Shown here in pieces: positions 1-64,000 of a stretch of 64,000 nt of DNA. The stretch comes from a virus (Duplodnaviria > Caudoviricetes): the IMG/VR virus record IMGVR_UViG_3300028533_000217, positions 34,307 through 98,306 of that record; one strand, written 5' to 3'. The position numbers and the translations under genes were made by a program. The notes beneath the pieces were generated by a model. It searched no databases, was not told the DNA's origin, and saw only the letters and a list, made by a program, of their open reading frames with translations. How positions within the stretch are numbered: position 1 is the stretch's first letter; each line of letters starts with the position of its first letter.

Positions 1-2
1 TA

Positions 3-503
3 AACGTTGACCAAGATATAAATACAGATGACCAATATATAGAATCAGATAATGTTTCTTTTATGGTTGAAAAAGCTACACAAAAAGTAATGAGTAAATT
101 TAATTTATCAGTAGGACCTGATACTAAAATAATGCAACAAGTAGTGGCTAGAGAACCTGGTTGTTCTATTAATAATCTAAGAAATATGTTACATTTTATA
201 TATAACGGTCATGATGCAACATTTAATAGAATAGTTGGAATAATTATACATGTTTATTTATTTGAATATAAACGAAAAGTTGAAGATATAAAAACAATGG
301 ACTTTGAAGTTGAAATGAGAAAGTACTACAAAGGTCAAAAAATAGATGATAAAAACTTAAATGAAATGAAAATGCATATAGATAAAGTAATGGAAGGTTC
401 AGGATTAAATAAAAAAATAACAAGAGATGCTACAAAAAATGATTGTAAAAGAGCTTTCTTTTTATATGTAGTAATATATATCAGATATTGTATATTAGGA
501 TAG
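3..503 (+). CDS. C-terminal part of a gene truncated by the window edge; possibly the sigma-like promoter-specificity subunit of the non-virion RNAP
   Basis: Frame is open from nt 3 (NVDQDINTDD...) to TAG at 503. The C-terminal TRDATKNDCKRAFFLYVVIYI resembles, from memory, the end of phiKZ/AR9-type nvRNAP specificity subunits. Confidence 0.35.
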   Translation, partial: NVDQDINTDDQYIESDNVSFMVEKATQKVMSKFNLSVGPDTKIMQQVVAREPGCSINNLRNMLHFIYNGHDATFNRIVGIIIHVYLFEYKRKVEDIKTMDFEVEMRKYYKGQKIDDKNLNEMKMHIDKVMEGSGLNKKITRDATKNDCKRAFFLYVVIYIRYCILG

Positions 504-516
504 GAGGTATAATACT

Positions 517-1269
517 ATGAGTGGTGTAGAAACTAAAAAATGTATAAAATGTGGGAGAGTGTTACCTGCGACAGAAGCTTATTTTAAGTACACCAATAAA
601 AATAAAAATAACTTTAGATCTTGGTGTAGAGATTGTGATAAAGAATATCAAAAAGCTTATAGAGAAAAAAATAGAGAGAAGAATAAAGAATATTATAAGA
701 AATATTATCAAGAAAATAAAGAAGAACTGCTTGAAAAAGGTAAAAAATATGTAGACGAGCATAGAGAACAATATTTAGATTATCATAGACAGTATTATAA
801 AGAAAACAAAGAAAGACTGGATAAAGATGCTAGAATATATAGAGAACAACATAGAGAAGAAATTGCTGAATATCATAAGAAATACCGAAAAGAACATAGA
901 GATGAAAAAAGAACATATTTCTTTAACCGTGCAGCTAGAGATAGATATACTAATGATGAAATAGAATTCAATAATATAACAATGGAAGAATTTCTAAACA
1001 TTTATAGTTTTTTTGATAATAAATGTGCTTACAGTGGTGTTGAATTAAACGAATCAAATAGATCTATAGATCATATAATACCTTTAGAATTAGGAGGGAC
1101 TAATGATTTGTGGAATTTAGTACCTTGTACAAGAGCTTATAATGCATCTAAATGTAATAAAACCTTGGAAGAATGGTATCCTAACGCTTTTTGTTATTCA
1201 GAAGAAAGACTTAATAAGATATATGAATGGATAAATCTAAATAAAGAGGGTGGGCATTATGATGAATAG
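517..1269 (+). CDS. Free-standing HNH homing endonuclease with N-terminal Zn finger and helical K/Y/R/E-rich repeats
   Basis: CIKC..CRDC zinc finger; CAYSG...SIDHIIPLELGGTNDLWNLVPCTRAYNASK HNH motif. Confidence 0.85.
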   Translation: MSGVETKKCIKCGRVLPATEAYFKYTNKNKNNFRSWCRDCDKEYQKAYREKNREKNKEYYKKYYQENKEELLEKGKKYVDEHREQYLDYHRQYYKENKERLDKDARIYREQHREEIAEYHKKYRKEHRDEKRTYFFNRAARDRYTNDEIEFNNITMEEFLNIYSFFDNKCAYSGVELNESNRSIDHIIPLELGGTNDLWNLVPCTRAYNASKCNKTLEEWYPNAFCYSEERLNKIYEWINLNKEGGHYDE

Positions 1270-2286
1270 TAAAAAAAGAAAAGAGATGGAAAATCTAATT
1301 TATGGGTTCTTTGATGCATTCGATCCAACTGGTAGGAATACGGAGTATTATAGAAACAAATTTAAAAGTATGAGCGACGCACAATTTGATAATTATTTTA
1401 AACAATTATTTGCTCAAGATGATCCATATTTAACAGCAACTATGGTTGATTATGAGAATCCTATATTGATTGAAAATATTGAAAAAGCTGCGGACTTTTT
1501 ACAAGTTCCCCTTTTTGAAAGAGTCGTGTTACCATATGCCAGTTCGGATCCTAACAACCCAATAATCACAAAACATGAATGTTTAGTGGGGTATTTAAAT
1601 ATAAAGCGTTAATTGAAGGCGTTTTTAAAACCTCTTTAATTGCTGGGAAGCCTAAGTCCTTTAAGGATATGGTAATCAGCAGCCAAGACTTCTTTTAGAA
1701 GTAAGGTTCAACGACTATCGAAAGGGTATCTATAGAGAAATACTATAGAGAGTAACCGAGTAGAGTACACTCAAGCGAGTGGAAACGGGAGGGTTCCTAT
1801 ATTTGGTAATAGAGTATAGGAATATGATATAGTCTAAACTTCTATAGAAATATAGAGCAGTTATAATAAGCGGTATAGTTGTAGCGAAACTGTACGAATA
1901 TAAATTTGCTTCAGCAAATGAACTTTAAAAAACTTGGGCTTTCTACAGATATTACCGATAGAAACATGATAACTGGTCAGGTTGTAGGTCATGATAAAAA
2001 CTCAAGAAACTCAGATGCAGAAACCACTTCGTTATTAACAGTTGGTGCGAATAAGTCTCTTAAAGAGTTTATGTCTATGAGAGCTGACGATATGGTTATG
2101 AAGAAAGAAATGACGCAAAAAATAATAAGAGATGGTTATGTGGCTATGGATGATTTAACTGATAAACTATCTAATAAAACAACATTAAACTCAGCAGCTG
2201 TATTCTTTATAGGAATGGGTTTAATGACTGACTTAGTAATGAATGATTATTTCTTACCAAAAGCAAACATACTGGACGAAGATTAA
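1259..2286 (+). CDS. Virion RNA polymerase beta C-terminal subunit, intron-split (exons 1259-1609 and 1909-2286, ~242 aa)
   Basis: Spliced junction reads VGYLNIKR|LQQMNFKK, then RNMITGQV and LKEFMSMRADD, matching the beta C-terminus (Y..KL.H...K; R...TQQP; L.E.LT.KSDD) as split off in phiKZ-like phages. Confidence 0.8.
1610..1908 (+). mobile_element. Group I intron, no internal ORF (299 nt)
   Basis: 5' exon ends in U (aaagcgT) and pairs with IGS ggcgtttt; core elements aattgctggg, aatcagcagcc, ttcaacgactat, gatatagtct; terminal G at 1908; P10 tgaag/cttca; removal restores the frame. Confidence 0.92.
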
Positions 2287-2326
2287 TGTAATTTACAATA
2301 TTTCAATCCCATATTATAAAAGTGAA
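2287..2326 (+). promoter_or_regulatory. Putative early (virion RNAP) promoter
   Basis: TGTAA..TTTCAATCCCATATTATAAAAGTGAA, a variant of the motif repeated about 11 times in the window. Confidence 0.6.
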
Positions 2327-2987
2327 ATACTATTATAATATGAAAGGAATTGATATTATGAAACAAAATTTAAATAATTATATAGAGGAAATAATAACAA
2401 GATATAAAAACTTTGATGGAGCACATGATGAAGAACATGCAAAAACAGTTATAAGTAATTCAGAATATATAGCAAATTGTATGATCCAAGAAGAAAATAT
2501 AGAAATAAATATGGATATGGTTAGAATAATAGCAGCAATGCATGATTTAGGATTAGCGTATGACAGAAAAACACATCATATAAAATCAGGAGAAATAGTT
2601 AGAAAAGAAGAAACTTTAAAAGAGTTCTTTAATGATGAACAGATAGAAATCATAGCAAAATCAGTTGAAGAACATAGAGCAAGTTATAAAGGAGAATATA
2701 CAAGCATATATAGTATGATAGTATCAGATGCTGATAGAATAAATGATATATACACAATGATAAATAGAAGTTATAAATACAATAAGAAACATAATCCTGA
2801 ATTTAGTGAAGAAGAATTATATCATGCTGTAACAGATCATTTAAGAGACAAATATGGTAGTGAAGGTTATGCAAGATTTAATACAAAGTATGCTGATGAA
2901 CAATTAAAACTAACAAGAGAAATACTTATAAATGAAGAAGAATATGATAAAATATATTCTGAATTATTCGGAATGCAATGGAAATAA
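2322..2987 (+). CDS. HD-domain phosphohydrolase (true start probably 2358)
   Basis: H...HA, AAMHDLG, HH, EHR, SDADR motifs. Confidence 0.85.
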   Translation: MKYYYNMKGIDIMKQNLNNYIEEIITRYKNFDGAHDEEHAKTVISNSEYIANCMIQEENIEINMDMVRIIAAMHDLGLAYDRKTHHIKSGEIVRKEETLKEFFNDEQIEIIAKSVEEHRASYKGEYTSIYSMIVSDADRINDIYTMINRSYKYNKKHNPEFSEEELYHAVTDHLRDKYGSEGYARFNTKYADEQLKLTREILINEEEYDKIYSELFGMQWK

Positions 2988-3012
2988 GATACCTAAGGGT
3001 ATCTTATTTTTT
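2984..3012 (+). terminator. Intrinsic terminator
   Basis: ataagatacc-taag-ggtatcttat followed by a T-run. Confidence 0.7.
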
Positions 3013-3023
3013 ATATTCATTAT

Positions 3024-3035
3024 AACAAATATTTA
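3024..3035 (+). promoter_or_regulatory. Late promoter AACA-N6-TA
   Basis: AACA aatatt TA upstream of the lipoprotein gene. Confidence 0.6.
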
Positions 3036-3051
3036 GAAAATAGAAAGGGGA

Positions 3052-3522
3052 TTGATAAAAATGAAAAGAATGATGATTACAGGATTAATCCTTACATTAA
3101 TTTTAAGTTGTATAGGGCTATCAGGTTGTAAAAAAATTGAAGAAATTGATAATAACAATAATACACAAACTGAAGAACCTCAGATAAATGTATATGTTTT
3201 AGAAAAAGAATATAATGCAATATTAGGTCTTGCCGAAAACGTATATATGATGTTGTCAGAAAATGAAAATGAGATGACACCAATGCAAGCTATCGAAATG
3301 ATAGAATATATACAAAAGAATAGAATAAAACCAACACAAGAATTAACAATCGCATTAGATGACTCATTAGATGATTTATTAGAATTATTTATAAAATATT
3401 ATATGGCTTCAGAAAGCGAAAAACCCGTTGTTGAAGCTGAAATAATAGAACTTTTAGAGTATATGAATGATTTAAGTTTAGAAATAGAAAGAATTATAGA
3501 CGAATATAAAACGATTATATAA
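3052..3522 (+). CDS. Putative lipoprotein
   Basis: Basic N-terminus, hydrophobic stretch and lipobox LSG-C. Confidence 0.7.
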   Translation: MIKMKRMMITGLILTLILSCIGLSGCKKIEEIDNNNNTQTEEPQINVYVLEKEYNAILGLAENVYMMLSENENEMTPMQAIEMIEYIQKNRIKPTQELTIALDDSLDDLLELFIKYYMASESEKPVVEAEIIELLEYMNDLSLEIERIIDEYKTII

Positions 3523-3539
3523 AGTTTTATAAATATGTT

Positions 3540-3562
3540 AACAAAATAGTAACATAAAAATA
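3540..3562 (+). promoter_or_regulatory. Tandem late promoters AACA-N6-TA
   Basis: AACA aaatag TA (3540-3551) and AACA taaaaa TA (3551-3562). Confidence 0.6.
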
Positions 3563-3612
3563 TAATTTATGTATCGGTTAAATAAAAAATATATTTTAAA
3601 GGAGAGGTCTAT

Positions 3613-4200
3613 ATGAATAAAAAAATAAAAAGTTTATTAGTAGCTGGGTTATTAGTAGTTGGAATGAGTGGAAATGTTTTTGCTGCAGAAAGCGATTTAC
3701 CTTCAATTTCTACATCTACAATAACACAACCAAAATTTGAAGATGGTAAAAGAGTTGTAGAACTTCAAGGTGGTCTTATAATAGTTGAAATGACGGAAAA
3801 AGAAAATGGTGAATATGATATAGTTGTAAAATGGGATGGTGAAAGTATAAAAGTATTAGGAGTAAAATCATATTATGAAAACGGTTCTATAGACCATACA
3901 AATTATTTTGAAGAATTATACCATTGTAATACATTAGAGGAAGAAGGTGAGTTCTTTAAAGGTACGGTTTTAGGAGGAGGAAATGGAGTCTCTGGACCTT
4001 TAGGAAAATTAGTTAAAGTTGAGGTAACATTTGAAAATCTTACAAAAGGTAATGAACCGGTAGTTCCACCAGAAGAACCAGAACCAGAAGAGGGAATAGA
4101 CGATCCGGAAACAGGAGATGCAGGGATGATGGTCGGAATAGCAACCGCAACATTAGCAAGTTTAGGATTAGTTGTTGTAAATAAAAAGAAAGATGAATAA
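3613..4200 (+). CDS. Secreted cell-wall-anchored protein (sortase substrate)
   Basis: Signal peptide ending VFA-A; Pro/Glu-rich linker; DPETG sorting motif followed by a hydrophobic segment and KKK tail. Confidence 0.85.
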   Translation: MNKKIKSLLVAGLLVVGMSGNVFAAESDLPSISTSTITQPKFEDGKRVVELQGGLIIVEMTEKENGEYDIVVKWDGESIKVLGVKSYYENGSIDHTNYFEELYHCNTLEEEGEFFKGTVLGGGNGVSGPLGKLVKVEVTFENLTKGNEPVVPPEEPEPEEGIDDPETGDAGMMVGIATATLASLGLVVVNKKKDE

Positions 4201-4248
4201 GTAAAATAGAGTAGAGATTTTCTCTACTCTATTTTAATTTTAAGGAGG

Positions 4249-4926
4249 TTGAGATATATGCGATTTAAAAGTATAATAAATATGATGTTGATTTCTATTT
4301 TATCTATAAGTGTTTGGGAAATAGGTCAGAAACAATGGGATTATTACAAAGCTAGAGAGACTTACAAACTAGCACAAGAAGAAAAACAACAAATGGATGA
4401 TGCGACAACGTATTTAAAAGAAAATGGATATGACTGGATAACTGTAGAAGGTACATCTATAAACTATCCAATCATGACGTATACAGACAATAGCTATTAT
4501 ATAAGTCACGACTATAAAGGGAATAAAAGTAACAGTGGTGCTATTTTTTATTGTTCTAGTGATAAACCGTTTAATGGTAGATATACTATGATATATGGAC
4601 ATAGTATGAAAAATGGAACAATGTTTAATAACCTACATTTCTTTCAAAAAGATAAGCAACGATTTAAAGATTCTATATTAACTATAGAAACAGTGGAAGG
4701 TGTTCGTAGATACAAACCATTTGCTTATTATGTAACTAATAACAATTTTTTCTATAAGAAAATAGATGAAATGAAAACAATTGATGCAATAACGTTGATA
4801 AAACAGAATAGTGATTATTTTATTAATGGAGTCGAATACGATGAAAATAGTCATATAGTTGGTTTATATACATGTGATTACAGTATTAATAACGGTAGGT
4901 TGATAGTGTTTTATATATCGGAATAA
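4249..4926 (+). CDS. srtB: Class B sortase
   Basis: N-terminal membrane anchor; WITVEGTSINYPI, GAIF, IYGHSMKNGTMF (His), LYTC (Cys), GRLIV (Arg). Confidence 0.9.
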   Translation: MRYMRFKSIINMMLISILSISVWEIGQKQWDYYKARETYKLAQEEKQQMDDATTYLKENGYDWITVEGTSINYPIMTYTDNSYYISHDYKGNKSNSGAIFYCSSDKPFNGRYTMIYGHSMKNGTMFNNLHFFQKDKQRFKDSILTIETVEGVRRYKPFAYYVTNNNFFYKKIDEMKTIDAITLIKQNSDYFINGVEYDENSHIVGLYTCDYSINNGRLIVFYISE

Positions 4927-5033
4927 TTTTTTATAATGCGATATACAATTATTTATGAAAGAAGTTCTATTTGGTTTAATATGCATACATGTGTTAGAAA
5001 TATGAGGTTAGTATAAAATAGAGGTGATTAAAT

Positions 5034-5222
5034 ATGAAAGACATTATTAATTTAATTTGCGATGTTATCATATTATGCGTTTTATTAACTACAGGAATGA
5101 TTGTTATACATGAAGTATTTATGAAAAGTTTATTATGTATTGCAGCCTGCATAGCAATTTTTATTAAAATAAAAGAATTATATTTGACAATAAAGAAAAA
5201 TCATGATAAAACTAAAGAATAA
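5034..5222 (+). CDS. Small two-TM membrane protein
   Basis: RBS gaggtg; two hydrophobic segments and a basic tail. Confidence 0.55.
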   Translation: MKDIINLICDVIILCVLLTTGMIVIHEVFMKSLLCIAACIAIFIKIKELYLTIKKNHDKTKE

Positions 5223-5261
5223 GTTATGGTGATTTATTTCACCATAACTTATATTTCTACC

Positions 5262-5300
5262 GTAAAAGATAATATTTCAATACTATATTATATAATTGAA
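5262..5300 (+). promoter_or_regulatory. Putative early promoter
   Basis: GTAAAAGATAATATTTCAATACTATATTATATAATTGAA. Confidence 0.7.
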
Positions 5301-5332
5301 ATATAATAAATATTATTTGGGGGTTTGATACC

Positions 5333-5746
5333 ATGAAAGAAAATTTAAATGGTTATAGAAAACAATTTAAAGGAAATGGTAGCGATGAACCTACAGATAA
5401 ACAAAAGAATATAATTAAAAAATTAAAAGCATTTTATGGAGATGACGTAATTCCTGATTGTAATACAAAAGGAGCAGCGTGGAGATGTATTAACAAATAT
5501 CAAGAAGTTGTAAAATTCGACAGAACTAAAAATGAATTTTATATTGAAGATGTTTCAGTAACTAATAAAACATCTTACAGATTAATAACAGAGGATGAAT
5601 ATATATGTGCAAAATTAATTAAAGAAGTTAAAAAATTAATGACAGAAAAAAATATAGAAGAATTTGAAGAAACTTTGAGTTATATAGGAGATTATAGTAT
5701 AATAAAAGACGTATGTGAATGTATATTAAAACAACAAAATCAGTAG
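5333..5746 (+). CDS. Hypothetical early protein
   Basis: ORF after early promoter; shares an IIxxLKxFYGxD motif with the next gene. Confidence 0.6.
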   Translation: MKENLNGYRKQFKGNGSDEPTDKQKNIIKKLKAFYGDDVIPDCNTKGAAWRCINKYQEVVKFDRTKNEFYIEDVSVTNKTSYRLITEDEYICAKLIKEVKKLMTEKNIEEFEETLSYIGDYSIIKDVCECILKQQNQ

Positions 5747-5800
5747 AAGCTTTTGAAACTGATTGAGTGATGTAAAAATAATATATATATATATAAATAA

Positions 5801-6313
5801 TTGGAGGTAATGTATATGAATAAATTACAAGCTGCTATAATAGAAGGATTAAAAGAATTTTATGGAGAAGATTTATATGTTCCTGAATCAATGTCTGTTG
5901 AAGAAGCTGCAGAATTTATAATTAAACATGATAGTGAATTAACAGAAGCTTTTGATGAATACTTTGGAGGAGGATTGTTTATTGCTGGGAAGTTAATCGT
6001 AGCTGAAGGACAATACAGTGCAGAAGAATTTATGGAGGCAATAGGAGCTGACGATGAGATGGATACGATGACTTATTTTGACATAGACTTTAATTGTTAT
6101 GATTATTACACAATAAACAATTTTAAACTAAATGAAGAACAACTTGAAGATCAAAGAAAGAAAATAGAAGAAATGAATAAAAAGTTTGCAGAAGAGGAAA
6201 GACAAATGCTTGAATATGAAGATTATTTAGCTGAACATGCTTATGATGATTTATATGATGGATATGATCCAGGAGATGATTTTGTGACTGATTGGATACG
6301 TTCTTTAGAATAA
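5801..6313 (+). CDS. Highly acidic hypothetical protein
   Basis: RBS ggagg before ATG at 5816; D/E-rich. Confidence 0.65.
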   Translation: MEVMYMNKLQAAIIEGLKEFYGEDLYVPESMSVEEAAEFIIKHDSELTEAFDEYFGGGLFIAGKLIVAEGQYSAEEFMEAIGADDEMDTMTYFDIDFNCYDYYTINNFKLNEEQLEDQRKKIEEMNKKFAEEERQMLEYEDYLAEHAYDDLYDGYDPGDDFVTDWIRSLE

Positions 6314-6359
6314 TGATTATAAATATTTTAATATAAAAAATAATAGGAGGGTTTATAAT

Positions 6360-7274
6360 ATGAAAAATATAAATAATTTTATGAATGAAATGAGTTATAA
6401 TTTATCTTTACAAGAATTAGAAGAAGTTATAGTTGATTATCAAGACGTTATAATAGAGTTTATAATAAATAATCAATACAACAAAAAGTATAGTAAAGAA
6501 TTTAAAGAAGTTTGTAGTGAAATAAGAAGTGATAAATTCTTTAGTGTATTATCAAGAATGATACATGAAGATGATGAAAGAATTAAATCTGATATGGCTT
6601 ATGTATTATATACAGCAACACATTTCAGTTTTGTTGAAAAAGGATTAAAAGATGAAGCAGTTGAATTAGGATATAAATTAAGAAATGAACAATTAGAAGG
6701 GCAATTAACAGATGACGATGAATTAAATATAGCAATAGTTATATGTTCCATAAAAGCATTTAGAAATTATAATTCAACACCATTCATAAGATCTAAAATG
6801 GTTGAAAATATAGTTGAATCTTTACCGGAAATATTATTTAACGTTTGCGGAAAATTAAAAGGATTAGAACCAAAACAAATAACTGATAAGATGATAAGTG
6901 AAATATTATTTAATTCAATTATAGATTTAGAAGTTAGAGATATTTTAATGGCTTTAGGAAAAGCAAAATTCCCTGATGATATAGAACCTAAATATAAACC
7001 ATTTGCAATAAGAATACAATCATTCTTATATAAAATTATATCAACATTATCACAACAATCATTTGATGAGGCTATGGTTGTTATATGTAAATCAATCAAG
7101 AGATTTAACGAAAGAACAGGAATGAATGAAACATTTATGGATAAATATTTAAACTATAGATTGTTAGTAGGATTTGTAAAGAGTGGTCATAAAATACCAG
7201 CACCAATGTTTACAACATGTGCTATGTTAGCTGAATTTATAAATAAACATAAAGAATTTGCTCAATTATTTTAA
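6360..7274 (+). CDS. Hypothetical protein
   Basis: 304-aa ORF with RBS aggagg. Confidence 0.7.
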   Translation: MKNINNFMNEMSYNLSLQELEEVIVDYQDVIIEFIINNQYNKKYSKEFKEVCSEIRSDKFFSVLSRMIHEDDERIKSDMAYVLYTATHFSFVEKGLKDEAVELGYKLRNEQLEGQLTDDDELNIAIVICSIKAFRNYNSTPFIRSKMVENIVESLPEILFNVCGKLKGLEPKQITDKMISEILFNSIIDLEVRDILMALGKAKFPDDIEPKYKPFAIRIQSFLYKIISTLSQQSFDEAMVVICKSIKRFNERTGMNETFMDKYLNYRLLVGFVKSGHKIPAPMFTTCAMLAEFINKHKEFAQLF

Positions 7275-7289
7275 GGAGGTATATAACAA

Positions 7290-7412
7290 ATGAAAAAAGA
7301 TTTAGGAAAATTTCTAATAGCAACAGGATCTGTAGAATCATATAACAATAAGCCAAGTTTAATAAGGGTATTAATATATAAATTTAAAAGACTAATTAAT
7401 AAGGAGATGTAG
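7290..7412 (+). CDS. 40-aa small basic protein (not in ORF track)
   Basis: RBS aaggaggt; MKKDLGKFLIATGSVESYNNKPSLIRVLIYKFKRLINKEM; fills the gap before infA. Confidence 0.55.
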   Translation: MKKDLGKFLIATGSVESYNNKPSLIRVLIYKFKRLINKEM

Positions 7413-7413
7413 T

Positions 7414-7635
7414 ATGGGTAAGAGTAAAGATATAATGAAAATAAAAGGAACTGTAATAAAATGTCTGCCTGGAGCTAAATTTATAGTTCAGGCAGATGAA
7501 GTTGATGTAACAGCAACATGTGTATTATCAGGTAAACTAAGACAAAATAAAATAATGTTAGTTGAAAATGATAAAGTAGAATTTGAAATATCAATTTACG
7601 ATTTAACAACCGGAAGAATAGTTTGGAGATACTAA
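7414..7635 (+). CDS. infA: Translation initiation factor IF-1
   Basis: KDIMKIKGTVIKCLPGAKF...LSGKLRQNKI....DKVEFEISIYDLTTGRIVWRY matches IF-1 along its full length. Confidence 0.92.
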   Translation: MGKSKDIMKIKGTVIKCLPGAKFIVQADEVDVTATCVLSGKLRQNKIMLVENDKVEFEISIYDLTTGRIVWRY

Positions 7636-7672
7636 TTTGATAAGAGGAAAAATTCCTCTTATCAAATTTTAT
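7634..7672 (+). terminator. Intrinsic terminator after infA
   Basis: aatttgataagaggaa-aaa-ttcctcttatcaaatt followed by Ts. Confidence 0.75.
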
Positions 7673-7681
7673 ATTTTACAT

Positions 7682-7693
7682 AACATAATTATA
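7682..7693 (+). promoter_or_regulatory. Late promoter driving the tandem ncRNA
   Basis: AACA taatta TA. Confidence 0.6.
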
Positions 7694-7696
7694 AAT

Positions 7697-7976
7697 ATAC
7701 TGTGAAGTCGATATGAATATGTAAGTCAAAAGCTTACATACAATGGCGCGAAACAAGTGGTGCTGATGTAAACATCAGATGGATGGCAGGTGTGACCTGA
7801 CAGCCATGCGGAATAGGTCATTGTCAAACAGTATTTACACTGTGAAGTTCATATCATATGTAAGTCAAAAGCTTACATACAATGGCGCGAAACAAGTGGT
7901 GCTGATGTAAACATCAGATGGATGGCAGGTGTGACCTGACAGCCATGCGGAATAGGTCATTGTCAAACAGTATTTA
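7697..7976 (+). ncRNA. Tandemly duplicated ~140-nt structured RNA of unknown family
   Basis: Two copies (7699-7837, 7839-7976) with an identical 121-nt core; GC-rich relative to the genome; nested stems; flanked by promoter and terminator. Confidence 0.7.
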
Positions 7977-7991
7977 ATTTACTTTTACATA

Positions 7992-8016
7992 GAGATAACC
8001 TTTAATAGGTTATCTC
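7992..8016 (+). terminator. Terminator-like hairpin after the tandem RNA
   Basis: gagataacct-ttaat-aggttatctc; weak U-tail. Confidence 0.55.
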
Positions 8017-8033
8017 AAATTATTTTAAAAGGA

Positions 8034-8714
8034 GTGATTTATATGTATATAACAATAGAATCTGAAGTTCATAAAGATTGGGGTTATGGATTAGAATTTA
8101 GATATTACGTTGACATGGATAATACATGGTGGTATTGTTATGAAGATATATGTGATTATATAGAATTAAATCAACAAGTTGCTGATAAAATATATAGACA
8201 CAAATTACAAGAAGATGATAAAAGAACCGTATATGACAGAAACCATAACAATAATCGTGGGGAACAAGAAACGATAGTTCTATATTTTATATCTTCCAAT
8301 GCTGTAAGATATATGGTGAAACGTAATAATGAACGTAACAGTAGATTAATAAAGGTTATGAACAATTTGGAATTCGTTAGTGGAGCTCATGAAATATTTA
8401 ACGATAACGAAGAGTTAAAAGAAAGAATAAATGTTTTAGGTAAATCTATAGAAAAATATGATTATGAAGAAATATTCTATCAGGCAAAACAATTAGTTGA
8501 ATCTGAATCGGGTAAAAATATATTAGACAAGATGGGAGTTATAGATAAAGATAAAGAATCTTTAATAGAACAGATAAAACATGAGATATACGATTATGAT
8601 GAAAATATAGAAGAAGTACAATTAACCATGAGAAACCTAAATGAAGAAAAGAAAGTTAAATTTAAAAAATCAGAAACAGAAATTCCTAAGTGGTTAAGTG
8701 AAGTTGTGAAATAA
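8034..8714 (+). CDS. Bro-N-like DNA-binding protein
   Basis: FRYYVD...WWYCYEDICDYIEL...FISSNAVRYMV resembles the Bro-N pattern. Confidence 0.5.
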   Translation: MIYMYITIESEVHKDWGYGLEFRYYVDMDNTWWYCYEDICDYIELNQQVADKIYRHKLQEDDKRTVYDRNHNNNRGEQETIVLYFISSNAVRYMVKRNNERNSRLIKVMNNLEFVSGAHEIFNDNEELKERINVLGKSIEKYDYEEIFYQAKQLVESESGKNILDKMGVIDKDKESLIEQIKHEIYDYDENIEEVQLTMRNLNEEKKVKFKKSETEIPKWLSEVVK

Positions 8715-8770
8715 TTCTAAACGGTGTTATATAACACCGTTTATTTTTTCTAAAGGAGGTAAAACATGAG

Positions 8771-9193
8771 ATGATACAAAATGCAGTAATATCTTATTTC
8801 TCCAAAGGAGATGAAGAAGATGCGCTTGTGGGTATTTATAATATTGCTTATAAAATAGCACAAGATAATGAGGCTATAACGTTAATATTTATAAATTTAT
8901 CAAATGATTATGATACAATAACAATAGATGATTTATCATATCCTATACCATATGGATCATATTCAGAATATAACGAGTATACGTTTGAAGAATTAGAAGA
9001 TCAAATATATTACATTTACAAAGAATTTTATTCACAAGGTGTTTTATATGAACCTGTGGTTATAATGATCCATGATGCTTCTAAGTTATGTGAAGATAAT
9101 GATGATTATCAAATCATAAGTTATTTAGATGATAAATTAACTTTATTAGATATTATGCAAGTTTATGTATTTTGTACAATAAGAGAAAAATAA
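8771..9193 (+). CDS. Acidic hypothetical protein
   Basis: ORF with RBS aaggagg. Confidence 0.6.
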   Translation: MIQNAVISYFSKGDEEDALVGIYNIAYKIAQDNEAITLIFINLSNDYDTITIDDLSYPIPYGSYSEYNEYTFEELEDQIYYIYKEFYSQGVLYEPVVIMIHDASKLCEDNDDYQIISYLDDKLTLLDIMQVYVFCTIREK

Positions 9194-9210
9194 AAATTAA
9201 TAATAACTAT

Positions 9211-9222
9211 AACAAATAAATA
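9211..9222 (+). promoter_or_regulatory. Late promoter AACA-N6-TA
   Basis: AACA aataaa TA. Confidence 0.6.
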
Positions 9223-9254
9223 TAATTATGAAAATAATAAGGAGGTAAGATAAT

Positions 9255-10899
9255 ATGGCAAATCCTTTATTAAGTGCGTTAAGAGAGAATGATAAAGAAG
9301 GTTTATTTAATGCATCACCAGCAATGGTGTGTTATCCAACAGGAATTCCAACATTAGATTATCAATTAGGATATACGTTAGTATCTAAAGACCAATATGG
9401 AGCAGTAACTGGGACACATGATTGTCTTGGTTTAGTTGGTGGTAGTTTTATAACTATCATAGGAAAATCAGGAACTGCAAAAACAGCGATAGCATGTAAA
9501 ATGGGAGCGGAAATAGTTAAAAATCATAAATCAAGTTTCGTTTTACATTATGATTTAGAACAAGCATTAAACCCAACAAGGGTTATGAATGTAACAGGAT
9601 TAACAAATGCAGAATATATGGACCATTATGTATTAAAATCTTCACGTTCATATATTGAGGATATATTTGATACGATTATGGATATAGCAAATGAAAAGCA
9701 AAAGAATAAAAAACTTTATCAGTATACAACTGATTTTAAAGATGAGTTTGGTCAACCAATAACATTATACGAGCCAACAGTATTCATAATAGATTCGATA
9801 CCAGTATTGGCTACAAGACCAGATCAAAAGAAAGTTAAAGCTAAGAAAGGTTCAGGTCAAGAAGATTATTATGTTGAAGACCAAGAGATAGAAGGTCAAA
9901 CATATGCAATGAGGGTAGCAAGAGCATTAAAGCAATTCTTTAGTAGATTAATACCAATAATAAAAGAATTTAATATAACTATAATAAGTATTAACCATAT
10001 AAATCAAAAGATAGAAATAAATCCATTTGCAAAATCACAAGCACAAGTTTTATATCTAAAACAAGACGAAAGTTTGCCTGGAGGAAATGCACCCATTAAC
10101 GCAAATAGTGGCATATAATAGTAATATTATATGAAAACCTCTTTAATTGCTGGAAAGCCTAAGTCCTTTAACGAGGATATGGTAATCAGCAGCCAAGGTA
10201 TATAATTAAAAGTATGTCAAAGATGCTAAAAGAAATAGACGTAGAGGATAAAAATAAATTGTATACAAGGTTCAACGACTATCGAAAGGGTAGCTATGGA
10301 GAAAGACCATAGTGAGAACCGAGTAGAGTACACTCAAGCGAGTGGAAATGGGAGGGTTCCTATATTTGGTAACAGAATATAGGATTATGATATAGTCTGC
10401 TCTATATGGAAACATATAGAAGGTATAGAAGTAGCGTTCTATATCGTAACAAATAGGATATTTTGCTAATACATTAATAAAACATGTTGCAGTAGGAAGT
10501 TCTAAATGTACGGTAGAAGAAGATGGATATTCAGGATTTAGAATAAATGCTGAAATAATAAAATCAAGAACGAATATATCTGGAGCAAAAGTCCCAATGA
10601 TATATGACCAAGATCACGGATTTAGTAAGGAAAGAACATTATTAGAATATGCAAGAGATTTAGGATTAATTAATGGATCTAGAATAGCTGCTAGATATTT
10701 AGGTGATGATGATAGTGTTAAATTTAACGAAAAGGATATAGTAAACGAATATCAGAATAGAGAAGAAGTACGAGCAGCTTTTGATAAGTGGGTGTACCCA
10801 CATCTAGAACAAATGTTATCTAGAGTAAATAAAGAAGAAGAAAAAGAAATGATGGAAAAAGACCAAAATGATTTATTAAACATAATAGATGAAGATTAG
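9255..10899 (+). CDS. RecA/UvsX-like recombinase, intron-split (exons 9255-10096 and 10458-10899, ~427 aa)
   Basis: PTGIPTLD, Walker A GKSGTAKT, DLEQAL, IIDSIP, INHI; spliced junction gives the RecA L2-adjacent motif PGGNAPI|YFANTLIK; KSRTN. Confidence 0.88.
10097..10457 (+). mobile_element. Group I intron, no internal ORF (361 nt)
   Basis: 5' exon ends cccaT pairing with IGS gtgg; core nearly identical to the 1610 intron; terminal G at 10457; removal restores the frame. Confidence 0.9.
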
Positions 10900-10932
10900 A
10901 CGGATGATTAATTTCATCCGTCTTTTTTCTAA

Positions 10933-10972
10933 TGTAAAAGATAAAATTTCAATTATATATTATATCAATGAA
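10933..10972 (+). promoter_or_regulatory. Putative early promoter
   Basis: TGTAAAAGATAAAATTTCAATTATATATTATATCAATGAA. Confidence 0.75.
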
Positions 10973-11000
10973 ATAAATAATATATAATTGGAGGAGTAAC

Positions 11001-11336
11001 ATGATAAAATTAATAAATGATATGGAAGCTGTTAAAATATTTGGTGTATCAACACCTAATTCTAGAGTTATAATGTATAATGATATACCTGCAGGTATAA
11101 TAGATTTCTATGTAGGACATAACTATGTAAAAATAATGTATATAACTATAAGTGATGAACATAGAAGAAAAGGTATAGCTGCTGAGGTTATAAATATGCT
11201 AAAGAATAATCATCAAGGTAAATTTATGTATGGAGATTCAGTTCCAGGAGCATTAAGATTCTGGGAAAGCATGGGAGCAGAATTTGATGAAGATCCTGAT
11301 GAAGATTATTTAACTCCATTTCACATAGAATGTTAG
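11001..11336 (+). CDS. GNAT acetyltransferase (array member 1)
   Basis: ITISDEHRRKGIA acetyl-CoA motif; ALRFWESMG. Confidence 0.85.
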   Translation: MIKLINDMEAVKIFGVSTPNSRVIMYNDIPAGIIDFYVGHNYVKIMYITISDEHRRKGIAAEVINMLKNNHQGKFMYGDSVPGALRFWESMGAEFDEDPDEDYLTPFHIEC

Positions 11337-11345
11337 GAGGATTAT

Positions 11346-11660
11346 ATGATTAAACTTGTATTGACAAATACGATTAAAGATAGGTATTATATTCATTTAA
11401 ATGATGAAGTAGTTGGTGTGATAGAATATAAGGATTATGGAGATGAAATAGAAATAAAATATATAAAGATTCATAAAGAATATAGACGTATGGGTATAGC
11501 AACAAGAGCTGTTAATATGTTAAAGAGTAGAACTAATTTGATAACAGGTGATTCTTTACCTGAAGCATTAGAATTTTGGAAGTCGTTAAATGCACAATTC
11601 TATGAACCATTTGAAAATGATGATGTAGTATTAACACCATTTATATTAAAAAATTATTAG
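11346..11660 (+). CDS. GNAT acetyltransferase (array member 2)
   Basis: IKIHKEYRRMGIA; ALEFWKSLN. Confidence 0.85.
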   Translation: MIKLVLTNTIKDRYYIHLNDEVVGVIEYKDYGDEIEIKYIKIHKEYRRMGIATRAVNMLKSRTNLITGDSLPEALEFWKSLNAQFYEPFENDDVVLTPFILKNY

Positions 11661-11666
11661 GAGGTT

Positions 11667-12032
11667 GTGTGTATGATGATATTTGGTGAAAGTTATTATA
11701 ATGAGTGGTTAGGACCTGTATATACAATTTTAATAGATAAAGAAGAAGCCGGATCAGTTAGATACGAAGAAGTCGGATCAGTTAGATACGAAGAAGGAGA
11801 AGATGAAGTTTGGATTGACGTTTTATCATTTGAATGTGGTTACAAACAATTTGAAAATTTTGCAGAAGCTATTGATATATTAAAATCTATGTTCCCTGGA
11901 AAGAAATTAACAGGTTTAGCAGGACCGATAGGCTGCTATTGTGGTGATATAGAATATTGGGTTGAATTAGGAGCAATAACTTATCCGGATCCAGATGATG
12001 ATATATTTACAGTATTCGAATTACAATGTTAG
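11667..12032 (+). CDS. Divergent GNAT-like paralog (array member 3)
   Basis: Keeps IEYWVELGA and PDDDIFTVFELQC like its neighbours but lacks R/QxxGxG/A; contains a 24-bp internal duplication (11750-11796). Confidence 0.55.
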   Translation: MCMMIFGESYYNEWLGPVYTILIDKEEAGSVRYEEVGSVRYEEGEDEVWIDVLSFECGYKQFENFAEAIDILKSMFPGKKLTGLAGPIGCYCGDIEYWVELGAITYPDPDDDIFTVFELQC

Positions 12033-12041
12033 GAGGTTAGT

Positions 12042-12365
12042 ATGATTAAATTAATACCTATAAAAGATGATTGTGAAAAAGTTTATATCTTTATGAACGA
12101 TGTTAATATAGGTAAATTGAATTATTATGTTACAAACGATATTGTTATGATAAACTATCTTTTAATATATGAAGAATATAGAAAAGGAGGTCTTGGTAAA
12201 GATATTGTTAATTATATAATGAATCATAACAAAGAAAAAATTATTTATGGTGATGCTTTACCAGAAGCAGTAAAGTTTTGGAAAAAGATGGGAGCGGAGT
12301 TTTCAGATCCGCTCCCATCTAAAATTAAACCAGAAGTATTATTAACACCGTTTAAAATAATATAA
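12042..12365 (+). CDS. GNAT acetyltransferase (array member 4)
   Basis: LLIYEEYRKGGLG; GDALPEAVKFWKKMG. Confidence 0.85.
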   Translation: MIKLIPIKDDCEKVYIFMNDVNIGKLNYYVTNDIVMINYLLIYEEYRKGGLGKDIVNYIMNHNKEKIIYGDALPEAVKFWKKMGAEFSDPLPSKIKPEVLLTPFKII

Positions 12366-12381
12366 ATAGGGAGAGAATATT

Positions 12382-12900
12382 ATGAGCCAAAAAATATCAA
12401 TTGATAGTATATACAACAGATGTGAAATGCTTTATGAATATTGCACAAAATCTTGTAAGTATAATCATTTCATAATAGATGAAGTTAATGAAGATTGGGT
12501 TAAGGAAATGAAAAAAGCAATGAACAATGAAGACAAAAAACGAGCAGTTATGTATTACATGAAAATTGATAGACAGATTGACGAACTTAGAAATAAATAT
12601 TGTTACAATGTATTACCTTATCAATCTTCGTTTAGAGGAATAGCAAAGGACTTATATAGAGAACTTAAAATGTCATGGTTATTATACACCATAGACGATT
12701 TTGATTATATAGGTTACGTTTTAAGATTTATAAGCACGTCTGAACATTATGTTATAAAAGAATTTCTAAAACGAAGAAGTGATACAATGTTTATACAAAA
12801 AGATATACCGATAGATCCAGATAGTTTCTATTGTGGATATATACCTATAGAAGCATTTCTATATTATGCAATAACATTATTCCAAGCGTATAATGTATAA
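12382..12900 (+). CDS. Hypothetical protein
   Basis: ORF with RBS. Confidence 0.6.
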   Translation: MSQKISIDSIYNRCEMLYEYCTKSCKYNHFIIDEVNEDWVKEMKKAMNNEDKKRAVMYYMKIDRQIDELRNKYCYNVLPYQSSFRGIAKDLYRELKMSWLLYTIDDFDYIGYVLRFISTSEHYVIKEFLKRRSDTMFIQKDIPIDPDSFYCGYIPIEAFLYYAITLFQAYNV

Positions 12901-12928
12901 ATTTTAATTATATATTATAAATATGAAT
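12901..12928 (+). promoter_or_regulatory. Putative early promoter
   Basis: TTTTAATTATATATTATAAATATGAA upstream of the nvRNAP subunit. Confidence 0.65.
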
Positions 12929-12950
12929 AATAATTTAGGAGGTAATATAT

Positions 12951-15236
12951 ATGGCTAGAGAGAAAAAACAAGAACAAGTAAAAGTTAATTTTAATAGTGA
13001 TAATGCATTCTTAAAAGAACAACTACAAGAATTAGAAAAGAAATATTATGGAAAAGATGATATCTTTGGTATGACAGCATTAACAAGAATAGGTTATATA
13101 TCAGGGAACAGGGGGATAATGACAACAGGACATCTTAAACAAGCAATGACTCCTATTAATCCTCAATTCCCTAAAGTGTTTACAGAATATGAAAACATGG
13201 TAGGAAAGAACTCAACAGGTATTCAACGTTCTAAAAGAGAATGGAGAATAATTGATAAGATATATAAATTTGAAGAAGGTAACCATATGTATACATTATT
13301 AGTATACGATGAAGCTACAGGATATTATGATGTTATACAAAAGAAATTAGTAGAAGATTTAACAGAAAAATTTGGATTTAGATATAATACAGAAGAATTA
13401 GATAAACTTCAAATAGGAGATATAATTCCAAAAGATTCAGTATTATATAAATCTACGTCATATGATGAATACAACAATTATAGATTTGGAGTTAATGCAA
13501 CATTCTGTTATACATCTGATGTAAGAACTACAGAAGATGCTATTCTTGTAAGTGAATCATTTGCAGATAGTTTCAGATGTGTTGAAGTAGAAACTATAAA
13601 AGTATCAATAAACGACAATGACGTATTATTAAATCTTTATGGAGATGAAAATAATTATAAATGTTTCCCAGATATTGGAGAATATATAAACAATGCAATC
13701 ATATGTGCAACAAGAAGGATTAATAATGAACAGATATTCTATGATTTTAAAGAAACAAATTTAAGAAAGATAAATTTTGGAGAAGATGTTTTATGTATAG
13801 AACATGGGTATGGTGGTAAAATAATAGATATAAAAGTATTCTCAAATAAAACGTATGAAGAAATGGAATTAAATGAATATCATGCACAAGTTAATAGATA
13901 TTATAAAAACGAACAAAGATTTTATAAAGAAATGAAAGAAGCAACAGAACATATAGTATTAGATAATAAAGATCATAGTAGAAACTTCAACTATATGTAT
14001 AAGAAAAGTAAAGATATATTGGATGATAATGTTAAATGGAGTGAACAACAAGGGAAGAAACCATTCAGTAATATAATAATAGAATTCACAGTAGAAAGAG
14101 AAGTTCCATTAAAAGAAGGTAGTAAAATAACAGGGTTATTTGGAAATAAGGGTGTTATATCTAAGATAGTTCCAGATGACGAAATGCCTGTATTAGAAAA
14201 CGGTAAAGTTGTAGATGTTCTATTTAACTGTCTAGGGGTTATAAACAGACTTAACTCTTTCCAATTATTCGAGCAATCTATAAACTTTATAATGAATAGA
14301 ACTATAGATAGAATAAAAACATTAGAAACTAATGACCAAAGAGCTGCGGTTATATTCACAATGATAAAACATTTCAATACAAGACAAGCTAATGAAATGG
14401 GTGAAATGTATAGTAAATTAAATGTTGAAGAAAGAGAAGAGTTTATACAAGATGTTTATGAAAGAGGTATATTTGTACACATCCCACCATTCTGGCATGA
14501 GAGACCATTGTTTGACGTATTAAATGAAATATATGCTAAATATGATTGGTTAACTCCATATAAAGCTTATATTAAAAAGAATGGTAGATATAGACCAATA
14601 ATGAATGAATTGATAGTTGGTGAGATGTATATAATAAGATTAAAGCAAACAGCATCTAAAGGTTTAAGTACAAGATCTGTTGGTGGTGTTAACTTAATAG
14701 GAGTTCCTGTTAAAGATGCACAAGCAAAAGAAAATAAAATCTTATATAGTAAAACTCCTTGTAGATTAGGTCTTGATGAGGTTCTAAATCTATTAATAGG
14801 AATGGATCCATATGATCTAGCTAAGATGAGTATGAGTTATAGAAACTCTATAGAAGGAACACATGATTTACCAGTTCAGTTATTAAAACAAGGATTGGTT
14901 GAACAACTTAGAGACGATGATAAAATAATCAATAGAAATATAGAAGTATTCAACGCTTATCTGAAAACGATGGGTTACAAATTACAACAATCAGAAACTA
15001 TTAAAGAACTAATCTTCGAATCAATAGATAATGATTTACATGAAAGAATATTACCTAATGGTGAGAAAGTATTAGTTACAGATGATAAATATATTGAATT
15101 ATTAATAGAACATAAGATTGATAAATATTTTGAGGAAGAAATATTTATAGGACCTATGGAAGAATATGAAGAACTTAGAAAAGAATTATTTAATAAGTTT
15201 AAGAAAGAAATAGAAGAAACTAAATATGAACTATAG
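12951..15236 (+). CDS. Non-virion RNA polymerase beta subunit, C-terminal part
   Basis: RGIMTTGHLKQA, TEDAILVSES, GSKITGLFGNKGVISKIVPDDEMP, DVLFNCLGVINRLN, GEMYIIRLKQ. Confidence 0.92.
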   Translation: MAREKKQEQVKVNFNSDNAFLKEQLQELEKKYYGKDDIFGMTALTRIGYISGNRGIMTTGHLKQAMTPINPQFPKVFTEYENMVGKNSTGIQRSKREWRIIDKIYKFEEGNHMYTLLVYDEATGYYDVIQKKLVEDLTEKFGFRYNTEELDKLQIGDIIPKDSVLYKSTSYDEYNNYRFGVNATFCYTSDVRTTEDAILVSESFADSFRCVEVETIKVSINDNDVLLNLYGDENNYKCFPDIGEYINNAIICATRRINNEQIFYDFKETNLRKINFGEDVLCIEHGYGGKIIDIKVFSNKTYEEMELNEYHAQVNRYYKNEQRFYKEMKEATEHIVLDNKDHSRNFNYMYKKSKDILDDNVKWSEQQGKKPFSNIIIEFTVEREVPLKEGSKITGLFGNKGVISKIVPDDEMPVLENGKVVDVLFNCLGVINRLNSFQLFEQSINFIMNRTIDRIKTLETNDQRAAVIFTMIKHFNTRQANEMGEMYSKLNVEEREEFIQDVYERGIFVHIPPFWHERPLFDVLNEIYAKYDWLTPYKAYIKKNGRYRPIMNELIVGEMYIIRLKQTASKGLSTRSVGGVNLIGVPVKDAQAKENKILYSKTPCRLGLDEVLNLLIGMDPYDLAKMSMSYRNSIEGTHDLPVQLLKQGLVEQLRDDDKIINRNIEVFNAYLKTMGYKLQQSETIKELIFESIDNDLHERILPNGEKVLVTDDKYIELLIEHKIDKYFEEEIFIGPMEEYEELRKELFNKFKKEIEETKYEL

Positions 15237-15275
15237 AGAATATTCTCTATAGTTCATTTTATATGTTCCTGAAAG

Positions 15276-15315
15276 TGTAATTCTCAAAATTTTAAGCCTA
15301 TATTATAACAGTGAA
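15276..15315 (+). promoter_or_regulatory. Putative early promoter
   Basis: TGTAA..TTTTAAGCCTATATTATAACAGTGAA. Confidence 0.6.
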
Positions 15316-15353
15316 GTAAATAAAATATATAATAAATTTAGGAGGATTTTAAT

Positions 15354-16097
15354 ATGAAAAAATATAATTTAAATTTAAAAGAAAACGAAGAAATGATGTA
15401 TGATTGTGATGATTTAATGGAACAAGAATTAGTAACATTCAAAAAATCAATAAAAGACATAAAAGAAAAAGATATAACAAAATTTGGTAACTGGACTAAA
15501 ATATATAAAGCATTAAACTATGATATAATTGAAGGATTAGAAGTTAAGAATACAATAAAATTTAATGATTATTCAGCAGTTGTAGAAATAACATTTAGAG
15601 GAAAAACTGAATATGATCTAATAAATTTAAATCCAGAATCAATGACAGTTGCTTGTATGAATGTTAAAGAAGATAAAGTTAGACCATATGTTATAAGAAG
15701 ATTATTAGTTCCTCAAACAGTTGAAGAAGCTTTAATGTATGCTAAATCTCCATTACCAGAAGATGGAATAAAATCTGTAGCAAAAACTATAGAAACAGTT
15801 AAAAATCCTAAGGCAGTTTCTATGAACCAACCTAAAGAACAACCTAAGAAAGATGATAAGAAAGAAGAAGTAAAACAACAAGTTAAAACTGAAGAACAAC
15901 CTAAGAAACAACAAGCTAAAGAACAACCTAAGAAAGTAGCAACAACTCCAAAATATAGTGGTAGACCAGAAGTGAAAAATTATCCACAACCAGATTATAG
16001 TGTAGCTGTAGGTAGAAAAGAAAGAATAAAACCTGAACCTAAGAAACCAGCTCCTAAATGTGGATGGCAACCAGATGGAAGTTATAAATTCTATTAA
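15354..16097 (+). CDS. Hypothetical protein with low-complexity EQPKK repeats
   Basis: ORF with RBS aggagg; repeated gaacaacctaagaaa. Confidence 0.65.
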   Translation: MKKYNLNLKENEEMMYDCDDLMEQELVTFKKSIKDIKEKDITKFGNWTKIYKALNYDIIEGLEVKNTIKFNDYSAVVEITFRGKTEYDLINLNPESMTVACMNVKEDKVRPYVIRRLLVPQTVEEALMYAKSPLPEDGIKSVAKTIETVKNPKAVSMNQPKEQPKKDDKKEEVKQQVKTEEQPKKQQAKEQPKKVATTPKYSGRPEVKNYPQPDYSVAVGRKERIKPEPKKPAPKCGWQPDGSYKFY

Positions 16098-16173
16098 GAT
16101 AAGAGCTAAGCTCTTATCTTTTTATATTCTTTAACACAATTAAATATATATTTAAAATTAGGAGGTATTTAAT

Positions 16174-18261
16174 ATGAGTAAGAAAATATCAATATACCAT
16201 CAATTAGATGTAATTCATAAAGAGTTATTAAAAATGGATGATGATTCTGTAAATGAAATAGTCGAAATGCTTAAAGGGATAAACTTCGAAGGTATTGTAG
16301 AATTCTTCAATGAAGCTGATAAATTAGATGATATGGATTTATTTACATGTAGGAAACTTGTAGAAATACTACAATTTATTTATAATAATACAGATATAGT
16401 CCCACCAGTATCAGATGAGACGTATGATAAATTATATCAGATAATGTTAGATGCTGGTTTAGGAGATATTGTGGGTTCCGTTAATAGTCAAGGTAAACCA
16501 GTTAGAGAGCATAGATATCCTGATTTAAGAGGAACTTTAAATAAAGTACATTTTGTGTTTAATCTTGATAAAGAAGGAGATAAAAGAAGAAGTATAGAAG
16601 ATTGGATAACAACTATAGAAAATATCTTAGGATATCCTATAAATAATTCTAAAGATTTTGAATTAAGATTACAAGCTAAATGGGATGGATGTTCGGCAGT
16701 ATTCGAGTGTGATGAAGAAGGTGAATTAGAACATGTATTAATGAGGGGTGATACGGAAAAGAACTTGGCAGTTGATATATTAGAGTTATTTAAAGATAAA
16801 ATAAGTTTTAATCAATTTGCAAATGGTAAAGATAAATTTGCAATACAAACAGAAGTTCTTATGAATCAATCTGCATATGAAAGAATAATAAAAGAATATA
16901 AAGATTTCAAATCTCCTCGTTCAGCAACTTCATCAATATTAAATGAAAAAGTTTTACAACCAGAACTTACAGAGTATTTAACAGTAGAGCCATTAAGAAT
17001 ACAATATGTGGGAAAACAACCCGAAATAATTCCAAATGAAGAATTTGATATGATATCAAACTTATTTGATTTGAGAGATATTAGAGAATGTATAAGACAA
17101 ATAAATGAACATGCTAAAGCTGAAGGTAAAAGTACAGATGGTGTAGTATTACATCTTATAGATAAAAATATGCAGAATAAATTAGGTAGAGACGGAGCTA
17201 TAAACAGATATGAAGTTGCTTATAAATTTCCAGCAGAAGCTAAGAAGGCTAAATTAATAGATATAGATTTCTCTTATGGATTAGGAGGTAATATAACACC
17301 TGTAGCGAAAATAGAACCTATTGTAATGTTAGGTAAAACTATAAGTTCTATATCTATAGGTTCTATAGATAGATTTAGAAGTATGCAACATAAATTATGT
17401 TCAGGAAGTGAGATAATAGTAAGATATGAAATAATTCCATATATGGAAGTGAATGATACATGCAAAGTAAATGGATTCGGTAAACCTTTCTATATTCCAA
17501 CACATTGTAAACATTGTGGTCATCAATTAGTAGAGGATCCATTATTAAAATGTATTAATGAAGATTGTCCTTCAAGAATAATAGGGAATGTTGTAAACTA
17601 TATAAATAAGATGAGAATAGAAAATATAAATATAGAAACAGTTTCAACATTATTTGACCAAGGTATAATAACTAAAATAGAATCATTGTATGAACTAGAT
17701 AAACATAAATCTAAAATAGTTTCATTACCAGGATTTGGAGAAAAATCTTATGAAAAAATGATTGATGGTGTTAATAAGCGTAAAGTTGTATTTGATTATG
17801 AACTATTAGGTTCATTAGGAATTCAATCTATAGGTGTAAGAATGTTTAAGAAGATATTATCCGTTATGGATTTAGAAACATTATTGAGATTAGCTAAAGA
17901 CGGAATGTTGGCAATTAATTTAATGGGGTTATCTGGATTTGGAGAGAAAACAGCTAATAGAGTTCAACATGGTATATTAAGTAAATTACCGACTATATAT
18001 TATCTATTGAACGTTATACAATTAAAAGAAAAAGTTGCTCCAGGAAAATTGAAAGGAAAAGTATGTTTCTCTCAAATAAGAGATCCTAAATTTGAATCAG
18101 TATTAATACAAAATGGATATGAAGTGGTTGATTCATTAACTAAATCTACAGATTATTTAGTAGTACCAAATCCTGAAGTAACATCTAGTAAAATAACAAA
18201 AGCTAAAAAGTATGGAATTCAAATATATAGCTTAGAGGAAGCAAAATTAAAATTAAAATAA
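16174..18261 (+). CDS. ligA: NAD-dependent DNA ligase
   Basis: SDETYD, KWDG adenylation motif, DGVV, AYKFPA, Zn finger CKHC..C....C, HhH repeats, C-terminal BRCT. Confidence 0.95.
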   Translation: MSKKISIYHQLDVIHKELLKMDDDSVNEIVEMLKGINFEGIVEFFNEADKLDDMDLFTCRKLVEILQFIYNNTDIVPPVSDETYDKLYQIMLDAGLGDIVGSVNSQGKPVREHRYPDLRGTLNKVHFVFNLDKEGDKRRSIEDWITTIENILGYPINNSKDFELRLQAKWDGCSAVFECDEEGELEHVLMRGDTEKNLAVDILELFKDKISFNQFANGKDKFAIQTEVLMNQSAYERIIKEYKDFKSPRSATSSILNEKVLQPELTEYLTVEPLRIQYVGKQPEIIPNEEFDMISNLFDLRDIRECIRQINEHAKAEGKSTDGVVLHLIDKNMQNKLGRDGAINRYEVAYKFPAEAKKAKLIDIDFSYGLGGNITPVAKIEPIVMLGKTISSISIGSIDRFRSMQHKLCSGSEIIVRYEIIPYMEVNDTCKVNGFGKPFYIPTHCKHCGHQLVEDPLLKCINEDCPSRIIGNVVNYINKMRIENINIETVSTLFDQGIITKIESLYELDKHKSKIVSLPGFGEKSYEKMIDGVNKRKVVFDYELLGSLGIQSIGVRMFKKILSVMDLETLLRLAKDGMLAINLMGLSGFGEKTANRVQHGILSKLPTIYYLLNVIQLKEKVAPGKLKGKVCFSQIRDPKFESVLIQNGYEVVDSLTKSTDYLVVPNPEVTSSKITKAKKYGIQIYSLEEAKLKLK

Positions 18262-18263
18262 AG

Positions 18264-18275
18264 AACAATAAATTA
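18264..18275 (+). promoter_or_regulatory. Late promoter upstream of the large non-coding region
   Basis: AACA ataaat TA. Confidence 0.6.
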
Positions 18276-18635
18276 ATAATGTTAGGGTAAATAAAATAGG
18301 ATTAGTCTCTTAGTAACATGAGAATTACTTAACCGTAACCAGAACGACGTAAGCTGATAATTCCAGTGATACGGATTAGTAAGCATCGGTTATGCATGTG
18401 AAAAGAGGCTAAAGAACTATTTTTAAGATTTTACCCTGTATAAATTTTGAGTCTCATAGCACTGAATTTTTTATATATTATTTCGAGTGAATGAGTCTAA
18501 TTGTTACTAAGTACGTTCTATCAGTACGTCTTATCATATAGATAATTCAGGAAAGTGGTTCAGGAAAACAGTCAACGATTAGCCCCGAGATATCGAATTG
18601 GTTATTAAAAAGTTTAGTTATATAAGGCGATTTTA
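18275..18635 (+). ncRNA. Candidate large pseudoknotted ncRNA
   Basis: No ORF; long-range complementarities 18284-91/18430-37, 18302-11/18403-12, 18309-18/18502-11, 18346-59/18519-30. Confidence 0.6.
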
Positions 18636-18642
18636 TATTTTT

Positions 18643-18782
18643 TTTAATTTGAACTGGTGATACACGACTGAGGTTACTTAGCATTGACAACATAGGATTT
18701 GACCTTGCGGTAATCAAATATAACTTGAAATTATTTAAGTTGTATAAAGGTTGTGTATCACCCTTCCTACGTTCAAATTAAA
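18643..18782 (+). ncRNA. Candidate ~140-nt structured RNA domain
   Basis: Closing stems 18643-54/18771-82 and 18656-68/18750-62 enclosing internal hairpins. Confidence 0.55.
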
Positions 18783-18838
18783 TTTTATTAACAATATAAC
18801 AAATATGTAGATTAAATAATATATAGGAGGTAATATTT

Positions 18839-19195
18839 ATGAATGGAAAGAAAATAACAAAAACTATTTTAGTTATAGGTAGAGTAGAATTTAAAGGTGC
18901 TCAATGGAATATTTTAAAAAGAATAATGGGTGTTTCTGAAGAAGAATATGAAAACTGTATAATAAATTTAGTTAATAAACCTTTATCATTTACAGTGCCT
19001 GATAATGTACAAAAATATGATTTAGTCGTAACTTCACAATCAGGACCGTTATTATTAAGAAATATGAAGAAAAGATGTAAAGATGTCCCACTAATAAAAC
19101 CTTATTGGGATAAGGAAAAGAAATTTGTAGGATTTATGAAATTAAATGAAGTTGTAGTTAAATATGATTACGAACTTTTCAGATTTGAAAAATAA
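18839..19195 (+). CDS. Hypothetical protein
   Basis: RBS aggagg; late promoter AACA aatatg TA at 18798-18809. Confidence 0.65.
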
Positions 19196-19241
19196 CAGCA
19201 TTAGACATCTATAGAGATATAGATGTCTAATTTTATGTTAC

Positions 19242-19282
19242 TGTAAAAAGGTTATATTTCAATTATATATTATAATAATGAA
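19242..19282 (+). promoter_or_regulatory. Putative early promoter
   Basis: TGTAAAAAGGTTATATTTCAATTATATATTATAATAATGAA. Confidence 0.75.
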
Positions 19283-19309
19283 TAAAAATAATATTAGGAG
19301 GTAATTGAT

Positions 19310-20023
19310 ATGAGTAAATGGAAAAATTTAGAATTTATAGGATCTGAAAAGGAAATAAATAAAATATCTTTATCAACAATAGAATCTTTAAAAAGAAATT
19401 ATAAATTATTAATAAACCAAGAAGTTATAATACCTGCAATGGTAGATTGTTTTATAGATTCAGCAATGTATGAAAGCTTACAAATGTTAGGAGCTGATAA
19501 AGTTAGAAGTGAGCTTAACTTATTTGAAATGTTAAGAATAGTTCATGAAGTAATACCAGGAGAAGAAAAACCTGAATTGTTAACAATAATAAGTTTAGGT
19601 AGAATGGCTATGAGAAGATTAGAATTAGAAATACCGAGTGATGATATAGAAGAAACTATGAATAGTGTAGCAGATGTTGATGTTAAACTATTAGAAATGA
19701 TATCAATAAGAGCTGCACAATATTTAGAAGATAGACATGGATTAGTAATTAGAGATTGGCAAATAATATTTAAAGTTGCAGAAGTATTCTTTAATGAAAT
19801 GATAGCATTCATTAAAGTTAACACAGTAACAGATGATACGTTAGTTGTATTTGATCAATTTTCAATAGTTTTAGATGACAGTGGGAAATTTGAATCTATA
19901 GAATTATCAGAATATGCTCAAAAGACAATTGAAGCTATATATGAAAATGTATTATCTGAAGTTAAAAGATTAATTGATGAGGATGACGCTTTTGCTGAAA
20001 ATAATAGCAAAGGAGGTAAATAA
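19310..20023 (+). CDS. Hypothetical protein, paralog of 20504-21250 with internal two-domain repeat
   Basis: IIPAM..F....LNLFEML / IFKV..VF...VVFDQF repeat pattern shared with downstream genes. Confidence 0.6.
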   Translation: MSKWKNLEFIGSEKEINKISLSTIESLKRNYKLLINQEVIIPAMVDCFIDSAMYESLQMLGADKVRSELNLFEMLRIVHEVIPGEEKPELLTIISLGRMAMRRLELEIPSDDIEETMNSVADVDVKLLEMISIRAAQYLEDRHGLVIRDWQIIFKVAEVFFNEMIAFIKVNTVTDDTLVVFDQFSIVLDDSGKFESIELSEYAQKTIEAIYENVLSEVKRLIDEDDAFAENNSKGGK

Positions 20024-20025
20024 TT

Positions 20026-20493
20026 ATGATAGAAGACTTCAAAAATCTATTTAGACATATGTTGTATAAACATTGTAATATATTAGTAAATGATTTATCC
20101 GAAGTAATTGATGAAGTATCAACATTTATCCATGAAAAGGTTGAACCTTATGTAAAAGAATCAGGTGATAGACTTGTTGTTCATGGTATAGAACTAATAT
20201 ACGATGATAATAAAATTATATGGAAATTATTTGATGGTGATTTTACAAATGTGTTGTTAGTAGATTTTTCAAATATAGATTATATCTTTGAAGATAAAGA
20301 GGAGTATATATTAAAAATAAAACAAAAATATGAACACTATCCAAAAGAATTTTATAATAAATCATTCTTTGCATTTATGGATGCCTTAGCTGATTTGGTA
20401 TATAGTAGTGAGTTCATAGAAGAGGAATTAAACGTATTTGATTTATGTATATTACACAACAATGGAGAGAATAATATAATATATGAAGTATAG
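20026..20493 (+). CDS. Hypothetical protein (possible same family)
   Basis: FFAFMDAL...LNVFDL pattern. Confidence 0.55.
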   Translation: MIEDFKNLFRHMLYKHCNILVNDLSEVIDEVSTFIHEKVEPYVKESGDRLVVHGIELIYDDNKIIWKLFDGDFTNVLLVDFSNIDYIFEDKEEYILKIKQKYEHYPKEFYNKSFFAFMDALADLVYSSEFIEEELNVFDLCILHNNGENNIIYEV

Positions 20494-20503
20494 GGGGTAA
20501 AAT

Positions 20504-21250
20504 ATGAGTAATAAAATAAATTACCTTAATACAGTACCATGTATGGAAGCTATGGACCGCATAGCTTCCAAAACTTTTATACGATTAAGTTATGAATATG
20601 GGATTTGTATGATCCGTAGAGAATTAATCCCTTCTATGGGTTCAATATGTCTTAAAAGTTTGATAAGTAATTTAGGATCTATGAGGGGAAATAATATGGC
20701 AGTGTATATTAATTTATTTGACATATTAACATTAGGATTAGTCGAACTAAATTTTGATGAAACTGAAAAAGCAACTAACATATTACCAGATTTTAGAATA
20801 GGACCTAAAGGTTGTTTATGTTCTGGTATGGAATATGAAAAATATTTAAAATATCAAATGCCTATAGAAAAATATAACGGTAGAGTTATAGAAATAGAAT
20901 CTAATAAACAAACATGGGACGATTTAGTTAGAGAAATGATTGATGCTTGTTATATCAATATAGGATTAAGATTAGAAGATTATAATCTAATAACTATATT
21001 CTTAAATATATTCTTAGAAGAAGTATTTTATGATTTAGGTATGAATAAACAAAAAGATTATGCTTACAAATTATTTGATATATTGTATTTTAATTATAAA
21101 GAAGAAGACGATTTATGGGGAACAGATGTTATGCCGGAATATAAACTTATGGTTAAAGATGACACATATAGTGAATTGAAGATTGAAAAATCAATTGAGG
21201 AATTTAAGAAAGAGAATGATAATGGTTTAAAACCATTAAGATATCAATAA
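20504..21250 (+). CDS. Hypothetical protein, possibly tandem HU/IHF-like domains
   Basis: INLFDILTLG...ILPDFRIGPKG and YKLFDIL...PEYKLMVKDD. Confidence 0.45.
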   Translation: MSNKINYLNTVPCMEAMDRIASKTFIRLSYEYGICMIRRELIPSMGSICLKSLISNLGSMRGNNMAVYINLFDILTLGLVELNFDETEKATNILPDFRIGPKGCLCSGMEYEKYLKYQMPIEKYNGRVIEIESNKQTWDDLVREMIDACYINIGLRLEDYNLITIFLNIFLEEVFYDLGMNKQKDYAYKLFDILYFNYKEEDDLWGTDVMPEYKLMVKDDTYSELKIEKSIEEFKKENDNGLKPLRYQ

Positions 21251-21253
21251 GGA

Positions 21254-21466
21254 GTGTATAATATGGAAAGAAAATTATCAGAAATATTAAAAGAGTTAGC
21301 TGAATTAGAAGAAGAATACGCAAGAATAAATGATGAAATGGAAGAATCTGAAGAAAAAGATGATATGTTGTCGTATCTTTCACTTGCTATGGATTATTTA
21401 GATTGTTGTTTGATGTATGGTGATTATATAAATGATACAGGAATGGATTATGATTATTATAATTAG
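21254..21466 (+). CDS. Small highly acidic protein
   Basis: RBS aaggag; D/E-rich. Confidence 0.6.
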   Translation: MYNMERKLSEILKELAELEEEYARINDEMEESEEKDDMLSYLSLAMDYLDCCLMYGDYINDTGMDYDYYN

Positions 21467-21478
21467 GAGGGCAATTAT

Positions 21479-23143
21479 ATGTATAAAATGTTAAGTGAAT
21501 ATACAAGAACTTTTGATGATAAATTAAATTTACCTCTAATTAATAGAGAGTTAGATAAACCATTATATATTTACGTATACGAAACGATTAAATCGTTGGA
21601 GGTATTCGAATCTATAAAGATTTTAGGATATGAATATAATGAAAATCCTAATGATATAAAACTTAACGATTATATAAGAACTAGATCACAAAATGGTAAG
21701 AAAGTTCAAGAAGATCCTGTAGAAGTTATGTATATGAGTGAATCTAGATGTGGTGAACTTAAGATTCATTATGAGCTATCTATAGATGTTAAACAAGAAG
21801 ATGGTAGCGTTAAGATGATGAGTAAAACTTATACAAAGAATATATTAATTCCTATAAAGGATCAAGATGGTTATTATATGCTTAAAGGAAAGAGATATAT
21901 TTTAATGTATCAGTTAGTTGATTCAACAACATATAGTACATCAAATAGTGTCGTGCTTAAATCTATAATGCCTATTACATTAAAAAGAAAAACAAAAGTA
22001 ATTCATGATGTTGATAGAAATCCATATACAATCCCATTATATTTCACGAATATATTTAAGAATGAAATTAATATGATGTTATTATTCTTCTCTAAGATGG
22101 GATTTGTGGAATCATTAATATATTTCAGCATGGATAAAGTTATAAGTTTATCATTGACATTAGGAGATGATTTAGATAAGTACGTATATTTTAAAATAAG
22201 CAACGACGCATTTGTTAAAGTGAACAGATTCGCATTTGAAGAATCTATTGAAGTTAAATCTATAACAGGAATGATATTAGATTTAGTTAATAATAGAGTT
22301 TCAGTATCTGATATGGTGGATACAAATTTCTGGTTAGAGAAATTAGGTCATCAACCTAATATTCAACAACCTAACTTTAAAAGAGCAAAAGCGAGAAATC
22401 TTCTATTATCCGTTGACCGTATGATGGATATGACAACTAGAAGAGTTCTTAATATATCAGCAGATCATAAAGATAGTATGTATAGTGCATTAAGATGGAT
22501 GTTTATGAATTATAACGATCTAAAGAGTAAAAGAATTATGGACATAACTAATAAAAGATTAAGAGATAATGAATATATAGCTTCATTAATGACAAGAGAG
22601 TTAAGTAATTCTCTATATAGAATCATGAGTAAAGTAAGAAAACCGCAATCAAGAAATTTAAATACATTAGAAGAATTATTTTCGTTTAGAGGTGATATAT
22701 TAATAACTAATCTTTATAATTCGGGATTATTTAAGTTTGATGATACGGTTAATGATATGGATTTCTTCAATAAGTTACGTTATACAATTAAGGGACCAAA
22801 TTCACAAGGAAATTCATCTGGAAAAACTATAGCTACATGTCAAAGAGGTATAGATCCTTCATTTGTAGGTAGAATAGATTTAAATGTTGTAGGAAACTCT
22901 TCTCCAGGTGAAACAGGTGTGTTGACGCCATTCATAAAAACATATGGATTAAATATATCAGATAAAAAAGAACCTGAAGACGGACAATATAAATTATTCA
23001 AAATTATAGAAGAAGCGGTTAAAAATGAATATGAATATATAGAACATTTCGGAATAGAAAATTATGATGATTATTATAAAATGGTAAACAAGTTATATGA
23101 AACAACAAGTGGTTGTTCTATAATAACATCTAAAAAAGAATAA
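21479..23143 (+). CDS. Non-virion RNA polymerase beta subunit, N-terminal part
   Basis: IPIKDQDGYYMLKGKRYILMYQL; RGIDPSFVGRIDL...SPGETGVL (beta region D equivalent). Confidence 0.85.
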   Translation: MYKMLSEYTRTFDDKLNLPLINRELDKPLYIYVYETIKSLEVFESIKILGYEYNENPNDIKLNDYIRTRSQNGKKVQEDPVEVMYMSESRCGELKIHYELSIDVKQEDGSVKMMSKTYTKNILIPIKDQDGYYMLKGKRYILMYQLVDSTTYSTSNSVVLKSIMPITLKRKTKVIHDVDRNPYTIPLYFTNIFKNEINMMLLFFSKMGFVESLIYFSMDKVISLSLTLGDDLDKYVYFKISNDAFVKVNRFAFEESIEVKSITGMILDLVNNRVSVSDMVDTNFWLEKLGHQPNIQQPNFKRAKARNLLLSVDRMMDMTTRRVLNISADHKDSMYSALRWMFMNYNDLKSKRIMDITNKRLRDNEYIASLMTRELSNSLYRIMSKVRKPQSRNLNTLEELFSFRGDILITNLYNSGLFKFDDTVNDMDFFNKLRYTIKGPNSQGNSSGKTIATCQRGIDPSFVGRIDLNVVGNSSPGETGVLTPFIKTYGLNISDKKEPEDGQYKLFKIIEEAVKNEYEYIEHFGIENYDDYYKMVNKLYETTSGCSIITSKKE

Positions 23144-23167
23144 AAATAATTAATTGGGGTTGGGATT

Positions 23168-23926
23168 ATGCAGCGTATAGATAGAACGGGTGAGGTTAAT
23201 GTTAATAAATATGGAACTAAAATGAAAATTGTTGAATATTATAGTGCCAAAAATATAATAGTTGAATTTCAAGATGAATATAAATACAGAGTCCACACGG
23301 AGTATAAAAATTTTAAGGAAGGATGTGTTAGAAATGTTTATGATAAATCAGTATATGGGGTTGGTATGTTTGGTGAAGGTAAATATGATAGGGTGCATTA
23401 TTTAAAACTTTATAATAGTTGGCAACATATGCTTAGACGTTGCTATGATCCATATACGTTAAATGTTGATATGTCTTATATAGATTGTTTTGTAGATGAA
23501 AGATTTCACAATCTTCAAGATTTTGGGAAATGGTTTGAAGATAATTATTATGAAGTTGGTAATGAATTAATGTGTTTAGATAAAGATATATTAGTTAAAA
23601 ATAATAAAATTTATTCTCCTGATACATGTGTTTTCGTACCTGAGAGAATCAATAAACTGTTTATACGTAATTGCAGTACAAGAGGTAAACTTCCTATAGG
23701 TATTTATAAACATGATAATAGATATATAGGACGATGTAATATTGTTGAAAATGGTAAGGAGAAAAGAATAGTTGTATCAGATTCAAAAAGTTTAACTGAA
23801 GCATTTTTAGGTTATAAAGATTTTAAAGAAACTTATATCAAAGCGGTAGCAAACACCTATAAGAACAGGATTCCTGATAAAGTTTACAATGCAATGATTA
23901 GTTATAGGGTTGAATGGGATGATTAG
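23168..23926 (+). CDS. Free-standing HNH-type homing endonuclease
   Basis: YNSWQHMLRRCY, FQDF.KW-like segment, LDKDILVKNNKIYSPDTCVFVPERINKLF. Confidence 0.8.
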   Translation: MQRIDRTGEVNVNKYGTKMKIVEYYSAKNIIVEFQDEYKYRVHTEYKNFKEGCVRNVYDKSVYGVGMFGEGKYDRVHYLKLYNSWQHMLRRCYDPYTLNVDMSYIDCFVDERFHNLQDFGKWFEDNYYEVGNELMCLDKDILVKNNKIYSPDTCVFVPERINKLFIRNCSTRGKLPIGIYKHDNRYIGRCNIVENGKEKRIVVSDSKSLTEAFLGYKDFKETYIKAVANTYKNRIPDKVYNAMISYRVEWDD

Positions 23927-23987
23927 TAACAAAAAAAGAATGATTTAATTATCATTCTTTTTTCTTATAAAAAAATATAAATCACAT

Positions 23988-23999
23988 AACAAAAAAGTA
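23988..23999 (+). promoter_or_regulatory. Late promoter AACA-N6-TA
   Basis: AACA aaaaag TA. Confidence 0.6.
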
Positions 24000-24045
24000 A
24001 CGGAAAAATGAATAAATAAAATTTGAATTTTTAGGAGGTAATTAT

Positions 24046-25818
24046 ATGGGTGATAATAGATTATCATTTAACGTGTTTAGTGATGCGGATACAATGTTAG
24101 TTAAGGTTGTATGTGTTGAAGGTGTCGGTGCTATTTTAACATACACTGACAAGTTTAAAATGTTTAAAGAAGCCCATAAAACAACAGCAGAAAATTTAGA
24201 AAAAATATTAAATTCATTAAACGAATTATTTGCATACGGTCATATAGATGACGACATTGAATTAGTTAGAGTTTCAATGAGTATGTTAGAATCATTACCT
24301 TTTACATTCTATTTAGAATATTTAGAAGATACAGTTTCATCAAAAATAAATAGAGATCCGATGGAAGATTTTAATCCGATATTATTCGATATGAACATAT
24401 TTCCAGATATGATGAGTATGAAAGGGGATGTTCCGGATATGTTAAATGTTGATAATTTTATGTTAAGTCCAAAGAAAGATAGTGTTTCTAAAAAAGAAGA
24501 ACCTAAGAGAACTAGCCTTACATTTGATGATGTAGTTGGTATGCATGAAGTAAAAGAAAAATTAAGAGATGTTATAGATCAATTTAAAAATGCTGAAAAA
24601 TATAAAGCATGGCATATAAAACCAATAAAAGGTATATTATTATATGGACCTTCTGGTACAGGTAAATCTTATATATCTGAAGCATTTGCTAATGAGATAG
24701 ATGCTAAATTCTTCCCATTATCATCTGCAGATATAATAAGTAAGTACCTAGGAGAATCAGGTAAATCAATAAGAGCTAAATTTGAAGAAGCTAGAAAACA
24801 TCCTTTATCTATAATATATATAGATGAAGTTGACTCAATAGCTGCTAAGAGAGATGGTTCTGAAAACAATAAAGAAAGAAATGCTACATTAAATGAACTT
24901 CTAGTTCAAATGGCTTCACCAGAAAATGATAATGTTATAATGATATTCGCAACAAATATGCTTGAATTATTAGACCCTGCATTCTTAAGATCAGGAAGAT
25001 GTGACTTTAAAATAGAAGTTTCATTACCAGATTTTGATTGTAGAAAAGGTATATTAGAATTAAATTCTAAAGATAGACCAATAGCAGAAGATGTTGATTT
25101 TGATAAAATAGCAAGAAACATGAGTGGTATGAACTGTGCAGATATGGCAGTAGTTGCAAATGAAGCTGCTCGTAAAGCATTAAAAGCAGGTAAAGATGTA
25201 ATAGAAGTTGAAGATTTTGAAAAAGCATTCGAAGAAATGATATGTGGTGCTAAATCTGAAACTAAGAGATTAGGTGAAAAAGAAAAAGAAATAGTTTCTA
25301 TACATGAAACAGGACATTTATTTGCTAATGAAATATTCAAAGTAAATAAAACTAAAAAGATATCAATATTACCTAGAGGTACAACTTTAGGATTTGTAAT
25401 GCATGCAAACGAAGAAGAGGATGATAAATTCTTACAAAGCAAAGAAGAATTATTAAATAGAATAAGAGTTTGTTTAGCTGGTAGAGCTGCTGAAGAAGTA
25501 TTCTTCGGTGATGTTACAACTGGTGCAGCAAACGATTTAGAAAAAGCTAACAACATAGTTAATGCAATGGTATGTAACTATGGATTAGTTGAAGAATTAG
25601 GATTATCAACATTTGATCCTAAAAACCCAATGATAATATTCACAATACAAAAACATGTGGATAAAATATTAAAAGATTGCTATAGAGATGTTATAAATAT
25701 GGTTGTAGAAAATAAAGATAAAATGAGAGATTTTGCAGAAGTGTTAAAAGAAAAAGAAGAAATGACAGGAGAAGAAATAAACGAAATATTATATCCTGAA
25801 ACAGCAGATGCTGAATAA
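24046..25818 (+). CDS. ftsH: FtsH-like AAA+ zinc metalloprotease (M41)
   Basis: Walker A GPSGTGKS, Walker B IYIDEVD, SRH DPAFLRSGRCD, HETGH, LAGRAAEE, GAANDL. Confidence 0.92.
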   Translation: MGDNRLSFNVFSDADTMLVKVVCVEGVGAILTYTDKFKMFKEAHKTTAENLEKILNSLNELFAYGHIDDDIELVRVSMSMLESLPFTFYLEYLEDTVSSKINRDPMEDFNPILFDMNIFPDMMSMKGDVPDMLNVDNFMLSPKKDSVSKKEEPKRTSLTFDDVVGMHEVKEKLRDVIDQFKNAEKYKAWHIKPIKGILLYGPSGTGKSYISEAFANEIDAKFFPLSSADIISKYLGESGKSIRAKFEEARKHPLSIIYIDEVDSIAAKRDGSENNKERNATLNELLVQMASPENDNVIMIFATNMLELLDPAFLRSGRCDFKIEVSLPDFDCRKGILELNSKDRPIAEDVDFDKIARNMSGMNCADMAVVANEAARKALKAGKDVIEVEDFEKAFEEMICGAKSETKRLGEKEKEIVSIHETGHLFANEIFKVNKTKKISILPRGTTLGFVMHANEEEDDKFLQSKEELLNRIRVCLAGRAAEEVFFGDVTTGAANDLEKANNIVNAMVCNYGLVEELGLSTFDPKNPMIIFTIQKHVDKILKDCYRDVINMVVENKDKMRDFAEVLKEKEEMTGEEINEILYPETADAE

Positions 25819-25859
25819 TCATAAGCCTATGAGATTAATTTCTCATAGGCTTTTCATAT

Positions 25860-25900
25860 TGTAAAAAGATCAATTTTCGATTATATATTATATAATTGAT
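25860..25900 (+). promoter_or_regulatory. Putative early promoter
   Basis: TGTAAAAAGATCAATTTTCGATTATATATTATATAATTGAT. Confidence 0.75.
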
Positions 25901-25932
25901 AACAATAAAATATAACAAGGAGGTAATATTAT

Positions 25933-26679
25933 ATGAATAATTATGGATATGGAAATTGTGTAATATGTATTGAAGGGGATGAGAATATATATTCTGTAGT
26001 TCCTTATTATAAAGGAATTAAGTTGGAAAAGAATACAGGATATCTTAAAGATGGATTAGTATATATCTATAGAGGAGATATATCTAGACAAAAGAAATTT
26101 AAAACAGGAATATTTACAGACAAGAAAGGTCATGTGTTCTTCTCAATGGATCCGGAAGAAGCTAGTAAATATTCATTTGAGAATATAAAAGACGATTCAA
26201 TACAATCAATAATAAAACAAGCGGAGAAAGTAGACCCGATGTTAAAAAGAAAGATAATGAAACAAATAACACAATCTTCAGATATCTATCTTCCTGAGTT
26301 AGATCCTGGAGTAGATGATTGTTTCAAACATATGGTAAAACTTATGTTACATGATAAAAAGATTGACTTGAAACAATTTAAAGACAAGTTTGTTAAAAGT
26401 CATTCATTAACAAATTTAAAAGCCTCATTAGAAACAAAATCTAGTCCTGATGGAAAGAAAGGTTCTCTAACATATGCAAACTTATGTAGATGGTTAGAAA
26501 TATTAGATATGGATATGGAAATAACATTTAAAGACAGTGAAAATTCAGAATATCCTTGTGGAAAAATATTTAAATATGATAGTAATAACGGATATACAAC
26601 TGAATGGGCTGAAGGATTTGAAGAACTAGAAGACGAATTAAATAACTTAGAAGGAGAAGATGAATATGAAGACGAGTAA
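25933..26679 (+). CDS. Hypothetical protein, possible C-terminal HTH-like region
   Basis: SLTNLKASL...LTYANLCRWLEILDMDMEITF. Confidence 0.55.
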   Translation: MNNYGYGNCVICIEGDENIYSVVPYYKGIKLEKNTGYLKDGLVYIYRGDISRQKKFKTGIFTDKKGHVFFSMDPEEASKYSFENIKDDSIQSIIKQAEKVDPMLKRKIMKQITQSSDIYLPELDPGVDDCFKHMVKLMLHDKKIDLKQFKDKFVKSHSLTNLKASLETKSSPDGKKGSLTYANLCRWLEILDMDMEITFKDSENSEYPCGKIFKYDSNNGYTTEWAEGFEELEDELNNLEGEDEYEDE

Positions 26680-26941
26680 TGAACAATTGTACCAAGCAAT
26701 AAAAATAAAAATATTAGATGATTTAAATATAGCATATGAAGTGTTTAAAGAAGAGGGATTTGAAAATTTAGGAGGTGTTATATTACAACTAAATTCAACA
26801 AAAGGATTTGGTGAATATATAAAAAACGAACCTAAAAAATTATCTGACTTTTTAGAACATCTTTATACACATTTAGATTTTCTAGTTCACATAACTTTTG
26901 GTGAACATGTGGAGGAAGAATTCTTTCCTCTGCTAGACTAG
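26660..26941 (+). CDS. Hypothetical protein
   Basis: ORF overlapping the upstream stop. Confidence 0.5.
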   Translation: MNMKTSNEQLYQAIKIKILDDLNIAYEVFKEEGFENLGGVILQLNSTKGFGEYIKNEPKKLSDFLEHLYTHLDFLVHITFGEHVEEEFFPLLD

Positions 26942-26995
26942 AATTTCATTGAATGATATACAATATGATAGGAAAATAAAAAAATATTTTAATCA

Positions 26996-27937
26996 ATGGA
27001 GGTAGTTGATATGGATTATTTTATATGGGACCGTGAAGAATCATTATTAGGGTTATCTGCTGGAACGATATTAAATTCTCGTGCAGATTTTAAATATGGT
27101 ACAGTAATAGTTATTCATAAAAAAGGCGATAGAAAAAACGTTGTTATGATGGAAACTTTACAAGGATTACGAGATCTTTATGAAATAGACAGCACTAATC
27201 CTGATGTGGTTGGGTTTGTTGTAGCTGTTATATTAGCTCAAGAACAAGCTCAAACTATAAAAGAAAAATTAGAACAACAAGACGATGAAAATAAAGACGA
27301 ATTATTAGAAACTTACACAGGATTATTAGAAGACTTAAATTCTAAAATGAACGATATGAATATAGATGTTAAAAAGGATGAAAAAACATTGTTAATACCT
27401 TTAGCATTAAGTTATATTGATCCTGAATGTAGTATATTAGATTTATCTGACATTGATGAAGATGTTGAAGAAAAAACAATAACTGTTGTATTGGACCATG
27501 TATTCATATCAGGTGAAAAAGCTGTAGACGAATTAAAATGCGCAGTTAATTTTAAGAATGAATTGGATAAACTATTATCTGATAAGTACATTCAGAAAAA
27601 ACAAAACGATGAAGATGCGTTAGCTATAACTGAAAGGAAAATAGAAATGTTGGAATCAGAAGTTAGTGACGAGTCTGATGCTTTATTAAGAATAAACGTA
27701 AATAAAGTTTATCAGTATCCTAACGTAGTAATTTGTGATTGTGAAAATGGTCAGACGTTATATATACAAAGAGAAGCCATAAATACAATTAAGAATAGCT
27801 CGATAGCATATGAAAAAAGACGTGAAGGAAGTAATGAAAAATATAAAGTTCATTATAAGATAATGAATATAAATTTAAATACATTCCATAACGAATTATT
27901 AGAAAGAGGTAATTCAGTATTTGTTATAGAGATATAA
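26996..27937 (+). CDS. Hypothetical protein
   Basis: 313-aa ORF, RBS ggagg before ATG at 27011. Confidence 0.7.
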   Translation: MEVVDMDYFIWDREESLLGLSAGTILNSRADFKYGTVIVIHKKGDRKNVVMMETLQGLRDLYEIDSTNPDVVGFVVAVILAQEQAQTIKEKLEQQDDENKDELLETYTGLLEDLNSKMNDMNIDVKKDEKTLLIPLALSYIDPECSILDLSDIDEDVEEKTITVVLDHVFISGEKAVDELKCAVNFKNELDKLLSDKYIQKKQNDEDALAITERKIEMLESEVSDESDALLRINVNKVYQYPNVVICDCENGQTLYIQREAINTIKNSSIAYEKRREGSNEKYKVHYKIMNINLNTFHNELLERGNSVFVIEI

Positions 27938-27992
27938 TTATAACTCCAACCTATAAGGTTGGAGTTTTATCTTTTTATATTGGAGGTAAAAT

Positions 27993-30608
27993 ATGAAGAT
28001 AACTTATCTTAGATTAGATAATTTCATAAATGTAAAAGCAGGAATGAAGAGAACTAAAGTTGAAATAGATTTTTCCAGTAGTAAAAACAATCTAGTTTTG
28101 TTATGTGGACCTAATGGTTCAGGTAAAACAAGTCTATTGTCGGAAATGCATCCGTTTGCTAATAGTGGAAATATGGATGTTAGAGGAGAAACTAATCTTA
28201 TAATAGAAGGTAAAGATGGTTATAAAGAAATTCATATATCAGATAAAGATGATATGTATATTATAAAGCATCATTATATGTTTTCAAAGAAAAACAAATC
28301 AGTTAAATCTTTCATAACTAAAAACGGAAAAGAATTAAATCCTAACGGAAACGTTAAATCATTTAAAGAAGCTGTGAATGAACATTTAGGAATAGATCAT
28401 GAGTTATTAAAACTTATGAGATTAGGAAGTAATGTAACCAGCCTTATTAACATGAAATCAACTAACAGGAAGAATTTTGCAACTAAATTATTTTCTGATA
28501 TTGAAGTATATAATGGATTTTATAAAAAAGTCTCAGAGGAATATAGGAATATAAGAGCAGTTATGAAAAGCACTGCTGATAAAATAAGTAAATATAACAT
28601 ACAAGACGAAGATGAATTTGATAAGCAGATTTATTTAACACAACAGGATGTTTATTTATACACAACAGAAAAAGAAAAGTTACAAAAAGACATAATATTA
28701 TTAGAGAATCAATTAAAAGAAACAAAAATAGATGATGAGGAGTTAGTCTATAATTCTTTCAATTTATTGAAAAAAGAAATTGATTCTGCTAATGAATTAT
28801 TAGAGCTGGTTAGAGATATTAATATGAGTAAAGATGAATATGAATTGCAATATGAAAAGAATAAACAACAACTAGAACTAACCTTAATGAGTTATAAAAG
28901 TAACATCGAAAAAGCTATAAGTGAAAGAGATATCTATTTTAATCAACGACAGGACTTAGAAGAATCTCTTAAAAGAGCTGCTTCACCTGAAAGAATTAAG
29001 AACTTGAAAAGCACGATTTCAGAATATAAACACAACATAGATATATTAGAAAAAGAGTTAAAAAATAGTAATAAATATAATAAAACGGTTTTATTATTAT
29101 TAAAAGATCATTGCCAGAAAACTTTAGATTATATTAGAGAACTAGAAATATACAGTGATAGTGATATTAAAAGAATAATGGAAAGTGTTATGGATAATGA
29201 CGATTTGATGAAAAGACTTGAGACTAAGAATATAAGTAACAAAGAAACTTATGATATATTAAATGCTGAAATTATTAATATTGAAAAAATGAATATAGAT
29301 TTCGATATTGACTTAGGGGATGACAATTGCACAAAAGATTGTCCATATAAGAAATTCTATCTACAAACAGTAGGGAAAAGAAACAACTTAGAAAAATATA
29401 TAGAAGAAAGAAATAAGATTAACAAAGAAATCCTTAGATACGAAGATTTATACAACCTTTATAATAATATAGTTTTTATAAAAAATCATATATTATCTTA
29501 CGAACATGAATATCAAATTCCTATAGAATACGATTACGCTTATTGTTTTTCAAATTATATAATGAATAAATCAGTAATAAACATAAATCTTTTAAATTTA
29601 TCAATAGACGATGCTGAGAAATTTGAGATGCTTGAAAAATATAAAAAAGATTTAGAAAACTTTGAAAAAGAATATAATTTAATAAAATCATCTGGATTAG
29701 ATATTATAGAAATAGAAAATAAAATATTGGATATCAATAATATTATAAAAGAGAAGGATGATATAATTCGTATCAATGGAATAATGAGGGATGAAGTTGA
29801 AGAAATTTTAGCTAACAATGATAAACAAGTACAACAAATATTAAAAGCCTTAGGGGTTAGAGATTCGTTTAATGATATGAATGAAGAACTTAATAGATTG
29901 TCAGATAGGATAAATGAAATAGAAAACATTAAAATCCAAAGAAATAATTGTCTCAACACACTTGAATCTGACAAGAGTGAATTAAGAAGAGTATCTGGGT
30001 TTATAGAGTCGTTAACTACAAAAGTAAATCAGTTAATGTTTAATAAAGAAACGTATAATAAACTAGTTACAGAGTATAATGCATTAAAAATATTATTCGA
30101 AGATGCTGATGCTATAAAAGAAGCTCTGAACGCTTCTAAAGGTATACCTTTAATATTCTTACAAGTATATCTTAAAAACTGTCCGATAATGATGAATAAC
30201 CTATTAAATACAATTTATAATGGCGAGTTACAAATAGAAGGATTCTTAATAGATGAGAATGAATTCAGAATACCATTTATAAAATCAGGAATAAAAGTTC
30301 CAGATATAGTTATGGCTAGTCAAGGTGAATCTAGTTTTATATCAATAGTATTAAGTCTATCTTTGATAATACAAAGTATGACTAAATATGATATAATATG
30401 TTTAGATGAATTAGATGGACCATTAGATACAAAGAACAGAGAAGAATTTATAAGAGTGTTATATGAATTTATAAGACAAACAGGAAGTGAACAAATTTTC
30501 CTTATCTCACACAATAATGTATTTGATAATGAATGCGTTGATTTAATTTTAACTGGTGATGTTGATATAGAGAACTTTAAATTTGGAAATGTTTTATTCA
30601 GACCTTAG
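27993..30608 (+). CDS. sbcC: SbcC/Rad50-like SMC ATPase
   Basis: Walker A GPNGSGKT, coiled coils with central C...CP hook, signature SQGE, Walker B LDELDGPLD, ISH. Confidence 0.92.
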   Translation: MKITYLRLDNFINVKAGMKRTKVEIDFSSSKNNLVLLCGPNGSGKTSLLSEMHPFANSGNMDVRGETNLIIEGKDGYKEIHISDKDDMYIIKHHYMFSKKNKSVKSFITKNGKELNPNGNVKSFKEAVNEHLGIDHELLKLMRLGSNVTSLINMKSTNRKNFATKLFSDIEVYNGFYKKVSEEYRNIRAVMKSTADKISKYNIQDEDEFDKQIYLTQQDVYLYTTEKEKLQKDIILLENQLKETKIDDEELVYNSFNLLKKEIDSANELLELVRDINMSKDEYELQYEKNKQQLELTLMSYKSNIEKAISERDIYFNQRQDLEESLKRAASPERIKNLKSTISEYKHNIDILEKELKNSNKYNKTVLLLLKDHCQKTLDYIRELEIYSDSDIKRIMESVMDNDDLMKRLETKNISNKETYDILNAEIINIEKMNIDFDIDLGDDNCTKDCPYKKFYLQTVGKRNNLEKYIEERNKINKEILRYEDLYNLYNNIVFIKNHILSYEHEYQIPIEYDYAYCFSNYIMNKSVININLLNLSIDDAEKFEMLEKYKKDLENFEKEYNLIKSSGLDIIEIENKILDINNIIKEKDDIIRINGIMRDEVEEILANNDKQVQQILKALGVRDSFNDMNEELNRLSDRINEIENIKIQRNNCLNTLESDKSELRRVSGFIESLTTKVNQLMFNKETYNKLVTEYNALKILFEDADAIKEALNASKGIPLIFLQVYLKNCPIMMNNLLNTIYNGELQIEGFLIDENEFRIPFIKSGIKVPDIVMASQGESSFISIVLSLSLIIQSMTKYDIICLDELDGPLDTKNREEFIRVLYEFIRQTGSEQIFLISHNNVFDNECVDLILTGDVDIENFKFGNVLFRP

Positions 30609-30650
30609 TGTAATAAGGTCTGATATCAATTATATATTATATAATTGATA
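30609..30650 (+). promoter_or_regulatory. Putative early promoter
   Basis: TGTAA..ATCAATTATATATTATATAATTGATA. Confidence 0.7.
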
Positions 30651-30678
30651 ATAAAATTATATATTCAGGAGGGGACGT

Positions 30679-31125
30679 ATGAAAAGAAAATATTATGAGG
30701 AATTAGCTGAAAAATTGTTCGAAATATTAGAATATGAAGATAGACCGTATAACGTTTGTGAAGAATTATTAATGATGTATGGAAAAAGATATAACGGTAG
30801 ATTGTATCATGGCTCATACGGCAATACAAAAGAAGAAGTATTAAATAGTTACAAAGGATTAATTTCATGTACGTATGATTTAGATGTTGCTGAAGGATTT
30901 GCATGTCACGTATCTGAAGACACCTTCGGTGCAATATTCACATTTAAAATGGAAGATACCTTCGCATTAGACGTCCAACAGTTAATTCAAGATTGTTATT
31001 CCCACTGTCCGGATAATGAATTATGTCAATATTTATATAATGGATTTAATGGAGAGAATGAAATGCTTTTATATTATGAAGATATAAAAGATGGTATAGA
31101 ATTTTTAAATGAAGAAGATGAATAG
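30679..31125 (+). CDS. Putative ADP-ribosyltransferase-fold protein
   Basis: LYHG, ISCTYDLDVAEGFA, GENEMLL match the ART three-motif layout (Y[R/H]G; SxT/S....A..F; ExE). Confidence 0.55.
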   Translation: MKRKYYEELAEKLFEILEYEDRPYNVCEELLMMYGKRYNGRLYHGSYGNTKEEVLNSYKGLISCTYDLDVAEGFACHVSEDTFGAIFTFKMEDTFALDVQQLIQDCYSHCPDNELCQYLYNGFNGENEMLLYYEDIKDGIEFLNEEDE

Positions 31126-31134
31126 GAAATATCC

Positions 31135-31686
31135 CTATTCATCTTCTTTTTTTATTAAACTTAACAATCTACCCACATCATCAGGCATATGTCCATCATA
31201 CATCGGAGCCTCTTCCAATTCTGGAACATCAAATGTATCCCACCAATCTTTATGACAATGATAAGAATATTGTCCTTCAGGTGTGTTTATTCCTACTATA
31301 AAATAGTCTTCATACATTGGAAAATCTTCTTCATGATGATGATTCCAGCTTTTCCATGATATATCTTTATGCATATTACATATTGTTGCAAATAACATAG
31401 AACGTTGCATATATAAATCATTAAAACTATGTGAACCATCGCTTATTTCTCCAATACTATTTACATGAAATATATAACTGTGATACTGTTTATTTTCAGA
31501 ATAAGCATATATAATATCTAATAGTTTTTTCCATATATCTATTTGAACATTCATTTTATCACAGTCAACTTTTTTCATATAATAGGTTCTTTTATCTTTA
31601 TCAAGTTTTTTCATTATTTTATTTATCTGACCTACAAGATAGACTTGATCCACTATATCTAGTTTCATATCCTTCATATACCACAT
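31135..31686 (-). CDS. Conserved phage protein (DGxH..ELY..R / GQ.SYH / xDGH type)
   Basis: SDGSHSFNDLYMQR, FIVGINTPEGQYSYH, APMYDGH. Confidence 0.65.
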   Translation of the reverse strand: MWYMKDMKLDIVDQVYLVGQINKIMKKLDKDKRTYYMKKVDCDKMNVQIDIWKKLLDIIYAYSENKQYHSYIFHVNSIGEISDGSHSFNDLYMQRSMLFATICNMHKDISWKSWNHHHEEDFPMYEDYFIVGINTPEGQYSYHCHKDWWDTFDVPELEEAPMYDGHMPDDVGRLLSLIKKEDE

Positions 31687-31690
31687 CTCC

Positions 31691-31765
31691 TTATTTTTTT
31701 CTTAAATAAATATTTACACCTATTAAAACTATAACTAAAAGAACGTACAACATTCCCAGATTCAT
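31691..31765 (-). CDS. 24-aa single-TM micropeptide (not in ORF track)
   Basis: RBS aaggagg; MNLGMLYVLLVIVLIGVNIYLRKK. Confidence 0.55.
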   Translation of the reverse strand: MNLGMLYVLLVIVLIGVNIYLRKK

Positions 31766-31778
31766 AATCTTATCCTCC

Positions 31779-32780
31779 TTAACAGAATTTTTCAATAACT
31801 TTATAAGAGCGACCGTAAGCATCAGTCATATAGTTACCATCAGCAGAAAATTTACATTTACCTAATGATTTACGATCCGGTACCGGATATCCTAAAATTC
31901 TCTGCTCATCTTTATCAACTGCTATGATTTCCCATGTATTATCAACAGCACTTCTAAGCACTCTTAATTCCGGTTTTAAGTTTTCATAAATGATATATTT
32001 ATCAGCTTCTTCACTTCGTATGAATCCTTCATTTTCTAACCTATCGTTTATCTTATCATGTAACGCATCTTGAGCATCCGGTAAAGCATTTGCATATTCT
32101 ATATCATCATCATTAGAATATTCATTACTTGATAAATGGAAATCAGGATCACCATTTAATGCTGAAACAAAGTTATTTCTACCAACACCCATTATATCTT
32201 GGAAGAAACTATTTGCATTACCCTCAAGTGTTCCATTATCTCCCATTTTAGCATATTTACTGTCAGCTTTAATTTTAAGCTCTTGTATATTCTTCTTAAG
32301 AGAATTTATCTCCTTTATTATTTGCAATTTATTTGTAGATGAAGCTATTATAGATTCTATCAAATCGTTTGTATATTTCGACGTTCCTTTTGCTTTACTA
32401 CCTTCAATAGAATCGTATTTTTTTGTTAATTTTTTACTAAACTTATTAGATTCTTCTAATAAATCATATAACATAGCAAGTTCTTCTGCGAATTCTTTTT
32501 TAAATTCATTCTCATCTTCTTTATATTTATCATAAGATTTTTTACCCTTACGAGAATATTTATCTAATGGCTCCTCTATATATTCTCCATTATCCCAATT
32601 ATCAATTGCTTGATAGAAGTCCATAGATTCATCAAACTCTGGGATAATATCCATAGGATCGGGATTATCTAAATCAGCCATGAGTTGCTCATATTCTCCT
32701 ATAACATCAAAATCTTCTGGCATTGAGAAGTCTGATTTATCTTCCCAATTTTCATCGTTTAGATTATTAAACATATCCAT
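31779..32780 (-). CDS. Hypothetical coiled-coil protein
   Basis: 333-aa ORF with RBS. Confidence 0.7.
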   Translation of the reverse strand: MDMFNNLNDENWEDKSDFSMPEDFDVIGEYEQLMADLDNPDPMDIIPEFDESMDFYQAIDNWDNGEYIEEPLDKYSRKGKKSYDKYKEDENEFKKEFAEELAMLYDLLEESNKFSKKLTKKYDSIEGSKAKGTSKYTNDLIESIIASSTNKLQIIKEINSLKKNIQELKIKADSKYAKMGDNGTLEGNANSFFQDIMGVGRNNFVSALNGDPDFHLSSNEYSNDDDIEYANALPDAQDALHDKINDRLENEGFIRSEEADKYIIYENLKPELRVLRSAVDNTWEIIAVDKDEQRILGYPVPDRKSLGKCKFSADGNYMTDAYGRSYKVIEKFC

Positions 32781-32806
32781 ATATAATCATTCCTCCTATT
32801 TAGTTT

Positions 32807-33346
32807 TTAGAAAAATACATTTTCATCGTAATAATTTAAGATTGCATCATGATAATATATTATATCATCTAGGCTTAATGGTGTAAAGTTATGAGCATCT
32901 GCACTTACACATAATCCATAACGTTTAACCATGCAAAGTTTGTGTATATGACCAAAACAAACTAAATTTGTTTCACTTATAACCTTGTCTCTAACTCTAG
33001 ATGGTTCATGAGCCATAGATATGTGATATTCTTTCCCTTTATATTTAACATCTATCTCATGAATATAATCATATATCTCTTCATACTGGTCCTCATGACC
33101 GTCTAATAATTCATGTCTTTCTCTTTCATAATTTCCTTTGATCAATATTTTTTTACCATTAAGCAATGGTAATATATCCATATACCCAACATCACCTAAT
33201 ATATAAACCGTATCGTTTGGTTTAACAACACTGTTCCAATTCATTAACATAACTAGATCCATTTCCTTAACATTCTTAAAAGGTCTTCTACTCATCTCTA
33301 ATGTTCTTTGTTGAGAAAAATGACAATCTGCTATAAAATACAACAT
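32807..33346 (-). CDS. Calcineurin-like metallophosphoesterase
   Basis: ADCHF, LGDV, KGNYE, HEP, GHIH; likely start MLYFIAD after ggagg. Confidence 0.88.
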   Translation of the reverse strand: MLYFIADCHFSQQRTLEMSRRPFKNVKEMDLVMLMNWNSVVKPNDTVYILGDVGYMDILPLLNGKKILIKGNYERERHELLDGHEDQYEEIYDYIHEIDVKYKGKEYHISMAHEPSRVRDKVISETNLVCFGHIHKLCMVKRYGLCVSADAHNFTPLSLDDIIYYHDAILNYYDENVFF

Positions 33347-33523
33347 GACAATAACCTCCAATAAAGTGTAATCAGTTATTATATTGTCGTCCTCCTTATA
33401 TTTTTTAAAATATAAAACATATAGATAAATAATTAGATTATCCATATATAAACAAATACACTAGGGTTAATATGATATGAGAATATGACTTCCTCATATC
33501 ATATTAATTCTTATTTCATCTTT

Positions 33524-33535
33524 AACAAATTTATA
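33524..33535 (+). promoter_or_regulatory. Late promoter AACA-N6-TA
   Basis: AACA aattta TA. Confidence 0.6.
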
Positions 33536-33576
33536 TTAATTGAAAATTAATTTGAATAATAAGGAGGTATATTTAT

Positions 33577-35373
33577 ATGGAATTTTTACAATTAAAAGAA
33601 ACTAGAAAAGAAGATGTTATGCTAATAAACATAATTTACAATCAACCAAGTGCACAAACAAATTGGGTAGATAGTATAGACGTTATATATAAAGATTTAA
33701 GTACGGGTAAAAAATATTTAGAAACTATAATAAATCCTAATATGGATGTATATTTCACAAAACCTGAATATAGAACATATGAACATCCTAAATTCACATT
33801 ACCAGTAGAGCAATGTGAAATTAAAAATATAAGCTGTAAACATGCGACTAGAGATATAGCCAAAATAGCGGGTGGTAAATATGAAGAATATTATAAATGT
33901 TGTATTCAAGCAAAAAATAGAAAAGCTATGAAAAATCTTCATAAATATCCATATGTATTAGCAAGTGATTATGACCCTGAGTCATATTATAGAATACAAT
34001 TTTCTTGTCATTATTTAAATGATAAACCTAAACAAGTTACGAAGCTATATTCAGATATAGAGGTTGACGGTATAAATGTAGAAGGTTTCGTTACAGACGG
34101 AGTTGCACCTATAAATGCAATAACTTTAATAGATGAAAAAACTAGAAAATGTTATACATTTGCTTTAAGAAATGAAAAGAATCCTCAAATACAAGAACTT
34201 GAAGATAATTTAGATTTATTTAAACAGGAATGTCATAATATGTTCGATGACTCATATGGTGAGTTTGAATATATTATAGTATTTTATGATGAAAAAGATG
34301 AACTATTAATGTTAAAAGATTATTTTAAATTAATTCATACGTTGAAGAGAGATTTTATAATGTTTTGGAATATGAACTTCGACGCAAATTATTTAATGGA
34401 TAGAATATCTGAATTAGGTGAAAATCCTGCAGATATAATGTGTCATCCAGATTTTCCAGTTAAAAGATGTTATTATTATGCAGATAAGAAAAACTTTGCG
34501 ATGAAAATGAAGAAAGACTGGTTTACAATTTCAGATTATACAGTATGGGTTGACGACTGTATATTATACGCGCAAATAAGAAAAGGTCAATCAGAATTGG
34601 GTTCTGTTAAGTTGAATATAATCGGACAAAAAGAACTTGGAGATGAAAAATTAGATTATAGTGAAGAAGCAAATATCAAAACGTTACCGTATGTAAATTA
34701 TAAAAAATTCTTATTATATAATATAAAAGACGTTTTATTACAATACGGTATAGAAAGAAAAACAAGTGATTTAGATAACTTATATACAAGAAGTATATTA
34801 AATAGCGTACCTTATAAAAAAGTTTTCAGTCAAACAGCATTATTAAGAAATAGATGCTATGTCGACTATTTAAAACAAGGTTATGTTATAGGGAACAACA
34901 TAAACTTAGATTACGATAAAGATTGGGATGAGGAGGATGATGATAAAAAAGAAAAATTTGCAGGAGCACTAGTTGGAGACAGTAATCTTAATAGTCTTAA
35001 AAACGGAATGATTGTAAACGGAGTTAAAAATAGATATGTTCGTAAATATGTAATAGACTTCGATTTTAGTTCGCTTTATCCTTCCATCAAAATAGCTCAC
35101 AACATTGCTCCACATACATTAGTTGGTAAAATATCTTTAAACGAAAAAGTTTATGACAGATATACAGCTTTTGAAATGAACAATGATAAGGGAGATATGT
35201 ATGATTCAGGAAAAGATATAGTAGAAAATATATTATGTCAAAATCCAGTTATGACAGGAGTTAGATGGATGAATTTACCAAATATGATGGAAATATTAGA
35301 AATGGTTGCTAGAGAGTTTGGTAAAGATGTTAGTAAAATAAATCCTGAAGAAAATAAATATAGAAGATCATAG
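33577..35373 (+). CDS. Split family-B DNA polymerase, exonuclease plus motif A subunit
   Basis: ExoI DIEVD, ExoII WNMNFD, ExoIII YNIKD, motif A DFDFSSLYPS; ends before motifs B and C. Confidence 0.9.
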   Translation: MEFLQLKETRKEDVMLINIIYNQPSAQTNWVDSIDVIYKDLSTGKKYLETIINPNMDVYFTKPEYRTYEHPKFTLPVEQCEIKNISCKHATRDIAKIAGGKYEEYYKCCIQAKNRKAMKNLHKYPYVLASDYDPESYYRIQFSCHYLNDKPKQVTKLYSDIEVDGINVEGFVTDGVAPINAITLIDEKTRKCYTFALRNEKNPQIQELEDNLDLFKQECHNMFDDSYGEFEYIIVFYDEKDELLMLKDYFKLIHTLKRDFIMFWNMNFDANYLMDRISELGENPADIMCHPDFPVKRCYYYADKKNFAMKMKKDWFTISDYTVWVDDCILYAQIRKGQSELGSVKLNIIGQKELGDEKLDYSEEANIKTLPYVNYKKFLLYNIKDVLLQYGIERKTSDLDNLYTRSILNSVPYKKVFSQTALLRNRCYVDYLKQGYVIGNNINLDYDKDWDEEDDDKKEKFAGALVGDSNLNSLKNGMIVNGVKNRYVRKYVIDFDFSSLYPSIKIAHNIAPHTLVGKISLNEKVYDRYTAFEMNNDKGDMYDSGKDIVENILCQNPVMTGVRWMNLPNMMEILEMVAREFGKDVSKINPEENKYRRS

Positions 35374-35386
35374 GAGGATAAATTGT

Positions 35387-35707
35387 ATGATAATTATAAC
35401 GGTTTTATGTATAATATTAGTTTTCTTGTTGTTTAAAAAAGAAATGATAATTTTTAAGTATTTAGACAACTTTTTACATGGAGACGACATATCCGAATGC
35501 GAGTATAATGAACAAAAAACAAGAGAAATAAATGAAAAATTGGTAGAAGCAACATGCCCTAACTGTAACAATTATCATCCAAAAAATTATAAGGGTATTT
35601 TAATAGAACCAAGAGGATTAAATTCTGAAATTCATTCAATACATTATAAATGTGATAATTGTGGATTAACATGGATTGTTGGAGGTTATGTTGTAGAAAA
35701 AAAATAA
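35387..35707 (+). CDS. Membrane-anchored Zn-ribbon protein
   Basis: N-terminal TM; CPNC...CDNC. Confidence 0.6.
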   Translation: MIIITVLCIILVFLLFKKEMIIFKYLDNFLHGDDISECEYNEQKTREINEKLVEATCPNCNNYHPKNYKGILIEPRGLNSEIHSIHYKCDNCGLTWIVGGYVVEKK

Positions 35708-35720
35708 GGAGGTAATCTAT

Positions 35721-36386
35721 ATGATAGTTCTATTTGAAGATGAAGGAAAGAAGTTTAAGTCTTCTTTCCTTAAAACTTTAGAAAATAATTTAAAAATATT
35801 GAAATTATTATATGATGAAGTTTATATAAACAGTGAAGGCTTAGCTTATTCTTTAGAAAGTAAATTAGAAAATGGTAGAGTATTTTGCAATACAAATATA
35901 GACGAAGTGTTTAATATAAATAAAGATGAATTGATAAAATTAAATTTAAAAGCTTTGACTGATTGTTTTAAGTTAGGTAAAACTAAGATAATAGGATATG
36001 AGATAGCTAATGACGACATTATATTTAGAACAACTGAAATGGATTATATTGTGGGAACATACGAAAAAGACATGAAGTTGAATATAGATTATTTAAAAGA
36101 AATAGTCGACAATGTAGAATATAAATGTAATTTAAATGAATTGATTGAGAAATTCTCAAATAAAGAATTTATTAATATTAAGAGAAATAATTATGATTTA
36201 ATATTAACACACAAATTATTTCCGGGAATTAATAAATCCAATAATTTTGATTTTAGTGCCAAACCAAATGATAATGGAACATTTTATGGTGTATTTAGAA
36301 ACGTAATTGAAGAAAGAAATAAGAAAGAAGAGATAACATTTGGAATTCAAATAACTTACATTTATAGATTTTTAGATTTAAATTAA
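35721..36386 (+). CDS. Hypothetical protein
   Basis: RBS aaggagg. Confidence 0.65.
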   Translation: MIVLFEDEGKKFKSSFLKTLENNLKILKLLYDEVYINSEGLAYSLESKLENGRVFCNTNIDEVFNINKDELIKLNLKALTDCFKLGKTKIIGYEIANDDIIFRTTEMDYIVGTYEKDMKLNIDYLKEIVDNVEYKCNLNELIEKFSNKEFINIKRNNYDLILTHKLFPGINKSNNFDFSAKPNDNGTFYGVFRNVIEERNKKEEITFGIQITYIYRFLDLN

Positions 36387-36430
36387 AGCCTTAACCTTAG
36401 TTGGTTAAGGTTTATTTTTTCACCTATTGA

Positions 36431-36442
36431 AACAATCACATA
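36431..36442 (+). promoter_or_regulatory. Late promoter AACA-N6-TA
   Basis: AACA atcaca TA. Confidence 0.6.
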
Positions 36443-36480
36443 ATACGGAGGAATAATCTAATTATAAAGGAGTTGAAAAT

Positions 36481-38790
36481 ATGGCTAATAAAAATGATAA
36501 AAAAGAAAAAGAGGAAAAAATAATTAAGCCTAGTAAAGACGAAATTAAGCTTAATGATTTATTCCAAGATTTATATAAAAAAATAGCAATGAATACACAT
36601 GATGTTGACGTTGATAATAATAAAAATGCTATAGATGCGATGTCTGAAAAAATAAAACGTGTCATAGCTGACGATATGGATGAGATGAAAACGTTTGGAG
36701 GAGAGAATGATTTAAGTAGATTCTTAATGAATACTATTCAAAACTCTAATAAACTTTCTAGTTTAATTTCAGATCCAAAGGCAGATGATGCTTTAGAAAA
36801 TCTTTTTTTATCTGGTGAAGGTTCTATATTCGCTACATTTGAAGAAAGGTTTAAAAATAAAGCTTCATTATTTAATGACCTGGAGATAATCAGTGAACAA
36901 TTAGCAGAACTAAACGAGGCTATAAATACTACGAGAGATGATATAGTCTCTTCTGACGATGTAGGTTCTACTATAGCTAGGTCATTAACTTTTACAGTGG
37001 ACGGGGAAGAAGATAATGAAGATGGAAAATATGATGAAATGATAGAAGAAGTAAAAAGACAAGAAAAAGCACATGGGCTTAACTATATGATAAGAGAACA
37101 TATAGTTCCTAAAACTCTCAAATATGGAGAATATTATGTATACATTATTCCTGAAAGTAAATTATATGAAAATGCTCAAAAAAGAAAATTGGAACTTACA
37201 AACGGAGCAGCATTAGAATCAGCTGATGCTCAGATGTTCGTGGAAAGCTTAAAAGTAGATAAATCGTATAAAGATGTTAAACCGGATGATATGATATCAT
37301 ATGTATCAGAAAATATAAAAATAAATAATACTGATATCCCCTTACCTCTTTTAGAAAATAAAAATACAGTTGGTGCCATGCAAGATTTAGCAGCATTTAA
37401 CAATTTATCTAACACGCTTAAAAAATATAAGGGTAAGAAAAATGATAAAACGAACGGTGAAAATAAATATGCTTCATTAGGATTTAGTGATGGGGTTAAA
37501 AGTTTTAAAATGGATGATTGGTCAGGTGTTAAAGGTTGTTATATAAAATTACTCGACCCTAAGAAAGTAATACCCGTAAAATTAATGAATTATACTATAG
37601 GTTATTATTATATACATGATGCTGAATTAGATATAACCAATCATCACCATTGTGCACATGGACATAGATTTACGAATGTAATAGGAACTATGACGGACAA
37701 ATCTGCAAATCAACAGAACTTGATAGCGAATATGGCTAATGCAATAGTTAAGTCATTTGATAAAAAATATCTTAACGATAATTTAGAATTTAAGGAATTA
37801 ATAATAAACTCTCTAGTGTATAATGACATGTATAAAAAGAAATTACATTATCAATTTATACCTGGAGATTATGTTTGTAGATTCTCTGTAAATGAAGATG
37901 AAAATGGTAACGGACAATCTATGTTATATAAATCATTATTTTATGCTAAACTATATTTATCATTATTAGTATTCAACATGGTTACATATCTAACTAAATC
38001 ACAAGATACTATTGTAACCTATGTTAAAACTTCTGGTATAGATAAAAATATGATAAATAAAACTATGGATGTTGCTAGACAATGGAAAGCTAAGCAGATA
38101 GGAATAGGAGACTTAATGGATTATTCATCAATATATGGTAAAATAGGTTCTGGTAGAGACCTATTCATACCTGAAGGTGAATCTGGAGAAAGAGGATTAT
38201 CTTGGGATGTTATACAGGGTCAAGACGTTAATATGCAAAATGAACTAATGGAACAACTTAAAGAAGCATATATAAACTGTACAGGTGTACCTTCAGTAAT
38301 AATGAACTTTGTCAATGAGGCAGACTTTGCTAAGACACTAGTTATGGCAAACGCCAAACAACTTAGAAGAGTTATGATGTATCAAGATAGTTTTAATGAA
38401 GATTTAACTGAAATGTATCAAAAAATACTTTGTTATTGTACTGATATGGAATTAGAAGATATAGCAAATTTTAGATATACACTTCAAAGACCTAAAACTC
38501 TTCCTAACAATAATTTAGTAGATATGTTAGGTTATGGGGATCAAATATTAGACTTTTTAGAAAAATCGGAGTTCGGTCAATATGCTGAAGAAACCGAAGA
38601 TTTAAATAAAGCAAAAGATCTATTCAGACAAGAAATGTCTAGAAAAGTATTACCAATGCTTCCATGGGAAGTTGTAGATGAATTAAAAGAAAAAATAGAC
38701 CTTAAAGTAGTACAACTTAAAGTCGAAAAGGCTAAAGATGACGCAGCACCTTCTGGAAGTGGAGAAGAAGGTGGAGATTCTAATTGGTAG
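36481..38790 (+). CDS. Portal protein
   Basis: 769 aa; LKYGEYYVY, LLDPKKVIP, GQSML, TGVPS motifs typical of T4-like/jumbo portals; lies in the structural cluster. Confidence 0.75.
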   Translation: MANKNDKKEKEEKIIKPSKDEIKLNDLFQDLYKKIAMNTHDVDVDNNKNAIDAMSEKIKRVIADDMDEMKTFGGENDLSRFLMNTIQNSNKLSSLISDPKADDALENLFLSGEGSIFATFEERFKNKASLFNDLEIISEQLAELNEAINTTRDDIVSSDDVGSTIARSLTFTVDGEEDNEDGKYDEMIEEVKRQEKAHGLNYMIREHIVPKTLKYGEYYVYIIPESKLYENAQKRKLELTNGAALESADAQMFVESLKVDKSYKDVKPDDMISYVSENIKINNTDIPLPLLENKNTVGAMQDLAAFNNLSNTLKKYKGKKNDKTNGENKYASLGFSDGVKSFKMDDWSGVKGCYIKLLDPKKVIPVKLMNYTIGYYYIHDAELDITNHHHCAHGHRFTNVIGTMTDKSANQQNLIANMANAIVKSFDKKYLNDNLEFKELIINSLVYNDMYKKKLHYQFIPGDYVCRFSVNEDENGNGQSMLYKSLFYAKLYLSLLVFNMVTYLTKSQDTIVTYVKTSGIDKNMINKTMDVARQWKAKQIGIGDLMDYSSIYGKIGSGRDLFIPEGESGERGLSWDVIQGQDVNMQNELMEQLKEAYINCTGVPSVIMNFVNEADFAKTLVMANAKQLRRVMMYQDSFNEDLTEMYQKILCYCTDMELEDIANFRYTLQRPKTLPNNNLVDMLGYGDQILDFLEKSEFGQYAEETEDLNKAKDLFRQEMSRKVLPMLPWEVVDELKEKIDLKVVQLKVEKAKDDAAPSGSGEEGGDSNW

Positions 38791-38796
38791 AATAAA

Positions 38797-38829
38797 AAAT
38801 AGAATACATCCTAAGGATGTATTCTATTT
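38797..38829. terminator. Bidirectional terminator between convergent portal and tube genes
   Basis: aaatagaatacatcc-taa-ggatgtattctattt. Confidence 0.75.
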
Positions 38830-38834
38830 GTTTT

Positions 38835-39695
38835 TTATATAGCAGTCCAGTCTTTAATGTTAGATTTAGGGAACTCGTTATCTGATAATGATTTAACACC
38901 GTTTGTTTCAGTACCAGTATCAGCTCTGAAATCTAAGTAATTATAAAGAACTCTATATTTATTTAATAGTAATTGTGAAACCGCATTTATATCTGGAGAA
39001 GTGTACATAGTACAAGTAAATGCTATTTCTAATTCAACATGTTGCATTTCTCCAGAAGATTGATTGAAGTGAGATCTTGCTGAAGTTTTAGGGAACATAT
39101 TACATAACATACAAGCAAATTCTATATTAAATCCTGTTTGGTCAGTCATTACATAGAATGCTTCCATAGTATGGTTAGATTGAGAAACTTCTATCTCAGC
39201 TGGTTGCATTACACCATTTGCATTAGTTTGTGGTATAGCTTTTCCGTGATAGTGAGTAAATCCACTATTAGGATCAGAAACACCTGTTTGCCACATTTCG
39301 ATATATTCTCTCATAGGAGAACCAGCAAATTCTAATATTTTAATAGTAATCTCGTTAGTTTCATCTTTTAGTATAGTTGGTATTTCAAAAGTTCTACCAG
39401 CATATCCACCAGTGATACTATCGAATTCCATTGTTAAATCTTGAATACCTTGTATATCCATAAATCCATATTCTATAACATGCTTAAAGTTTTTAGTAGC
39501 TTCAGGCATTAACTCTTTCATAAAGAAAGGCATTTTAGTTAAGAATATTCTACCTTTACCAGTTTTTAATACGTTATATTGCTCTAATGCAGCTCTTTTA
39601 ACGTTTAATCCTCCAAGGAAAAGTGAATATCCAGTCATGTCAGTTGTATTATTTTTTATATTACTTTGTAATGTTCTTTGATTATCTCTAGCCAT
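38835..39695 (-). CDS. Tail tube protein
   Basis: Directly downstream of the sheath; E..GSP...Y...W..G..DP motif of jumbo-phage tubes. Confidence 0.75.
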   Translation of the reverse strand: MARDNQRTLQSNIKNNTTDMTGYSLFLGGLNVKRAALEQYNVLKTGKGRIFLTKMPFFMKELMPEATKNFKHVIEYGFMDIQGIQDLTMEFDSITGGYAGRTFEIPTILKDETNEITIKILEFAGSPMREYIEMWQTGVSDPNSGFTHYHGKAIPQTNANGVMQPAEIEVSQSNHTMEAFYVMTDQTGFNIEFACMLCNMFPKTSARSHFNQSSGEMQHVELEIAFTCTMYTSPDINAVSQLLLNKYRVLYNYLDFRADTGTETNGVKSLSDNEFPKSNIKDWTAI

Positions 39696-39716
39696 ATCTT
39701 ATTCACCTACCTTTAA

Positions 39717-41546
39717 TTAAAATGAAACCCTAGGGTTAATATTTATTTCAACTATTGAAGATTTTGCTATAGATTTAAATGTTATCTCTACATAACAATG
39801 TAATACTGATCTAGCCTCTTCTTCAGCAGTCATATCGTATAAAACAGATAACTCTCTAACATCATCTTTATATGCTCTAACTCTTTCGTTTAATATTTCA
39901 GAGAATAATTGTCTGTCTTCTGGTTCAGCAAAGTTATATCTTCTCTTAATAGTTTCTTTTTCAGCTATTTCTTTTATTTCAAGAGTCATCCACATATTAT
40001 GCTCTTCACTTAAATCAGAATCTAAGTCTTGTGCTGTTTGTTGTGTTCCTCTAGCAAATACATTTTCTGCAAGTGCTTCATAATAGTTTAATCTTAAATC
40101 ATATAATTTTTCTTTTAAATCTTCATCCATTTCATCTACAACAGGAACTAGAGAATTTTTAACAGCTCCTGTTAACACAGCATATGCTTCGCCAGTAAAT
40201 GGAGTTTTAGAGCCATATAATTCAATGTGTCTTGCTAATTGACTAGCTAAATGATATGTATAAGTCACATCAACTTTTTTACCATTATAAGGATCTCTTA
40301 TTTGATAACATTGGAATCCTTTAGATACTATTCTATAATTTAAATCTGCAGTATCTTCTCCAAATACTAAAGCCTCATCAGGTGTAGATATTATTCCTGC
40401 ATCTAAATAAACCATAGAAGAATATCTTTTTATTGCTAATTCAACCATAGCACGTTTAACAGATAAAGGATATGCTGCATCTAGCATAAATTTAACAGGT
40501 ACTCTTCTAGTAGATAATATAGTTCTATCTAACTCTCCTGCAAAAGCTTTTACATAAAGATTTTCTAATAATTCACCTTCTAAATCTATACCATTTTCAA
40601 ACGACCCATCGTTTCCACCCATTAAAGGAACACCATCTAATCTATCAAGAGCTAATTCGTCTGTGATTATATTAACATTTGGTATAGCTACTTTATTATT
40701 ATCTACTCCAAATATTGGGTCAAATAATCTATGATTTGCAACTGGAACTTCCCCTTCTCCAAACATTGAAGCATATTCATCATATAATTTCTCAAATGCA
40801 TCTTCATTAACAACTATAGAAACTTTATTAGAAAAAGTTATATCTCCATCTAAAACATCTGATAGTATCATTGAACGAGAATTTATAGCATAATCATATA
40901 AACATCCATCAAATGTTTCAACAACATTGTTCCCTTCTTCTACATCTAAAATTTCTAATCTATATTGTCTATAATCGATATTTGATTTTTTTCTAAATAC
41001 ATTAGTAAATCTAACTCTTAATGAATTTCCGTATTGTCCTCTACCTTGGCATTGAATAGCTAATAGAGGAATAGTTTTATATCCTGCTTCATCTTCACTT
41101 GAGTTTTCTCTTTGTGATAATACAGCGTTTAATTGATTTTTATTGTTTAAACTCATTTCAGTTTCTCTAACTAATTTAACTTCTAGGTTTTCACCATTTA
41201 TTTTATATTTAATTGAAACTATTAGGTTTGCATAACATGCATCAAGAGGCATAACCCTCATACAATAAGCATGTGAATATGCGTCATTTATTGAAGCATG
41301 TGCATTTAATATAGGTTGACCATATTTAAATATATTTGGTTTACCAAATTCATTTACAAATGCAGCCTTACTAGTCATTTTTAATAATTTATTGTCTCTA
41401 CCTTTTCCACTAACGAATACACATAAATAATTAACTCTATCATCCATACCTGCACCAGGTATGTCAATAGAAGAATTATCATTTATGATCGTTACATTAA
41501 ACGGATGATCGTAGTCTGGAATATTTTTACTATTGTTAACGTACAT
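39717..41546 (-). CDS. Contractile tail sheath protein
   Basis: FGKPN..KYGQP, GRGQYGN, L.GG.DG, LDAAYP, C-terminal sheath-type FKSIAK..IVEININ. Confidence 0.85.
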   Translation of the reverse strand: MYVNNSKNIPDYDHPFNVTIINDNSSIDIPGAGMDDRVNYLCVFVSGKGRDNKLLKMTSKAAFVNEFGKPNIFKYGQPILNAHASINDAYSHAYCMRVMPLDACYANLIVSIKYKINGENLEVKLVRETEMSLNNKNQLNAVLSQRENSSEDEAGYKTIPLLAIQCQGRGQYGNSLRVRFTNVFRKKSNIDYRQYRLEILDVEEGNNVVETFDGCLYDYAINSRSMILSDVLDGDITFSNKVSIVVNEDAFEKLYDEYASMFGEGEVPVANHRLFDPIFGVDNNKVAIPNVNIITDELALDRLDGVPLMGGNDGSFENGIDLEGELLENLYVKAFAGELDRTILSTRRVPVKFMLDAAYPLSVKRAMVELAIKRYSSMVYLDAGIISTPDEALVFGEDTADLNYRIVSKGFQCYQIRDPYNGKKVDVTYTYHLASQLARHIELYGSKTPFTGEAYAVLTGAVKNSLVPVVDEMDEDLKEKLYDLRLNYYEALAENVFARGTQQTAQDLDSDLSEEHNMWMTLEIKEIAEKETIKRRYNFAEPEDRQLFSEILNERVRAYKDDVRELSVLYDMTAEEEARSVLHCYVEITFKSIAKSSIVEININPRVSF

Positions 41547-41582
41547 ATATTATTTCCTCCTTTATTTTATGTTATTTAAATT

Positions 41583-41594
41583 TAAATAATTGTT
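41583..41594 (-). promoter_or_regulatory. Late promoter for sheath/tube
   Basis: AACA attatt TA on the minus strand. Confidence 0.65.
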
Positions 41595-41656
41595 CAAGTT
41601 AGCCTTTATGTACTTAAGCAATTAAGTATATCTTTATAATATTGTATTTCTTATTA

Positions 41657-42391
41657 TCAGTACTTAATAACATCCTCAAGGGGTGTTTTTGTTTCTGTTC
41701 TTTTATATTTATTATTGTTAATTGCAGACGTAAGCATCTCATCCATATTTTCAAAAGATATACCTGCAAATGAACTATTATTCTTACATATAGTTCTAAC
41801 ATTAGCTAATGAATAGTCTAATTGTTTTTTCTTAGGATCAAAATTCTTAGCTAAGTGCTGACCATATTTAAGTGAGTTATCAGCTTTGTATCTGTAAACT
41901 TCACTTATAATCATTTCAAGCATGATAGCTGGTGCTGGCATTCCAACTTTATTTTGCTCAAATACTTTTAAAAATAATTCTATAGTTTTATCATATGGTA
42001 TATTTTTAGGTAACTGACCTCCTAATATCATATTAAGAAAATTCTCAGGCGCAGCATTGTCACATCTTACTGCAGACGCAAATAATTTATTTCCTTTATA
42101 AAATTTCAAAACTATATAGTCAGCTTCGTCATCATTACCTATAGTCATTTTTCTATTTTCTTTTTCAATAGGATAGAAACTTAACATGTTAGGTATTTTA
42201 AGTATTTCCAATTCATTAGGTTTTTCCATAGCAGAAAATGTTCTTAAATACATAACTCCAAAAGCATTAAATGATTCTCCAGCATCAGTTGCCAATTCTT
42301 TCTCAGTATATTGCTTTGGAACATAGAATTCAGCATAAGGACAATTTAAAACTATAAACCCATCTTTTTTAATAACATTAGCTTTTAGCAA
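41657..42391 (-). CDS. Virion RNA polymerase beta-prime C-terminal subunit
   Basis: LEMIISEVYR and SSFAGISFENMDEMLTSAI...PLEDVI resemble beta-prime region H (SF..AASFQ.T..VL..AA...ENVI); late promoter at 42412-42423. Confidence 0.65.
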   Translation of the reverse strand: MLKANVIKKDGFIVLNCPYAEFYVPKQYTEKELATDAGESFNAFGVMYLRTFSAMEKPNELEILKIPNMLSFYPIEKENRKMTIGNDDEADYIVLKFYKGNKLFASAVRCDNAAPENFLNMILGGQLPKNIPYDKTIELFLKVFEQNKVGMPAPAIMLEMIISEVYRYKADNSLKYGQHLAKNFDPKKKQLDYSLANVRTICKNNSSFAGISFENMDEMLTSAINNNKYKRTETKTPLEDVIKY

Positions 42392-42464
42392 TATTATCGA
42401 CCTCCTCTTATTAGCTAATTGTTTTTGACAATGAAAATAGATAATAGGCTCAATCGCCTATTAT

Positions 42465-42722
42465 CTATTTTTTAACATCAACCAGATCTTTTATAGCGTT
42501 ACCCCATGGTATTTCCAACCATATAAGTAATATTATAAAAATCGAAACGAACGCATATTTACTTACTATCGGAACTAATGCTAAAGCTCCTATTAGAGGA
42601 GCTAAAGCAAATAACCAAAATAAAGTCGTTTTAAAAAACAACCAAATTCTTTTCTTAACAGAACGTAACGCTTTTTGTATTATTTCAATCAATTCCTTAA
42701 GTGTTCCGTCAAACATAATCAC
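42465..42722 (-). CDS. Small two-TM membrane protein
   Basis: Two hydrophobic segments. Confidence 0.55.
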   Translation of the reverse strand: MIMFDGTLKELIEIIQKALRSVKKRIWLFFKTTLFWLFALAPLIGALALVPIVSKYAFVSIFIILLIWLEIPWGNAIKDLVDVKK

Positions 42723-42724
42723 AC

Positions 42725-43615
42725 CTACTTAACCATATCTAAAAATTCTTGTATATTTGCTAATAATTCTACTTTATATTCTTCAGGTAGTTTATTTAAA
42801 TGAAGAAGATATAGATTAGTTGTTAGTTGTGAAACAAAGAATGCATCATCACTTGAATAATAACCGTCTTTCATTAATTTACTTACATATTTTATTACAG
42901 CTATTATGAATAAGTTATTCATATTATGATATTCTTCAGGTAAAAATCTAGTTTCTAAGTCCTTAACTTGAATTAAATCATATTGTGAACCTAATTTTTG
43001 CTGTACCTTAATATAATTTTTATATATAGTTACAGATCTATCAGATTTGGCATCTGCTTTTAAATTTTCAGGATTTAATCCTTTGTATAAATCTTTTATT
43101 CTTTTTAGTGTAAAAGTTTCTTTGAAAGTCTCTTGTGATTTTAATATAGCATTATATTTGTTCTCGTCACCTAATTCTTCGGCTTTAGCTAAACCGTCAG
43201 ATATAGCCTTATTTACTATCTCTATAGATGTAACATTCGGATCTTTTTTATCAAATCCATAATACTCTTTTATATATTCATTAGTTTCGTTTGTTATTTC
43301 ATTAAGTTCTGCTATTTTTTCATCCATTTCAATAGAGAACTCATATGATTGAACAAGATAAATTAATATATCCCTTACGTATGTTACTAAATCTTCATGT
43401 GATTCAAAATCAGGTTCTTCTACATAATATTTGCCTTCTTCATAATTATTAAAAGCTAATAATTCTTCATCACTCATTTCTTCTAATTGCTGAACAGTTA
43501 AGTTACCAACAACTAATGCAAAAGCATCTTCATCTTCTTGTAATAATTCTTGTTGTGATTCTCTTAATTGGTTTACCTTTTCTATACTTTCATCTAATCT
43601 TGTAACGTTTGACAT
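42725..43615 (-). CDS. Hypothetical protein
   Basis: 296-aa ORF in a late operon. Confidence 0.7.
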   Translation of the reverse strand: MSNVTRLDESIEKVNQLRESQQELLQEDEDAFALVVGNLTVQQLEEMSDEELLAFNNYEEGKYYVEEPDFESHEDLVTYVRDILIYLVQSYEFSIEMDEKIAELNEITNETNEYIKEYYGFDKKDPNVTSIEIVNKAISDGLAKAEELGDENKYNAILKSQETFKETFTLKRIKDLYKGLNPENLKADAKSDRSVTIYKNYIKVQQKLGSQYDLIQVKDLETRFLPEEYHNMNNLFIIAVIKYVSKLMKDGYYSSDDAFFVSQLTTNLYLLHLNKLPEEYKVELLANIQEFLDMVK

Positions 43616-43639
43616 ATCTAATTACCACCTTTCACATTT

Positions 43640-44407
43640 TTATTCTTCATTATTTAAATCATTTATTATACTATTTTGTAACTCTAAACATATCTCAGAA
43701 GCAAATTCATCTATTATGTCATTATGTGAATATTTTATTTCATTGAATAATTTATATACAAAATTGTTAGCTATTTTAAAATCTCGCACATATTCTTTAA
43801 CTATTTCTCCACAATATTCACCAGGTTCGACTGCTAATTCCATAAAATCTTCTGGGTCTAATTCTAAATCTAATATATGATAAATTATAGATATTATATT
43901 CGATAATACTATAACATCATCTTTATTCTTAGTTAACTTCTTCATATTCGATGTCGTGACATCTTTTCTCTTATATTCGTCTGTAAAAAATCCAGCTAAT
44001 TCTGATTTATTCATTGTAATATAATTTAATAAGAAATTTGTTATATTTTCTTTTAAATTTACAACAAAGAATTCGTAAGCATTCTTTCCAATCATTTCTA
44101 TTTCAAATCCTTGCAGATTATCTCTATCTACTCCTAAACCGAATCTTTCATCTAATTCTATGACTAAAAATGTGTTAAATTCATCTCTCATTTCTTGTAA
44201 CTCATATCTATATTCATCTATATGTCCTATTTCTTCCATCGCTTCATCTAATGTCTCATATACTTGATCACAATGATTAGTTGAAAAAACTAAAGGATCA
44301 TCTATTTGCGATTTAATGTTTTCTTTTATTATGTCAATAGGTAAATCACCTAATATTCTTTCAATATCAAATCCGTTTATAAAATCATCATCTCTTAACA
44401 TTTCCAA
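43640..44407 (-). CDS. Hypothetical acidic protein
   Basis: RBS; late promoter AACA gttatt TA at 44443-44454. Confidence 0.7.
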   Translation of the reverse strand: MEMLRDDDFINGFDIERILGDLPIDIIKENIKSQIDDPLVFSTNHCDQVYETLDEAMEEIGHIDEYRYELQEMRDEFNTFLVIELDERFGLGVDRDNLQGFEIEMIGKNAYEFFVVNLKENITNFLLNYITMNKSELAGFFTDEYKRKDVTTSNMKKLTKNKDDVIVLSNIISIIYHILDLELDPEDFMELAVEPGEYCGEIVKEYVRDFKIANNFVYKLFNEIKYSHNDIIDEFASEICLELQNSIINDLNNEE

Positions 44408-44489
44408 CCTCTCCTTCTTTATTCGTAGTCTTTTATTTATCCTAAATAACTGTTAAGGTTAAAATAAAAAAATATAAGACTGAAGAGTC

Positions 44490-45554
44490 TTATATTTTAT
44501 TTACATCGTTCTCCCAATTTTCATAATACATATTACTGTCAAAATAATTTTGATTAAACATATACCAAATAACATAATCATCTAACTGGTCTTTAAATTT
44601 ATTTATGTTTTTAGGATATTGATAACCAAAATCTATATTTCTTAATTTAATTTTGTTAAATATTTTTCTAGTTTCTTTAGAATCTATTTTATTAGCAAAT
44701 TCTTGAACTGAAATCTCTTTAGAATTAACTTTAATTATATCTTTATCTATATTCTGTAAAACATTACACAGTTCATTTGTTTCTTGCATAACTTGTCTCC
44801 ACATAAATATTTCACCATTATTTATCTTGAATATGATTTTAGAAAATAATTTCATCAAATCTATCACAGCTTCTCTATCCAAATTGCATAAATATAATGA
44901 TTTAGTTTCCAATTCCTGTTTATAATCATTGGCAAAATAATATGTTGCTAACATATCGAATAGAAATCCTGAATATATACAATTATTTTCAGCAATAATA
45001 CCCTCAAGATAACTTATTTGTTGAGCTAAGATTTCACACAGGTATTGGTGCTCGGTTATATTCGTGTATATATATTTATAGAATTCCCTTTGATTATCAT
45101 TCAAATTTAACAAAGATTTAAAACCATATCTTCCTGTATAATGACCTAATCTATTTACAGCAGATTCTATTTTCGTAACTAAAAGACCATAATCATACGT
45201 CCCATTTTTTCTTTTATATTTATATGCTTTAGCTTTTACTTTCATTACTGAATAATTATACGATATTTCATCATATAATCTTTTTGGAAAATCTATATGA
45301 ATATGGTCTGAAACAAACATGTTCTCAGAATGAATATTTATACAAGTTACTCGTATATGTTCACGTAAATTAGATTTGTTGTTTTTATATTCATATAGAC
45401 AAAATAATGTATATTCATACGTCTTCCCATTTTTAACTCTGTCTTTCAGATTTATTCTAACATTGTAATTATTTGTTATGTTGGTTGAATTATCTATGAC
45501 ATTCATATCATTCATAGTTCCATGATTTGTATATATAATATCTCTATTTATCAT
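44490..45554 (-). CDS. Hypothetical protein downstream of the hairpin-repeat RNA
   Basis: 354 aa, RBS aaggag; beta-rich, basic/aromatic N-terminal half (possible OB-like nucleic-acid binder). Confidence 0.7.
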   Translation of the reverse strand: MINRDIIYTNHGTMNDMNVIDNSTNITNNYNVRINLKDRVKNGKTYEYTLFCLYEYKNNKSNLREHIRVTCINIHSENMFVSDHIHIDFPKRLYDEISYNYSVMKVKAKAYKYKRKNGTYDYGLLVTKIESAVNRLGHYTGRYGFKSLLNLNDNQREFYKYIYTNITEHQYLCEILAQQISYLEGIIAENNCIYSGFLFDMLATYYFANDYKQELETKSLYLCNLDREAVIDLMKLFSKIIFKINNGEIFMWRQVMQETNELCNVLQNIDKDIIKVNSKEISVQEFANKIDSKETRKIFNKIKLRNIDFGYQYPKNINKFKDQLDDYVIWYMFNQNYFDSNMYYENWENDVNKI

Positions 45555-45584
45555 TATTTCAACTCCTTTATATAGATTTATTAA

Positions 45585-45616
45585 AAATTAAAAGCATAAC
45601 TCAATGAGTTATGCTT
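45585..45616 (-). terminator. Intrinsic terminator between the repeat array and the ORF
   Basis: aagcataactc-att-gagttatgctt followed by ttaattttt on the minus strand. Confidence 0.7.
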
Positions 45617-45648
45617 AAAAAATATATATAATTTTAGTTAAAATTAAG

Positions 45649-45815
45649 AGGTAGAGTTAGCTACAGAGTCCACCCTCTGCGAGCATACGGTACAGAGTCC
45701 ACCCTCTGCGACCATACATCATTCTACGCCTATTCAGGTAGAGTTAGCTACAGAGTCCACCCTCTGCGAGCATACGGTACAGAGTCCACCCTCTGCGACC
45801 ATACATCATTCTACG
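45649..45815 (-). repeat. Nested tandem repeat / hairpin-array ncRNA
   Basis: Two identical 80-nt units (87-nt period); four copies of tacagagtccaccctctgcga at 45662, 45691, 45749 and 45778. Confidence 0.9.
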
Positions 45816-45842
45816 AGAACTTTTAACTATTATTCATTTGTT

Positions 45843-45883
45843 ATCAATTATATAATATATAATTGAAATATAACCTTTTTACA
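45843..45883 (-). promoter_or_regulatory. Consensus early promoter driving the repeat array
   Basis: TGTAAAAAGGTTATATTTCAATTATATATTATATAATTGAT on the minus strand. Confidence 0.75.
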
Positions 45884-48258
45884 CTACCAATCATTTAAAT
45901 CATCAAATCCATCTAGTATCCAAGGATTTGAATTAGTTTCTCTTTTATCGTAATCATAGTTCAAGTCTTCTCTTTCAATATCTTCTACTCTAGTGGTTGC
46001 ATTTATAGCTTTATCTATTTCTTCCGATTGTCTATTATAATGCATCATTTCTTTTCTATTATTTTGCTCATATGTATTTACAGATTGAGAAGCCATTAAT
46101 TGTGCTTGGAAGAACATCATATCTTCTTCAGATAAGTTATTCATAGCATATTGATAAGCATCCTCTTCTTGTGCTTTATCACCATCAAATCCAGGTTCCT
46201 TCATTCCTTTAACGATTCCCCATCTGTTAAGATTCTTACCATATGTATAAACATATAAAGCTATTAAGTAAGACATAATACTATCGTCATGTTCTCCAGC
46301 AGCAGCTTGAACTTTACCGTTCTTTCTTACTAGTTTTAATATATCATCTATAACATAGTGTGAGGTTAATCTATCTTTAAACTCTTGCACTGTTAAGAAT
46401 AACAAATCTATCATTAATGCTCTTGATTTAACCCCTGTAAATACTCCATAATGTCTCCTTCTTTCAACTTCTCTTTCTATATGTCCTTTATTCATTTTAG
46501 AAGTATTATCTTCAACTAATTCTTTATTCATACTATGATAAATATTTCTATTTAAAACGGTTTCTCTTAAATCTTGTATAACTGAATCTCCCCCATGGTT
46601 CTTTTCTATACAAAGAACACCATTAGGAATATATTTCTTAATTAATTGGTATAAAAATCTTTTTAAATCGGGATAACCCATAATAGGACTTCTAAATTCA
46701 GCATCTATTTGTAAAGTATAAGGATTGACAATAGAAATTGCAGTACTGTCGTTATTAACTCCAGTAGCAACGTCGACACCAACTAAATAAGGTACTTTAG
46801 GATTTAATTCTTTATATACATTTAATTGGTATATATCCATTATATAATGTTCTTCTACTATATTCGGTCTAATTTCTTGTATAGCCATTAAGTCTTCTTC
46901 ACTAAAAGGAGAATCTTTACTACCTCTAATTCTTTGAAGTAATAATTCTCTTCGTATAGCAGTAGGATCACCATTTACTAATGAACATAGTTTTCTAAAC
47001 CAATCTTCTCCCAATCCCAATTGTTTATATGAATATTCTATATATACTATATTATTAGCTGCATTTGCAGATATTATCTCTTTAGCTTTATCAGGACCTA
47101 AATCATAAAAATTTTCACTCCAACGACAAGTTTTATCTAGAATCTTTTGCGCCGCTTGTCCTGCAGGTGAGTCTAAATCACCTGGTGTACTACTAAGTAT
47201 ACGACAGTATGCAGCACCGTTTCGTTCAGCATTAGCTGCGGCTGTTGAATATGCTGGTAATTGTGTTACGAATAGATTCGCTACATCTATCCTTCTATAT
47301 GTCACCATATAGTTCAGACTATATCTTCATTCTTTCGAATGCCTCCCGTTTCCACTCGCTTGAGTGTACTCTACTCCCTTCCATATTCAAAATGTGGTTT
47401 CGATAGTCGTTGAACCTTCCTCTAATTAATTAGAGGCTTGGCTGCTGATTATCTCTTTATAAGAGACGTCCCAGCAATTAGAGAGGTTTTAGTCGAGCCC
47501 AGATTCAAACCCGACGCCATCATAATCTCATCAATATAATTTATAAACTCAGCCTCATCCATGTAAGTAATAGGTAATGTATTACCCCTTCCTAATTTTA
47601 CAGCTGCTTCTTTACTACTAGCTTTAGGTTTAGTTACTATAGTATTTTTAGTTAAAGGATTATAAATTTTTCTTATATTGTCTATTTCATTATCTTTAGT
47701 TCCTAATACTTGGTCAACTACACAATCCTGTCTTAGTTGTAAATAAGAAGGTAATAATTCTCTTTGTGATTTTAATCTCTCTAAGTTTTCAGATGCAAGT
47801 TCTTGTGAAGTTGCAAAAAATGCAAAAGAAGAGTTTGTTGTACCAAATAAATAAGCCCAAGTAAGATTTGCTAATATAGATTGAGTTTTCCCTATCTGTC
47901 TAGGTATTGTTAAATAATGGTCGATATTATTCACAAAACACCACGTTGCTGCTAAATTCGCTCTATTCAATTTATATGGAATACCATTACTATTCCCTTG
48001 GTCAGGTATTCTACAAACTTCTCTTAAATAATACCAAGGGTTTCTTATACATTCAGCCATTATCCTTTGACATAATTCTTCCGACATTACAGTTATTGGT
48101 CCATGAGGATCTATACCTTGTAAACCCCTATCATATAATCTTAAAAAGAACATATTGTTCTTTATACCTAATTTTTTTAAATCGGCAGCGACCTGTAGAA
48201 ATGATATATTAGTCGTTTCCGTATCATAAAAGACATTACTATTTTCATGTATAAACAT
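45884..48258 (-). CDS. terL: Terminase large subunit, intron-split (exons 48258-47509 and 47257-45884, ~707 aa)
   Basis: PRQIGKT Walker A, YMDEAEF Walker B, spliced MASG|PAYSTAA, STPG motif III, nuclease GVDVATG/IEKN/HDD. Confidence 0.92.
47258..47508 (-). mobile_element. Group I intron, no internal ORF (251 nt), apparent terminal A
   Basis: Exon gtcgggT pairs with IGS gctcgac; same core as the other two introns; P10 ttgaat-ctgg pairs with exon ccag..attcaa. Confidence 0.88.
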
Positions 48259-48321
48259 TTTTTCACCACCAAAAAAATAATATTTGAAACCATAGGTTAA
48301 ACCTACAGTTTCAAATTACTT

Positions 48322-49566
48322 CTACCCTTCATAATCTGCAGGATATTTGATAAATAATCCATATTTAGTTCTTCCTATTTGTCTAGAGTTAACTTCTTTT
48401 ATTAATTGATGAATTTGTTCAATATATAAATCTATAGTTTGTTCTGATTGCATAACTCTTCTAGGATCAGTATGAATTGTTAACTTAGCATATTCTGCTA
48501 TATCTAATAAATCATATAATCTTTCTAATAGGAAAATTTTATCATCTACGGTATTGACTCTTTCTATTTCAGCTCTATATATAGCTAAGTCTTTAGGTAA
48601 TAGTTTTTTAACTTTACCTGAACCATCAAGTGCTCCACTAGGAGCTTTAGATTTTTCTCCACGCATTTTAGATAAAATGAAAGCCTCATTAATAACTTCA
48701 ACTTTTTCAACAAGTTTTTCTTTATCCTTTTTAAATACATGATCAGTTAATTCCCCTATTCTTTCTGCAAGATATGGAGAAGGAGTTGTCATCTTAATAG
48801 TTTTTAAAGCTTTCTTTAATCTATCTTTTCTATACTCTAGTTCTTTTATATTCACGATTAACCAGTCTATAGTCAATTCAATATCTTTATCTTCGTCTTT
48901 ACACGATCTTCTTACACGCTCACCATGCCCATTAGCGATAAGTTTACCTAATACATCAACTAGTTCCTGTCCATATCCCATTTTTAAAGCTAATTCATCT
49001 GCATGCTTCTCTTTCATTAAATTAACATTGAAGTGATTTGAGAATATCTGAAGCGTAACTATGTTAAATAACGTAACCATCATAGGTAGAACTTTTACTA
49101 ACTTTCTAGTTCTATTATCAAACTTTATAAATATATATTCTTTAGCTCTTTCAAATCTACAAACAACGTTATTAGAAGTTAATATATGTCCTATTTCATG
49201 TAATAATATAGCAGTAATTTCTCCAGCTGAAGCATTTATATTATGATCGTATAATAATCTAGAATCTATTTCTACGACATGCTCTCCTTTAGATATGCAT
49301 TCAACATGCAATCTTTCAACATCAGCCATAGTAGCATTAGCTTCTAATAACATTCTCGTAAGTTTATTTATCTCATCAGGTGAAGGATAAACACACATTC
49401 CAAAGAATTGACGTTTGTTATCTATTATAGATACTTTAACACTAACACCAAACTCTCTTTTAATTGAAGATTCAATTAATTTTAAGTTCTTTCCAATATT
49501 TTTCTCATGTTGGATATTCCTAAAACTTTCTTCTATGATTAAAAGAGATTCTTTTTTCATTATCAT
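48322..49566 (-). CDS. Zincin-like (HExxH) putative virion/head protein
   Basis: ILLHEIGH ... EKHADELA..MGYG. Confidence 0.65.
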   Translation of the reverse strand: MIMKKESLLIIEESFRNIQHEKNIGKNLKLIESSIKREFGVSVKVSIIDNKRQFFGMCVYPSPDEINKLTRMLLEANATMADVERLHVECISKGEHVVEIDSRLLYDHNINASAGEITAILLHEIGHILTSNNVVCRFERAKEYIFIKFDNRTRKLVKVLPMMVTLFNIVTLQIFSNHFNVNLMKEKHADELALKMGYGQELVDVLGKLIANGHGERVRRSCKDEDKDIELTIDWLIVNIKELEYRKDRLKKALKTIKMTTPSPYLAERIGELTDHVFKKDKEKLVEKVEVINEAFILSKMRGEKSKAPSGALDGSGKVKKLLPKDLAIYRAEIERVNTVDDKIFLLERLYDLLDIAEYAKLTIHTDPRRVMQSEQTIDLYIEQIHQLIKEVNSRQIGRTKYGLFIKYPADYEG

Positions 49567-49594
49567 AAGAACTCTCCTTTCTGTAAAAATATAA

Positions 49595-49637
49595 GAATTT
49601 CTAATACAATCTCGTTATAAGATTGTATTAGAAATTC
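49595..49637 (-). terminator. Terminator hairpin after the major capsid gene
   Basis: 18-bp inverted repeat gaatttctaatacaatct / agattgtattagaaattc. Confidence 0.7.
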
Positions 49638-49655
49638 ATTTATCAATAAGTTTTA

Positions 49656-51326
49656 TTATTCTCTAGCATCTATACCAAATTCATTATTTAAGAATGTCAT
49701 TCTAGCTTGAACTGGTAACATTTCAGTTGATAAGTATCTATGAGTACCCATGATGTTTGGAACTCTATCTACTTGTGGATGTCTATAAGTATTTTCTATA
49801 TTGAAAGAATATTTATAGTGTTTGAAAGTTATATGGTTAGCTGTAGTAGGATAAGCAACTATTCTTACTCCTATTTCTCTAGCACATTTTAATGATGATA
49901 AGAAATGTATTCTATTTCCTGACTCAGTCATTACACCAAATTTATAGTCTAATTGAACTCCACCTACTCTAGTATTTTGGTCTACTACCCATTTAACAGC
50001 ACTGTTAAATAATTCTATATTATCTGGATGTCCATAAGCAACGAACATTATTTCGTTAGTTTTTAATATATCTTTTAATTGAGATACTAACTTATTGAAT
50101 CTGAATTTTAATTCTTTTTCAATGTAGTCAGATTGAGTTAACATACCACTTGTAACGTTACAATCGAATACAGCAGTTTGAACAAATCCTTTATTATATC
50201 CATATGGAAGATCTTTTTTATCTATCCATCTATCTAAACTTGTTTCTAAGAAATCCATAGCACTAGAATCTTCGAATTGAGTTAAAGTAGTAGCTATGTC
50301 GTTTACTATTTCTGGAGTTATGTCTATGTTTGCCATAGCTTTCCAGTCTCTTATTTTTTCTATAGTAAGAGCAGTATTTATTCTTTCCCCTTCTGGTATT
50401 TCCCAAGTTTGTGGAGTTCTTTCTCTATCCATATCTAATGAGTTATCATTGAATTGGTTTGATATATGTCCTCCGAACTTAACAGAAACTAATTTTCCAT
50501 CTAAAGAAGAACAAGAAACTGTTCCATTGTAGAAGTCTACTCTACCTACTATTACTATTTTTTCCCCTTCATGTCTTACTTCTTTATAGAATACACCATC
50601 GTTTTCTATATCAGGTTTTATATTTAATCCTGGTACAACAACTTCTCCTGCTTCTCCATTGAATTTTATTTCTTCTATAGCTAAATCATATGCAAAAGAA
50701 TCTTGACCTTTTCTAACATTTCCAGCACCCATAGATGCAGACATTAAATCATATTCATCTAGTGGAGCTTCTATATGTTCAGCATATATTTTAGTTCCTT
50801 TTGCAGCATCAGAAGCTTCCTTATAAGATTTATCATAGAATATTTCAGGTATATAATATTTTTTACCATTTTTATCTTTTAAGAATTTTCTTTCGAAAGC
50901 AACTTTGATAACTGGAGCATCTGGAACTTCTGTCATCATTATGTCTTTAGCTATACATTCAAGCATATTTTTCTTGATTATAGGTAATGTATATCCAACA
51001 ACTGGAGATAATTGTGCAACACCATAAGCTTCGTTAACTATTTCAAATTTAGAGTTTTCTACTACTTGTTCTATTTTAGAAGGAAGTAAGTCTAAATATT
51101 TATCGCCTAATTGAGCATCAAATAAATCCCCTAATAACATTTCTTTGTATTGTTCAAATATAACATCGTCCTTATATATTCTTAAAGATTCTTCTATTGG
51201 GTCTAAACCAAAAGAACCTTTAAATGTTTCATTGATAGAAACTAATTGATTATTGAAATCTTCGTTTCTTGATTCCACAAATGATCCAACAACTCTTGTT
51301 GAATTTACTTCATTATATCTAGCCAT
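49656..51326 (-). CDS. Major capsid protein
   Basis: 556 aa; strong codon bias; two upstream late promoters; possible propeptide ending near VNEA; located between terminase and scaffold/protease genes. Confidence 0.75.
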   Translation of the reverse strand: MARYNEVNSTRVVGSFVESRNEDFNNQLVSINETFKGSFGLDPIEESLRIYKDDVIFEQYKEMLLGDLFDAQLGDKYLDLLPSKIEQVVENSKFEIVNEAYGVAQLSPVVGYTLPIIKKNMLECIAKDIMMTEVPDAPVIKVAFERKFLKDKNGKKYYIPEIFYDKSYKEASDAAKGTKIYAEHIEAPLDEYDLMSASMGAGNVRKGQDSFAYDLAIEEIKFNGEAGEVVVPGLNIKPDIENDGVFYKEVRHEGEKIVIVGRVDFYNGTVSCSSLDGKLVSVKFGGHISNQFNDNSLDMDRERTPQTWEIPEGERINTALTIEKIRDWKAMANIDITPEIVNDIATTLTQFEDSSAMDFLETSLDRWIDKKDLPYGYNKGFVQTAVFDCNVTSGMLTQSDYIEKELKFRFNKLVSQLKDILKTNEIMFVAYGHPDNIELFNSAVKWVVDQNTRVGGVQLDYKFGVMTESGNRIHFLSSLKCAREIGVRIVAYPTTANHITFKHYKYSFNIENTYRHPQVDRVPNIMGTHRYLSTEMLPVQARMTFLNNEFGIDARE

Positions 51327-51366
51327 TTACAAATACACTCCTTTGCGATTATTTTTAAATTAATAT

Positions 51367-51440
51367 TAAATAGTTGTTTCAAAAATTATGGTATTTATCG
51401 ATATTTTTATTACTCCTTATATACCACTTATTAGTTTGTT
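51367..51440 (-). promoter_or_regulatory. Two late promoters for the capsid gene
   Basis: AACA actatt TA (51367-51378) and AACA aactaa TA (51429-51440). Confidence 0.65.
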
Positions 51441-51460
51441 TTTCCTTTAAAATATTGGTA

Positions 51461-52060
51461 CTACTTTCTTTTCTTATTTAGCTTTTCTTTCCTATTAGAC
51501 TCCATTAAAGAACTCAATAACTCTATGTTAACATTTAATGCTTGTATAATTAAGTTAAATTGATATAAATTAGCAACATAACTTTCCTTAGCAAATTTAT
51601 GCGTAATATAGTCATAAGTAATTTCTTTTAATTTAGTCATATTTCGTCTAACGGCTAATATATTTGGATTATATCGTATATTGGTTTTACAATCTGTTCT
51701 TATCTGATTCATTATAGTGTCCATTCTTTTATATAATTCAATATAGTCGTTTATTAGATTTGCATTTTGTTTATCTTCATTAACGTTATTTTCGGCATTA
51801 TCTGATTGTTCTTCCTCTTGATCATCTTCAGAATCACTGCCTCCTTCTTCATCGGCTAACGGATCTTCGTCTGCAGGGTCTGCATCGTCTCCCTCTTCAT
51901 TTTCATCTGTGGGAGATTCTTCTTCAGCAGGATCTCCTTCCTCAACATCAACATCAGCTTCAGCATAATCTGTAGCTGCTAGCTCATCATCCATTTCAGC
52001 TTCATCATCACCAGGAGCTTCTAATATAATATCTTTCCAATCGAAATCGTTAAATTTCAT
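51461..52060 (-). CDS. Acidic scaffold-like head protein
   Basis: ILEA motif then a D/E-rich disordered region; adjacent to the capsid gene. Confidence 0.5.
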   Translation of the reverse strand: MKFNDFDWKDIILEAPGDDEAEMDDELAATDYAEADVDVEEGDPAEEESPTDENEEGDDADPADEDPLADEEGGSDSEDDQEEEQSDNAENNVNEDKQNANLINDYIELYKRMDTIMNQIRTDCKTNIRYNPNILAVRRNMTKLKEITYDYITHKFAKESYVANLYQFNLIIQALNVNIELLSSLMESNRKEKLNKKRK

Positions 52061-52074
52061 TATATTACCTCCTT

Positions 52075-53550
52075 TTAATAATAACGTAATCCATGTTTAA
52101 TACGCATTATTTCTTTTTCTAAATTTGCTTCTATTCTCATTAATTGGTATTTTTGTTCTCTAGCATTATCTCCTTTAGCATCTTCTATTTTTTCTCTAGT
52201 TATTTTTAATTCAGTCTCAAGTTCTAATAGTATTCTTTTCTTTTCTCTTTCTTCCGTATTTTTACTCAAAGCCCTAGCTGCTAATAACCCTATTATAGTA
52301 GTAGCTAATCCTAAAAGAGGAGCCTTAAGTGTGAATCCTGGAATTTTAAGTAAAGTTTGTTTAGGTAAATTCTTAACGGCAACTCCTGCAATAACCCAAC
52401 CGATTACAGTTTTAAGTGTTTTACCTAATTGAATAGACGTTTTACCTGTTATAAGTTTTTCTCTTTTGGCATCTTGTGTAAAATTTATAACCTGATCGAT
52501 TTTATTATTTATAGCACTAGATGCTCTATCATCAACAATTTTGGCTCCTCTTTTTATTTGAGCCATTTTAGAATCGGATTTAGATAATCCTCTTGCTTTA
52601 GCTGATGAATTATCTATAGCTTTAGTAACTTTCTCAGTTCCTTTTGTTATTATTCTAGAAGAAGCTTCTAAAGTAGATTCATATTCGCATATTGCTTCAG
52701 TCAATACATATAATTCAAAAAATTGGTTTATATCTATACCCTCTTCTATTTTATTAACGAAAATATCTTCTACAAGATAATTAAATTGGTTAACAGCCTT
52801 ATCATAAATAAATTCTTCAGCAGATTCATCCAAGTTATGCTTTACCATATGTTCTATCAAACTATTAATGTTATCTAATTCTTTTAGACTGTAATCTATA
52901 ACATCATCATTTTGAGTCTCTAGTAAGCTCTCTAACTTTTTATATAAATTATTAAGCTCACCATTGAAACTTTCTGTTGTATATTTATACTTATAAAGTA
53001 TAGCTGTATTGTAACCCTTAATAATATCCAGTCTCTCCTGGTTGTCTTTATTTTCAAGAACAGTTTGATTTATTTTTGATAATATGCCCATAACTTTTTT
53101 AGATTCGTTCGTTAATTGTAATTGTTCTATTTTATAATCAAAATTTTCTCTCATATATTCTACAATATCATCACATTCAAAATCTTGAATTATATAAGAC
53201 AGTGTATTTTCGTTTATACTCATAGTTTTTAAGTTATTGACCATATATATTTTATCTTCTAATGTATACTCAACATCATTATATGATTCAAAACACCCAT
53301 TCAACTTTTTGTCTATAATAGACTGAAAAACATCTTCAGGTATTCCAGATTGTCGAACTTTTGGTAACAATACTTCAGCAGCATGTCTTTCAACAGCTCT
53401 AGTAGTGTTATATTTATTACATACGTACCAATTAGCTAACCAATTTTCTGAAATAGAAGATTCTATTATAGTATTATCTAACAGTCTTGATATATTATTA
53501 TAGAAAAATTCAAAATTTTCTTCACTATTATAGAATTTATCCATATACAA
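52075..53550 (-). CDS. Putative internal head protein
   Basis: Multiple xxE-S/A motifs, hydrophobic helices and coiled coil; late promoter at 53580-53591. Confidence 0.5.
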   Translation of the reverse strand: MYMDKFYNSEENFEFFYNNISRLLDNTIIESSISENWLANWYVCNKYNTTRAVERHAAEVLLPKVRQSGIPEDVFQSIIDKKLNGCFESYNDVEYTLEDKIYMVNNLKTMSINENTLSYIIQDFECDDIVEYMRENFDYKIEQLQLTNESKKVMGILSKINQTVLENKDNQERLDIIKGYNTAILYKYKYTTESFNGELNNLYKKLESLLETQNDDVIDYSLKELDNINSLIEHMVKHNLDESAEEFIYDKAVNQFNYLVEDIFVNKIEEGIDINQFFELYVLTEAICEYESTLEASSRIITKGTEKVTKAIDNSSAKARGLSKSDSKMAQIKRGAKIVDDRASSAINNKIDQVINFTQDAKREKLITGKTSIQLGKTLKTVIGWVIAGVAVKNLPKQTLLKIPGFTLKAPLLGLATTIIGLLAARALSKNTEEREKKRILLELETELKITREKIEDAKGDNAREQKYQLMRIEANLEKEIMRIKHGLRYY

Positions 53551-53685
53551 CTTCTCCTTTCCCTTGTAAATTTCCTAATTACAAAATTGTTTTGGATAAT
53601 AAAAATAGAAGATAGCCTAGGCTATCTTCTATATCATATAAAAAAGGGGCTTTGGGAATATTATATATTTGTTATGTTGATGAAA

Positions 53686-54429
53686 TTATATAAAATAAAT
53701 ATTAGATAAATCTAAATGATATGTTTGTTCCCATTTCTCAATAAGAGCTCTCCTATCATCATCAGCATTACTCCATCTATCTATATTAAGACTTAATTGA
53801 CCATAAGCAGTGGATAGATTTTCATAATGTATTAAAGTGTTATATAAATAAGATTTAACATCTAAAGCTGCTAATTTTAAAAATGAACCGTAACAAGTAG
53901 CTGGTAATGTTGAAAGGTTCTCAGCATGTGATAAAGCCACTGATAATCTATAGTTATTACCCATAGCATAACCACTGAATATTTCTATCATATTCGGTGG
54001 TAGAAATTTAAAAGTAGAACCTTTAGAAGCTGCACTTAGCATATTCGCTTGTGCTTGTGCTAGCATTAATTCCTGATACCCGAATATACATGGAGTTACA
54101 CCATATGAAAACAACGACGTATTATAGTCATTTGAATATCTATCCTCATCAAAAATAGGTTCCATATGTGTTATCATCATGATATTAGCATCTCCAAATA
54201 CATCAGGTAGCATATACACAGTACTTTCAGCTCTTCTTTCTATCATAGTAAGATCATTAGTATCTATATGTAGAGGAACTATATATGGGTATAATTCATC
54301 AAACACGGGTAATGTTCTTACAACAATAACTTCTCTAATCATTTCATCGATATTTTCAAATGGAGTAGCCATAGCCATTAACCCCAACTCCATTTTTATA
54401 GATGAAATAAGTTTACTTATATTGATCAT
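53686..54429 (-). CDS. Putative head completion/neck protein
   Basis: Structural cluster; FLKLAALDVK.YLY pattern. Confidence 0.45.
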   Translation of the reverse strand: MINISKLISSIKMELGLMAMATPFENIDEMIREVIVVRTLPVFDELYPYIVPLHIDTNDLTMIERRAESTVYMLPDVFGDANIMMITHMEPIFDEDRYSNDYNTSLFSYGVTPCIFGYQELMLAQAQANMLSAASKGSTFKFLPPNMIEIFSGYAMGNNYRLSVALSHAENLSTLPATCYGSFLKLAALDVKSYLYNTLIHYENLSTAYGQLSLNIDRWSNADDDRRALIEKWEQTYHLDLSNIYFI

Positions 54430-54508
54430 ATTAATCCTCCTTTCATTTTATTATTAAATTGTCCAAAACAACAATTCGATAATAAAAATGAGCATGGAGG
54501 TATAATTC

Positions 54509-54730
54509 ATGAAAAAACCAGAATACATAGTTAAAGAAATATACGATAACGATCAAATTAAATACGGGGTTTATTATAATATTGAACCTGATAAGGTGCA
54601 AGAAAAAAGAAATGTTCCTTATATCGAATATGCTAATTTAGTAGTGATGTGTGTTGAAAGACAAAATGCTGAAGTAATATGTTTGACATTAAACCTGGAT
54701 CATGAAATATCAGAAAAAACAATACTGTAA
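54509..54730 (+). CDS. Hypothetical protein
   Basis: RBS ggagg; late promoter AACA attcga TA at 54470-54481. Confidence 0.6.
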   Translation: MKKPEYIVKEIYDNDQIKYGVYYNIEPDKVQEKRNVPYIEYANLVVMCVERQNAEVICLTLNLDHEISEKTIL

Positions 54731-54766
54731 GTACGAAAAAATAAATAAGAAAGGAGAAGATATTTA

Positions 54767-55612
54767 GTGATAGAAAAAAATGAAGTTATAGCACATGTTA
54801 TAATGGAACAGACTGCAGATCCTTGTGCAGTTAATGTAAGAGATTTCCATAAAAATGGAATGACATATGTAATATTTGAAACAGTATTTCAATCATTCGG
54901 TGTTAAAAACCGTAATAAAAGGATATATGATGGTGATGCTGTAATGGCTTCTTGGAATGCTCCTCATATACAAGAACTTATAAGAAAAGGTTCATTTGTA
55001 AGTGAGTATGGTCATCCTTTAGATCAATCTATGCATAGAGTAACACAAATAGATCCTACTAGAGTTTGTGGAAGAATAAATTCATATTATAGAGCAGGAA
55101 ACTTGTTAAAAGGAGAATTCGAAACTTTTGATGATGGTGCATGTGGTACTATGCTAACTAGAAGAATATTACAAGGTTTAGAACCAGCTTTCAGTGTAAG
55201 AATGTTAGCTAAATTATCAAGAACTAAAGATGGGACAATGTTAATGAATCAACCAGGACATTTAGTTACTGCAGATTGTGTTATACTACCATCGCATAAA
55301 GAAGCTTATAGAGATGACACTAAAGCTATGAATGTAGTACACAAAGCTATAGAAAGTGCAGGACCTGATATAACTGAAGAACAGTATAGGGATATGGTAT
55401 TTGCAGTTAACGAGTCTATGTTTATAGATTTCATACAAGAAGAATCAAACAATTTCAAATTAGTTAAGAGTGTTGAAGAAGTAATTGGTGATGGTATAAA
55501 ATTAACTAAAGATTTAAATAATATAATAATCAAAGAGGGTTCAGAAACATATTATATTAAAGTAGAAGATAAAATAAAATACGATATAAGAAATTTCATG
55601 AGTAAATTCTAG
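54767..55612 (+). CDS. Prohead core protease (T4 gp21-like)
   Basis: NRNKRIY, SEYGHP (His), AFSVR (Ser), TADCV..PSH. Confidence 0.88.
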   Translation: MIEKNEVIAHVIMEQTADPCAVNVRDFHKNGMTYVIFETVFQSFGVKNRNKRIYDGDAVMASWNAPHIQELIRKGSFVSEYGHPLDQSMHRVTQIDPTRVCGRINSYYRAGNLLKGEFETFDDGACGTMLTRRILQGLEPAFSVRMLAKLSRTKDGTMLMNQPGHLVTADCVILPSHKEAYRDDTKAMNVVHKAIESAGPDITEEQYRDMVFAVNESMFIDFIQEESNNFKLVKSVEEVIGDGIKLTKDLNNIIIKEGSETYYIKVEDKIKYDIRNFMSKF

Positions 55613-55623
55613 GAGGACTGGTA

Positions 55624-55896
55624 ATGAGAGATACAAACATTCGTTTATATAGTACAGTGTATATGAATAATTTGACTTATGAAGAAGCTATGGTTCATTG
55701 TAAAACAGGAGCTTATATAACTAGACCAGACTGGAATGGATTTCATTTCATAGAAAATGGTGTTTATAAAATAATGTTAAAAGAGGGAATCATATTGGAA
55801 AATCCTGTTGATATACAGGGAAAAGGTGATAATGACTGGTGTGTTGTAGACATAACACTGGAAGCTATACAAATAATGTTAAATGACGAAAAATAA
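55624..55896 (+). CDS. DUF2829-like small protein
   Basis: LTYEEAM..CKTGAYITRPDWNG...DI...DW. Confidence 0.55.
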   Translation: MRDTNIRLYSTVYMNNLTYEEAMVHCKTGAYITRPDWNGFHFIENGVYKIMLKEGIILENPVDIQGKGDNDWCVVDITLEAIQIMLNDEK

Positions 55897-55940
55897 ATTA
55901 GAATAGATATAGGTGCGAATCCTATATCTATTCTAATTTT

Positions 55941-57161
55941 TTATTCACTAACTTCGTTATTTATAATTAATCCAAACAATTCTTCCCAACTCATATCAAC
56001 ATTGGCAATTTTACCGGCACTAATTAAGGCTAATACTAAGCCATTTTTAATATTGTTTATTTCTTCCGTATTATTATTTAAATATGTGTTTATGTTATTC
56101 ACACTAGTTTGTATATTCGTTACACTCTCATTGCAATTACTTAATTCAACATCAAGTCGTTCTATAGAACTATTCAATTCTTCCGTTTGTTCTTCATGTG
56201 TTTTATTTAAGTCACTCACTTCAGTTTTTATATTATTAACCTCTACATTTATCTGTTCTACATCAGACTTAACATTATCCATCAACTCTCCATGTTCATC
56301 TACGGTATGTTGTACTGATTCTAATTGGTTTTCTAATACATCCATTTCTTCTTGAATTTGTCTAGTCAAATCAGATATCGACTGGTTAAAACCATTTTCC
56401 ATGTCTCCTGAAGAATCTTTTATTCCTGATAGTTCTTCACGTATATTCTTGATATCATTATTCAATTCTTCCGTTTGTTCTTCATGTGTTTTATTTAAGT
56501 CACTCACTTCAGTTTTTATATTATTAACCTCTACATTTATCTGTTCTACATCAGACTTAACATTATCTATCAACTCTCCATGTTCATCTACGGTGTGTTG
56601 TACTGATTCTAATTGGTTTTCTAATACATCTATACTATTATTATTAGTCAATATAGCATTAACATTTTTTTGAATTTTAGAATTAAACGTATTTACCGCA
56701 CTAGTCAATTCCCCTTGTGTGTTTTGTAGCAATTCTTTAATATTAGTTATTTCATTGCTCATAAATGATATATTACTTGCATTCACGGATGCTCTACTAT
56801 CAAGTTTTTGTATTTCATTATGATGAGCATTATCTAATATCGTGAGATCATCATTCAATTTAATTAAACTTGATTTCATTATATCTATATTTGAGTTTAT
56901 GATTACAACTTGATTTTCTAGAACTTTTATTAAACTATTTATTAAATTTAAATCATTTATAATTTCCCACGTCCCAGGTTCACCGGACATAACACACACC
57001 CAACCAAACACTCCATCTTTTTGAGTTGTTGATATAACGATATCCCCTACGAGATATGAACCTTCTACTGGGGGTTCATCTAAACACATCATCTTATGTT
57101 CAGCAAAATATTGACCTTCTTTACTACTTATATAAGTACGTCTTTCGAACATATTCCACAT
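55941..57161 (-). CDS. Coiled-coil fibre-like protein
   Basis: N-terminal G.Y.VGDIV...GWVC...G.PGTW module followed by long heptad repeats; late promoter at 57188-57199. Confidence 0.6.
   Translation of the reverse strand: MWNMFERRTYISSKEGQYFAEHKMMCLDEPPVEGSYLVGDIVISTTQKDGVFGWVCVMSGEPGTWEIINDLNLINSLIKVLENQVVIINSNIDIMKSSLIKLNDDLTILDNAHHNEIQKLDSRASVNASNISFMSNEITNIKELLQNTQGELTSAVNTFNSKIQKNVNAILTNNNSIDVLENQLESVQHTVDEHGELIDNVKSDVEQINVEVNNIKTEVSDLNKTHEEQTEELNNDIKNIREELSGIKDSSGDMENGFNQSISDLTRQIQEEMDVLENQLESVQHTVDEHGELMDNVKSDVEQINVEVNNIKTEVSDLNKTHEEQTEELNSSIERLDVELSNCNESVTNIQTSVNNINTYLNNNTEEINNIKNGLVLALISAGKIANVDMSWEELFGLIINNEVSE
56171..56630. repeat. 172-bp direct repeat (56171-56342 and 56459-56630) inside the fibre gene
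   Basis: Near-identical copies (2 mismatches) at an in-frame 288-bp offset. Confidence 0.9.
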
Positions 57162-57232
57162 CTCCTTTTCGCACTATTATATATTATTATCCGATTGTTT
57201 TAAATAGTTGATTAACACCATAAAGATGTCAA

Positions 57233-57445
57233 TCAACTATTTAATATATCAAGAATGTTTATTGGAATAATTAATTGATGTTCAAAGTTATCTGTAACCT
57301 CCATGATTGTTGTTTCTCCAGCTACCTTGGATATTAACTTACAATCCCCTTGAAATCCTTTTTCCATCAACATTGTGATTATATACTCTTTAGACCCTTC
57401 ATCTAAAATATCCCATATCATATTTTCATAAACTTTTATCTCCAT
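57233..57445 (-). CDS. Hypothetical protein
   Basis: ORF in operon. Confidence 0.5.
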   Translation of the reverse strand: MEIKVYENMIWDILDEGSKEYIITMLMEKGFQGDCKLISKVAGETTIMEVTDNFEHQLIIPINILDILNS

Positions 57446-57448
57446 GTT

Positions 57449-57685
57449 CTACACCCTTTCAAATTCTTTAACTGAATTCTTTGTATTAGTTATAACCCAT
57501 AGCACTCCTTCTTGTAATTTTAATCTGCTGTTTTTCATATTATAATTATTTTTGTTAAAAAATTCATCTAACCAATCTCTTTGTTTTTCATTAAGTTGAT
57601 CATATATATTTTTATTTTTAACAATACATTCATACTCCCCTAATGTAATAGGACACGAAAACAATTCTTTCTTCATTTCAGTCAC
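57449..57685 (-). CDS. Hypothetical protein
   Basis: ORF in operon. Confidence 0.5.
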   Translation of the reverse strand: MTEMKKELFSCPITLGEYECIVKNKNIYDQLNEKQRDWLDEFFNKNNYNMKNSRLKLQEGVLWVITNTKNSVKEFERV

Positions 57686-57688
57686 CTC

Positions 57689-58759
57689 TTAATTAATTTT
57701 CTGCTCTACTATTTTCATTATTTCATACACTTCTGTTAACCCTGGTTCATTAGCTAATCTAAAATAATTTTCTATCATCGTATTCATTTTAAATACGTTT
57801 AAATAACATCCTAAATAACATAGCATTTTTTCATTAGCAAAGTCACTACAACTCAATTTTTGCGATAATTCAAACCAATCTTGAATATAAACGCTTAAAG
57901 TATTTAATATCTCATCTGGCAATTCACAATATTCTTTAGGTAAAGTTATACTAACAAACTCTTCTTTTATTATATCTAGAAAATTTTCTACCTTTATATG
58001 TTGCTTTGGTATACTATTAACTATTTTTCTATACGCTACCAGACTGCAAGATCCTATAATAGAAGCTTTAACATCAGCTTTATAATTATTTATACAATGT
58101 TTTATATACTCTTCATTGGAAATAATATTGACAAAAGTTGTTCCGTTTGTTAATAAATTACTCCTATTATCTTCATCCAGCATGATTCGTATAAATATAT
58201 CATCTGCTATTATAATATCATTTAAAAGATTTGCAACTGAAACCATATTTTCTAATAATTCATCATACTCACTCATCAAAACTGCTATGTCTAGCAATTC
58301 ATCATATTTAAGACAAGAATTAATAAAATACATAAGTTCTTTAATAGAACAAGAAATTCTGACATTAACTAACCTACTATTTGGTTGTATATACGATAAC
58401 AATCCTTCAGGTAATTCGTATCTATCGGTTAATATTTCACCCCACGCATTAAATTGTTTTAATAACACTAAATATCTATCCATATCTTCTTTATTTGAAA
58501 AAGGTATTTCCTCATAATCGTTAGTCATTTCCACAAGTTCAACATTTATATCTTTCATAGATATTAACATTGTATATCTAATCATGTTTATACCGTTTAA
58601 TTGAAACGTAAAATTAAAATTATCTAAGTCATCCAATATATTTTTTATCCTATTATTTTCTTTATATGTTCTTTCGTTATTCAATAGCTCTCTGATCATT
58701 TGAATAATATCATAAAGCATTTCTTCAAAAATGTCACAATTCTCAATAACCATGTTCAT
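57689..58759 (-). CDS. Degenerate tandem ThyX-like protein
   Basis: FTFQLNGIN, YIQPNSRLVNVRISCSIKELMYFI and CSLVAYRKI...FKMNTMIENYFRL echo ThyX scaffold motifs twice; RHRxxS motif absent. Confidence 0.5.
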   Translation of the reverse strand: MNMVIENCDIFEEMLYDIIQMIRELLNNERTYKENNRIKNILDDLDNFNFTFQLNGINMIRYTMLISMKDINVELVEMTNDYEEIPFSNKEDMDRYLVLLKQFNAWGEILTDRYELPEGLLSYIQPNSRLVNVRISCSIKELMYFINSCLKYDELLDIAVLMSEYDELLENMVSVANLLNDIIIADDIFIRIMLDEDNRSNLLTNGTTFVNIISNEEYIKHCINNYKADVKASIIGSCSLVAYRKIVNSIPKQHIKVENFLDIIKEEFVSITLPKEYCELPDEILNTLSVYIQDWFELSQKLSCSDFANEKMLCYLGCYLNVFKMNTMIENYFRLANEPGLTEVYEIMKIVEQKIN

Positions 58760-58776
58760 CTATATTCACCTCTTAT

Positions 58777-59094
58777 TTATAATAAATTAACTTTTTTCAT
58801 CTTATTGATTATTTCTATATAACATGTTTCCATATGGTCTATTTCTTTAAACTCATAATACATGTACTCTGGTAAGTTAAATAAATCCTGCCAGACAGCA
58901 TATGGAATCCATTGATTTGTTTTTATTAAAAAATCAAACCACAATACTAATTGATTTTTTTCTTTAAAAGTTTTTTCATCCAAGGTAAATACTCTCTGTG
59001 TACCTCTCTTTGTAAATACGTGAAATTTATATCCTTTAAATTCCTCATAAAAATCATAAAAAAATCTATCATCCATAATAATCACCCCTAACAA
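58777..59094 (-). CDS. Hypothetical protein
   Basis: ORF in operon. Confidence 0.55.
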   Translation of the reverse strand: MLGVIIMDDRFFYDFYEEFKGYKFHVFTKRGTQRVFTLDEKTFKEKNQLVLWFDFLIKTNQWIPYAVWQDLFNLPEYMYYEFKEIDHMETCYIEIINKMKKVNLL

Positions 59095-59240
59095 TATACT
59101 TTCATTACGTGTTCTTTACCACATTCACTACATTGTATAGTTATTTCATACCAACTATCATTACTTTCATCACTATAATTCACCACATCATGCACGGTTT
59201 CTCTTCCACATTCTTTACAATAAAAAATTACAACATCCAT
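59088..59240 (-). CDS. 50-aa Zn-ribbon protein (not in ORF track)
   Basis: MDVVIFYCKECG...QCSECGKEHVMKVYC; late-type promoter near 59267-59278. Confidence 0.6.
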   Translation of the reverse strand: MDVVIFYCKECGRETVHDVVNYSDESNDSWYEITIQCSECGKEHVMKVYC

Positions 59241-59316
59241 GTCCATTCACCCACTTTTTTATTTATTATAAAGATGTTGGATTATAGATAATAATTTATA
59301 ACCCAACATCTTTAAA

Positions 59317-59877
59317 TTAATTTATACCTTTTACTGTTGCTATATAATCTACGGTATCATATACGGGTTTTCCTTTTAATATAGTTATTAATAATAATGC
59401 ATCAGGATCCCCTTTAAATTCATAAGGATATTTATTAATTCTTAAATAATATTTAAGCTTTGTTAACCACGTTGTTTTAGTTGTTAATATATAAGAATCT
59501 AAAGTTTCTTGTAACAACATTGTCGCTGTTTTACCTGTATCTTTAGTTAATATAAATAAGCAATAGCACAATACCATTGCTCTATTTAATACACTTTCAT
59601 TACCTTTCTTTATACATTCATCACATAGATAACCTAAAATGTGTAACATGGCTTCATTAGATTCTATTAATTTAAATGTATGTGACAATACTTCGTCAAC
59701 GGTTGTTAAATTAAAATCAGCAATGATTCCTACAACTCGTTTAAATGTTTTATTGACTATAAGTTCGTTCTCTTTAAACCTCCATAAGTCACAAATATAG
59801 AATGTCTTAATATATTCATTAAGTTCTTCTCCTAATTCATTTATCATTCTCTCCAATATTCGTTGTTCTCTGAGCAT
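59317..59877 (-). CDS. Hypothetical protein
   Basis: RBS ggagg. Confidence 0.65.
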   Translation of the reverse strand: MLREQRILERMINELGEELNEYIKTFYICDLWRFKENELIVNKTFKRVVGIIADFNLTTVDEVLSHTFKLIESNEAMLHILGYLCDECIKKGNESVLNRAMVLCYCLFILTKDTGKTATMLLQETLDSYILTTKTTWLTKLKYYLRINKYPYEFKGDPDALLLITILKGKPVYDTVDYIATVKGIN

Positions 59878-59890
59878 ATTTATTACCTCC

Positions 59891-60538
59891 CTAATTGTTA
59901 AAATATTGTATCATACTATCAAAATCAATTTTTTCATAAAATTCTTTTATTAGTTCATTAACTATTTTTTCCGAAGGATTATCTCCTAGTTCCATTCTTT
60001 TTTCAAGATAATCATTCTTAGCATTTGCTAATTCAAATCCTTCATTTGTGATAATATTTACATTTCTATCTGGAACATAGATACCTCCAGAATTTATTTC
60101 ATAAGAATCCACTATACCGGAAGTTTCTAATGTATCATAATCAAATTGTGTTATTATGCTATTCTCTAACATATTATTATACGATCTTAAAATCTGATTA
60201 TCTTTTGACAAATCTGATACAGTTTCAATTAGTTTAGTCATAGGATCGTCAATTATTTCATTTTGTTGTGGTAGTTCATTCATAAATCTATTTATGTTCA
60301 TAATATCTATCATTGTATCAACATCGTTTTTATTTATTAAATGATCATTATTCATGTTATAATGATACACCATATTTTTCATATCGTTAGAATCATACTT
60401 ATATTGATTAATTCCATATTTTCTAGCAGCATGTCCTAACGTTGCTGTAGCTAAATATCTTAAAATATCTTTTGTAGTTTGTTTCCCTATTAAATTTTTA
60501 GCTCCGTTTAATAACATTTTTATTAAATCTAATTTCAT
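59891..60538 (-). CDS. Hypothetical protein
   Basis: RBS aaggagg; early-type motif TAATTATATATTATA at about 60600-60616 on the minus strand. Confidence 0.65.
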   Translation of the reverse strand: MKLDLIKMLLNGAKNLIGKQTTKDILRYLATATLGHAARKYGINQYKYDSNDMKNMVYHYNMNNDHLINKNDVDTMIDIMNINRFMNELPQQNEIIDDPMTKLIETVSDLSKDNQILRSYNNMLENSIITQFDYDTLETSGIVDSYEINSGGIYVPDRNVNIITNEGFELANAKNDYLEKRMELGDNPSEKIVNELIKEFYEKIDFDSMIQYFNN

Positions 60539-60618
60539 AATAATTACCTCCTTTTAAATTTTAATAAAAGTAAAAATATATTATATCTACATTATCGTAG
60601 ATATAATATATAATTAAT

Positions 60619-61317
60619 TTATTCTTCTTTTACATTTTCTGGAATTTCTAAAGCTAACCAGGCTTTTTCTAATATTTCTTCTCTACTCAACATTTCATAT
60701 TCTCCATTTTCATTTTTTACACAACAGTCTATGGGAATATAACCTTCCATTTCACACAATTTCATTAAATTATGATATGATTTAGTTAAATTTTCTAAAG
60801 ACTCATTCTCATCTGTTTCCCTACCACGGTTTAGAATATTATTATATGAAACTTCAGGTTTAACTAATAATACTAGAGTGATATCAGGTTCAGGTAACCC
60901 TAATAGCTTGAACTCTATATACTTCATCGTATTTATATAAGTTCTCAATTCTTTTTCATTCATATCATTACATCTATGAATAAAGTTACTAGACAAATAT
61001 CTATCAAATATCAATAATTTATCTTCGTTGTATTCATCTAATTTAGATTTACCATTTTCTCTTATTCTACCTAAAGACACCATTCTATCTATAGCATATA
61101 ACATTCCTTCTCTAATCTCTTTGTATTTATCATCATTAAATCGAAGTCCGTCATATAAGAACTTGTCTACAAGCTCACCAGAGAACTCTTCTTGATGTCT
61201 AGGAAAACTTATTATCTCTGATTCAATACCTATTGATTCAAATTTTTCTTTAAGTTTTTCAGATAAAGTTCGTTTGCCACTTCCATCTATACCTTCTATA
61301 GCTAACGAAATTCCCAT
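60619..61317 (-). CDS. tmk: Thymidylate kinase family dNMP kinase
   Basis: IEGIDGSGK P-loop, SFP, LYAIDR, FDRYLSS, LPEPD. Confidence 0.9.
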   Translation of the reverse strand: MGISLAIEGIDGSGKRTLSEKLKEKFESIGIESEIISFPRHQEEFSGELVDKFLYDGLRFNDDKYKEIREGMLYAIDRMVSLGRIRENGKSKLDEYNEDKLLIFDRYLSSNFIHRCNDMNEKELRTYINTMKYIEFKLLGLPEPDITLVLLVKPEVSYNNILNRGRETDENESLENLTKSYHNLMKLCEMEGYIPIDCCVKNENGEYEMLSREEILEKAWLALEIPENVKEE

Positions 61318-61320
61318 ATA

Positions 61321-61545
61321 TTATTCCCCCTTACATGATAATTCTATTTTATAACTAGCATTTCCTGATTGGACTACAAATAAAGCATGATTGTCAGTTA
61401 TTTTCATTATCATGTCATCATTATCAAAATCAGGTTTGACAAGCATCTCAATAACACATTCTTTAAATTCTTTTAATGCCACTGAATATTCATCATAATA
61501 TAAATCTGCAGATAATTCGTTAACGCTTATGTTTAGAACATACAT
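61321..61545 (-). CDS. Hypothetical protein
   Basis: RBS aaggagg. Confidence 0.55.
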   Translation of the reverse strand: MYVLNISVNELSADLYYDEYSVALKEFKECVIEMLVKPDFDNDDMIMKITDNHALFVVQSGNASYKIELSCKGE

Positions 61546-61699
61546 CTTCAGACCCTCCTTTTAAAAGATAATTACATAAAATAAGGGTTGCACCAAACGA
61601 CAACCCTATTAACATTATAACTGTTGCTATGAACACGCTATAATATGAAATTATATATCCAATTATAATTGTTACAAAACATATCAACCGTCCTATCAT
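61520..61699 (-). CDS. 59-aa two-TM membrane protein (not in ORF track)
   Basis: MIGRLICFVTIIIGYIISYYSVFIATVIMLIGLSFGATLILCNYLLKGGSEDVCSKHKR. Confidence 0.5.
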   Translation of the reverse strand: MIGRLICFVTIIIGYIISYYSVFIATVIMLIGLSFGATLILCNYLLKGGSEDVCSKHKR

Positions 61700-61716
61700 T
61701 TTATTTATATTTCACC

Positions 61717-62463
61717 TTATTTCTTAATACTGATTTTTGTACTATCAACAAACTGTATTTCATATTTTAAATTGTTTAGGTTTATTGTATCTACTAATTC
61801 CTTTAATGCTTTGTTTGCTTTAGTTTGTAAATCCGTAGGATTATATTTATTCGCTTCAATTTTAGAATTTCTTAACAATTGTCTTATAGCTCCTTCTTTC
61901 AATGCTTCATTCTCATTAAGCCAAGGGAACACATCCATTATTTTATTACCTAAAGACTCATATCTTTCTATTTCTTTTATATCTCCTATAAGTTCAACAG
62001 ATTCTACACCTACCGCATCTTTAGGAACTTTTAATGTTACAATTTCTTTATCGAAATTGTAATCTAATTTTATTCTTGTAACATCTATTGAATATTTTAT
62101 TTTAAAGTTTCCTTGTACTACTACATAATTTTTTCCACTTTCCCCATATGTTTCATTTATTCTCATATTTTCTTCACCAAACACTAGAGCACTTACATCA
62201 TATATTCCTGATTTAAGTTGCTCTATATGTTCTAGGAAAAGATTTGTTTTTCCGTTCTGTTCATCTTTTACTTCAACTACTTTTGCAGGTTTATTATTTA
62301 TTTCAGGTTCTTTATTAAATCTATAAATTATTATAACTCCCCCTGCAAATGCTATCACAGATAAAATCACCGCTCCTAATTTTATTAATTTCTTTTTATT
62401 TCTTTCTATAAATGCTTGAGATTTATCTTTTATAACTTGCACGAACACTTTATAATCTTTCAT
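61717..62463 (-). CDS. DUF4230-like single-TM protein
   Basis: TM helix; G.FKIKYSIDVTRI...VTLKVP pattern. Confidence 0.55.
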   Translation of the reverse strand: MKDYKVFVQVIKDKSQAFIERNKKKLIKLGAVILSVIAFAGGVIIIYRFNKEPEINNKPAKVVEVKDEQNGKTNLFLEHIEQLKSGIYDVSALVFGEENMRINETYGESGKNYVVVQGNFKIKYSIDVTRIKLDYNFDKEIVTLKVPKDAVGVESVELIGDIKEIERYESLGNKIMDVFPWLNENEALKEGAIRQLLRNSKIEANKYNPTDLQTKANKALKELVDTINLNNLKYEIQFVDSTKISIKK

Positions 62464-62501
62464 AATTAATTACCTCCTAAGAATTTAATTTTTATATTTC
62501 A

Positions 62502-63413
62502 TTAATCCACAAATCTTAATGTCACACCATCTTCTTTATAATCACCTGTAACATTATTTTTCATTGTAATAACATCATCTGTAAATCTTAATTTTATTTC
62601 TTCCGTTTGATTAGTTTGTATTATCTTCATTGTTGATTGCTCAATGGAATTCAATTGATCGTATATTGATTTAGCTATTCTACTTGATACGTAATCATTA
62701 TACTCATCACTACAGATTTTTATTATTTCGGCTTTGTTGAAATATCCAAATTCTCCTAAAATACTTATTCGGCTTTCTTTTGCTACTTTATTTAGTTCTC
62801 CTATATAACCATCATTTGCTCTATTTTCTCTTTGAGGTATCATTCCATTATCTTTTATAGATTCTGATAATTTTTTAGCGGCTTCTGCTGAAGTCTTATC
62901 TCCTTGGTTATACATAAAGAAATATCCTATAGAATCATCATTGTATGAATTATGATGGACTGAAAGATATATTTTTGGTTCACATTGTGAAGCTATTCTA
63001 CCTGCTGCATTTAAGTCTTTAGTTTTATCTGTTGCATATTGTAAATTAACATCTACACCATAATCATTTGCTAACTTTTTAGCTATAGCTCTAGCCAATT
63101 TTAAATTAATATCGTATTCTGATATAAACCATGAGCCATTTTCACTTCTTAAAGGTATATCAGATGGGATTTCTTTTATAGAAATCCCATGTTTAGATAT
63201 GTTTATATTTCCTCCCCAGTCATATCGTTTACCTGGTTTTACTTGTGTTTTGTTTCCCCATTCACCTGCTCTGATTACTACATCTACTTTTCTTATCTCA
63301 TTTTCACTATAATCTGCATATGAATATTTACCTTTTGTTAATATCATTGCTGTTGTTAATATCACTGTTGTCACTGTTTTTCCATTTCTTATAGTTTTTC
63401 TCAATAAGAACAC
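62502..63413 (-). CDS. N-acetylmuramoyl-L-alanine amidase (Amidase_3 family)
   Basis: EYDINLKLA, YLSVHHNS, ILGEFGY; first motif reads RAGEWG; N-terminal signal-like segment. Confidence 0.75.
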   Translation of the reverse strand: MFLLRKTIRNGKTVTTVILTTAMILTKGKYSYADYSENEIRKVDVVIRAGEWGNKTQVKPGKRYDWGGNINISKHGISIKEIPSDIPLRSENGSWFISEYDINLKLARAIAKKLANDYGVDVNLQYATDKTKDLNAAGRIASQCEPKIYLSVHHNSYNDDSIGYFFMYNQGDKTSAEAAKKLSESIKDNGMIPQRENRANDGYIGELNKVAKESRISILGEFGYFNKAEIIKICSDEYNDYVSSRIAKSIYDQLNSIEQSTMKIIQTNQTEEIKLRFTDDVITMKNNVTGDYKEDGVTLRFVD

Positions 63414-63466
63414 CCCTTAATAATTATTTTTTATTTAGAATTTGTAGTTGAATTTTTTATCTAAAG

Positions 63467-63955
63467 TTATTTTATAAATATTATCGGCAGTCCTGTGTTT
63501 TCTCTTTCTATTTGATAACTCATTCTTAAAGCATCAACATCTAAGTTTGTAAATAAATTGTTTGAATTATACTTAGCTAATATATTATAAACATCATCCA
63601 TAAAATCTTCAAAATATTCTATTTCTTCTATTATAGATTTATTAAATATACTAGTTAACGACTTTAATTGCTCCAATTCTTCTTTTATATATCTTACTCC
63701 TTTTATTTCCTCTTGACATCCACTTCTTATTAATTTAATTTCCCCTAATGTTAAATATACATCAGTCCCTTCTACATTATATACTTCATAATCTTCATAA
63801 AGATAACTATATCTGTCTGTTGTAGAATATTCTTCATAAATTACATTTTCTTCTAATATTGTAGAAGATTGATTTATATATTTGGAACATACAAACATAT
63901 CACCCCAACATATAACTTGATCGTTCTTGTCTAAACATATTATAAAATCATTCAT
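63467..63955 (-). CDS. Hypothetical acidic early protein
   Basis: RBS aggagg; early promoter core ATATATTATATAATTGA at 63984-64000 on the minus strand. Confidence 0.65.
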   Translation of the reverse strand: MNDFIICLDKNDQVICWGDMFVCSKYINQSSTILEENVIYEEYSTTDRYSYLYEDYEVYNVEGTDVYLTLGEIKLIRSGCQEEIKGVRYIKEELEQLKSLTSIFNKSIIEEIEYFEDFMDDVYNILAKYNSNNLFTNLDVDALRMSYQIERENTGLPIIFIK

Positions 63956-64000
63956 ATCAATTACCTCCTAATATTATTTTTATTCAATTATATAATATAT

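Follow-up and report, generated by a model that had tools for sequence, protein, structure and literature searches.

The tandem repeat downstream of the infA homolog, as judged from covariation and pairing across homologous loci, encodes one RNA of ~280 nt, and its two units are the two domains, pseudo-two-fold in arrangement, of that molecule. This RNA sits in an accessory cassette of jumbo phages in which it is followed directly by an ORF with a Bro-N-like head. The window, meaning the whole 64,000-nt stretch analysed, makes up the 3′-terminal 64 kb of an IMG/VR record of 98 kb with a CheckV completeness of 47%. Within it, the units lie head to tail at 7699-7837 and 7838-7976; they repeat every 139 nt with 97% matches and share an identical 121-nt core (7717-7837 and 7856-7976). 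The original prediction, made from the letters of the window, had described two copies with an identical core and diverged 5′ loops; they were confirmed at 7699-7976, and its view that they are no assembly artefact is supported. Upstream lies the gene for IF-1 (infA homolog, 7414-7635; Pfam eIF-1a PF01176, 52.6 bits, E 3.5e-14, above the gathering score of 30.2 bits), which ends in a terminator-like hairpin on the + strand (7634-7668; 16-bp stem followed by a T tract) that aligns with the single infA terminator of relatives. Downstream, all on the + strand, follow a hairpin at 7992-8016, an AGGAG ribosome binding site read from the sequence (RBS; 8030-8034), the partner ORF of 223 aa (8043-8714) and a terminator (8718-8743; 11-bp stem, then TTTTTT).

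Whole related records were searched by BLAST, protein profile and covariance model, and seven cassette lineages (u, that of the window, and v, w, x, y, z and t) were found at eight loci, in different positions of six related jumbo-phage records. Lineage v, present in the 228-kb phage G003 and the 203-kb phage G006, has two 145-nt units that are 99% identical and an ORF 26-28% identical to the window ORF; lineage w, at another site of G006, has two 143-nt units, 100% identical, and an ORF with 37-39% identity. Lineage x (2 x 127 nt) comes from the same phage as the window; it lies 23 kb upstream of array u at a site syntenic with that of w, and the family profile recognises its ORF at E 3e-37. 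Two 133-nt units, 100% identical, accompany the family ORF of lineage z in the 203-kb phage G002, three more diverged units accompany a distant family ORF in lineage y, and the halves of lineage t (G001) share an identical 73-nt block and are accompanied by a weak family ORF. At the locus of t (L078:1150-1415; G001 ~58250-58520) this block is 3′, and the 5′ parts, which comprise the regions of helices P1 and P2 described below, differ. Models R1 and R2 miss lineage t, so the family is wider than these models detect. A match of both models in G001, at 108,766, proved to be an ordinary terminator between convergent genes and was rejected.

The family ORF stands directly after the RNA in cassettes u, x, v (both records), w, z, y and t. 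No RNA array without the ORF was found with model R2 in ten phage records, and an RNA of this kind precedes each family ORF for which upstream DNA is available; the single family ORF with no visible RNA, in G004, sits at the very end of its contig. The more distant jumbo phages G005 and G007-G009 had neither RNA nor ORF. Between lineages, RNA identity was correlated with protein identity (r 0.78, exact Mantel p 0.014). The seven lineages all come from one clade of AT-rich jumbo phages. This co-divergence fits joint inheritance of the two parts and would also agree with cognate pairing, and simple co-inheritance would give the same pattern.

The position of the array beside infA invited a connection with IF-1. 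Relatives of the IF-1 protein are numerous and lie on contigs of 128-300 kb, and we compared nine syntenic infA loci with IF-1 identities of 62-88%. None had an RNA unit within 3 kb. In the loci that extend past the infA terminator, the next feature, within ~80-200 nt, is an RBS and a homolog of ORF 8771-9193, or else one of the recombinase gene behind it; homology between these relatives and the window picks up again at about 8745-8810. Since the relatives lack the RNA at the infA site, window positions ~7670-8745 are an insertion of ~1.1 kb, with the hairpin at 7634-7668 as its left edge and the terminator at 8718-8743 as its right edge. The insertion holds a promoter-like stretch, the RNA, the hairpin, ORF 8043-8714 and a terminator of its own. 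Judged from these loci, IF-1 is a chance neighbour; the gene with which the RNA moves to other genome positions is the Bro-N-like ORF that follows it, and the suggestion that the RNA works with IF-1 was not borne out.

The promoter-like motif ATAACATAATTATA (ATAACA-N6-TA; 7680-7693, + strand) precedes the units. Motifs of this class precede arrays u, v and y, and the form ATAACAAATA occurs upstream of several genes; in the window as a whole, ATAACA-N6-TA is only mildly enriched (18 occurrences vs 11.6 +/- 3.3 expected). A promoter belonging to the RNA had been predicted here: the motif is present and transcription from it is probable, and given the mild enrichment we regard such a promoter as plausible. 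A 9-nt direct repeat, TTTTACATA, occurs at 7674-7682 and 7983-7991 on either side of the array and could be a duplicated piece of promoter or a trace of array insertion. The hairpin predicted after the units was found at 7992-8016 (+ strand; 10-bp stem, tail AAATTATTTT). It resembles a terminator and is confined to window cassette u, with no equivalent between RNA and gene in lineages w, z and x. Cassettes u, x, w and z have the string AAAGGAGTGATTT..ATG in conserved form.

Three other places in the window were noted. A second, unrelated tandem RNA-like repeat of 2 x ~79 nt lies at 45640-45815 in a minus-strand context; each unit holds two copies of a CAGAG..CUCUG hairpin, and a ATAACAAATGAATA motif occurs just upstream at 45831-45844 on the minus strand. 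The order of repeat, hairpin and ORF at the present locus does resemble this 45.6-kb locus, as had been noticed in proposing a shared promoter-repeat-hairpin-ORF layout. A UvsX-like recombinase gene is interrupted by ~360 bp at 10097-10457, where the flanks are contiguous in relatives L003 and L025; the insert is probably an intron and was not flagged in the Rfam gathering scan. Finally, the DNA at 5268-5452 is 75-79% identical to DNA of Staphylococcus Twort-like and Bacillus phages, and its counterparts are a group I intron or unannotated in some records; here it overlaps the start of ORF 5333-5746.

The covariation shows that the units are a real structured RNA encoded on the + strand. Each domain is closed by P1 and contains the hairpin P2; a further stem, P3, surrounds a three-way junction formed by a putative GGU/GCC helix and the hairpins P4 and P5a. 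Domain 1 (7699-7832, + strand; 159.6 bits with model R1, with covariation in all five numbered helices) comprises P1 ACUGU/ACAGU (7699-7703/7828-7832), P2 UAUGUAAG/CUUACAUA (7718-7726/7732-7740), P3 CAAUGGC/GUCAUUG (7741-7747/7817-7823), the junction helix (7757-7761/7803-7807), P4 CUGAUG/CAUCAG (7763-7768/7773-7778), with a UAAA loop, and P5a CAGGU/ACCUG (7787-7791/7795-7799). Domain 2 (7839-7971, + strand; 154.5 bits with R1) has a core 100% identical to that of domain 1; its helices lie at the domain 1 positions +139 from 7856 onward, and its P1 is at 7839-7843/7967-7971.

When three lineages were aligned with MAFFT, 15 of 37 pairs were found changed on both sides yet still paired, and 93.9% of cells were paired, compared with 0-3 doubly changed pairs and 28-36% of cells in slid controls. 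With five lineages, the figures rose to 22 of 38 pairs and 94.7% of cells (slid controls, 3-6 pairs and 31-40% of cells), and the observed values were reached by none of 500 shuffles on four measures and by 2 of 500 on a fifth; this alignment was fitted to the structural model, which favours it, and the alignments fitted in this way are A11 and A12. P1, P2, P3, P4 and P5a contain three to six covarying pairs each. Because G.U pairs outnumber A.C mismatches 27 to 2 in the helices, the folded strand is the + strand, in the sense of the ORF. The folding energy of a single unit only moderately beat that of shuffles (z -2.3 to -2.45, and about -2.4 on both strands), so the structural case is built on covariation and not on energy.

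Thus a structured non-coding RNA, as originally proposed, is supported by homologs in which 22 of 38 pairs are doubly changed and still paired, and five of the stems drawn for it (P1, P2, P3, P4 and P5a) stand on the same evidence. The sixth, AUGGC/GCCAU, was dropped: its 5′ strand is missing in lineage x, which has no GG there. Better supported by the comparison is the helix GGU(7759-7761)/GCC(7803-7805) as a candidate closing helix of the three-way junction, which can form in all lineages and, being invariant, shows no covariation. The statement that the units hold no ORF needs a small correction, in that short ORFs of 43 aa (+ strand) and 33 aa (- strand) run over them; the substitution pattern is that of RNA helices. 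Several unpaired nucleotides (UGAAGU, GUAAAC and GUCAAA) are conserved. A hammerhead-like reading of CUGAUG/GAAAC was considered and rejected, the spacing being, by eye, too short for the required stems and Rfam giving no match.

The two copies in the window differ solely in the linker between P1 and P2, at 7710-7718 (GAUAUGAAU) and 7847-7855 (GUUCAUAUC), and these two + strand segments pair with each other. The heteroduplex has nine pairs and a predicted energy of -10.6 kcal/mol, vs -6.9 and -7.6 kcal/mol for self-pairing; in other words, the linkers are complementary to one another while the palindrome within each copy is broken. In the unconstrained minimum free energy (MFE) structure of the window array all nine linker pairs are present, with a pair probability of 0.96. 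The sister lineages are palindromic at the same place, with UGUAUAUACA in w and z, UGGUAUAUCA in v, CUGUACAG in x and UGUAUACA in units y2 and y3. The linker is the best-conserved unpaired stretch of the unit, and a linker helix of 8-10 bp can form in six of six lineages with sequences that differ between lineages; it appears in the unconstrained whole-array MFE of five of the six, and at most 1% of shuffled linkers were as stable within an adjacent unit pair. This helix was judged by explicit duplexes and register-tolerant whole-array folds; a column-based pair count is unsuited to it, MAFFT setting 1-nt indels differently in the two halves.

We read the copies as one two-domain RNA because the stretch that sets them apart is the one through which they pair, and because the sister lineages are palindromic there. 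Linker-linker pairing explains the diverged 5′ loops, and it counts against both a duplication for dosage, as first proposed, and a reading of the palindrome as a DNA operator. Unit identity was 96-100% within arrays (five lineages) vs 54-74% between lineages, which implies that the domains are kept alike, by selection or by gene conversion. Unit 1 of cassette y (L063:1247-1629; G003 16974-17356) has a palindrome of its own, GUGCAC, with a compensating central AU to GC change relative to units 2 and 3, and might pair with a second molecule.

A long stem brackets the whole array in v, w, x, y and t, with energies of -36 to -40 kcal/mol. It comprises 33-44 pairs in v, w, x and y, where the sequences differ between lineages, and in x and y it is more stable on the + strand owing to G.U pairs; in lineage z there is an inverted repeat of 53 nt with 79% complementarity. 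A long bracketing stem is missing from the window cassette (-7.9 kcal/mol), where the terminator-like hairpin at 7992-8016 is found instead. We infer that the bracketing stems are processing stems for an enzyme of the RNase III type.

Searches of known families gave no counterpart. Scanning the whole window with Rfam 15 at gathering thresholds returned no hit (riboswitches, ribozymes, pRNA, ROOL, GOLLD etc.), and a permissive scan of 7400-8300 on both strands (E<=10) returned no relevant match to the units; the sole match overlapping them was a chance snoRNA on the minus strand (E 6). Nothing relevant was found at E<=1 in four sister loci, and the abiF motif RF03085 had no match in the window region (E<=10) or in those four loci (E<=1). 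ARAGORN identified neither tRNA nor tmRNA. A blastn search of GenBank phages with the unit gave only chance matches of 40 nt, exact 18-19-mers of the core gave nothing in IMG/VR, and back-translation searches with each of the two flanking ORFs singly gave nothing. A free-stem motif pattern recovered only the same phage records in IMG/VR and nothing among 185,579 prokaryote genomes. In the literature we found no description of such an RNA or of an RNA partner for a Bro-N protein. Two of the checks named in the original prediction, a comparison with Rfam and a test of covariation among homologs in related jumbo phages, were therefore run: the first gave no family match and so did not refute it, and in the second P1, P2, P3, P4 and P5a covaried. 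The RNA family, for which covariation gives strong support, is absent from Rfam.

The predicted partner (ORF 8043-8714) has a Bro-N-like head, a long helix or helical stalk and a conserved C-terminal tail. The AlphaFold (AF2) model (pLDDT 84) begins with a β-rich head that spans residues 1-98; a helix of 34 residues and a helical bundle come next, and the tail is disordered. Against Pfam Bro-N (PF02498) the window ORF scored 20.9-22 bits (E 5.6e-4), under the gathering score of 25.6 bits, while its paralog in lineage w exceeded that score with 29.9 bits; a weak Bro-N match was seen in 19 of 41 family members. The fold of the head matched the N-terminal domains of Dachshund/Ski, Mbp1-APSES and baculovirus Orf22 with middling Z scores of 5.3-6.2. 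Foldseek against the PDB gave no match at E<=0.001 and returned the same families only weakly, and the nearest atlas structures, at TM ~0.4, all belonged to Bro-N/antirepressor clusters. Among 1.84 billion cluster representatives, 52 belong to this protein family; a further protein, P0053, is 91% identical. Six partner proteins had no PADLOC or NCBIfam match and were not ToxN/AbiQ, CptN or TenpN, and no nuclease or toxin fold was found. From these models the partner was assigned to a putative Bro-N-like/antirepressor-type fold of the DNA-binding type. To our knowledge, the Bro-N head is a DNA-binding fold without a documented RNA partner. The ~45-residue C-terminal end of the family, whose tip carries the conserved motif STCPSW-L..VVK, recurs as the terminus of phage proteins that are unrelated in other respects (L047:499-1035, G002:54983-55144 and G004:197652-197813), one of them encoded just upstream of cassette v, and may be a shared docking peptide.

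The closest known layout is that of a type III toxin-antitoxin locus, followed by the AbiF-RCd22 pair. As in ToxIN, CptIN and TenpIN, near-identical tandem RNA repeats lie directly upstream of a protein gene in what appears to be one transcription unit, RNA and protein diverge together, and the loci are accessory and mobile; type III loci are also carried by phages (PMC12283969). In its account of the Blower criteria, the same source names a Rho-independent terminator between repeats and gene (PMC12283969). The window cassette has a terminator-like hairpin at that place; w, z and x have none, so this feature is not family-wide. The repeat units of type III systems are pseudoknots of 34-50 nt (PMC12373285), whereas the units here, at 127-145 nt, lie outside that size and form five covarying helices, with domains that pair together. 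The partner differs as well, being Bro-N-like and outside the ToxN/AbiQ, CptN and TenpN endoribonuclease families.

In the phi027 prophage of C. difficile, a structured RNA with two repeated motifs, RCd22, is co-transcribed ahead of its protein partner AbiF, with which it forms a tight complex, acting in cis and in trans (PMC12373285). Like that pair, the present cassettes carry a phage-borne structured RNA with two repeats ahead of a protein gene. RCd22 is smaller, at ~100-130 nt with two ~35-nt hairpin motifs, its partner is an AbiF-like toxin rather than a Bro-N-like protein, and the window RNA has no covariance-model match to the abiF motif RF03085. In tandem glycine riboswitches and other tandem-aptamer RNAs, two homologous domains in contact form one unit ahead of a gene (PMC7161355, PMC9481103). 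The RNA described here likewise has two homologous domains in a row, in contact and ahead of a gene, but they are nearly identical and joined by a Watson-Crick linker helix, with no Rfam match and no ligand or expression platform evident. The prohead (packaging) RNA of phi29 and the ornate RNAs ROOL, GOLLD and OLE are phage-encoded RNAs whose copies join via complementary or self-complementary loops. They differ from the window RNA, in which pairing occurs within one transcript, a dedicated partner gene follows and no Rfam match is found; ROOL and GOLLD are also much larger.

On balance, we consider it probable that the accessory cassette is a cognate RNA-protein module, in which RNA and ORF are transcribed together and the RNA, excised or partly terminated, binds its partner and restrains or scaffolds it. 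In most lineages an enzyme of the RNase III type would cut the RNA out at the 33-53-bp stem that brackets it; in the window cassette a leaky terminator hairpin may take the place of that stem. The pseudo-symmetric RNA would then bind the cognate, probably dimeric, protein and hold it in check or scaffold it, following the logic of a type III toxin-antitoxin or of AbiF-RCd22, and the module would serve phage-host or phage-phage conflict rather than core replication. It is the layout alone that would cast the RNA as an antidote. We advance more tentatively, as a possibility, that these cassettes form a new class of RNA-protein conflict module in which the excised RNA clamps a dimeric Bro-N/antirepressor-type protein as antidote or switch, i.e., a type III-like toxin-antitoxin or anti-defence pair made of unrelated parts, with several mutually specific paralogous pairs per genome.

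Alternatively, the RNA could be a cis-acting leader, either an autoregulatory site for binding of the protein or a riboswitch-like sensor with the hairpin at 7992-8016 as its expression platform. RNA and ORF always share a strand, the RNA directly upstream and so close that a separate promoter would hardly fit between them; in the window a terminator-like hairpin stands immediately ahead of the RBS, and RCd22 acts partly in this way (PMC12373285). A leader nevertheless seems unlikely to us: between RNA and RBS, w, z and x show neither a terminator nor an evident platform, long stems bracket the RNA as if for excision, a protein-binding leader would be unusually large at ~280 nt and with an inter-domain helix, and no Rfam riboswitch matched. 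Less likely still is an independent trans-acting phage RNA, whether a decoy or sponge for a host or defence factor or an RNA-only assembly, that merely shares a mobile cassette with the ORF. Strong structure, a promoter-like motif of its own and excision-type flanking stems would suit such an RNA, and the palindromic linker could join separate molecules as in self-assembling ornate RNAs; but RNA and ORF occur together at eight of eight loci with correlated divergence, which is unexpected of unrelated passengers at seven insertion sites.

That the element acts as DNA, as long iterons or as palindromic operators through which a dimeric DNA-binding protein would regulate itself or mark an origin-like site, is highly improbable. 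The head of the partner is of a DNA-binding type and most lineages carry a linker that is palindromic as DNA, yet the excess of G.U over A.C points to a folded + strand, the window palindromes are broken with the copies still mutually complementary, and an operator would have no need of compensatory changes across five helices. We give as little weight to self-processing units, with a small ribozyme in each and two copies to release a unit-length, possibly circular RNA: tandem identical units and the conserved unpaired UGAAGU, GUAAAC and GUCAAA would suit a catalytic core, but no known ribozyme family matched at E<=10, and the inter-domain helix and bracketing stems already account for there being two copies. 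The idea with which the locus was first described, that duplication raises the dosage of an abundant RNA and that this RNA acts with the adjacent phage IF-1 to modulate translation, now retains hardly any credibility. The array does adjoin infA in the window, but nine related loci have infA without the RNA beside it, in relatives the RNA sits elsewhere, always with a Bro-N-like ORF, and the two copies pair with each other.

A cognate RNA-protein module of the kind we favour would be unusual in design, with near-identical domains locked by a linker helix that is kept either palindromic or, in the window, as two differing but complementary sequences. Its RNA and protein parts are short enough to synthesise, so that binding, toxicity and structure are directly testable. 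If the reading is true, it would carry the "tandem RNA plus protein" principle known from type III toxin-antitoxin systems over to an unrelated protein fold. Proteins of the Bro-N/antirepressor type, which abound in phages and large DNA viruses, are taken to bind DNA; a dedicated, co-diverging RNA partner, if confirmed, would represent a new mode of regulation for them.

Follow-up and report, generated by a model that had tools for sequence, protein, structure and literature searches.

A predicted large structured RNA behind ligA in a clade of AR9/PBS1-like jumbo phages

To our knowledge, large and highly conserved non-coding RNAs are uncommon in bacteria and phages, and few classes are known (ROOL, GOLLD, OLE). 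RNAs of these classes have proved to form unprecedented RNA-only assemblies. A long gap free of open reading frames (ORFs) behind the DNA ligase gene ligA of an uncultured phage raises the question whether it encodes such an RNA and, if so, where the RNA begins and ends, how it folds, whether it belongs to a known class and what it might do.

The gene-free region and its relatives

The 64,000-nt stretch analysed here (hereafter, the window) comes from a 98-kb IMG/VR virus record with an estimated completeness of ~47% and has a G+C content of 27%. All features described below lie on the plus strand unless stated otherwise. The ligA gene (16174..18261) encodes an NAD-dependent DNA ligase of 695 aa with the Pfam domains DNA_ligase_aden, OB, HHH_5 and BRCT; it is complete through the BRCT domain, and the next ORF is separate. 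The closest cultured phages by LigA are jumbo Staphylococcus phages, e.g. S6, and Bacillus phage PBS1 (27–30% identity), which places the phage among the AR9/PBS1-like jumbo phages. Judged by this similarity, it is an uncultured giant gut phage grouped with them. PBS1 is a close relative of AR9 with a sequenced genome. Phages of this group have two multisubunit RNA polymerases each, and a multisubunit RNA polymerase beta-like protein (PF00562) is encoded two genes 5' of ligA in the window. A polymerase-like gene is located at 21479–23143. No RNA-binding candidate was found among the neighbouring ORFs using PHROG and Pfam, and ARAGORN found neither tRNA nor tmRNA genes in the 64-kb window. The best DNA matches of the stretch are sequencing runs labelled gut metagenome; no RNA run is present among the listed runs that match it.

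The gap after ligA comprises positions 18262–18838 (577 nt), close to the ~570 nt without ORFs described in the initial annotation of this locus. Its sole ORFs, of 34 and 56 aa, are both on the minus strand. No long or conserved frame was found in the gap of the window and 14 relatives, either with code 11 or with read-through of TGA, TAG or TAA, and the coding reading with one of these codons recoded was rejected, as no consistent open frame exists. The 3' neighbour of the gap here, not found at this place in every relative, is an ORF of 118 aa with no known function (18839..19195). It has no match in Pfam or PHROG, and its protein has 75 homologue clusters at 62–95% identity. Behind this gene, a perfect 14-bp hairpin at 19200–19231 has U-tracts on both strands and resembles a bidirectional terminator.

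Relatives were obtained from fetched contigs and from pattern scans of viral and metagenome contigs, and formed 17 distinct sequence lineages. Four matches from a 17-mer scan of viral contigs (L017, L018, L020, L021) were discarded as GC-rich chance matches. A gene-free gap of 525–993 nt directly follows the ligA stop codon in all 17 lineages, LigA identity among the core variants being 64–85%, and ligA is the only neighbour that is invariant in all of them. Three ORFs lie between the gap and the 118-aa gene in L024, five in L035 and one of 145 aa in L038, and a convergent SNF2 helicase is located 3' of the gap in L050–53. Since the gap stays with ligA despite the differing 3' genes, the element is tied to the 3' side of ligA rather than to whichever gene follows. 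The site just 3' of the RNA terminator is an insertion hot-spot (L024:1253–3399, L035:1440–3445, L038:3071–3508, L050:1272–3437), where lineage-specific gene sets include a WDGH-domain ORF and a convergent SNF2-type helicase. In one contig (L047:713–2748) ligA was called only as a C-terminal piece of 310 aa, possibly due to a frameshift or an assembly error, and the RNA after it is intact.

Outside this set, none of 50,697 phage records was matched by the gap in a blastn search. The pattern of the conserved core described below had zero matches in 185,579 prokaryote species (one genome each), hence no host or prophage copy was found there. S6, PBS1 and a distant ligA relative (L071, LigA identity 34%, fetched ligA locus) have neither the gap nor a match to the core model. 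This model, R1, scores 136 bits at a single copy, and two relatives, 80% and 97% complete, have one copy of the RNA each. By these searches the predicted RNA family is restricted to a single clade of uncultured phages.

Promoter, strand and transcript ends

The initial annotation had placed a late promoter before the element, with the transcription start at ~18275. The consensus of AR9 late promoters is AACA-N6-TA/G, with the last base serving as the start site (PMC5312081). The sequence AACAATAAATTA at 18264..18275 (late-promoter-like motif P1, a label distinct from that of helix P1 below) fits this consensus and predicts the start at A18275, as annotated. Over the whole window the AACA-N6-TR motif is not enriched (129 found vs 127 expected), and hence a single occurrence is weak alone. 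Within ≤90 nt 5' of genes in the window it was found at 18 of 65 genes in the sense orientation vs 6 in the antisense one, given 5.5±2.2 in shuffles. Moreover, exactly one AACA-N6-TA motif is found 9–69 nt 5' of the core in each of the 17 lineages. The extended form at gene starts in the window is approximately TATA-N-(A/T)T-AACAA-N5-TA, usually 20–55 nt before the start codon. No late-promoter motif is present inside the gap of the window between the core and the 3' domain; therefore both domains are expected on one transcript. A second late-promoter-like motif, P2 (AACAAATATGTA, 18798..18809), was assigned to the next gene; such a motif occurs 3' of the RNA in 16 lineages out of 17 and is missing only where the next gene is convergent.

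The presumed 3' end is marked by a conserved block, the U-rich tail AAAUUUUAUU at 18780..18789, which follows the closing helix of the 3' domain. A canonical hairpin with a U-tract is located at the RNA 3' end in ten lineages, namely nine of the long type and L050 (e.g. L026, 3403–3437), as called by a scan in L026 and by reading of the sequence in the remaining ones. In the window and six other short-type lineages an AU-rich closing helix is followed by AAAUUUUAU, and a simple terminator scan found no canonical terminator in the window. With both ends placed by these motifs, the predicted RNA would extend from 18275 to ~18790, yielding a length of ~515 nt; in relatives its size is up to about 900 nt. 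The end at 18635 given in the initial annotation is thus much too early.

Two observations bear on the strand. Relative to shuffled sequences, the plus strand has a markedly more stable fold (z of −4.85), and the minus strand has not (z of −1.7). Among paired cells of the alignments, G.U is found 61 times vs 7 for A.C, which indicates that the plus strand is the folding molecule and fits RNA, not duplex DNA.

Two domains, their outer helix and the linker

The conserved core is a rod of 115 nt (18302..18416) that consists of helices P1 (18302–11/18403–12), P2 (18316–20/18395–99), P3 (18330–35/18387–92), P4a (18348–50/18371–73) and P4b (18353–56/18364–67), separated by near-invariant internal loops. 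The core alignment (A2) comprises 16 distinct variants. In it, pairing is kept in 93.8% of cells, with 17 pairs changed on both sides, a result that none of 500 shuffles matches, although with 16–17 distinct sequences from one clade the shuffle control overstates the significance. Controls with the 3' partners slid by 1–3 columns are free of that weakness, and they yield 34–45% paired cells and at most four double-changed pairs. RNAalifold recovers the P1–P4 helices independently.

Helix P1 had been proposed from the single sequence (ttagtctctt/aagaggctaa); it is present in the minimum free energy (MFE) fold and covaries. The proposed pairing ttact..ccgta/tacgg..agtaa is contradicted by the alignment, as CCG covaries with the CGG of P3, for which the variants TAACCG/CGGTTA, GAATG/CATTC, AAGCG/CGCTT, AGCCG/CGGCT and AATCG/CGATT were observed. 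Conservation of the core is far above that of its surroundings: 60 of its 115 columns are invariant, mostly the unpaired ones. The near-invariant unpaired bases include UAGUA, GAGAAUUAC, GUAACCAGAACGA, the loop UAAUUCC and GGAUUAGUA(A/C)GCAUC.

The 3' domain (18646..18779) forms a three-way junction supported by covariation. It consists of the outer closing helix (18646–54/18771–79), an invariant GAA/UUC pair (18651–53/18764–66), the 14-bp helix H2 (18656–69/18749–62) and two arms, H3 (18672–77/18710–15) and H4 (18718–25/18738–45). The alignment of this domain (A4) contains eight distinct short-type variants; 95.9% of its cells are paired and 14 pairs are changed on both sides, with 0 of 500 shuffles matching and slid controls at 33–43%, the alignment being fitted to the model and hence leaning towards it. 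RNAalifold applied to a plain MAFFT alignment already gave H2 and H4. The nine long-type lineages have ~200 extra conserved nt within the 3' domain. Taken together, the comparison shows a conserved plus-strand RNA fold of two domains, with frozen unpaired bases and at a fixed genomic position.

Around the core, the MFE fold contains an outer helix P0, formed by the 5' strands AGGGUAAA and AAAAUAG (18284..18299) and the 3' strands CUAUUUU and UUUACCCU (18417..18437). Its two parts had been recognised in the initial annotation as agggtaaa/tttaccct (18284–91/18430–37) and aaaatag/ctatttt (18293–99/18417–23); both are present, and relatives have lineage-specific equivalents. An equivalent outer helix of lineage-specific sequence exists in most of them, with RNAduplex z of about −2 or stronger in 13 lineages out of 17 and the lowest value of −6.4. 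A 9-bp 5' hairpin (CCCCAAUAA/UUAUUGGGG) is also possible in 13 of the 17 lineages (e.g. L010:3345–3560, L026:2545–2760, L045:1410–1640), and it excludes the outer closing helix because of shared 5' bases. Changes in the 5' arm of the hairpin yield G.U pairs. The window, L002 and L032 do not have the competing hairpin. One interpretation of the two alternatives is a conformational switch, another a folding intermediate.

The sequence GAAUUA in the P2/P3 internal loop (18322..18327) is the exact complement of UAAUUC in the terminal loop of P4 (18358..18363). The latter is invariant in all variants and the former in 16, the sole exception being GGAUUA in L046, which pairs via G.U. This invariance and one wobble-compatible variant are the basis on which we consider the GAAUUA/P4-loop pairing a candidate pseudoknot that may form. 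It is the only candidate with any comparative backing and differs from the pseudoknots proposed previously.

The two domains are joined by a less conserved linker (18438..18645), in which motif blocks are kept across lineages. These are two AGUACG motifs (18510–15, 18523–28), a second UAAUUC (18543–48) and two CAGGAAA motifs (18548–54, 18561–67). MFE helices of the linker are without support from the comparison. A second UAAUUC-like word beside GGAA motifs is found in approximately 10 of the 17 lineages, and the block is seen in L002, L010, L032, L044, L045, L046 and L050. Pairing with the invariant GAAUUA at 18322–27 would also be possible for its variants UGAUUC and UGAUUU, which suggests this word as an alternative pseudoknot partner of GAAUUA.

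Serial pseudoknots or a conformational switch had been proposed based on complementarity of the linker segment 18502–18530 to three separate segments of the core. In the window this complementarity is real (10/10, 6/6 and 6+6 bp) and above chance, as it is reached by 4 of 1000 dinucleotide shuffles and, in a second test, by 0 of 200. It is not conserved in the relatives. The positional pairings are kept in only 2–4 of 12 comparable lineages; in the 16 other lineages, the complementarity statistic reaches p<0.05 once, and in 12 of them at least 13 of 200 shuffles match it. A G-to-A change in the core of L038 is compensated within P4a only and not in 18502–18530; similarly, where the 5' strand of P4b changes, the matching changes are found in its 3' strand, not in 18502–18530. 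The apparent complementarity may originate from a UNAGUAMG-like word that occurs twice in the core loops. Hence the alignment of homologues, which had been proposed as a check, upholds the core helices by covariation over the 16 variants and not the pairings of 18502–18530, and the multiply pseudoknotted switch that had been built on that segment is not supported.

Possible roles and comparison with known systems

We consider it probable that a large structured late non-coding RNA, a new family of the AR9/PBS1-like jumbo clade, is encoded here by a gene of its own; its likely role is that of a trans-acting scaffold or decoy. The non-virion RNA polymerase would start at A18275 from the AACA-N6-TA motif just past the ligA stop codon, and transcription would end at the 3' closing helix and U-tract near 18790, producing an RNA of ~515 nt. 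Its predicted 5' domain would be a rod with the outer helix P0 followed by P1–P4 and their invariant internal loops, probably compacted by pseudoknot pairing of the P4 loop with the P2/P3 internal loop; the variable linker with its repeated AGUACG and GGAA motifs would join it to the 3' domain, for which covariation predicts a three-way junction. Late in infection, the RNA might serve in trans as a scaffold or decoy that binds a phage or host protein, or further copies of the RNA, through its invariant loops and repeated motifs, as has been suggested for other large ornate RNAs. This trans-acting role is a guess from the anatomy of the molecule. Regulation of a neighbouring gene by the RNA is probably not to be expected.

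An unlikely alternative is that the element belongs to the ligA transcript and acts in cis, as a structured 3' UTR involved in the stability, processing or tuning of the ligA mRNA. The strict linkage, with ligA being the one invariant neighbour in 17 lineages of 17, would agree with such a role, as would the lack of a canonical terminator between ligA and the element in the window and a strong hairpin immediately 3' of the ligA stop codon in most relatives. However, the late-promoter motif lies between the ligA stop codon and the structure in all 17 lineages, 0.5–0.9 kb with ~60 invariant unpaired bases far exceeds the needs of 3' protection, and S6, PBS1 and L071 have ligA without such an element.

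The two possible folds at the 5' base and the two UAAUUC-like sites available to GAAUUA could also mean that the RNA is expressed late as a molecular switch, or that it self-assembles, a possibility that we regard as doubtful. If it were true, a metabolite, a protein or a second RNA copy on the invariant core would set the conformation, the linkage to an NAD-dependent ligase might mean a shared function, and the RNA would represent a new class of phage riboregulator or RNA-only assembly. A narrower form of this idea, in which the core binds a ligand or protein and toggles the base helices, thus controlling read-through into the 3' late genes or the activity of the RNA itself, seems rather improbable. 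It draws on the mutually exclusive 9-bp hairpin and outer helix in 13 of the 17 lineages, on the aptamer-like invariant internal loops, on the two possible partners of GAAUUA and on a sub-threshold resemblance to the TPP aptamer in one lineage (20.2 bits). Yet three lineages, that of the window among them, have no competing hairpin, the next gene is served by a promoter of its own and the genes 3' of the RNA vary by lineage; further, the TPP score is far under the gathering score of 54.3, no such match is seen in the window at E≤10, and the nested P1–P4 helices are unlike the TPP aptamer.

The initial annotation had envisaged a member of ROOL, GOLLD or a similar class, or a new class. A search of the whole window against Rfam 15 (4227 models), the check suggested there, gave no match at the gathering score. 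At E≤10, no ROOL, GOLLD, OLE, RNase P, tmRNA, 6S or intron family was found in the gap (18150–18900), and neither ROOL nor GOLLD was matched in eight relatives at E≤1 or in the long forms L026 and L045 at E≤10. The permissive scans of the gap and the relatives returned chance-level snoRNA, miRNA and sRNA matches plus the 20-bit TPP match in one lineage; in the window and the relatives scanned, nothing at E≤10 qualified as a real match. Membership in the named classes is therefore not upheld, while the alternative of a new class of large structured non-coding RNA is. Group I and II introns were rejected, as ligA is intact and the only match to an intron model has 18 nt and 15 bits, a chance level; tmRNA was rejected with neither an Rfam match at E≤10 nor an ARAGORN prediction. 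A 6S-like RNA or promoter mimic, an anti-Shine-Dalgarno element and a CsrA sponge (two GGA motifs) were dropped for lack of specific support. Elsewhere in the window, two ORF-less group I introns proposed at 517–10899 are not recognised by the Rfam intron model in the gathering-score scan of the whole window.

A very divergent ROOL, GOLLD, OLE, RNase P RNA or group I/II intron is accordingly most improbable. The size, the phage origin and an ornate fold like that of ROOL and GOLLD (PMC5737381) would agree with it, as would the gut metagenome runs. Against it stand the zero of 4227 Rfam models at the gathering score, with the named families absent even at E≤10 in the window and in long-type relatives, the window without tRNA or tmRNA, a fold simpler than that of ROOL, and the intact ligA, given which the element is not an intron.

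We give equally little credence to an element acting at the DNA level, such as a replication origin, packaging site or recombination site. It is true that a big AT-rich non-coding region adjoins replication genes here (ligA and the polymerase-like gene at 21479–23143), but the pairing is strand-specific and accepts G.U and not A.C (61 vs 7), GC skew has no turn at this position, no direct-repeat or iteron organisation was noted on reading the alignments by eye, and promoter and terminator signals bracket the region. Finally, a functionless gene remnant or chance AT-rich structure is hardly credible, since, even though AT-rich sequence gives many weak helices and the MFE helices of the linker are unsupported by comparison, 31 pairs with compensatory changes over two domains strongly disfavour it, the unpaired core bases are near-invariant while LigA falls to 64% identity, and no frame is conserved.

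The preferred reading, a stand-alone gene for a late structured RNA, adds to jumbo phages with their own RNA polymerases a well-delimited RNA family that has a predicted promoter, a predicted terminator and two covariation-backed domains. Such an RNA provides a concrete subject both for structure determination and for studies of the roles of large RNAs late in giant-phage infection.

A further system for comparison is the TPP aptamer, a three-way junction with the P2/P3 and P4/P5 arms and an invariant CUGAGA. The core sequence UGAGAAUUAC resembles the J3/2-P2' segment of this aptamer (RF00059), and the core arm CGU-AA-GCUG-(U/A)UAAUUC-CAG(C/U)-GA(U)-(A/G)CG resembles its P4/P5 pyrophosphate arm. 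In contrast to the aptamer, the UGAGA of the core is replaced by GGGGA or GGAGA in five lineages, and the core has neither the P3 hairpin nor the three-way junction, its covariation corresponding to a nested rod. A TPP riboswitch was rejected given this nested P1–P4 topology, the absence of a match in the window at E≤10 and the score of 20.2 bits vs the gathering score of 54.3 in L045 only.

ROOL and GOLLD are large ornate RNAs known from bacteria, prophages and phages (PMC5737381), and cryo-EM structures of both have been described (PMC12286853 / 10.1101/2024.12.08.627333). ROOL was originally discovered in data from cow rumen. The RNA studied here is similar to them in being 0.5–0.9 kb long, non-coding, intricately folded and phage-borne, and the cow rumen origin of ROOL parallels the gut metagenome runs that are the best DNA matches of the stretch. 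It differs in several respects. ROOL has six junctions and three pseudoknots, whereas the RNA in the window is simpler, with one unbranched rod and one three-way junction; no tRNA genes are located nearby (ARAGORN, 64-kb window), and the RNA is limited to one AR9-like jumbo clade, where it lies behind a late promoter motif of the phage RNA polymerase. Within the jumbo phages, PBS1 and S6 differ in that protein genes directly follow ligA and their genomes have no match to the core model. Late transcription units of AR9 have AACA-N6-TA/G promoters read by the non-virion RNA polymerase (PMC5312081, PMC5449584). The locus described here resembles such a unit, since its promoter motif has the same spacing and the phage encodes an RNA polymerase beta-like protein.

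What the first reader, a model, noticed from the sequence alone, without database searches (positions are those of the whole stretch)
44490..45883. Early promoter, hairpin-repeat RNA, terminator, orphan ORF: a type III TA-like RNA-protein module inserted after terL
Seen: a near-consensus early promoter (45883-45843, minus) reads into a GC-rich array built on a 29-nt register (87 = 3x29). Four hairpins share the same stem and a GGUGGA loop (gcagag-GGUGGA-cucugu) below which sits a bulged C. The basal pairs covary between copies (ggu..acc versus gcu..agc), which indicates selection on structure. A fifth, different hairpin fills the middle slot. An intrinsic terminator (45616-45585) follows, then a 354-aa ORF with no promoter of its own. 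Established: promoter-repeats-terminator-gene is the layout of type III TA loci (toxIN, cptIN, tenpIN), phages can carry antitoxin-mimic repeats, and multi-GGA-loop RNAs sponge CsrA. Inference: a new RNA-antitoxin/RNP system, or an early multivalent decoy RNA against a host RNA-binding protein. Neither the repeat nor the ORF resembles a family I recognise.
Basis: partly seen in the sequence, partly recalled or inferred. Interest (0 to 1): 0.85.

Follow-up and report, generated by a model that had tools for sequence, protein, structure and literature searches.

The report
Jumbo-phage twin-hairpin RNA with partner protein

Summary
On the minus strand, 45879-44466 contains, in order: an AR9-type early promoter, two perfect 80-nt RNA units 87 nt apart (four identical hairpins), an intrinsic terminator, a strong ribosome-binding site and a 354-aa ORF.

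Comparative data make it more than a layout resemblance.
- The ORF belongs to a tiny family seen only in metagenomes: 22 cluster representatives among 1.8 billion.
- Every member with readable upstream DNA has the same RNA in front of it, in at least seven different gene neighbourhoods.
- This phage has a second, 33%-identical copy outside the window.

Each RNA unit is a three-way junction: a closing stem plus two hairpins with identical loops. 15 of 30 pairs show double changes, and there are 24 G.U against 0 A.C mismatches, so selection acts on the RNA of the ORF strand.

The protein has an N-terminal OB fold and an unmatched helical domain. There is no Pfam, PHROG, PADLOC, Rfam or isolated-phage match.

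Best reading: a cognate RNA-protein pair working like type III TA or AbiF-RCd22. Toxicity is untested. A CsrA sponge or a DNA-level element is not supported.

The scan noted the same kind of cassette before in another genome (e1-5657648), and noted this genome's second locus (e1-5768378).

The parts
45845..45879 (-). AR9-type early (virion RNA polymerase) promoter. Extended motif at 45879-45851, core AATTATATATTAT at 45864-45852, predicted +1 G at 45845.
   Evidence: Consensus AAATATATATTAT-N6-G from PMC5312081. Regex match. The extended motif occurs 7 times in the window against 0.35 expected, and is identical at 19246-19274. The same motif lies upstream of the arrays in L004/L010, L012 and L024.
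45821..45829 (-). 5' strand of a leader-tail helix (P0, UAGUUAAAA) that would enclose the whole array. Its partner is 45643-45635.
   Evidence: RNAduplex found a contiguous helix of 9-14 bp in the same register in 8 of 10 loci, with different sequences. It is also present in the MFE fold. The helices are AT-rich, so support is moderate.
45732..45820 (-). RNA unit 1. Closing stem P1 (GUAGA/UCUAC), junction AAUGAU, P2 hairpin (13 bp, bulged C, loop GGUGGA), P3 hairpin (9 bp, bulged C, same loop), junction UAAC.
   Evidence: Repeat copy 45815-45736. Covariance model R1 scores 92.8 bits. Covariation.
45645..45733 (-). RNA unit 2, identical to unit 1 over 80 nt.
   Evidence: Repeat copy 45728-45649. 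R1 scores 93.8 bits.
45635..45648 (-). Conserved tail CUUAAUUUUAACUA after the last unit. It includes the 3' strand of P0.
   Evidence: CUUAAUUUUAA-like tails follow the last unit in most loci. Duplex with the leader.
45582..45616 (-). Intrinsic terminator (11-12 bp stem, 3-nt loop, U-tract) between the RNA and the ORF.
   Evidence: In 12 of 13 related loci a hairpin plus U-tract of different sequence occupies the same place; L008 has none.
45563..45569 (-). Ribosome-binding site AAAGGAG, 8 nt before the ATG. No early or late (AACA-N6-TA) promoter motif lies between the terminator and the ORF.
   Evidence: Read directly.
44490..45554 (-). 354-aa ORF. The N-rich, low-confidence N-terminus is residues 1-25. 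The OB fold is residues 26-135 (45479-45150). The helical domain of unmatched fold is residues 141-354 (45134-44493). The [SA]-D-H motif (D83 H84) is kept even in the most distant relative.
   Evidence: ORF. Family alignment A1. AF2 model with pLDDT 76.6 and pTM 0.78. OB matches at Z 8.7-6.5. The C-terminal model has no convincing match. hhalign to the distant member.
44466..44491 (-). Weak hairpin (AAGAC/GUCUU) plus a U7 tract that ends the cassette.
   Evidence: Read directly. It falls below the scan's G+C threshold.

Best explanation
This is a self-contained, mobile two-gene cassette of AR9/PBS1-like jumbo phages.

Proposed sequence of events:
1. Early in infection the virion RNA polymerase starts at G45845 and makes a ~260-nt RNA.
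2. That RNA carries two copies of an ~80-nt three-way-junction 'twin-hairpin' domain.
3. Most transcripts stop at the intrinsic terminator.
4. A minority read through and are translated into a 354-aa protein with an OB fold and a helical domain. The RNA is therefore made in excess over the protein.
5. The RNA is the protein's cognate ligand. The two hairpins of a unit present identical loops, which probably bind two OB domains or two protein copies. The RNA holds or regulates the protein, as ToxI does for ToxN and RCd22 does for AbiF.

Status of each step:
- Shown: the anatomy, RNA-level selection on the ORF strand, obligatory RNA-protein linkage, mobility, and paralogs with different loops.
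- Inferred from AR9: early timing.
- Inferred: binding, RNA excess, and that the protein is harmful when free.
For: 1. Linkage.
- All family members with upstream DNA carry the RNA on the same strand: window, L024, L002/3, L004/5/10, L006/7, L008/9, L011, L012, L017, L018, L021. Truncated arrays sit at the contig ends of L013, L015 and L016.
- A whole-genome check of G000-G002 pairs each clear protein hit with an RNA hit.
- A relative at hhalign E 2e-9 keeps the 'hairpin array - terminator - ORF' order with an unrelated 42-nt hairpin array.

2. RNA structure.
- 88% of cells are paired.
- 15 of 30 pairs show changes on both sides.
- The covariation score is 0.359, against 0.159 in shuffles (0/500 reached it) and at most 0.104 when partners are slid.
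- There are 24 G.U and 0 A.C mismatches.
- Closing stems differ between units of one array, yet each pairs.

3. Loop matching. HP1 loop equals HP2 loop in 14 of 15 units, although 7 different loops occur among loci.

4. Layout and promoter class. These meet the Blower criteria quoted in PMC12283969.

5. Protein fold. The OB fold is typical of nucleic-acid binders, including the anticodon-loop-binding domains of Asp/Asn-tRNA synthetases.

6. Signs of a selfish or conflict element.
- At least seven insertion contexts.
- Two 33%-identical paralogs with different loops in one genome.
- An orphan RNA without an ORF.
- A member with an in-frame stop.
- No ORF without an RNA.
Against: - No nuclease or toxin fold or motif was found. 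Pfam, PHROGs, PADLOC and PDB sequence searches were empty or insignificant, and the helical domain is unmatched.
- It differs from classical type III antitoxins. The units are long three-way junctions separated by linkers, some loci have one unit, and L008 has no terminator.
- The addiction logic of TA systems is not obvious for a lytic jumbo phage.
- The sample is small, about 14 distinct loci, all metagenomic.
Confidence: 0.5

Rival explanations
1. Cis-acting autoregulatory leader. The protein binds the hairpins in its own 5' leader only to set terminator read-through or translation of its own mRNA. Its real job (for example binding host or phage DNA or RNA) lies elsewhere, and the RNA has no action in trans.
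For: The RNA, terminator and ORF form one transcription unit, with no promoter before the ORF. RCd22 also acts in cis by premature termination. Single-unit loci exist.
Against: - Units are duplicated to 2-3 perfect copies, which suggests selection for RNA dose.
- The array does not overlap the terminator stem.
- A promoter- and terminator-framed orphan unit is kept in two phage genomes without any ORF.
- The leader-tail helix suggests a stable, free-standing RNA.
Confidence: 0.2
2. Active ribonucleoprotein or decoy. The RNA, stabilised or loaded by the OB protein, is itself the effector of early host takeover or counter-defence. It would act as a multivalent sponge for a host RNA-binding protein or a mimic of a host RNA. 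The protein is a chaperone, not a toxin.
For: It has an early promoter. It presents four identical loops per transcript. The orphan RNA persists without a protein. Phages are known to use RNA mimics (pseudo-ToxI, PMC3594212, listed).
Against: - Loops differ widely between relatives and between paralogs in one genome. That fits private protein partners better than one conserved host target.
- GGA and GGAGG are not conserved, which argues against CsrA or anti-SD targets.
- The tight co-inheritance with a fast-evolving protein also fits private partners better.
Confidence: 0.2
3. DNA-level element. The inverted repeats are binding sites (iterons, an origin or a packaging site) for the adjacent OB-fold protein on double- or single-stranded DNA.
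For: OB folds of MCM, PriB, SSB and RPA top the structural list. The array lies next to terL in this window.
Against: - G.U 24 against A.C 0 shows strand-specific RNA pairing.
- The distant closing stems and the leader-tail helix covary.
- The array is framed by a promoter and a terminator.
- There are two or more copies per genome at unrelated sites, and the array lies next to terL only here.
Confidence: 0.04
4. The conserved AUG...UAA inside each unit encodes a ~21-aa peptide, so the array is a tandem micro-ORF locus.
For: In the window each unit reads ATGATG...TAA in one frame, 21 codons. AUGU and CUAA are invariant.
Against: One-nt indels in each hairpin shift the frame between relatives, so the peptide is not conserved. 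Substitutions are compensatory, not synonymous. There is no ribosome-binding site, and the AUG abuts the closing stem.
Confidence: 0.01

Closest known systems
Type III toxin-antitoxin systems (ToxIN, CptIN, TenpIN)
   Same: One promoter, tandem RNA repeats, a Rho-independent terminator and then the protein gene. This layout gives RNA in excess. Repeats within an array are near-identical. The systems are patchy and mobile, and cognate pairs diverge.
   Different: - The protein is 354 aa with an OB fold and a helical domain. It has no sequence match to ToxN, CptN or TenpN.
- The RNA unit is an ~80-nt three-way junction with two hairpins, not a 34-45-nt pseudoknot repeat.
- Units are separated by linkers and can be single.
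- The host is a lytic-type jumbo phage and the promoter is a phage early promoter.
- Toxicity and processing are untested.
AbiF-RCd22 of the C. difficile phi027 prophage (bioRxiv 10.1101/2025.04.15.648962)
   Same: It is phage-borne. A ~100-nt RNA carries two copies of a hairpin motif, followed by a terminator and a co-transcribed protein of ~300 aa. The RNA binds and neutralises the protein and also attenuates its transcription.
   Different: The protein there is Abi_2/HEPN-like and the RNA is the Rfam abiF motif RF03085. Neither matches here. That system uses a host SigA promoter in a prophage.
Pseudo-ToxI of phage PhiTE (antitoxin-mimic RNA; PMC3594212)
   Same: A phage-carried repeat RNA without its toxin. 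It compares with the orphan unit in G001/G002 (L030).
   Different: PhiTE mimics a host antitoxin. Here the orphan resembles the phage clade's own cassette RNA and has different loops.
CsrB/RsmZ-type multi-GGA sponge RNAs
   Same: Several hairpins present G-rich loops on one transcript.
   Different: GGA is not conserved across the family, and each RNA is tied to its own phage protein rather than to a host CsrA.

Membership tests
Type III TA locus (operational criteria of Blower et al. 2012, as quoted in PMC12283969) | Protein gene preceded by a Rho-independent terminator and, further upstream, tandem repeats under one promoter | tested here: met
   The same order is seen in 12 of 13 related loci.
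Type III TA toxin families (ToxN, CptN, TenpN) | Sequence membership of the protein in a known type III toxin family | tested here: not met
   No Pfam hit at E<=0.1, no PADLOC hit at E<=0.1, no PHROG hit. The PDB profile search gave only insignificant hits.
Type III TA toxin families (ToxN, CptN, TenpN) | ToxN-like endoribonuclease fold | tested here: inconclusive
   The N-domain matches OB folds. No ToxN-type chain appears among the listed rows, but absence from a list does not exclude the fold.
Type III TA systems | Protein is toxic; RNA neutralises it by direct binding and is cut into units by it | not testable with these tools
Type III antitoxin RNA | Directly abutting short (about 34-45 nt) repeats | tested here: not met
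   87-nt period, 80-nt unit plus a 7-nt linker. Single-unit loci are L008 and L012.
AbiF/Abi_2 with abiF-motif RNA | Abi_2 (PF07751) protein and Rfam RF03085 motif | tested here: not met
   No Pfam hit. No Rfam hit at E<=10 in the window region or at E<=0.1 in six related loci.
OB-fold nucleic-acid-binding domains | Five-stranded closed beta-barrel superposable on known OB domains | tested here: met
   Residues 26-135 match at Z 8.7-6.5 with 80-98 aligned residues to MCM-N, PriB, SSB, RPA, Stn1 and Asn/AspRS anticodon domains. Foldseek probability is up to 1.00 for SSB Rim1. This is fold only; it gives no function.
AR9-type early (virion RNAP) promoters | AAATATATATTAT-N6-G(+1) | tested here: met
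   AATTATATATTAT-ATAATT-G at 45864-45845. terL's closest isolates are PBS1/AR9-like Bacillus and Staphylococcus jumbo phages. Early timing itself was not measured.
CsrA/RsmA sponge RNAs | GGA in hairpin loops conserved across the family | tested here: not met
   Loops GGCGGU (L018), GGCAGG (L024) and AUUAUUAA (L030) lack GGA.
CRISPR array or repeat-mimic RNA | Repeats separated by unique spacers | tested here: not met
   Hairpins abut each other with fixed 4-nt and junction sequences. There are no spacers.

The most novel reading that the evidence does not exclude
This is a previously unknown class of RNA-controlled phage protein. An OB-fold effector is kept in check by a three-way-junction twin-hairpin RNA whose loop sequence acts as a private 'address'. 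Lytic jumbo phages would use it in several mutually insulated copies for phage-versus-phage or phage-versus-host conflict. In effect it would be a fourth, structurally unrelated type III-like TA/Abi family, the first one native to jumbo phages and driven by a virion-RNAP early promoter.
Probability: 0.3. Interest if true: 0.85.

Novelty: new variant of a known kind. Interest (0 to 1): 0.72.

Why it matters
Only three families of type III toxin-antitoxin systems are known, plus the recent AbiF-RCd22 case, and all were found in bacteria or prophages. This cassette has the same genetic logic but an unrelated protein (OB fold plus a new helical domain) and an unrelated, well-supported RNA fold. 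It sits in giant lytic-type phages under their own early promoter.

If the RNA does control the protein, the result would:
- widen the structural range of RNA-antidote systems;
- show that jumbo phages carry their own conflict modules in several insulated copies;
- offer a compact RNA-protein recognition pair (hairpin loop and OB domain) with natural specificity variants.

Even if the protein is not toxic, the twin-hairpin RNA is a new structured RNA family with a defined protein partner, which makes its function directly testable.

Tried and rejected
- Rfam: nothing relevant at E<=10 for the window region. LPR69 at 22.8 bits is a terminator-type chance hit. Nothing at E<=0.1 in six related loci.
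- Protein libraries: Pfam, PHROGs, PADLOC and a PDB sequence profile found no family for the ORF.
- Isolated phages: blastn and tblastn against 50,697 isolated phage genomes found no match to the region or the ORF.
- IMG/VR: the exact hairpin search gave no hit. The protein-pattern scans gave none either. The degenerate two-hairpin pattern found L018 and L021; L019 and L020 are pentapeptide-repeat coding sequence, i.e. chance.
- Prokaryote genomes: the pattern scan gave 73 loci, but none is a true match by model R1. The best are 26.5 bits (L084) and 22.7 bits (L053).
- ESM Atlas: searches by features and by shape gave only unnamed clusters, or OB-containing families at TM around 0.3.
- C-terminal domain: folded alone, its best match is DdrC at Z 7.5 and rmsd 5.3, below what is meaningful for helical proteins.
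- Readings considered and rejected:
  - Hammerhead or other self-cleaving ribozyme: the core does not fit and there is no Rfam hit.
  - C/D-box-like k-turn: AUGAUGU resembles box C, but the 3' partner is an invariant CUAA, not CUGA.
  - Micro-ORF coding: the frame is not conserved.
  - Downstream 255-aa gene as part of the cassette: its homologs follow the cassette only in the window-type context.
  - L018 versus L002 as a clean occupied/empty insertion-site comparison: the flanks are rearranged.

Full report
**What is in the window**

Read on the minus strand, the stop codon of the second terL ORF at 45884 is followed directly by the motif AAAAGGTTATATTTCAATTATATATTATA (45879-45851). After that come:
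- a 25-nt leader;
- two 100%-identical 80-nt copies 87 nt apart (45815-45736 and 45728-45649);
- a conserved tail, CUUAAUUUUAA;
- an 11-12-bp hairpin with a U-tract (45616-45592);
- the ribosome-binding site AAAGGAG (45569-45563);
- a 354-aa ORF (45554-44490);
- a weak hairpin plus U7 (44491-44466).

The hairpin core GCAGAGGGTGGACTCTGT occurs four times, with 0.01 expected by chance. The 271-nt stretch folds with z = -6.0.

**Which phage, and what kind of promoter**

- The window is part of a 98-kb IMG/VR contig, about 47% complete, with 27% G+C.
- The closest terL relatives among isolates are Staphylococcus and Bacillus jumbo phages of the PBS1/AR9 type.
- AR9 early genes are transcribed by the virion RNA polymerase from AAATATATATTAT-N6-G(+1) (PMC5312081).
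- The window has AATTATATATTAT-ATAATT-G, which places the start at G45845.
- The extended motif recurs 7 times in the window against 0.35 expected.
- It also precedes the arrays in L004/L010, L012 and L024.
- Early timing is inferred from AR9. It was not measured.
- No early or late (AACA-N6-TA) motif lies between the terminator and the ORF. The ORF must therefore be translated from read-through transcripts (read).

**The ORF family and its linkage to the RNA**

- The ORF has no Pfam, PHROG or PADLOC family.
- It has no match in 50,697 isolated phage genomes.
- It has 17 close relatives among 5.8 billion clustered proteins, all from metagenomes.
- A full profile search gives 22 cluster representatives among 1.8 billion.
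- I fetched the DNA for 12 relatives and read the upstream regions. Every one with enough upstream sequence has the same kind of array on the same strand.
- Several contigs break inside the array (L013, L015, L016), as repeats tend to cause.
- A more distant member, 35-43% identical (L018/L021), has the array too.

The gene neighbourhoods differ. The cassette is found:
- after terL (window);
- after a Cpn60-like gene (L004, L012);
- after a 131-aa gene (L002, L006);
- near a DNA polymerase and before an HD protein (L008);
- after a helicase block (L011);
- after a 119-aa gene (L018);
- divergent from a 110-aa gene (L024).

The cassette therefore moves as a unit.

**The RNA**

I aligned fifteen units from nine loci (A2). 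Each unit has:
- a closing stem, P1;
- a conserved junction, A-U-G/U-A-U;
- a 13-bp hairpin P2 with a one-base bulge or mismatch;
- an abutting 9-bp hairpin P3 of the same design;
- a junction, UAAN.

Evidence for this fold (earlier version):
- 88% of cells pair.
- 15 of 30 pairs show changes on both sides.
- The covariation score is 0.359, against 0.159 in shuffles (0 of 500 reach it). It is at most 0.104 when the 3' partners are slid.

Among non-Watson-Crick cells there are 24 G.U and no A.C. This shows that pairing is selected in the RNA of the ORF strand and argues against a DNA palindrome.

P1 has no conserved sequence and differs between the two units of one array in L011, L018 and L024, yet each unit pairs. 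This is why I read the window's 'fifth hairpin' as the meeting of two P1 halves.

In 8 of 10 loci a further 9-14-bp leader-tail helix of varying sequence would enclose the whole array. It is AT-rich, so support is moderate.

The two loops of a unit are identical in 14 of 15 units, although seven different loops occur among loci. This is concerted change of the kind expected if both hairpins bind the same surface of one partner.

A covariance model (R1) finds the RNA only on the sense strand of every cassette. It finds no true match among the candidate loci from 185,579 prokaryote genomes. Rfam 15 has no matching family.

**More copies and decayed copies**

- The window's own genome holds a second cassette outside the window (G000:C1:10507-10683). 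It has the same promoter motif, two units with loop GGCAGG, a terminator and a 361-aa paralog that is 33% identical.
- Two other phage genomes (G001 of 203 kb, G002 of 228 kb) each have one cassette. Each also has a unit of the same architecture with loops AUUAUUAA, followed by a terminator, a ribosome-binding site and only six codons. That is an orphan RNA.
- G002 also has a very distant family member (hhalign probability 96%, E 2e-9). It has one in-frame TAA at codon 69. Upstream of it lies a different array of seven hairpins at 42-nt period, then a terminator.
- Across these three genomes each clear protein hit has an RNA partner. No family member with readable upstream DNA lacks an array, while one RNA lacks its protein.

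**The protein**

- AlphaFold2 with the family alignment gives pLDDT 76.6 and pTM 0.78.
- Residues 26-135 form an OB fold. They match at Z 8.7-6.5 to MCM-N, PriB, SSB, RPA, Stn1 and the anticodon-binding domains of Asn/Asp-tRNA synthetases. Foldseek agrees weakly.
- Residues 141-354 are helical. Folded alone, they have no convincing match.
- Invariant residues cluster in the OB domain (C52, R68, C71, H75, D83, H84). The [SA]-D-H motif survives in the most distant member.
- I found no recognisable nuclease or toxin fold.

**Mechanism**

- Shown: one transcription unit; an RNA under selection for structure; obligatory co-inheritance with a nucleic-acid-binding-type protein; paralogs with private loops; mobility.
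- Inferred: the RNA binds the protein through the loop and bulge of the twin hairpins and the OB domain. The terminator makes the RNA exceed the protein. The RNA restrains or regulates the protein, as in ToxIN and AbiF-RCd22.

The orphan RNA, the stop-interrupted paralog and the absence of RNA-less ORFs fit antidote logic, but the numbers are small.

I give 0.5 to this reading. About 0.8 would apply to the narrower claim that the RNA and protein are a cognate binding pair, and about 0.3-0.35 to the protein being toxic.

The rivals are:
- a purely cis autoregulatory leader (0.2);
- an active RNP or decoy (0.2);
- a DNA-level site (0.04);
- micro-ORFs (0.01).

The CsrA-sponge idea fails at family level because GGA is not conserved.

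**Novelty**

I found no paper describing this RNA or protein. The closest published analogue in design is AbiF-RCd22.

The scan itself has noted the same kind of cassette in another genome (e1-5657648) and the sister locus in this genome (e1-5768378). These are AI notes, not independent evidence. My conclusions rest on the calls cited above.

I class it as a new variant of a known kind: a type III TA-like RNA-protein module with unrelated parts.

Noticed in passing
window 45884-48258 (minus strand): terL is split into an N-terminal ATPase ORF (47449-48258) and a C-terminal nuclease ORF (45884-47308), with a ~140-nt gap between them. I did not test that.
   Followed up: no
G000:C1:9421-10683 (outside the window; L024 343-1690, minus strand): A second cassette in the same phage. 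It has the same early-promoter motif, two units with loop GGCAGG and different closing stems, a terminator, and a 361-aa paralog 33% identical to the window's ORF.
   Followed up: yes
L030 1495-1680 (G001:C1:150552; the same in G002:C1:222265): An orphan RNA unit with the same three-way-junction design but 8-nt loops AUUAUUAA. It has a terminator and a ribosome-binding site, and only a 6-codon ORF remains.
   Followed up: partly
L109 560-2175 (G002:C1:34811-36426): A very distant family member: 348 codons with one in-frame TAA at codon 69. Upstream lie seven hairpins at 42-nt period plus further structured RNA (fold z = -8.9), then a terminator. It is either a pseudogene or needs read-through.
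   Followed up: partly
window 5264, 10936, 12891, 19246, 25864, 30613 (plus strand): Six further copies of the extended early-promoter motif AAAAGG-N6-TT..A.TATATATTATA. The one at 19246-19274 is identical to the cassette's.
   Followed up: no
window 45805-45740 and 45718-45653 (minus strand): Each unit reads as ATGATG...TAA, 21 codons. AUGU and CUAA are invariant in the family, but the frame is broken by 1-nt indels in relatives. AUGAUGU also resembles a box C motif, without a box D partner.
   Followed up: partly
window 43640-44407 (minus strand): The gene after the cassette (255 aa) has a weak hit to CTD12 of ABC-3C systems (PF20279, E 0.03) and to phrog_24670. Homologs follow the cassette only in L013 and L017, so it is not part of the cassette.
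   Followed up: partly
window 7682-8714: Earlier notes (e1-5768375, e1-5768386) describe another 'promoter - 2 x ~140-nt RNA - hairpin - ORF (Bro-N paralog)' locus in this window under a late promoter. If real, this phage uses the RNA-then-protein layout with unrelated parts more than once. I did not examine it.
   Followed up: no
L013, L014, L015, L016, L017, L009, L031 (contig ends): Many metagenomic contigs carrying family members end inside or just after the array. The repeats break assemblies, so copy number is likely under-reported. L006 has an N-filled gap inside a 3+-unit array.
   Followed up: no
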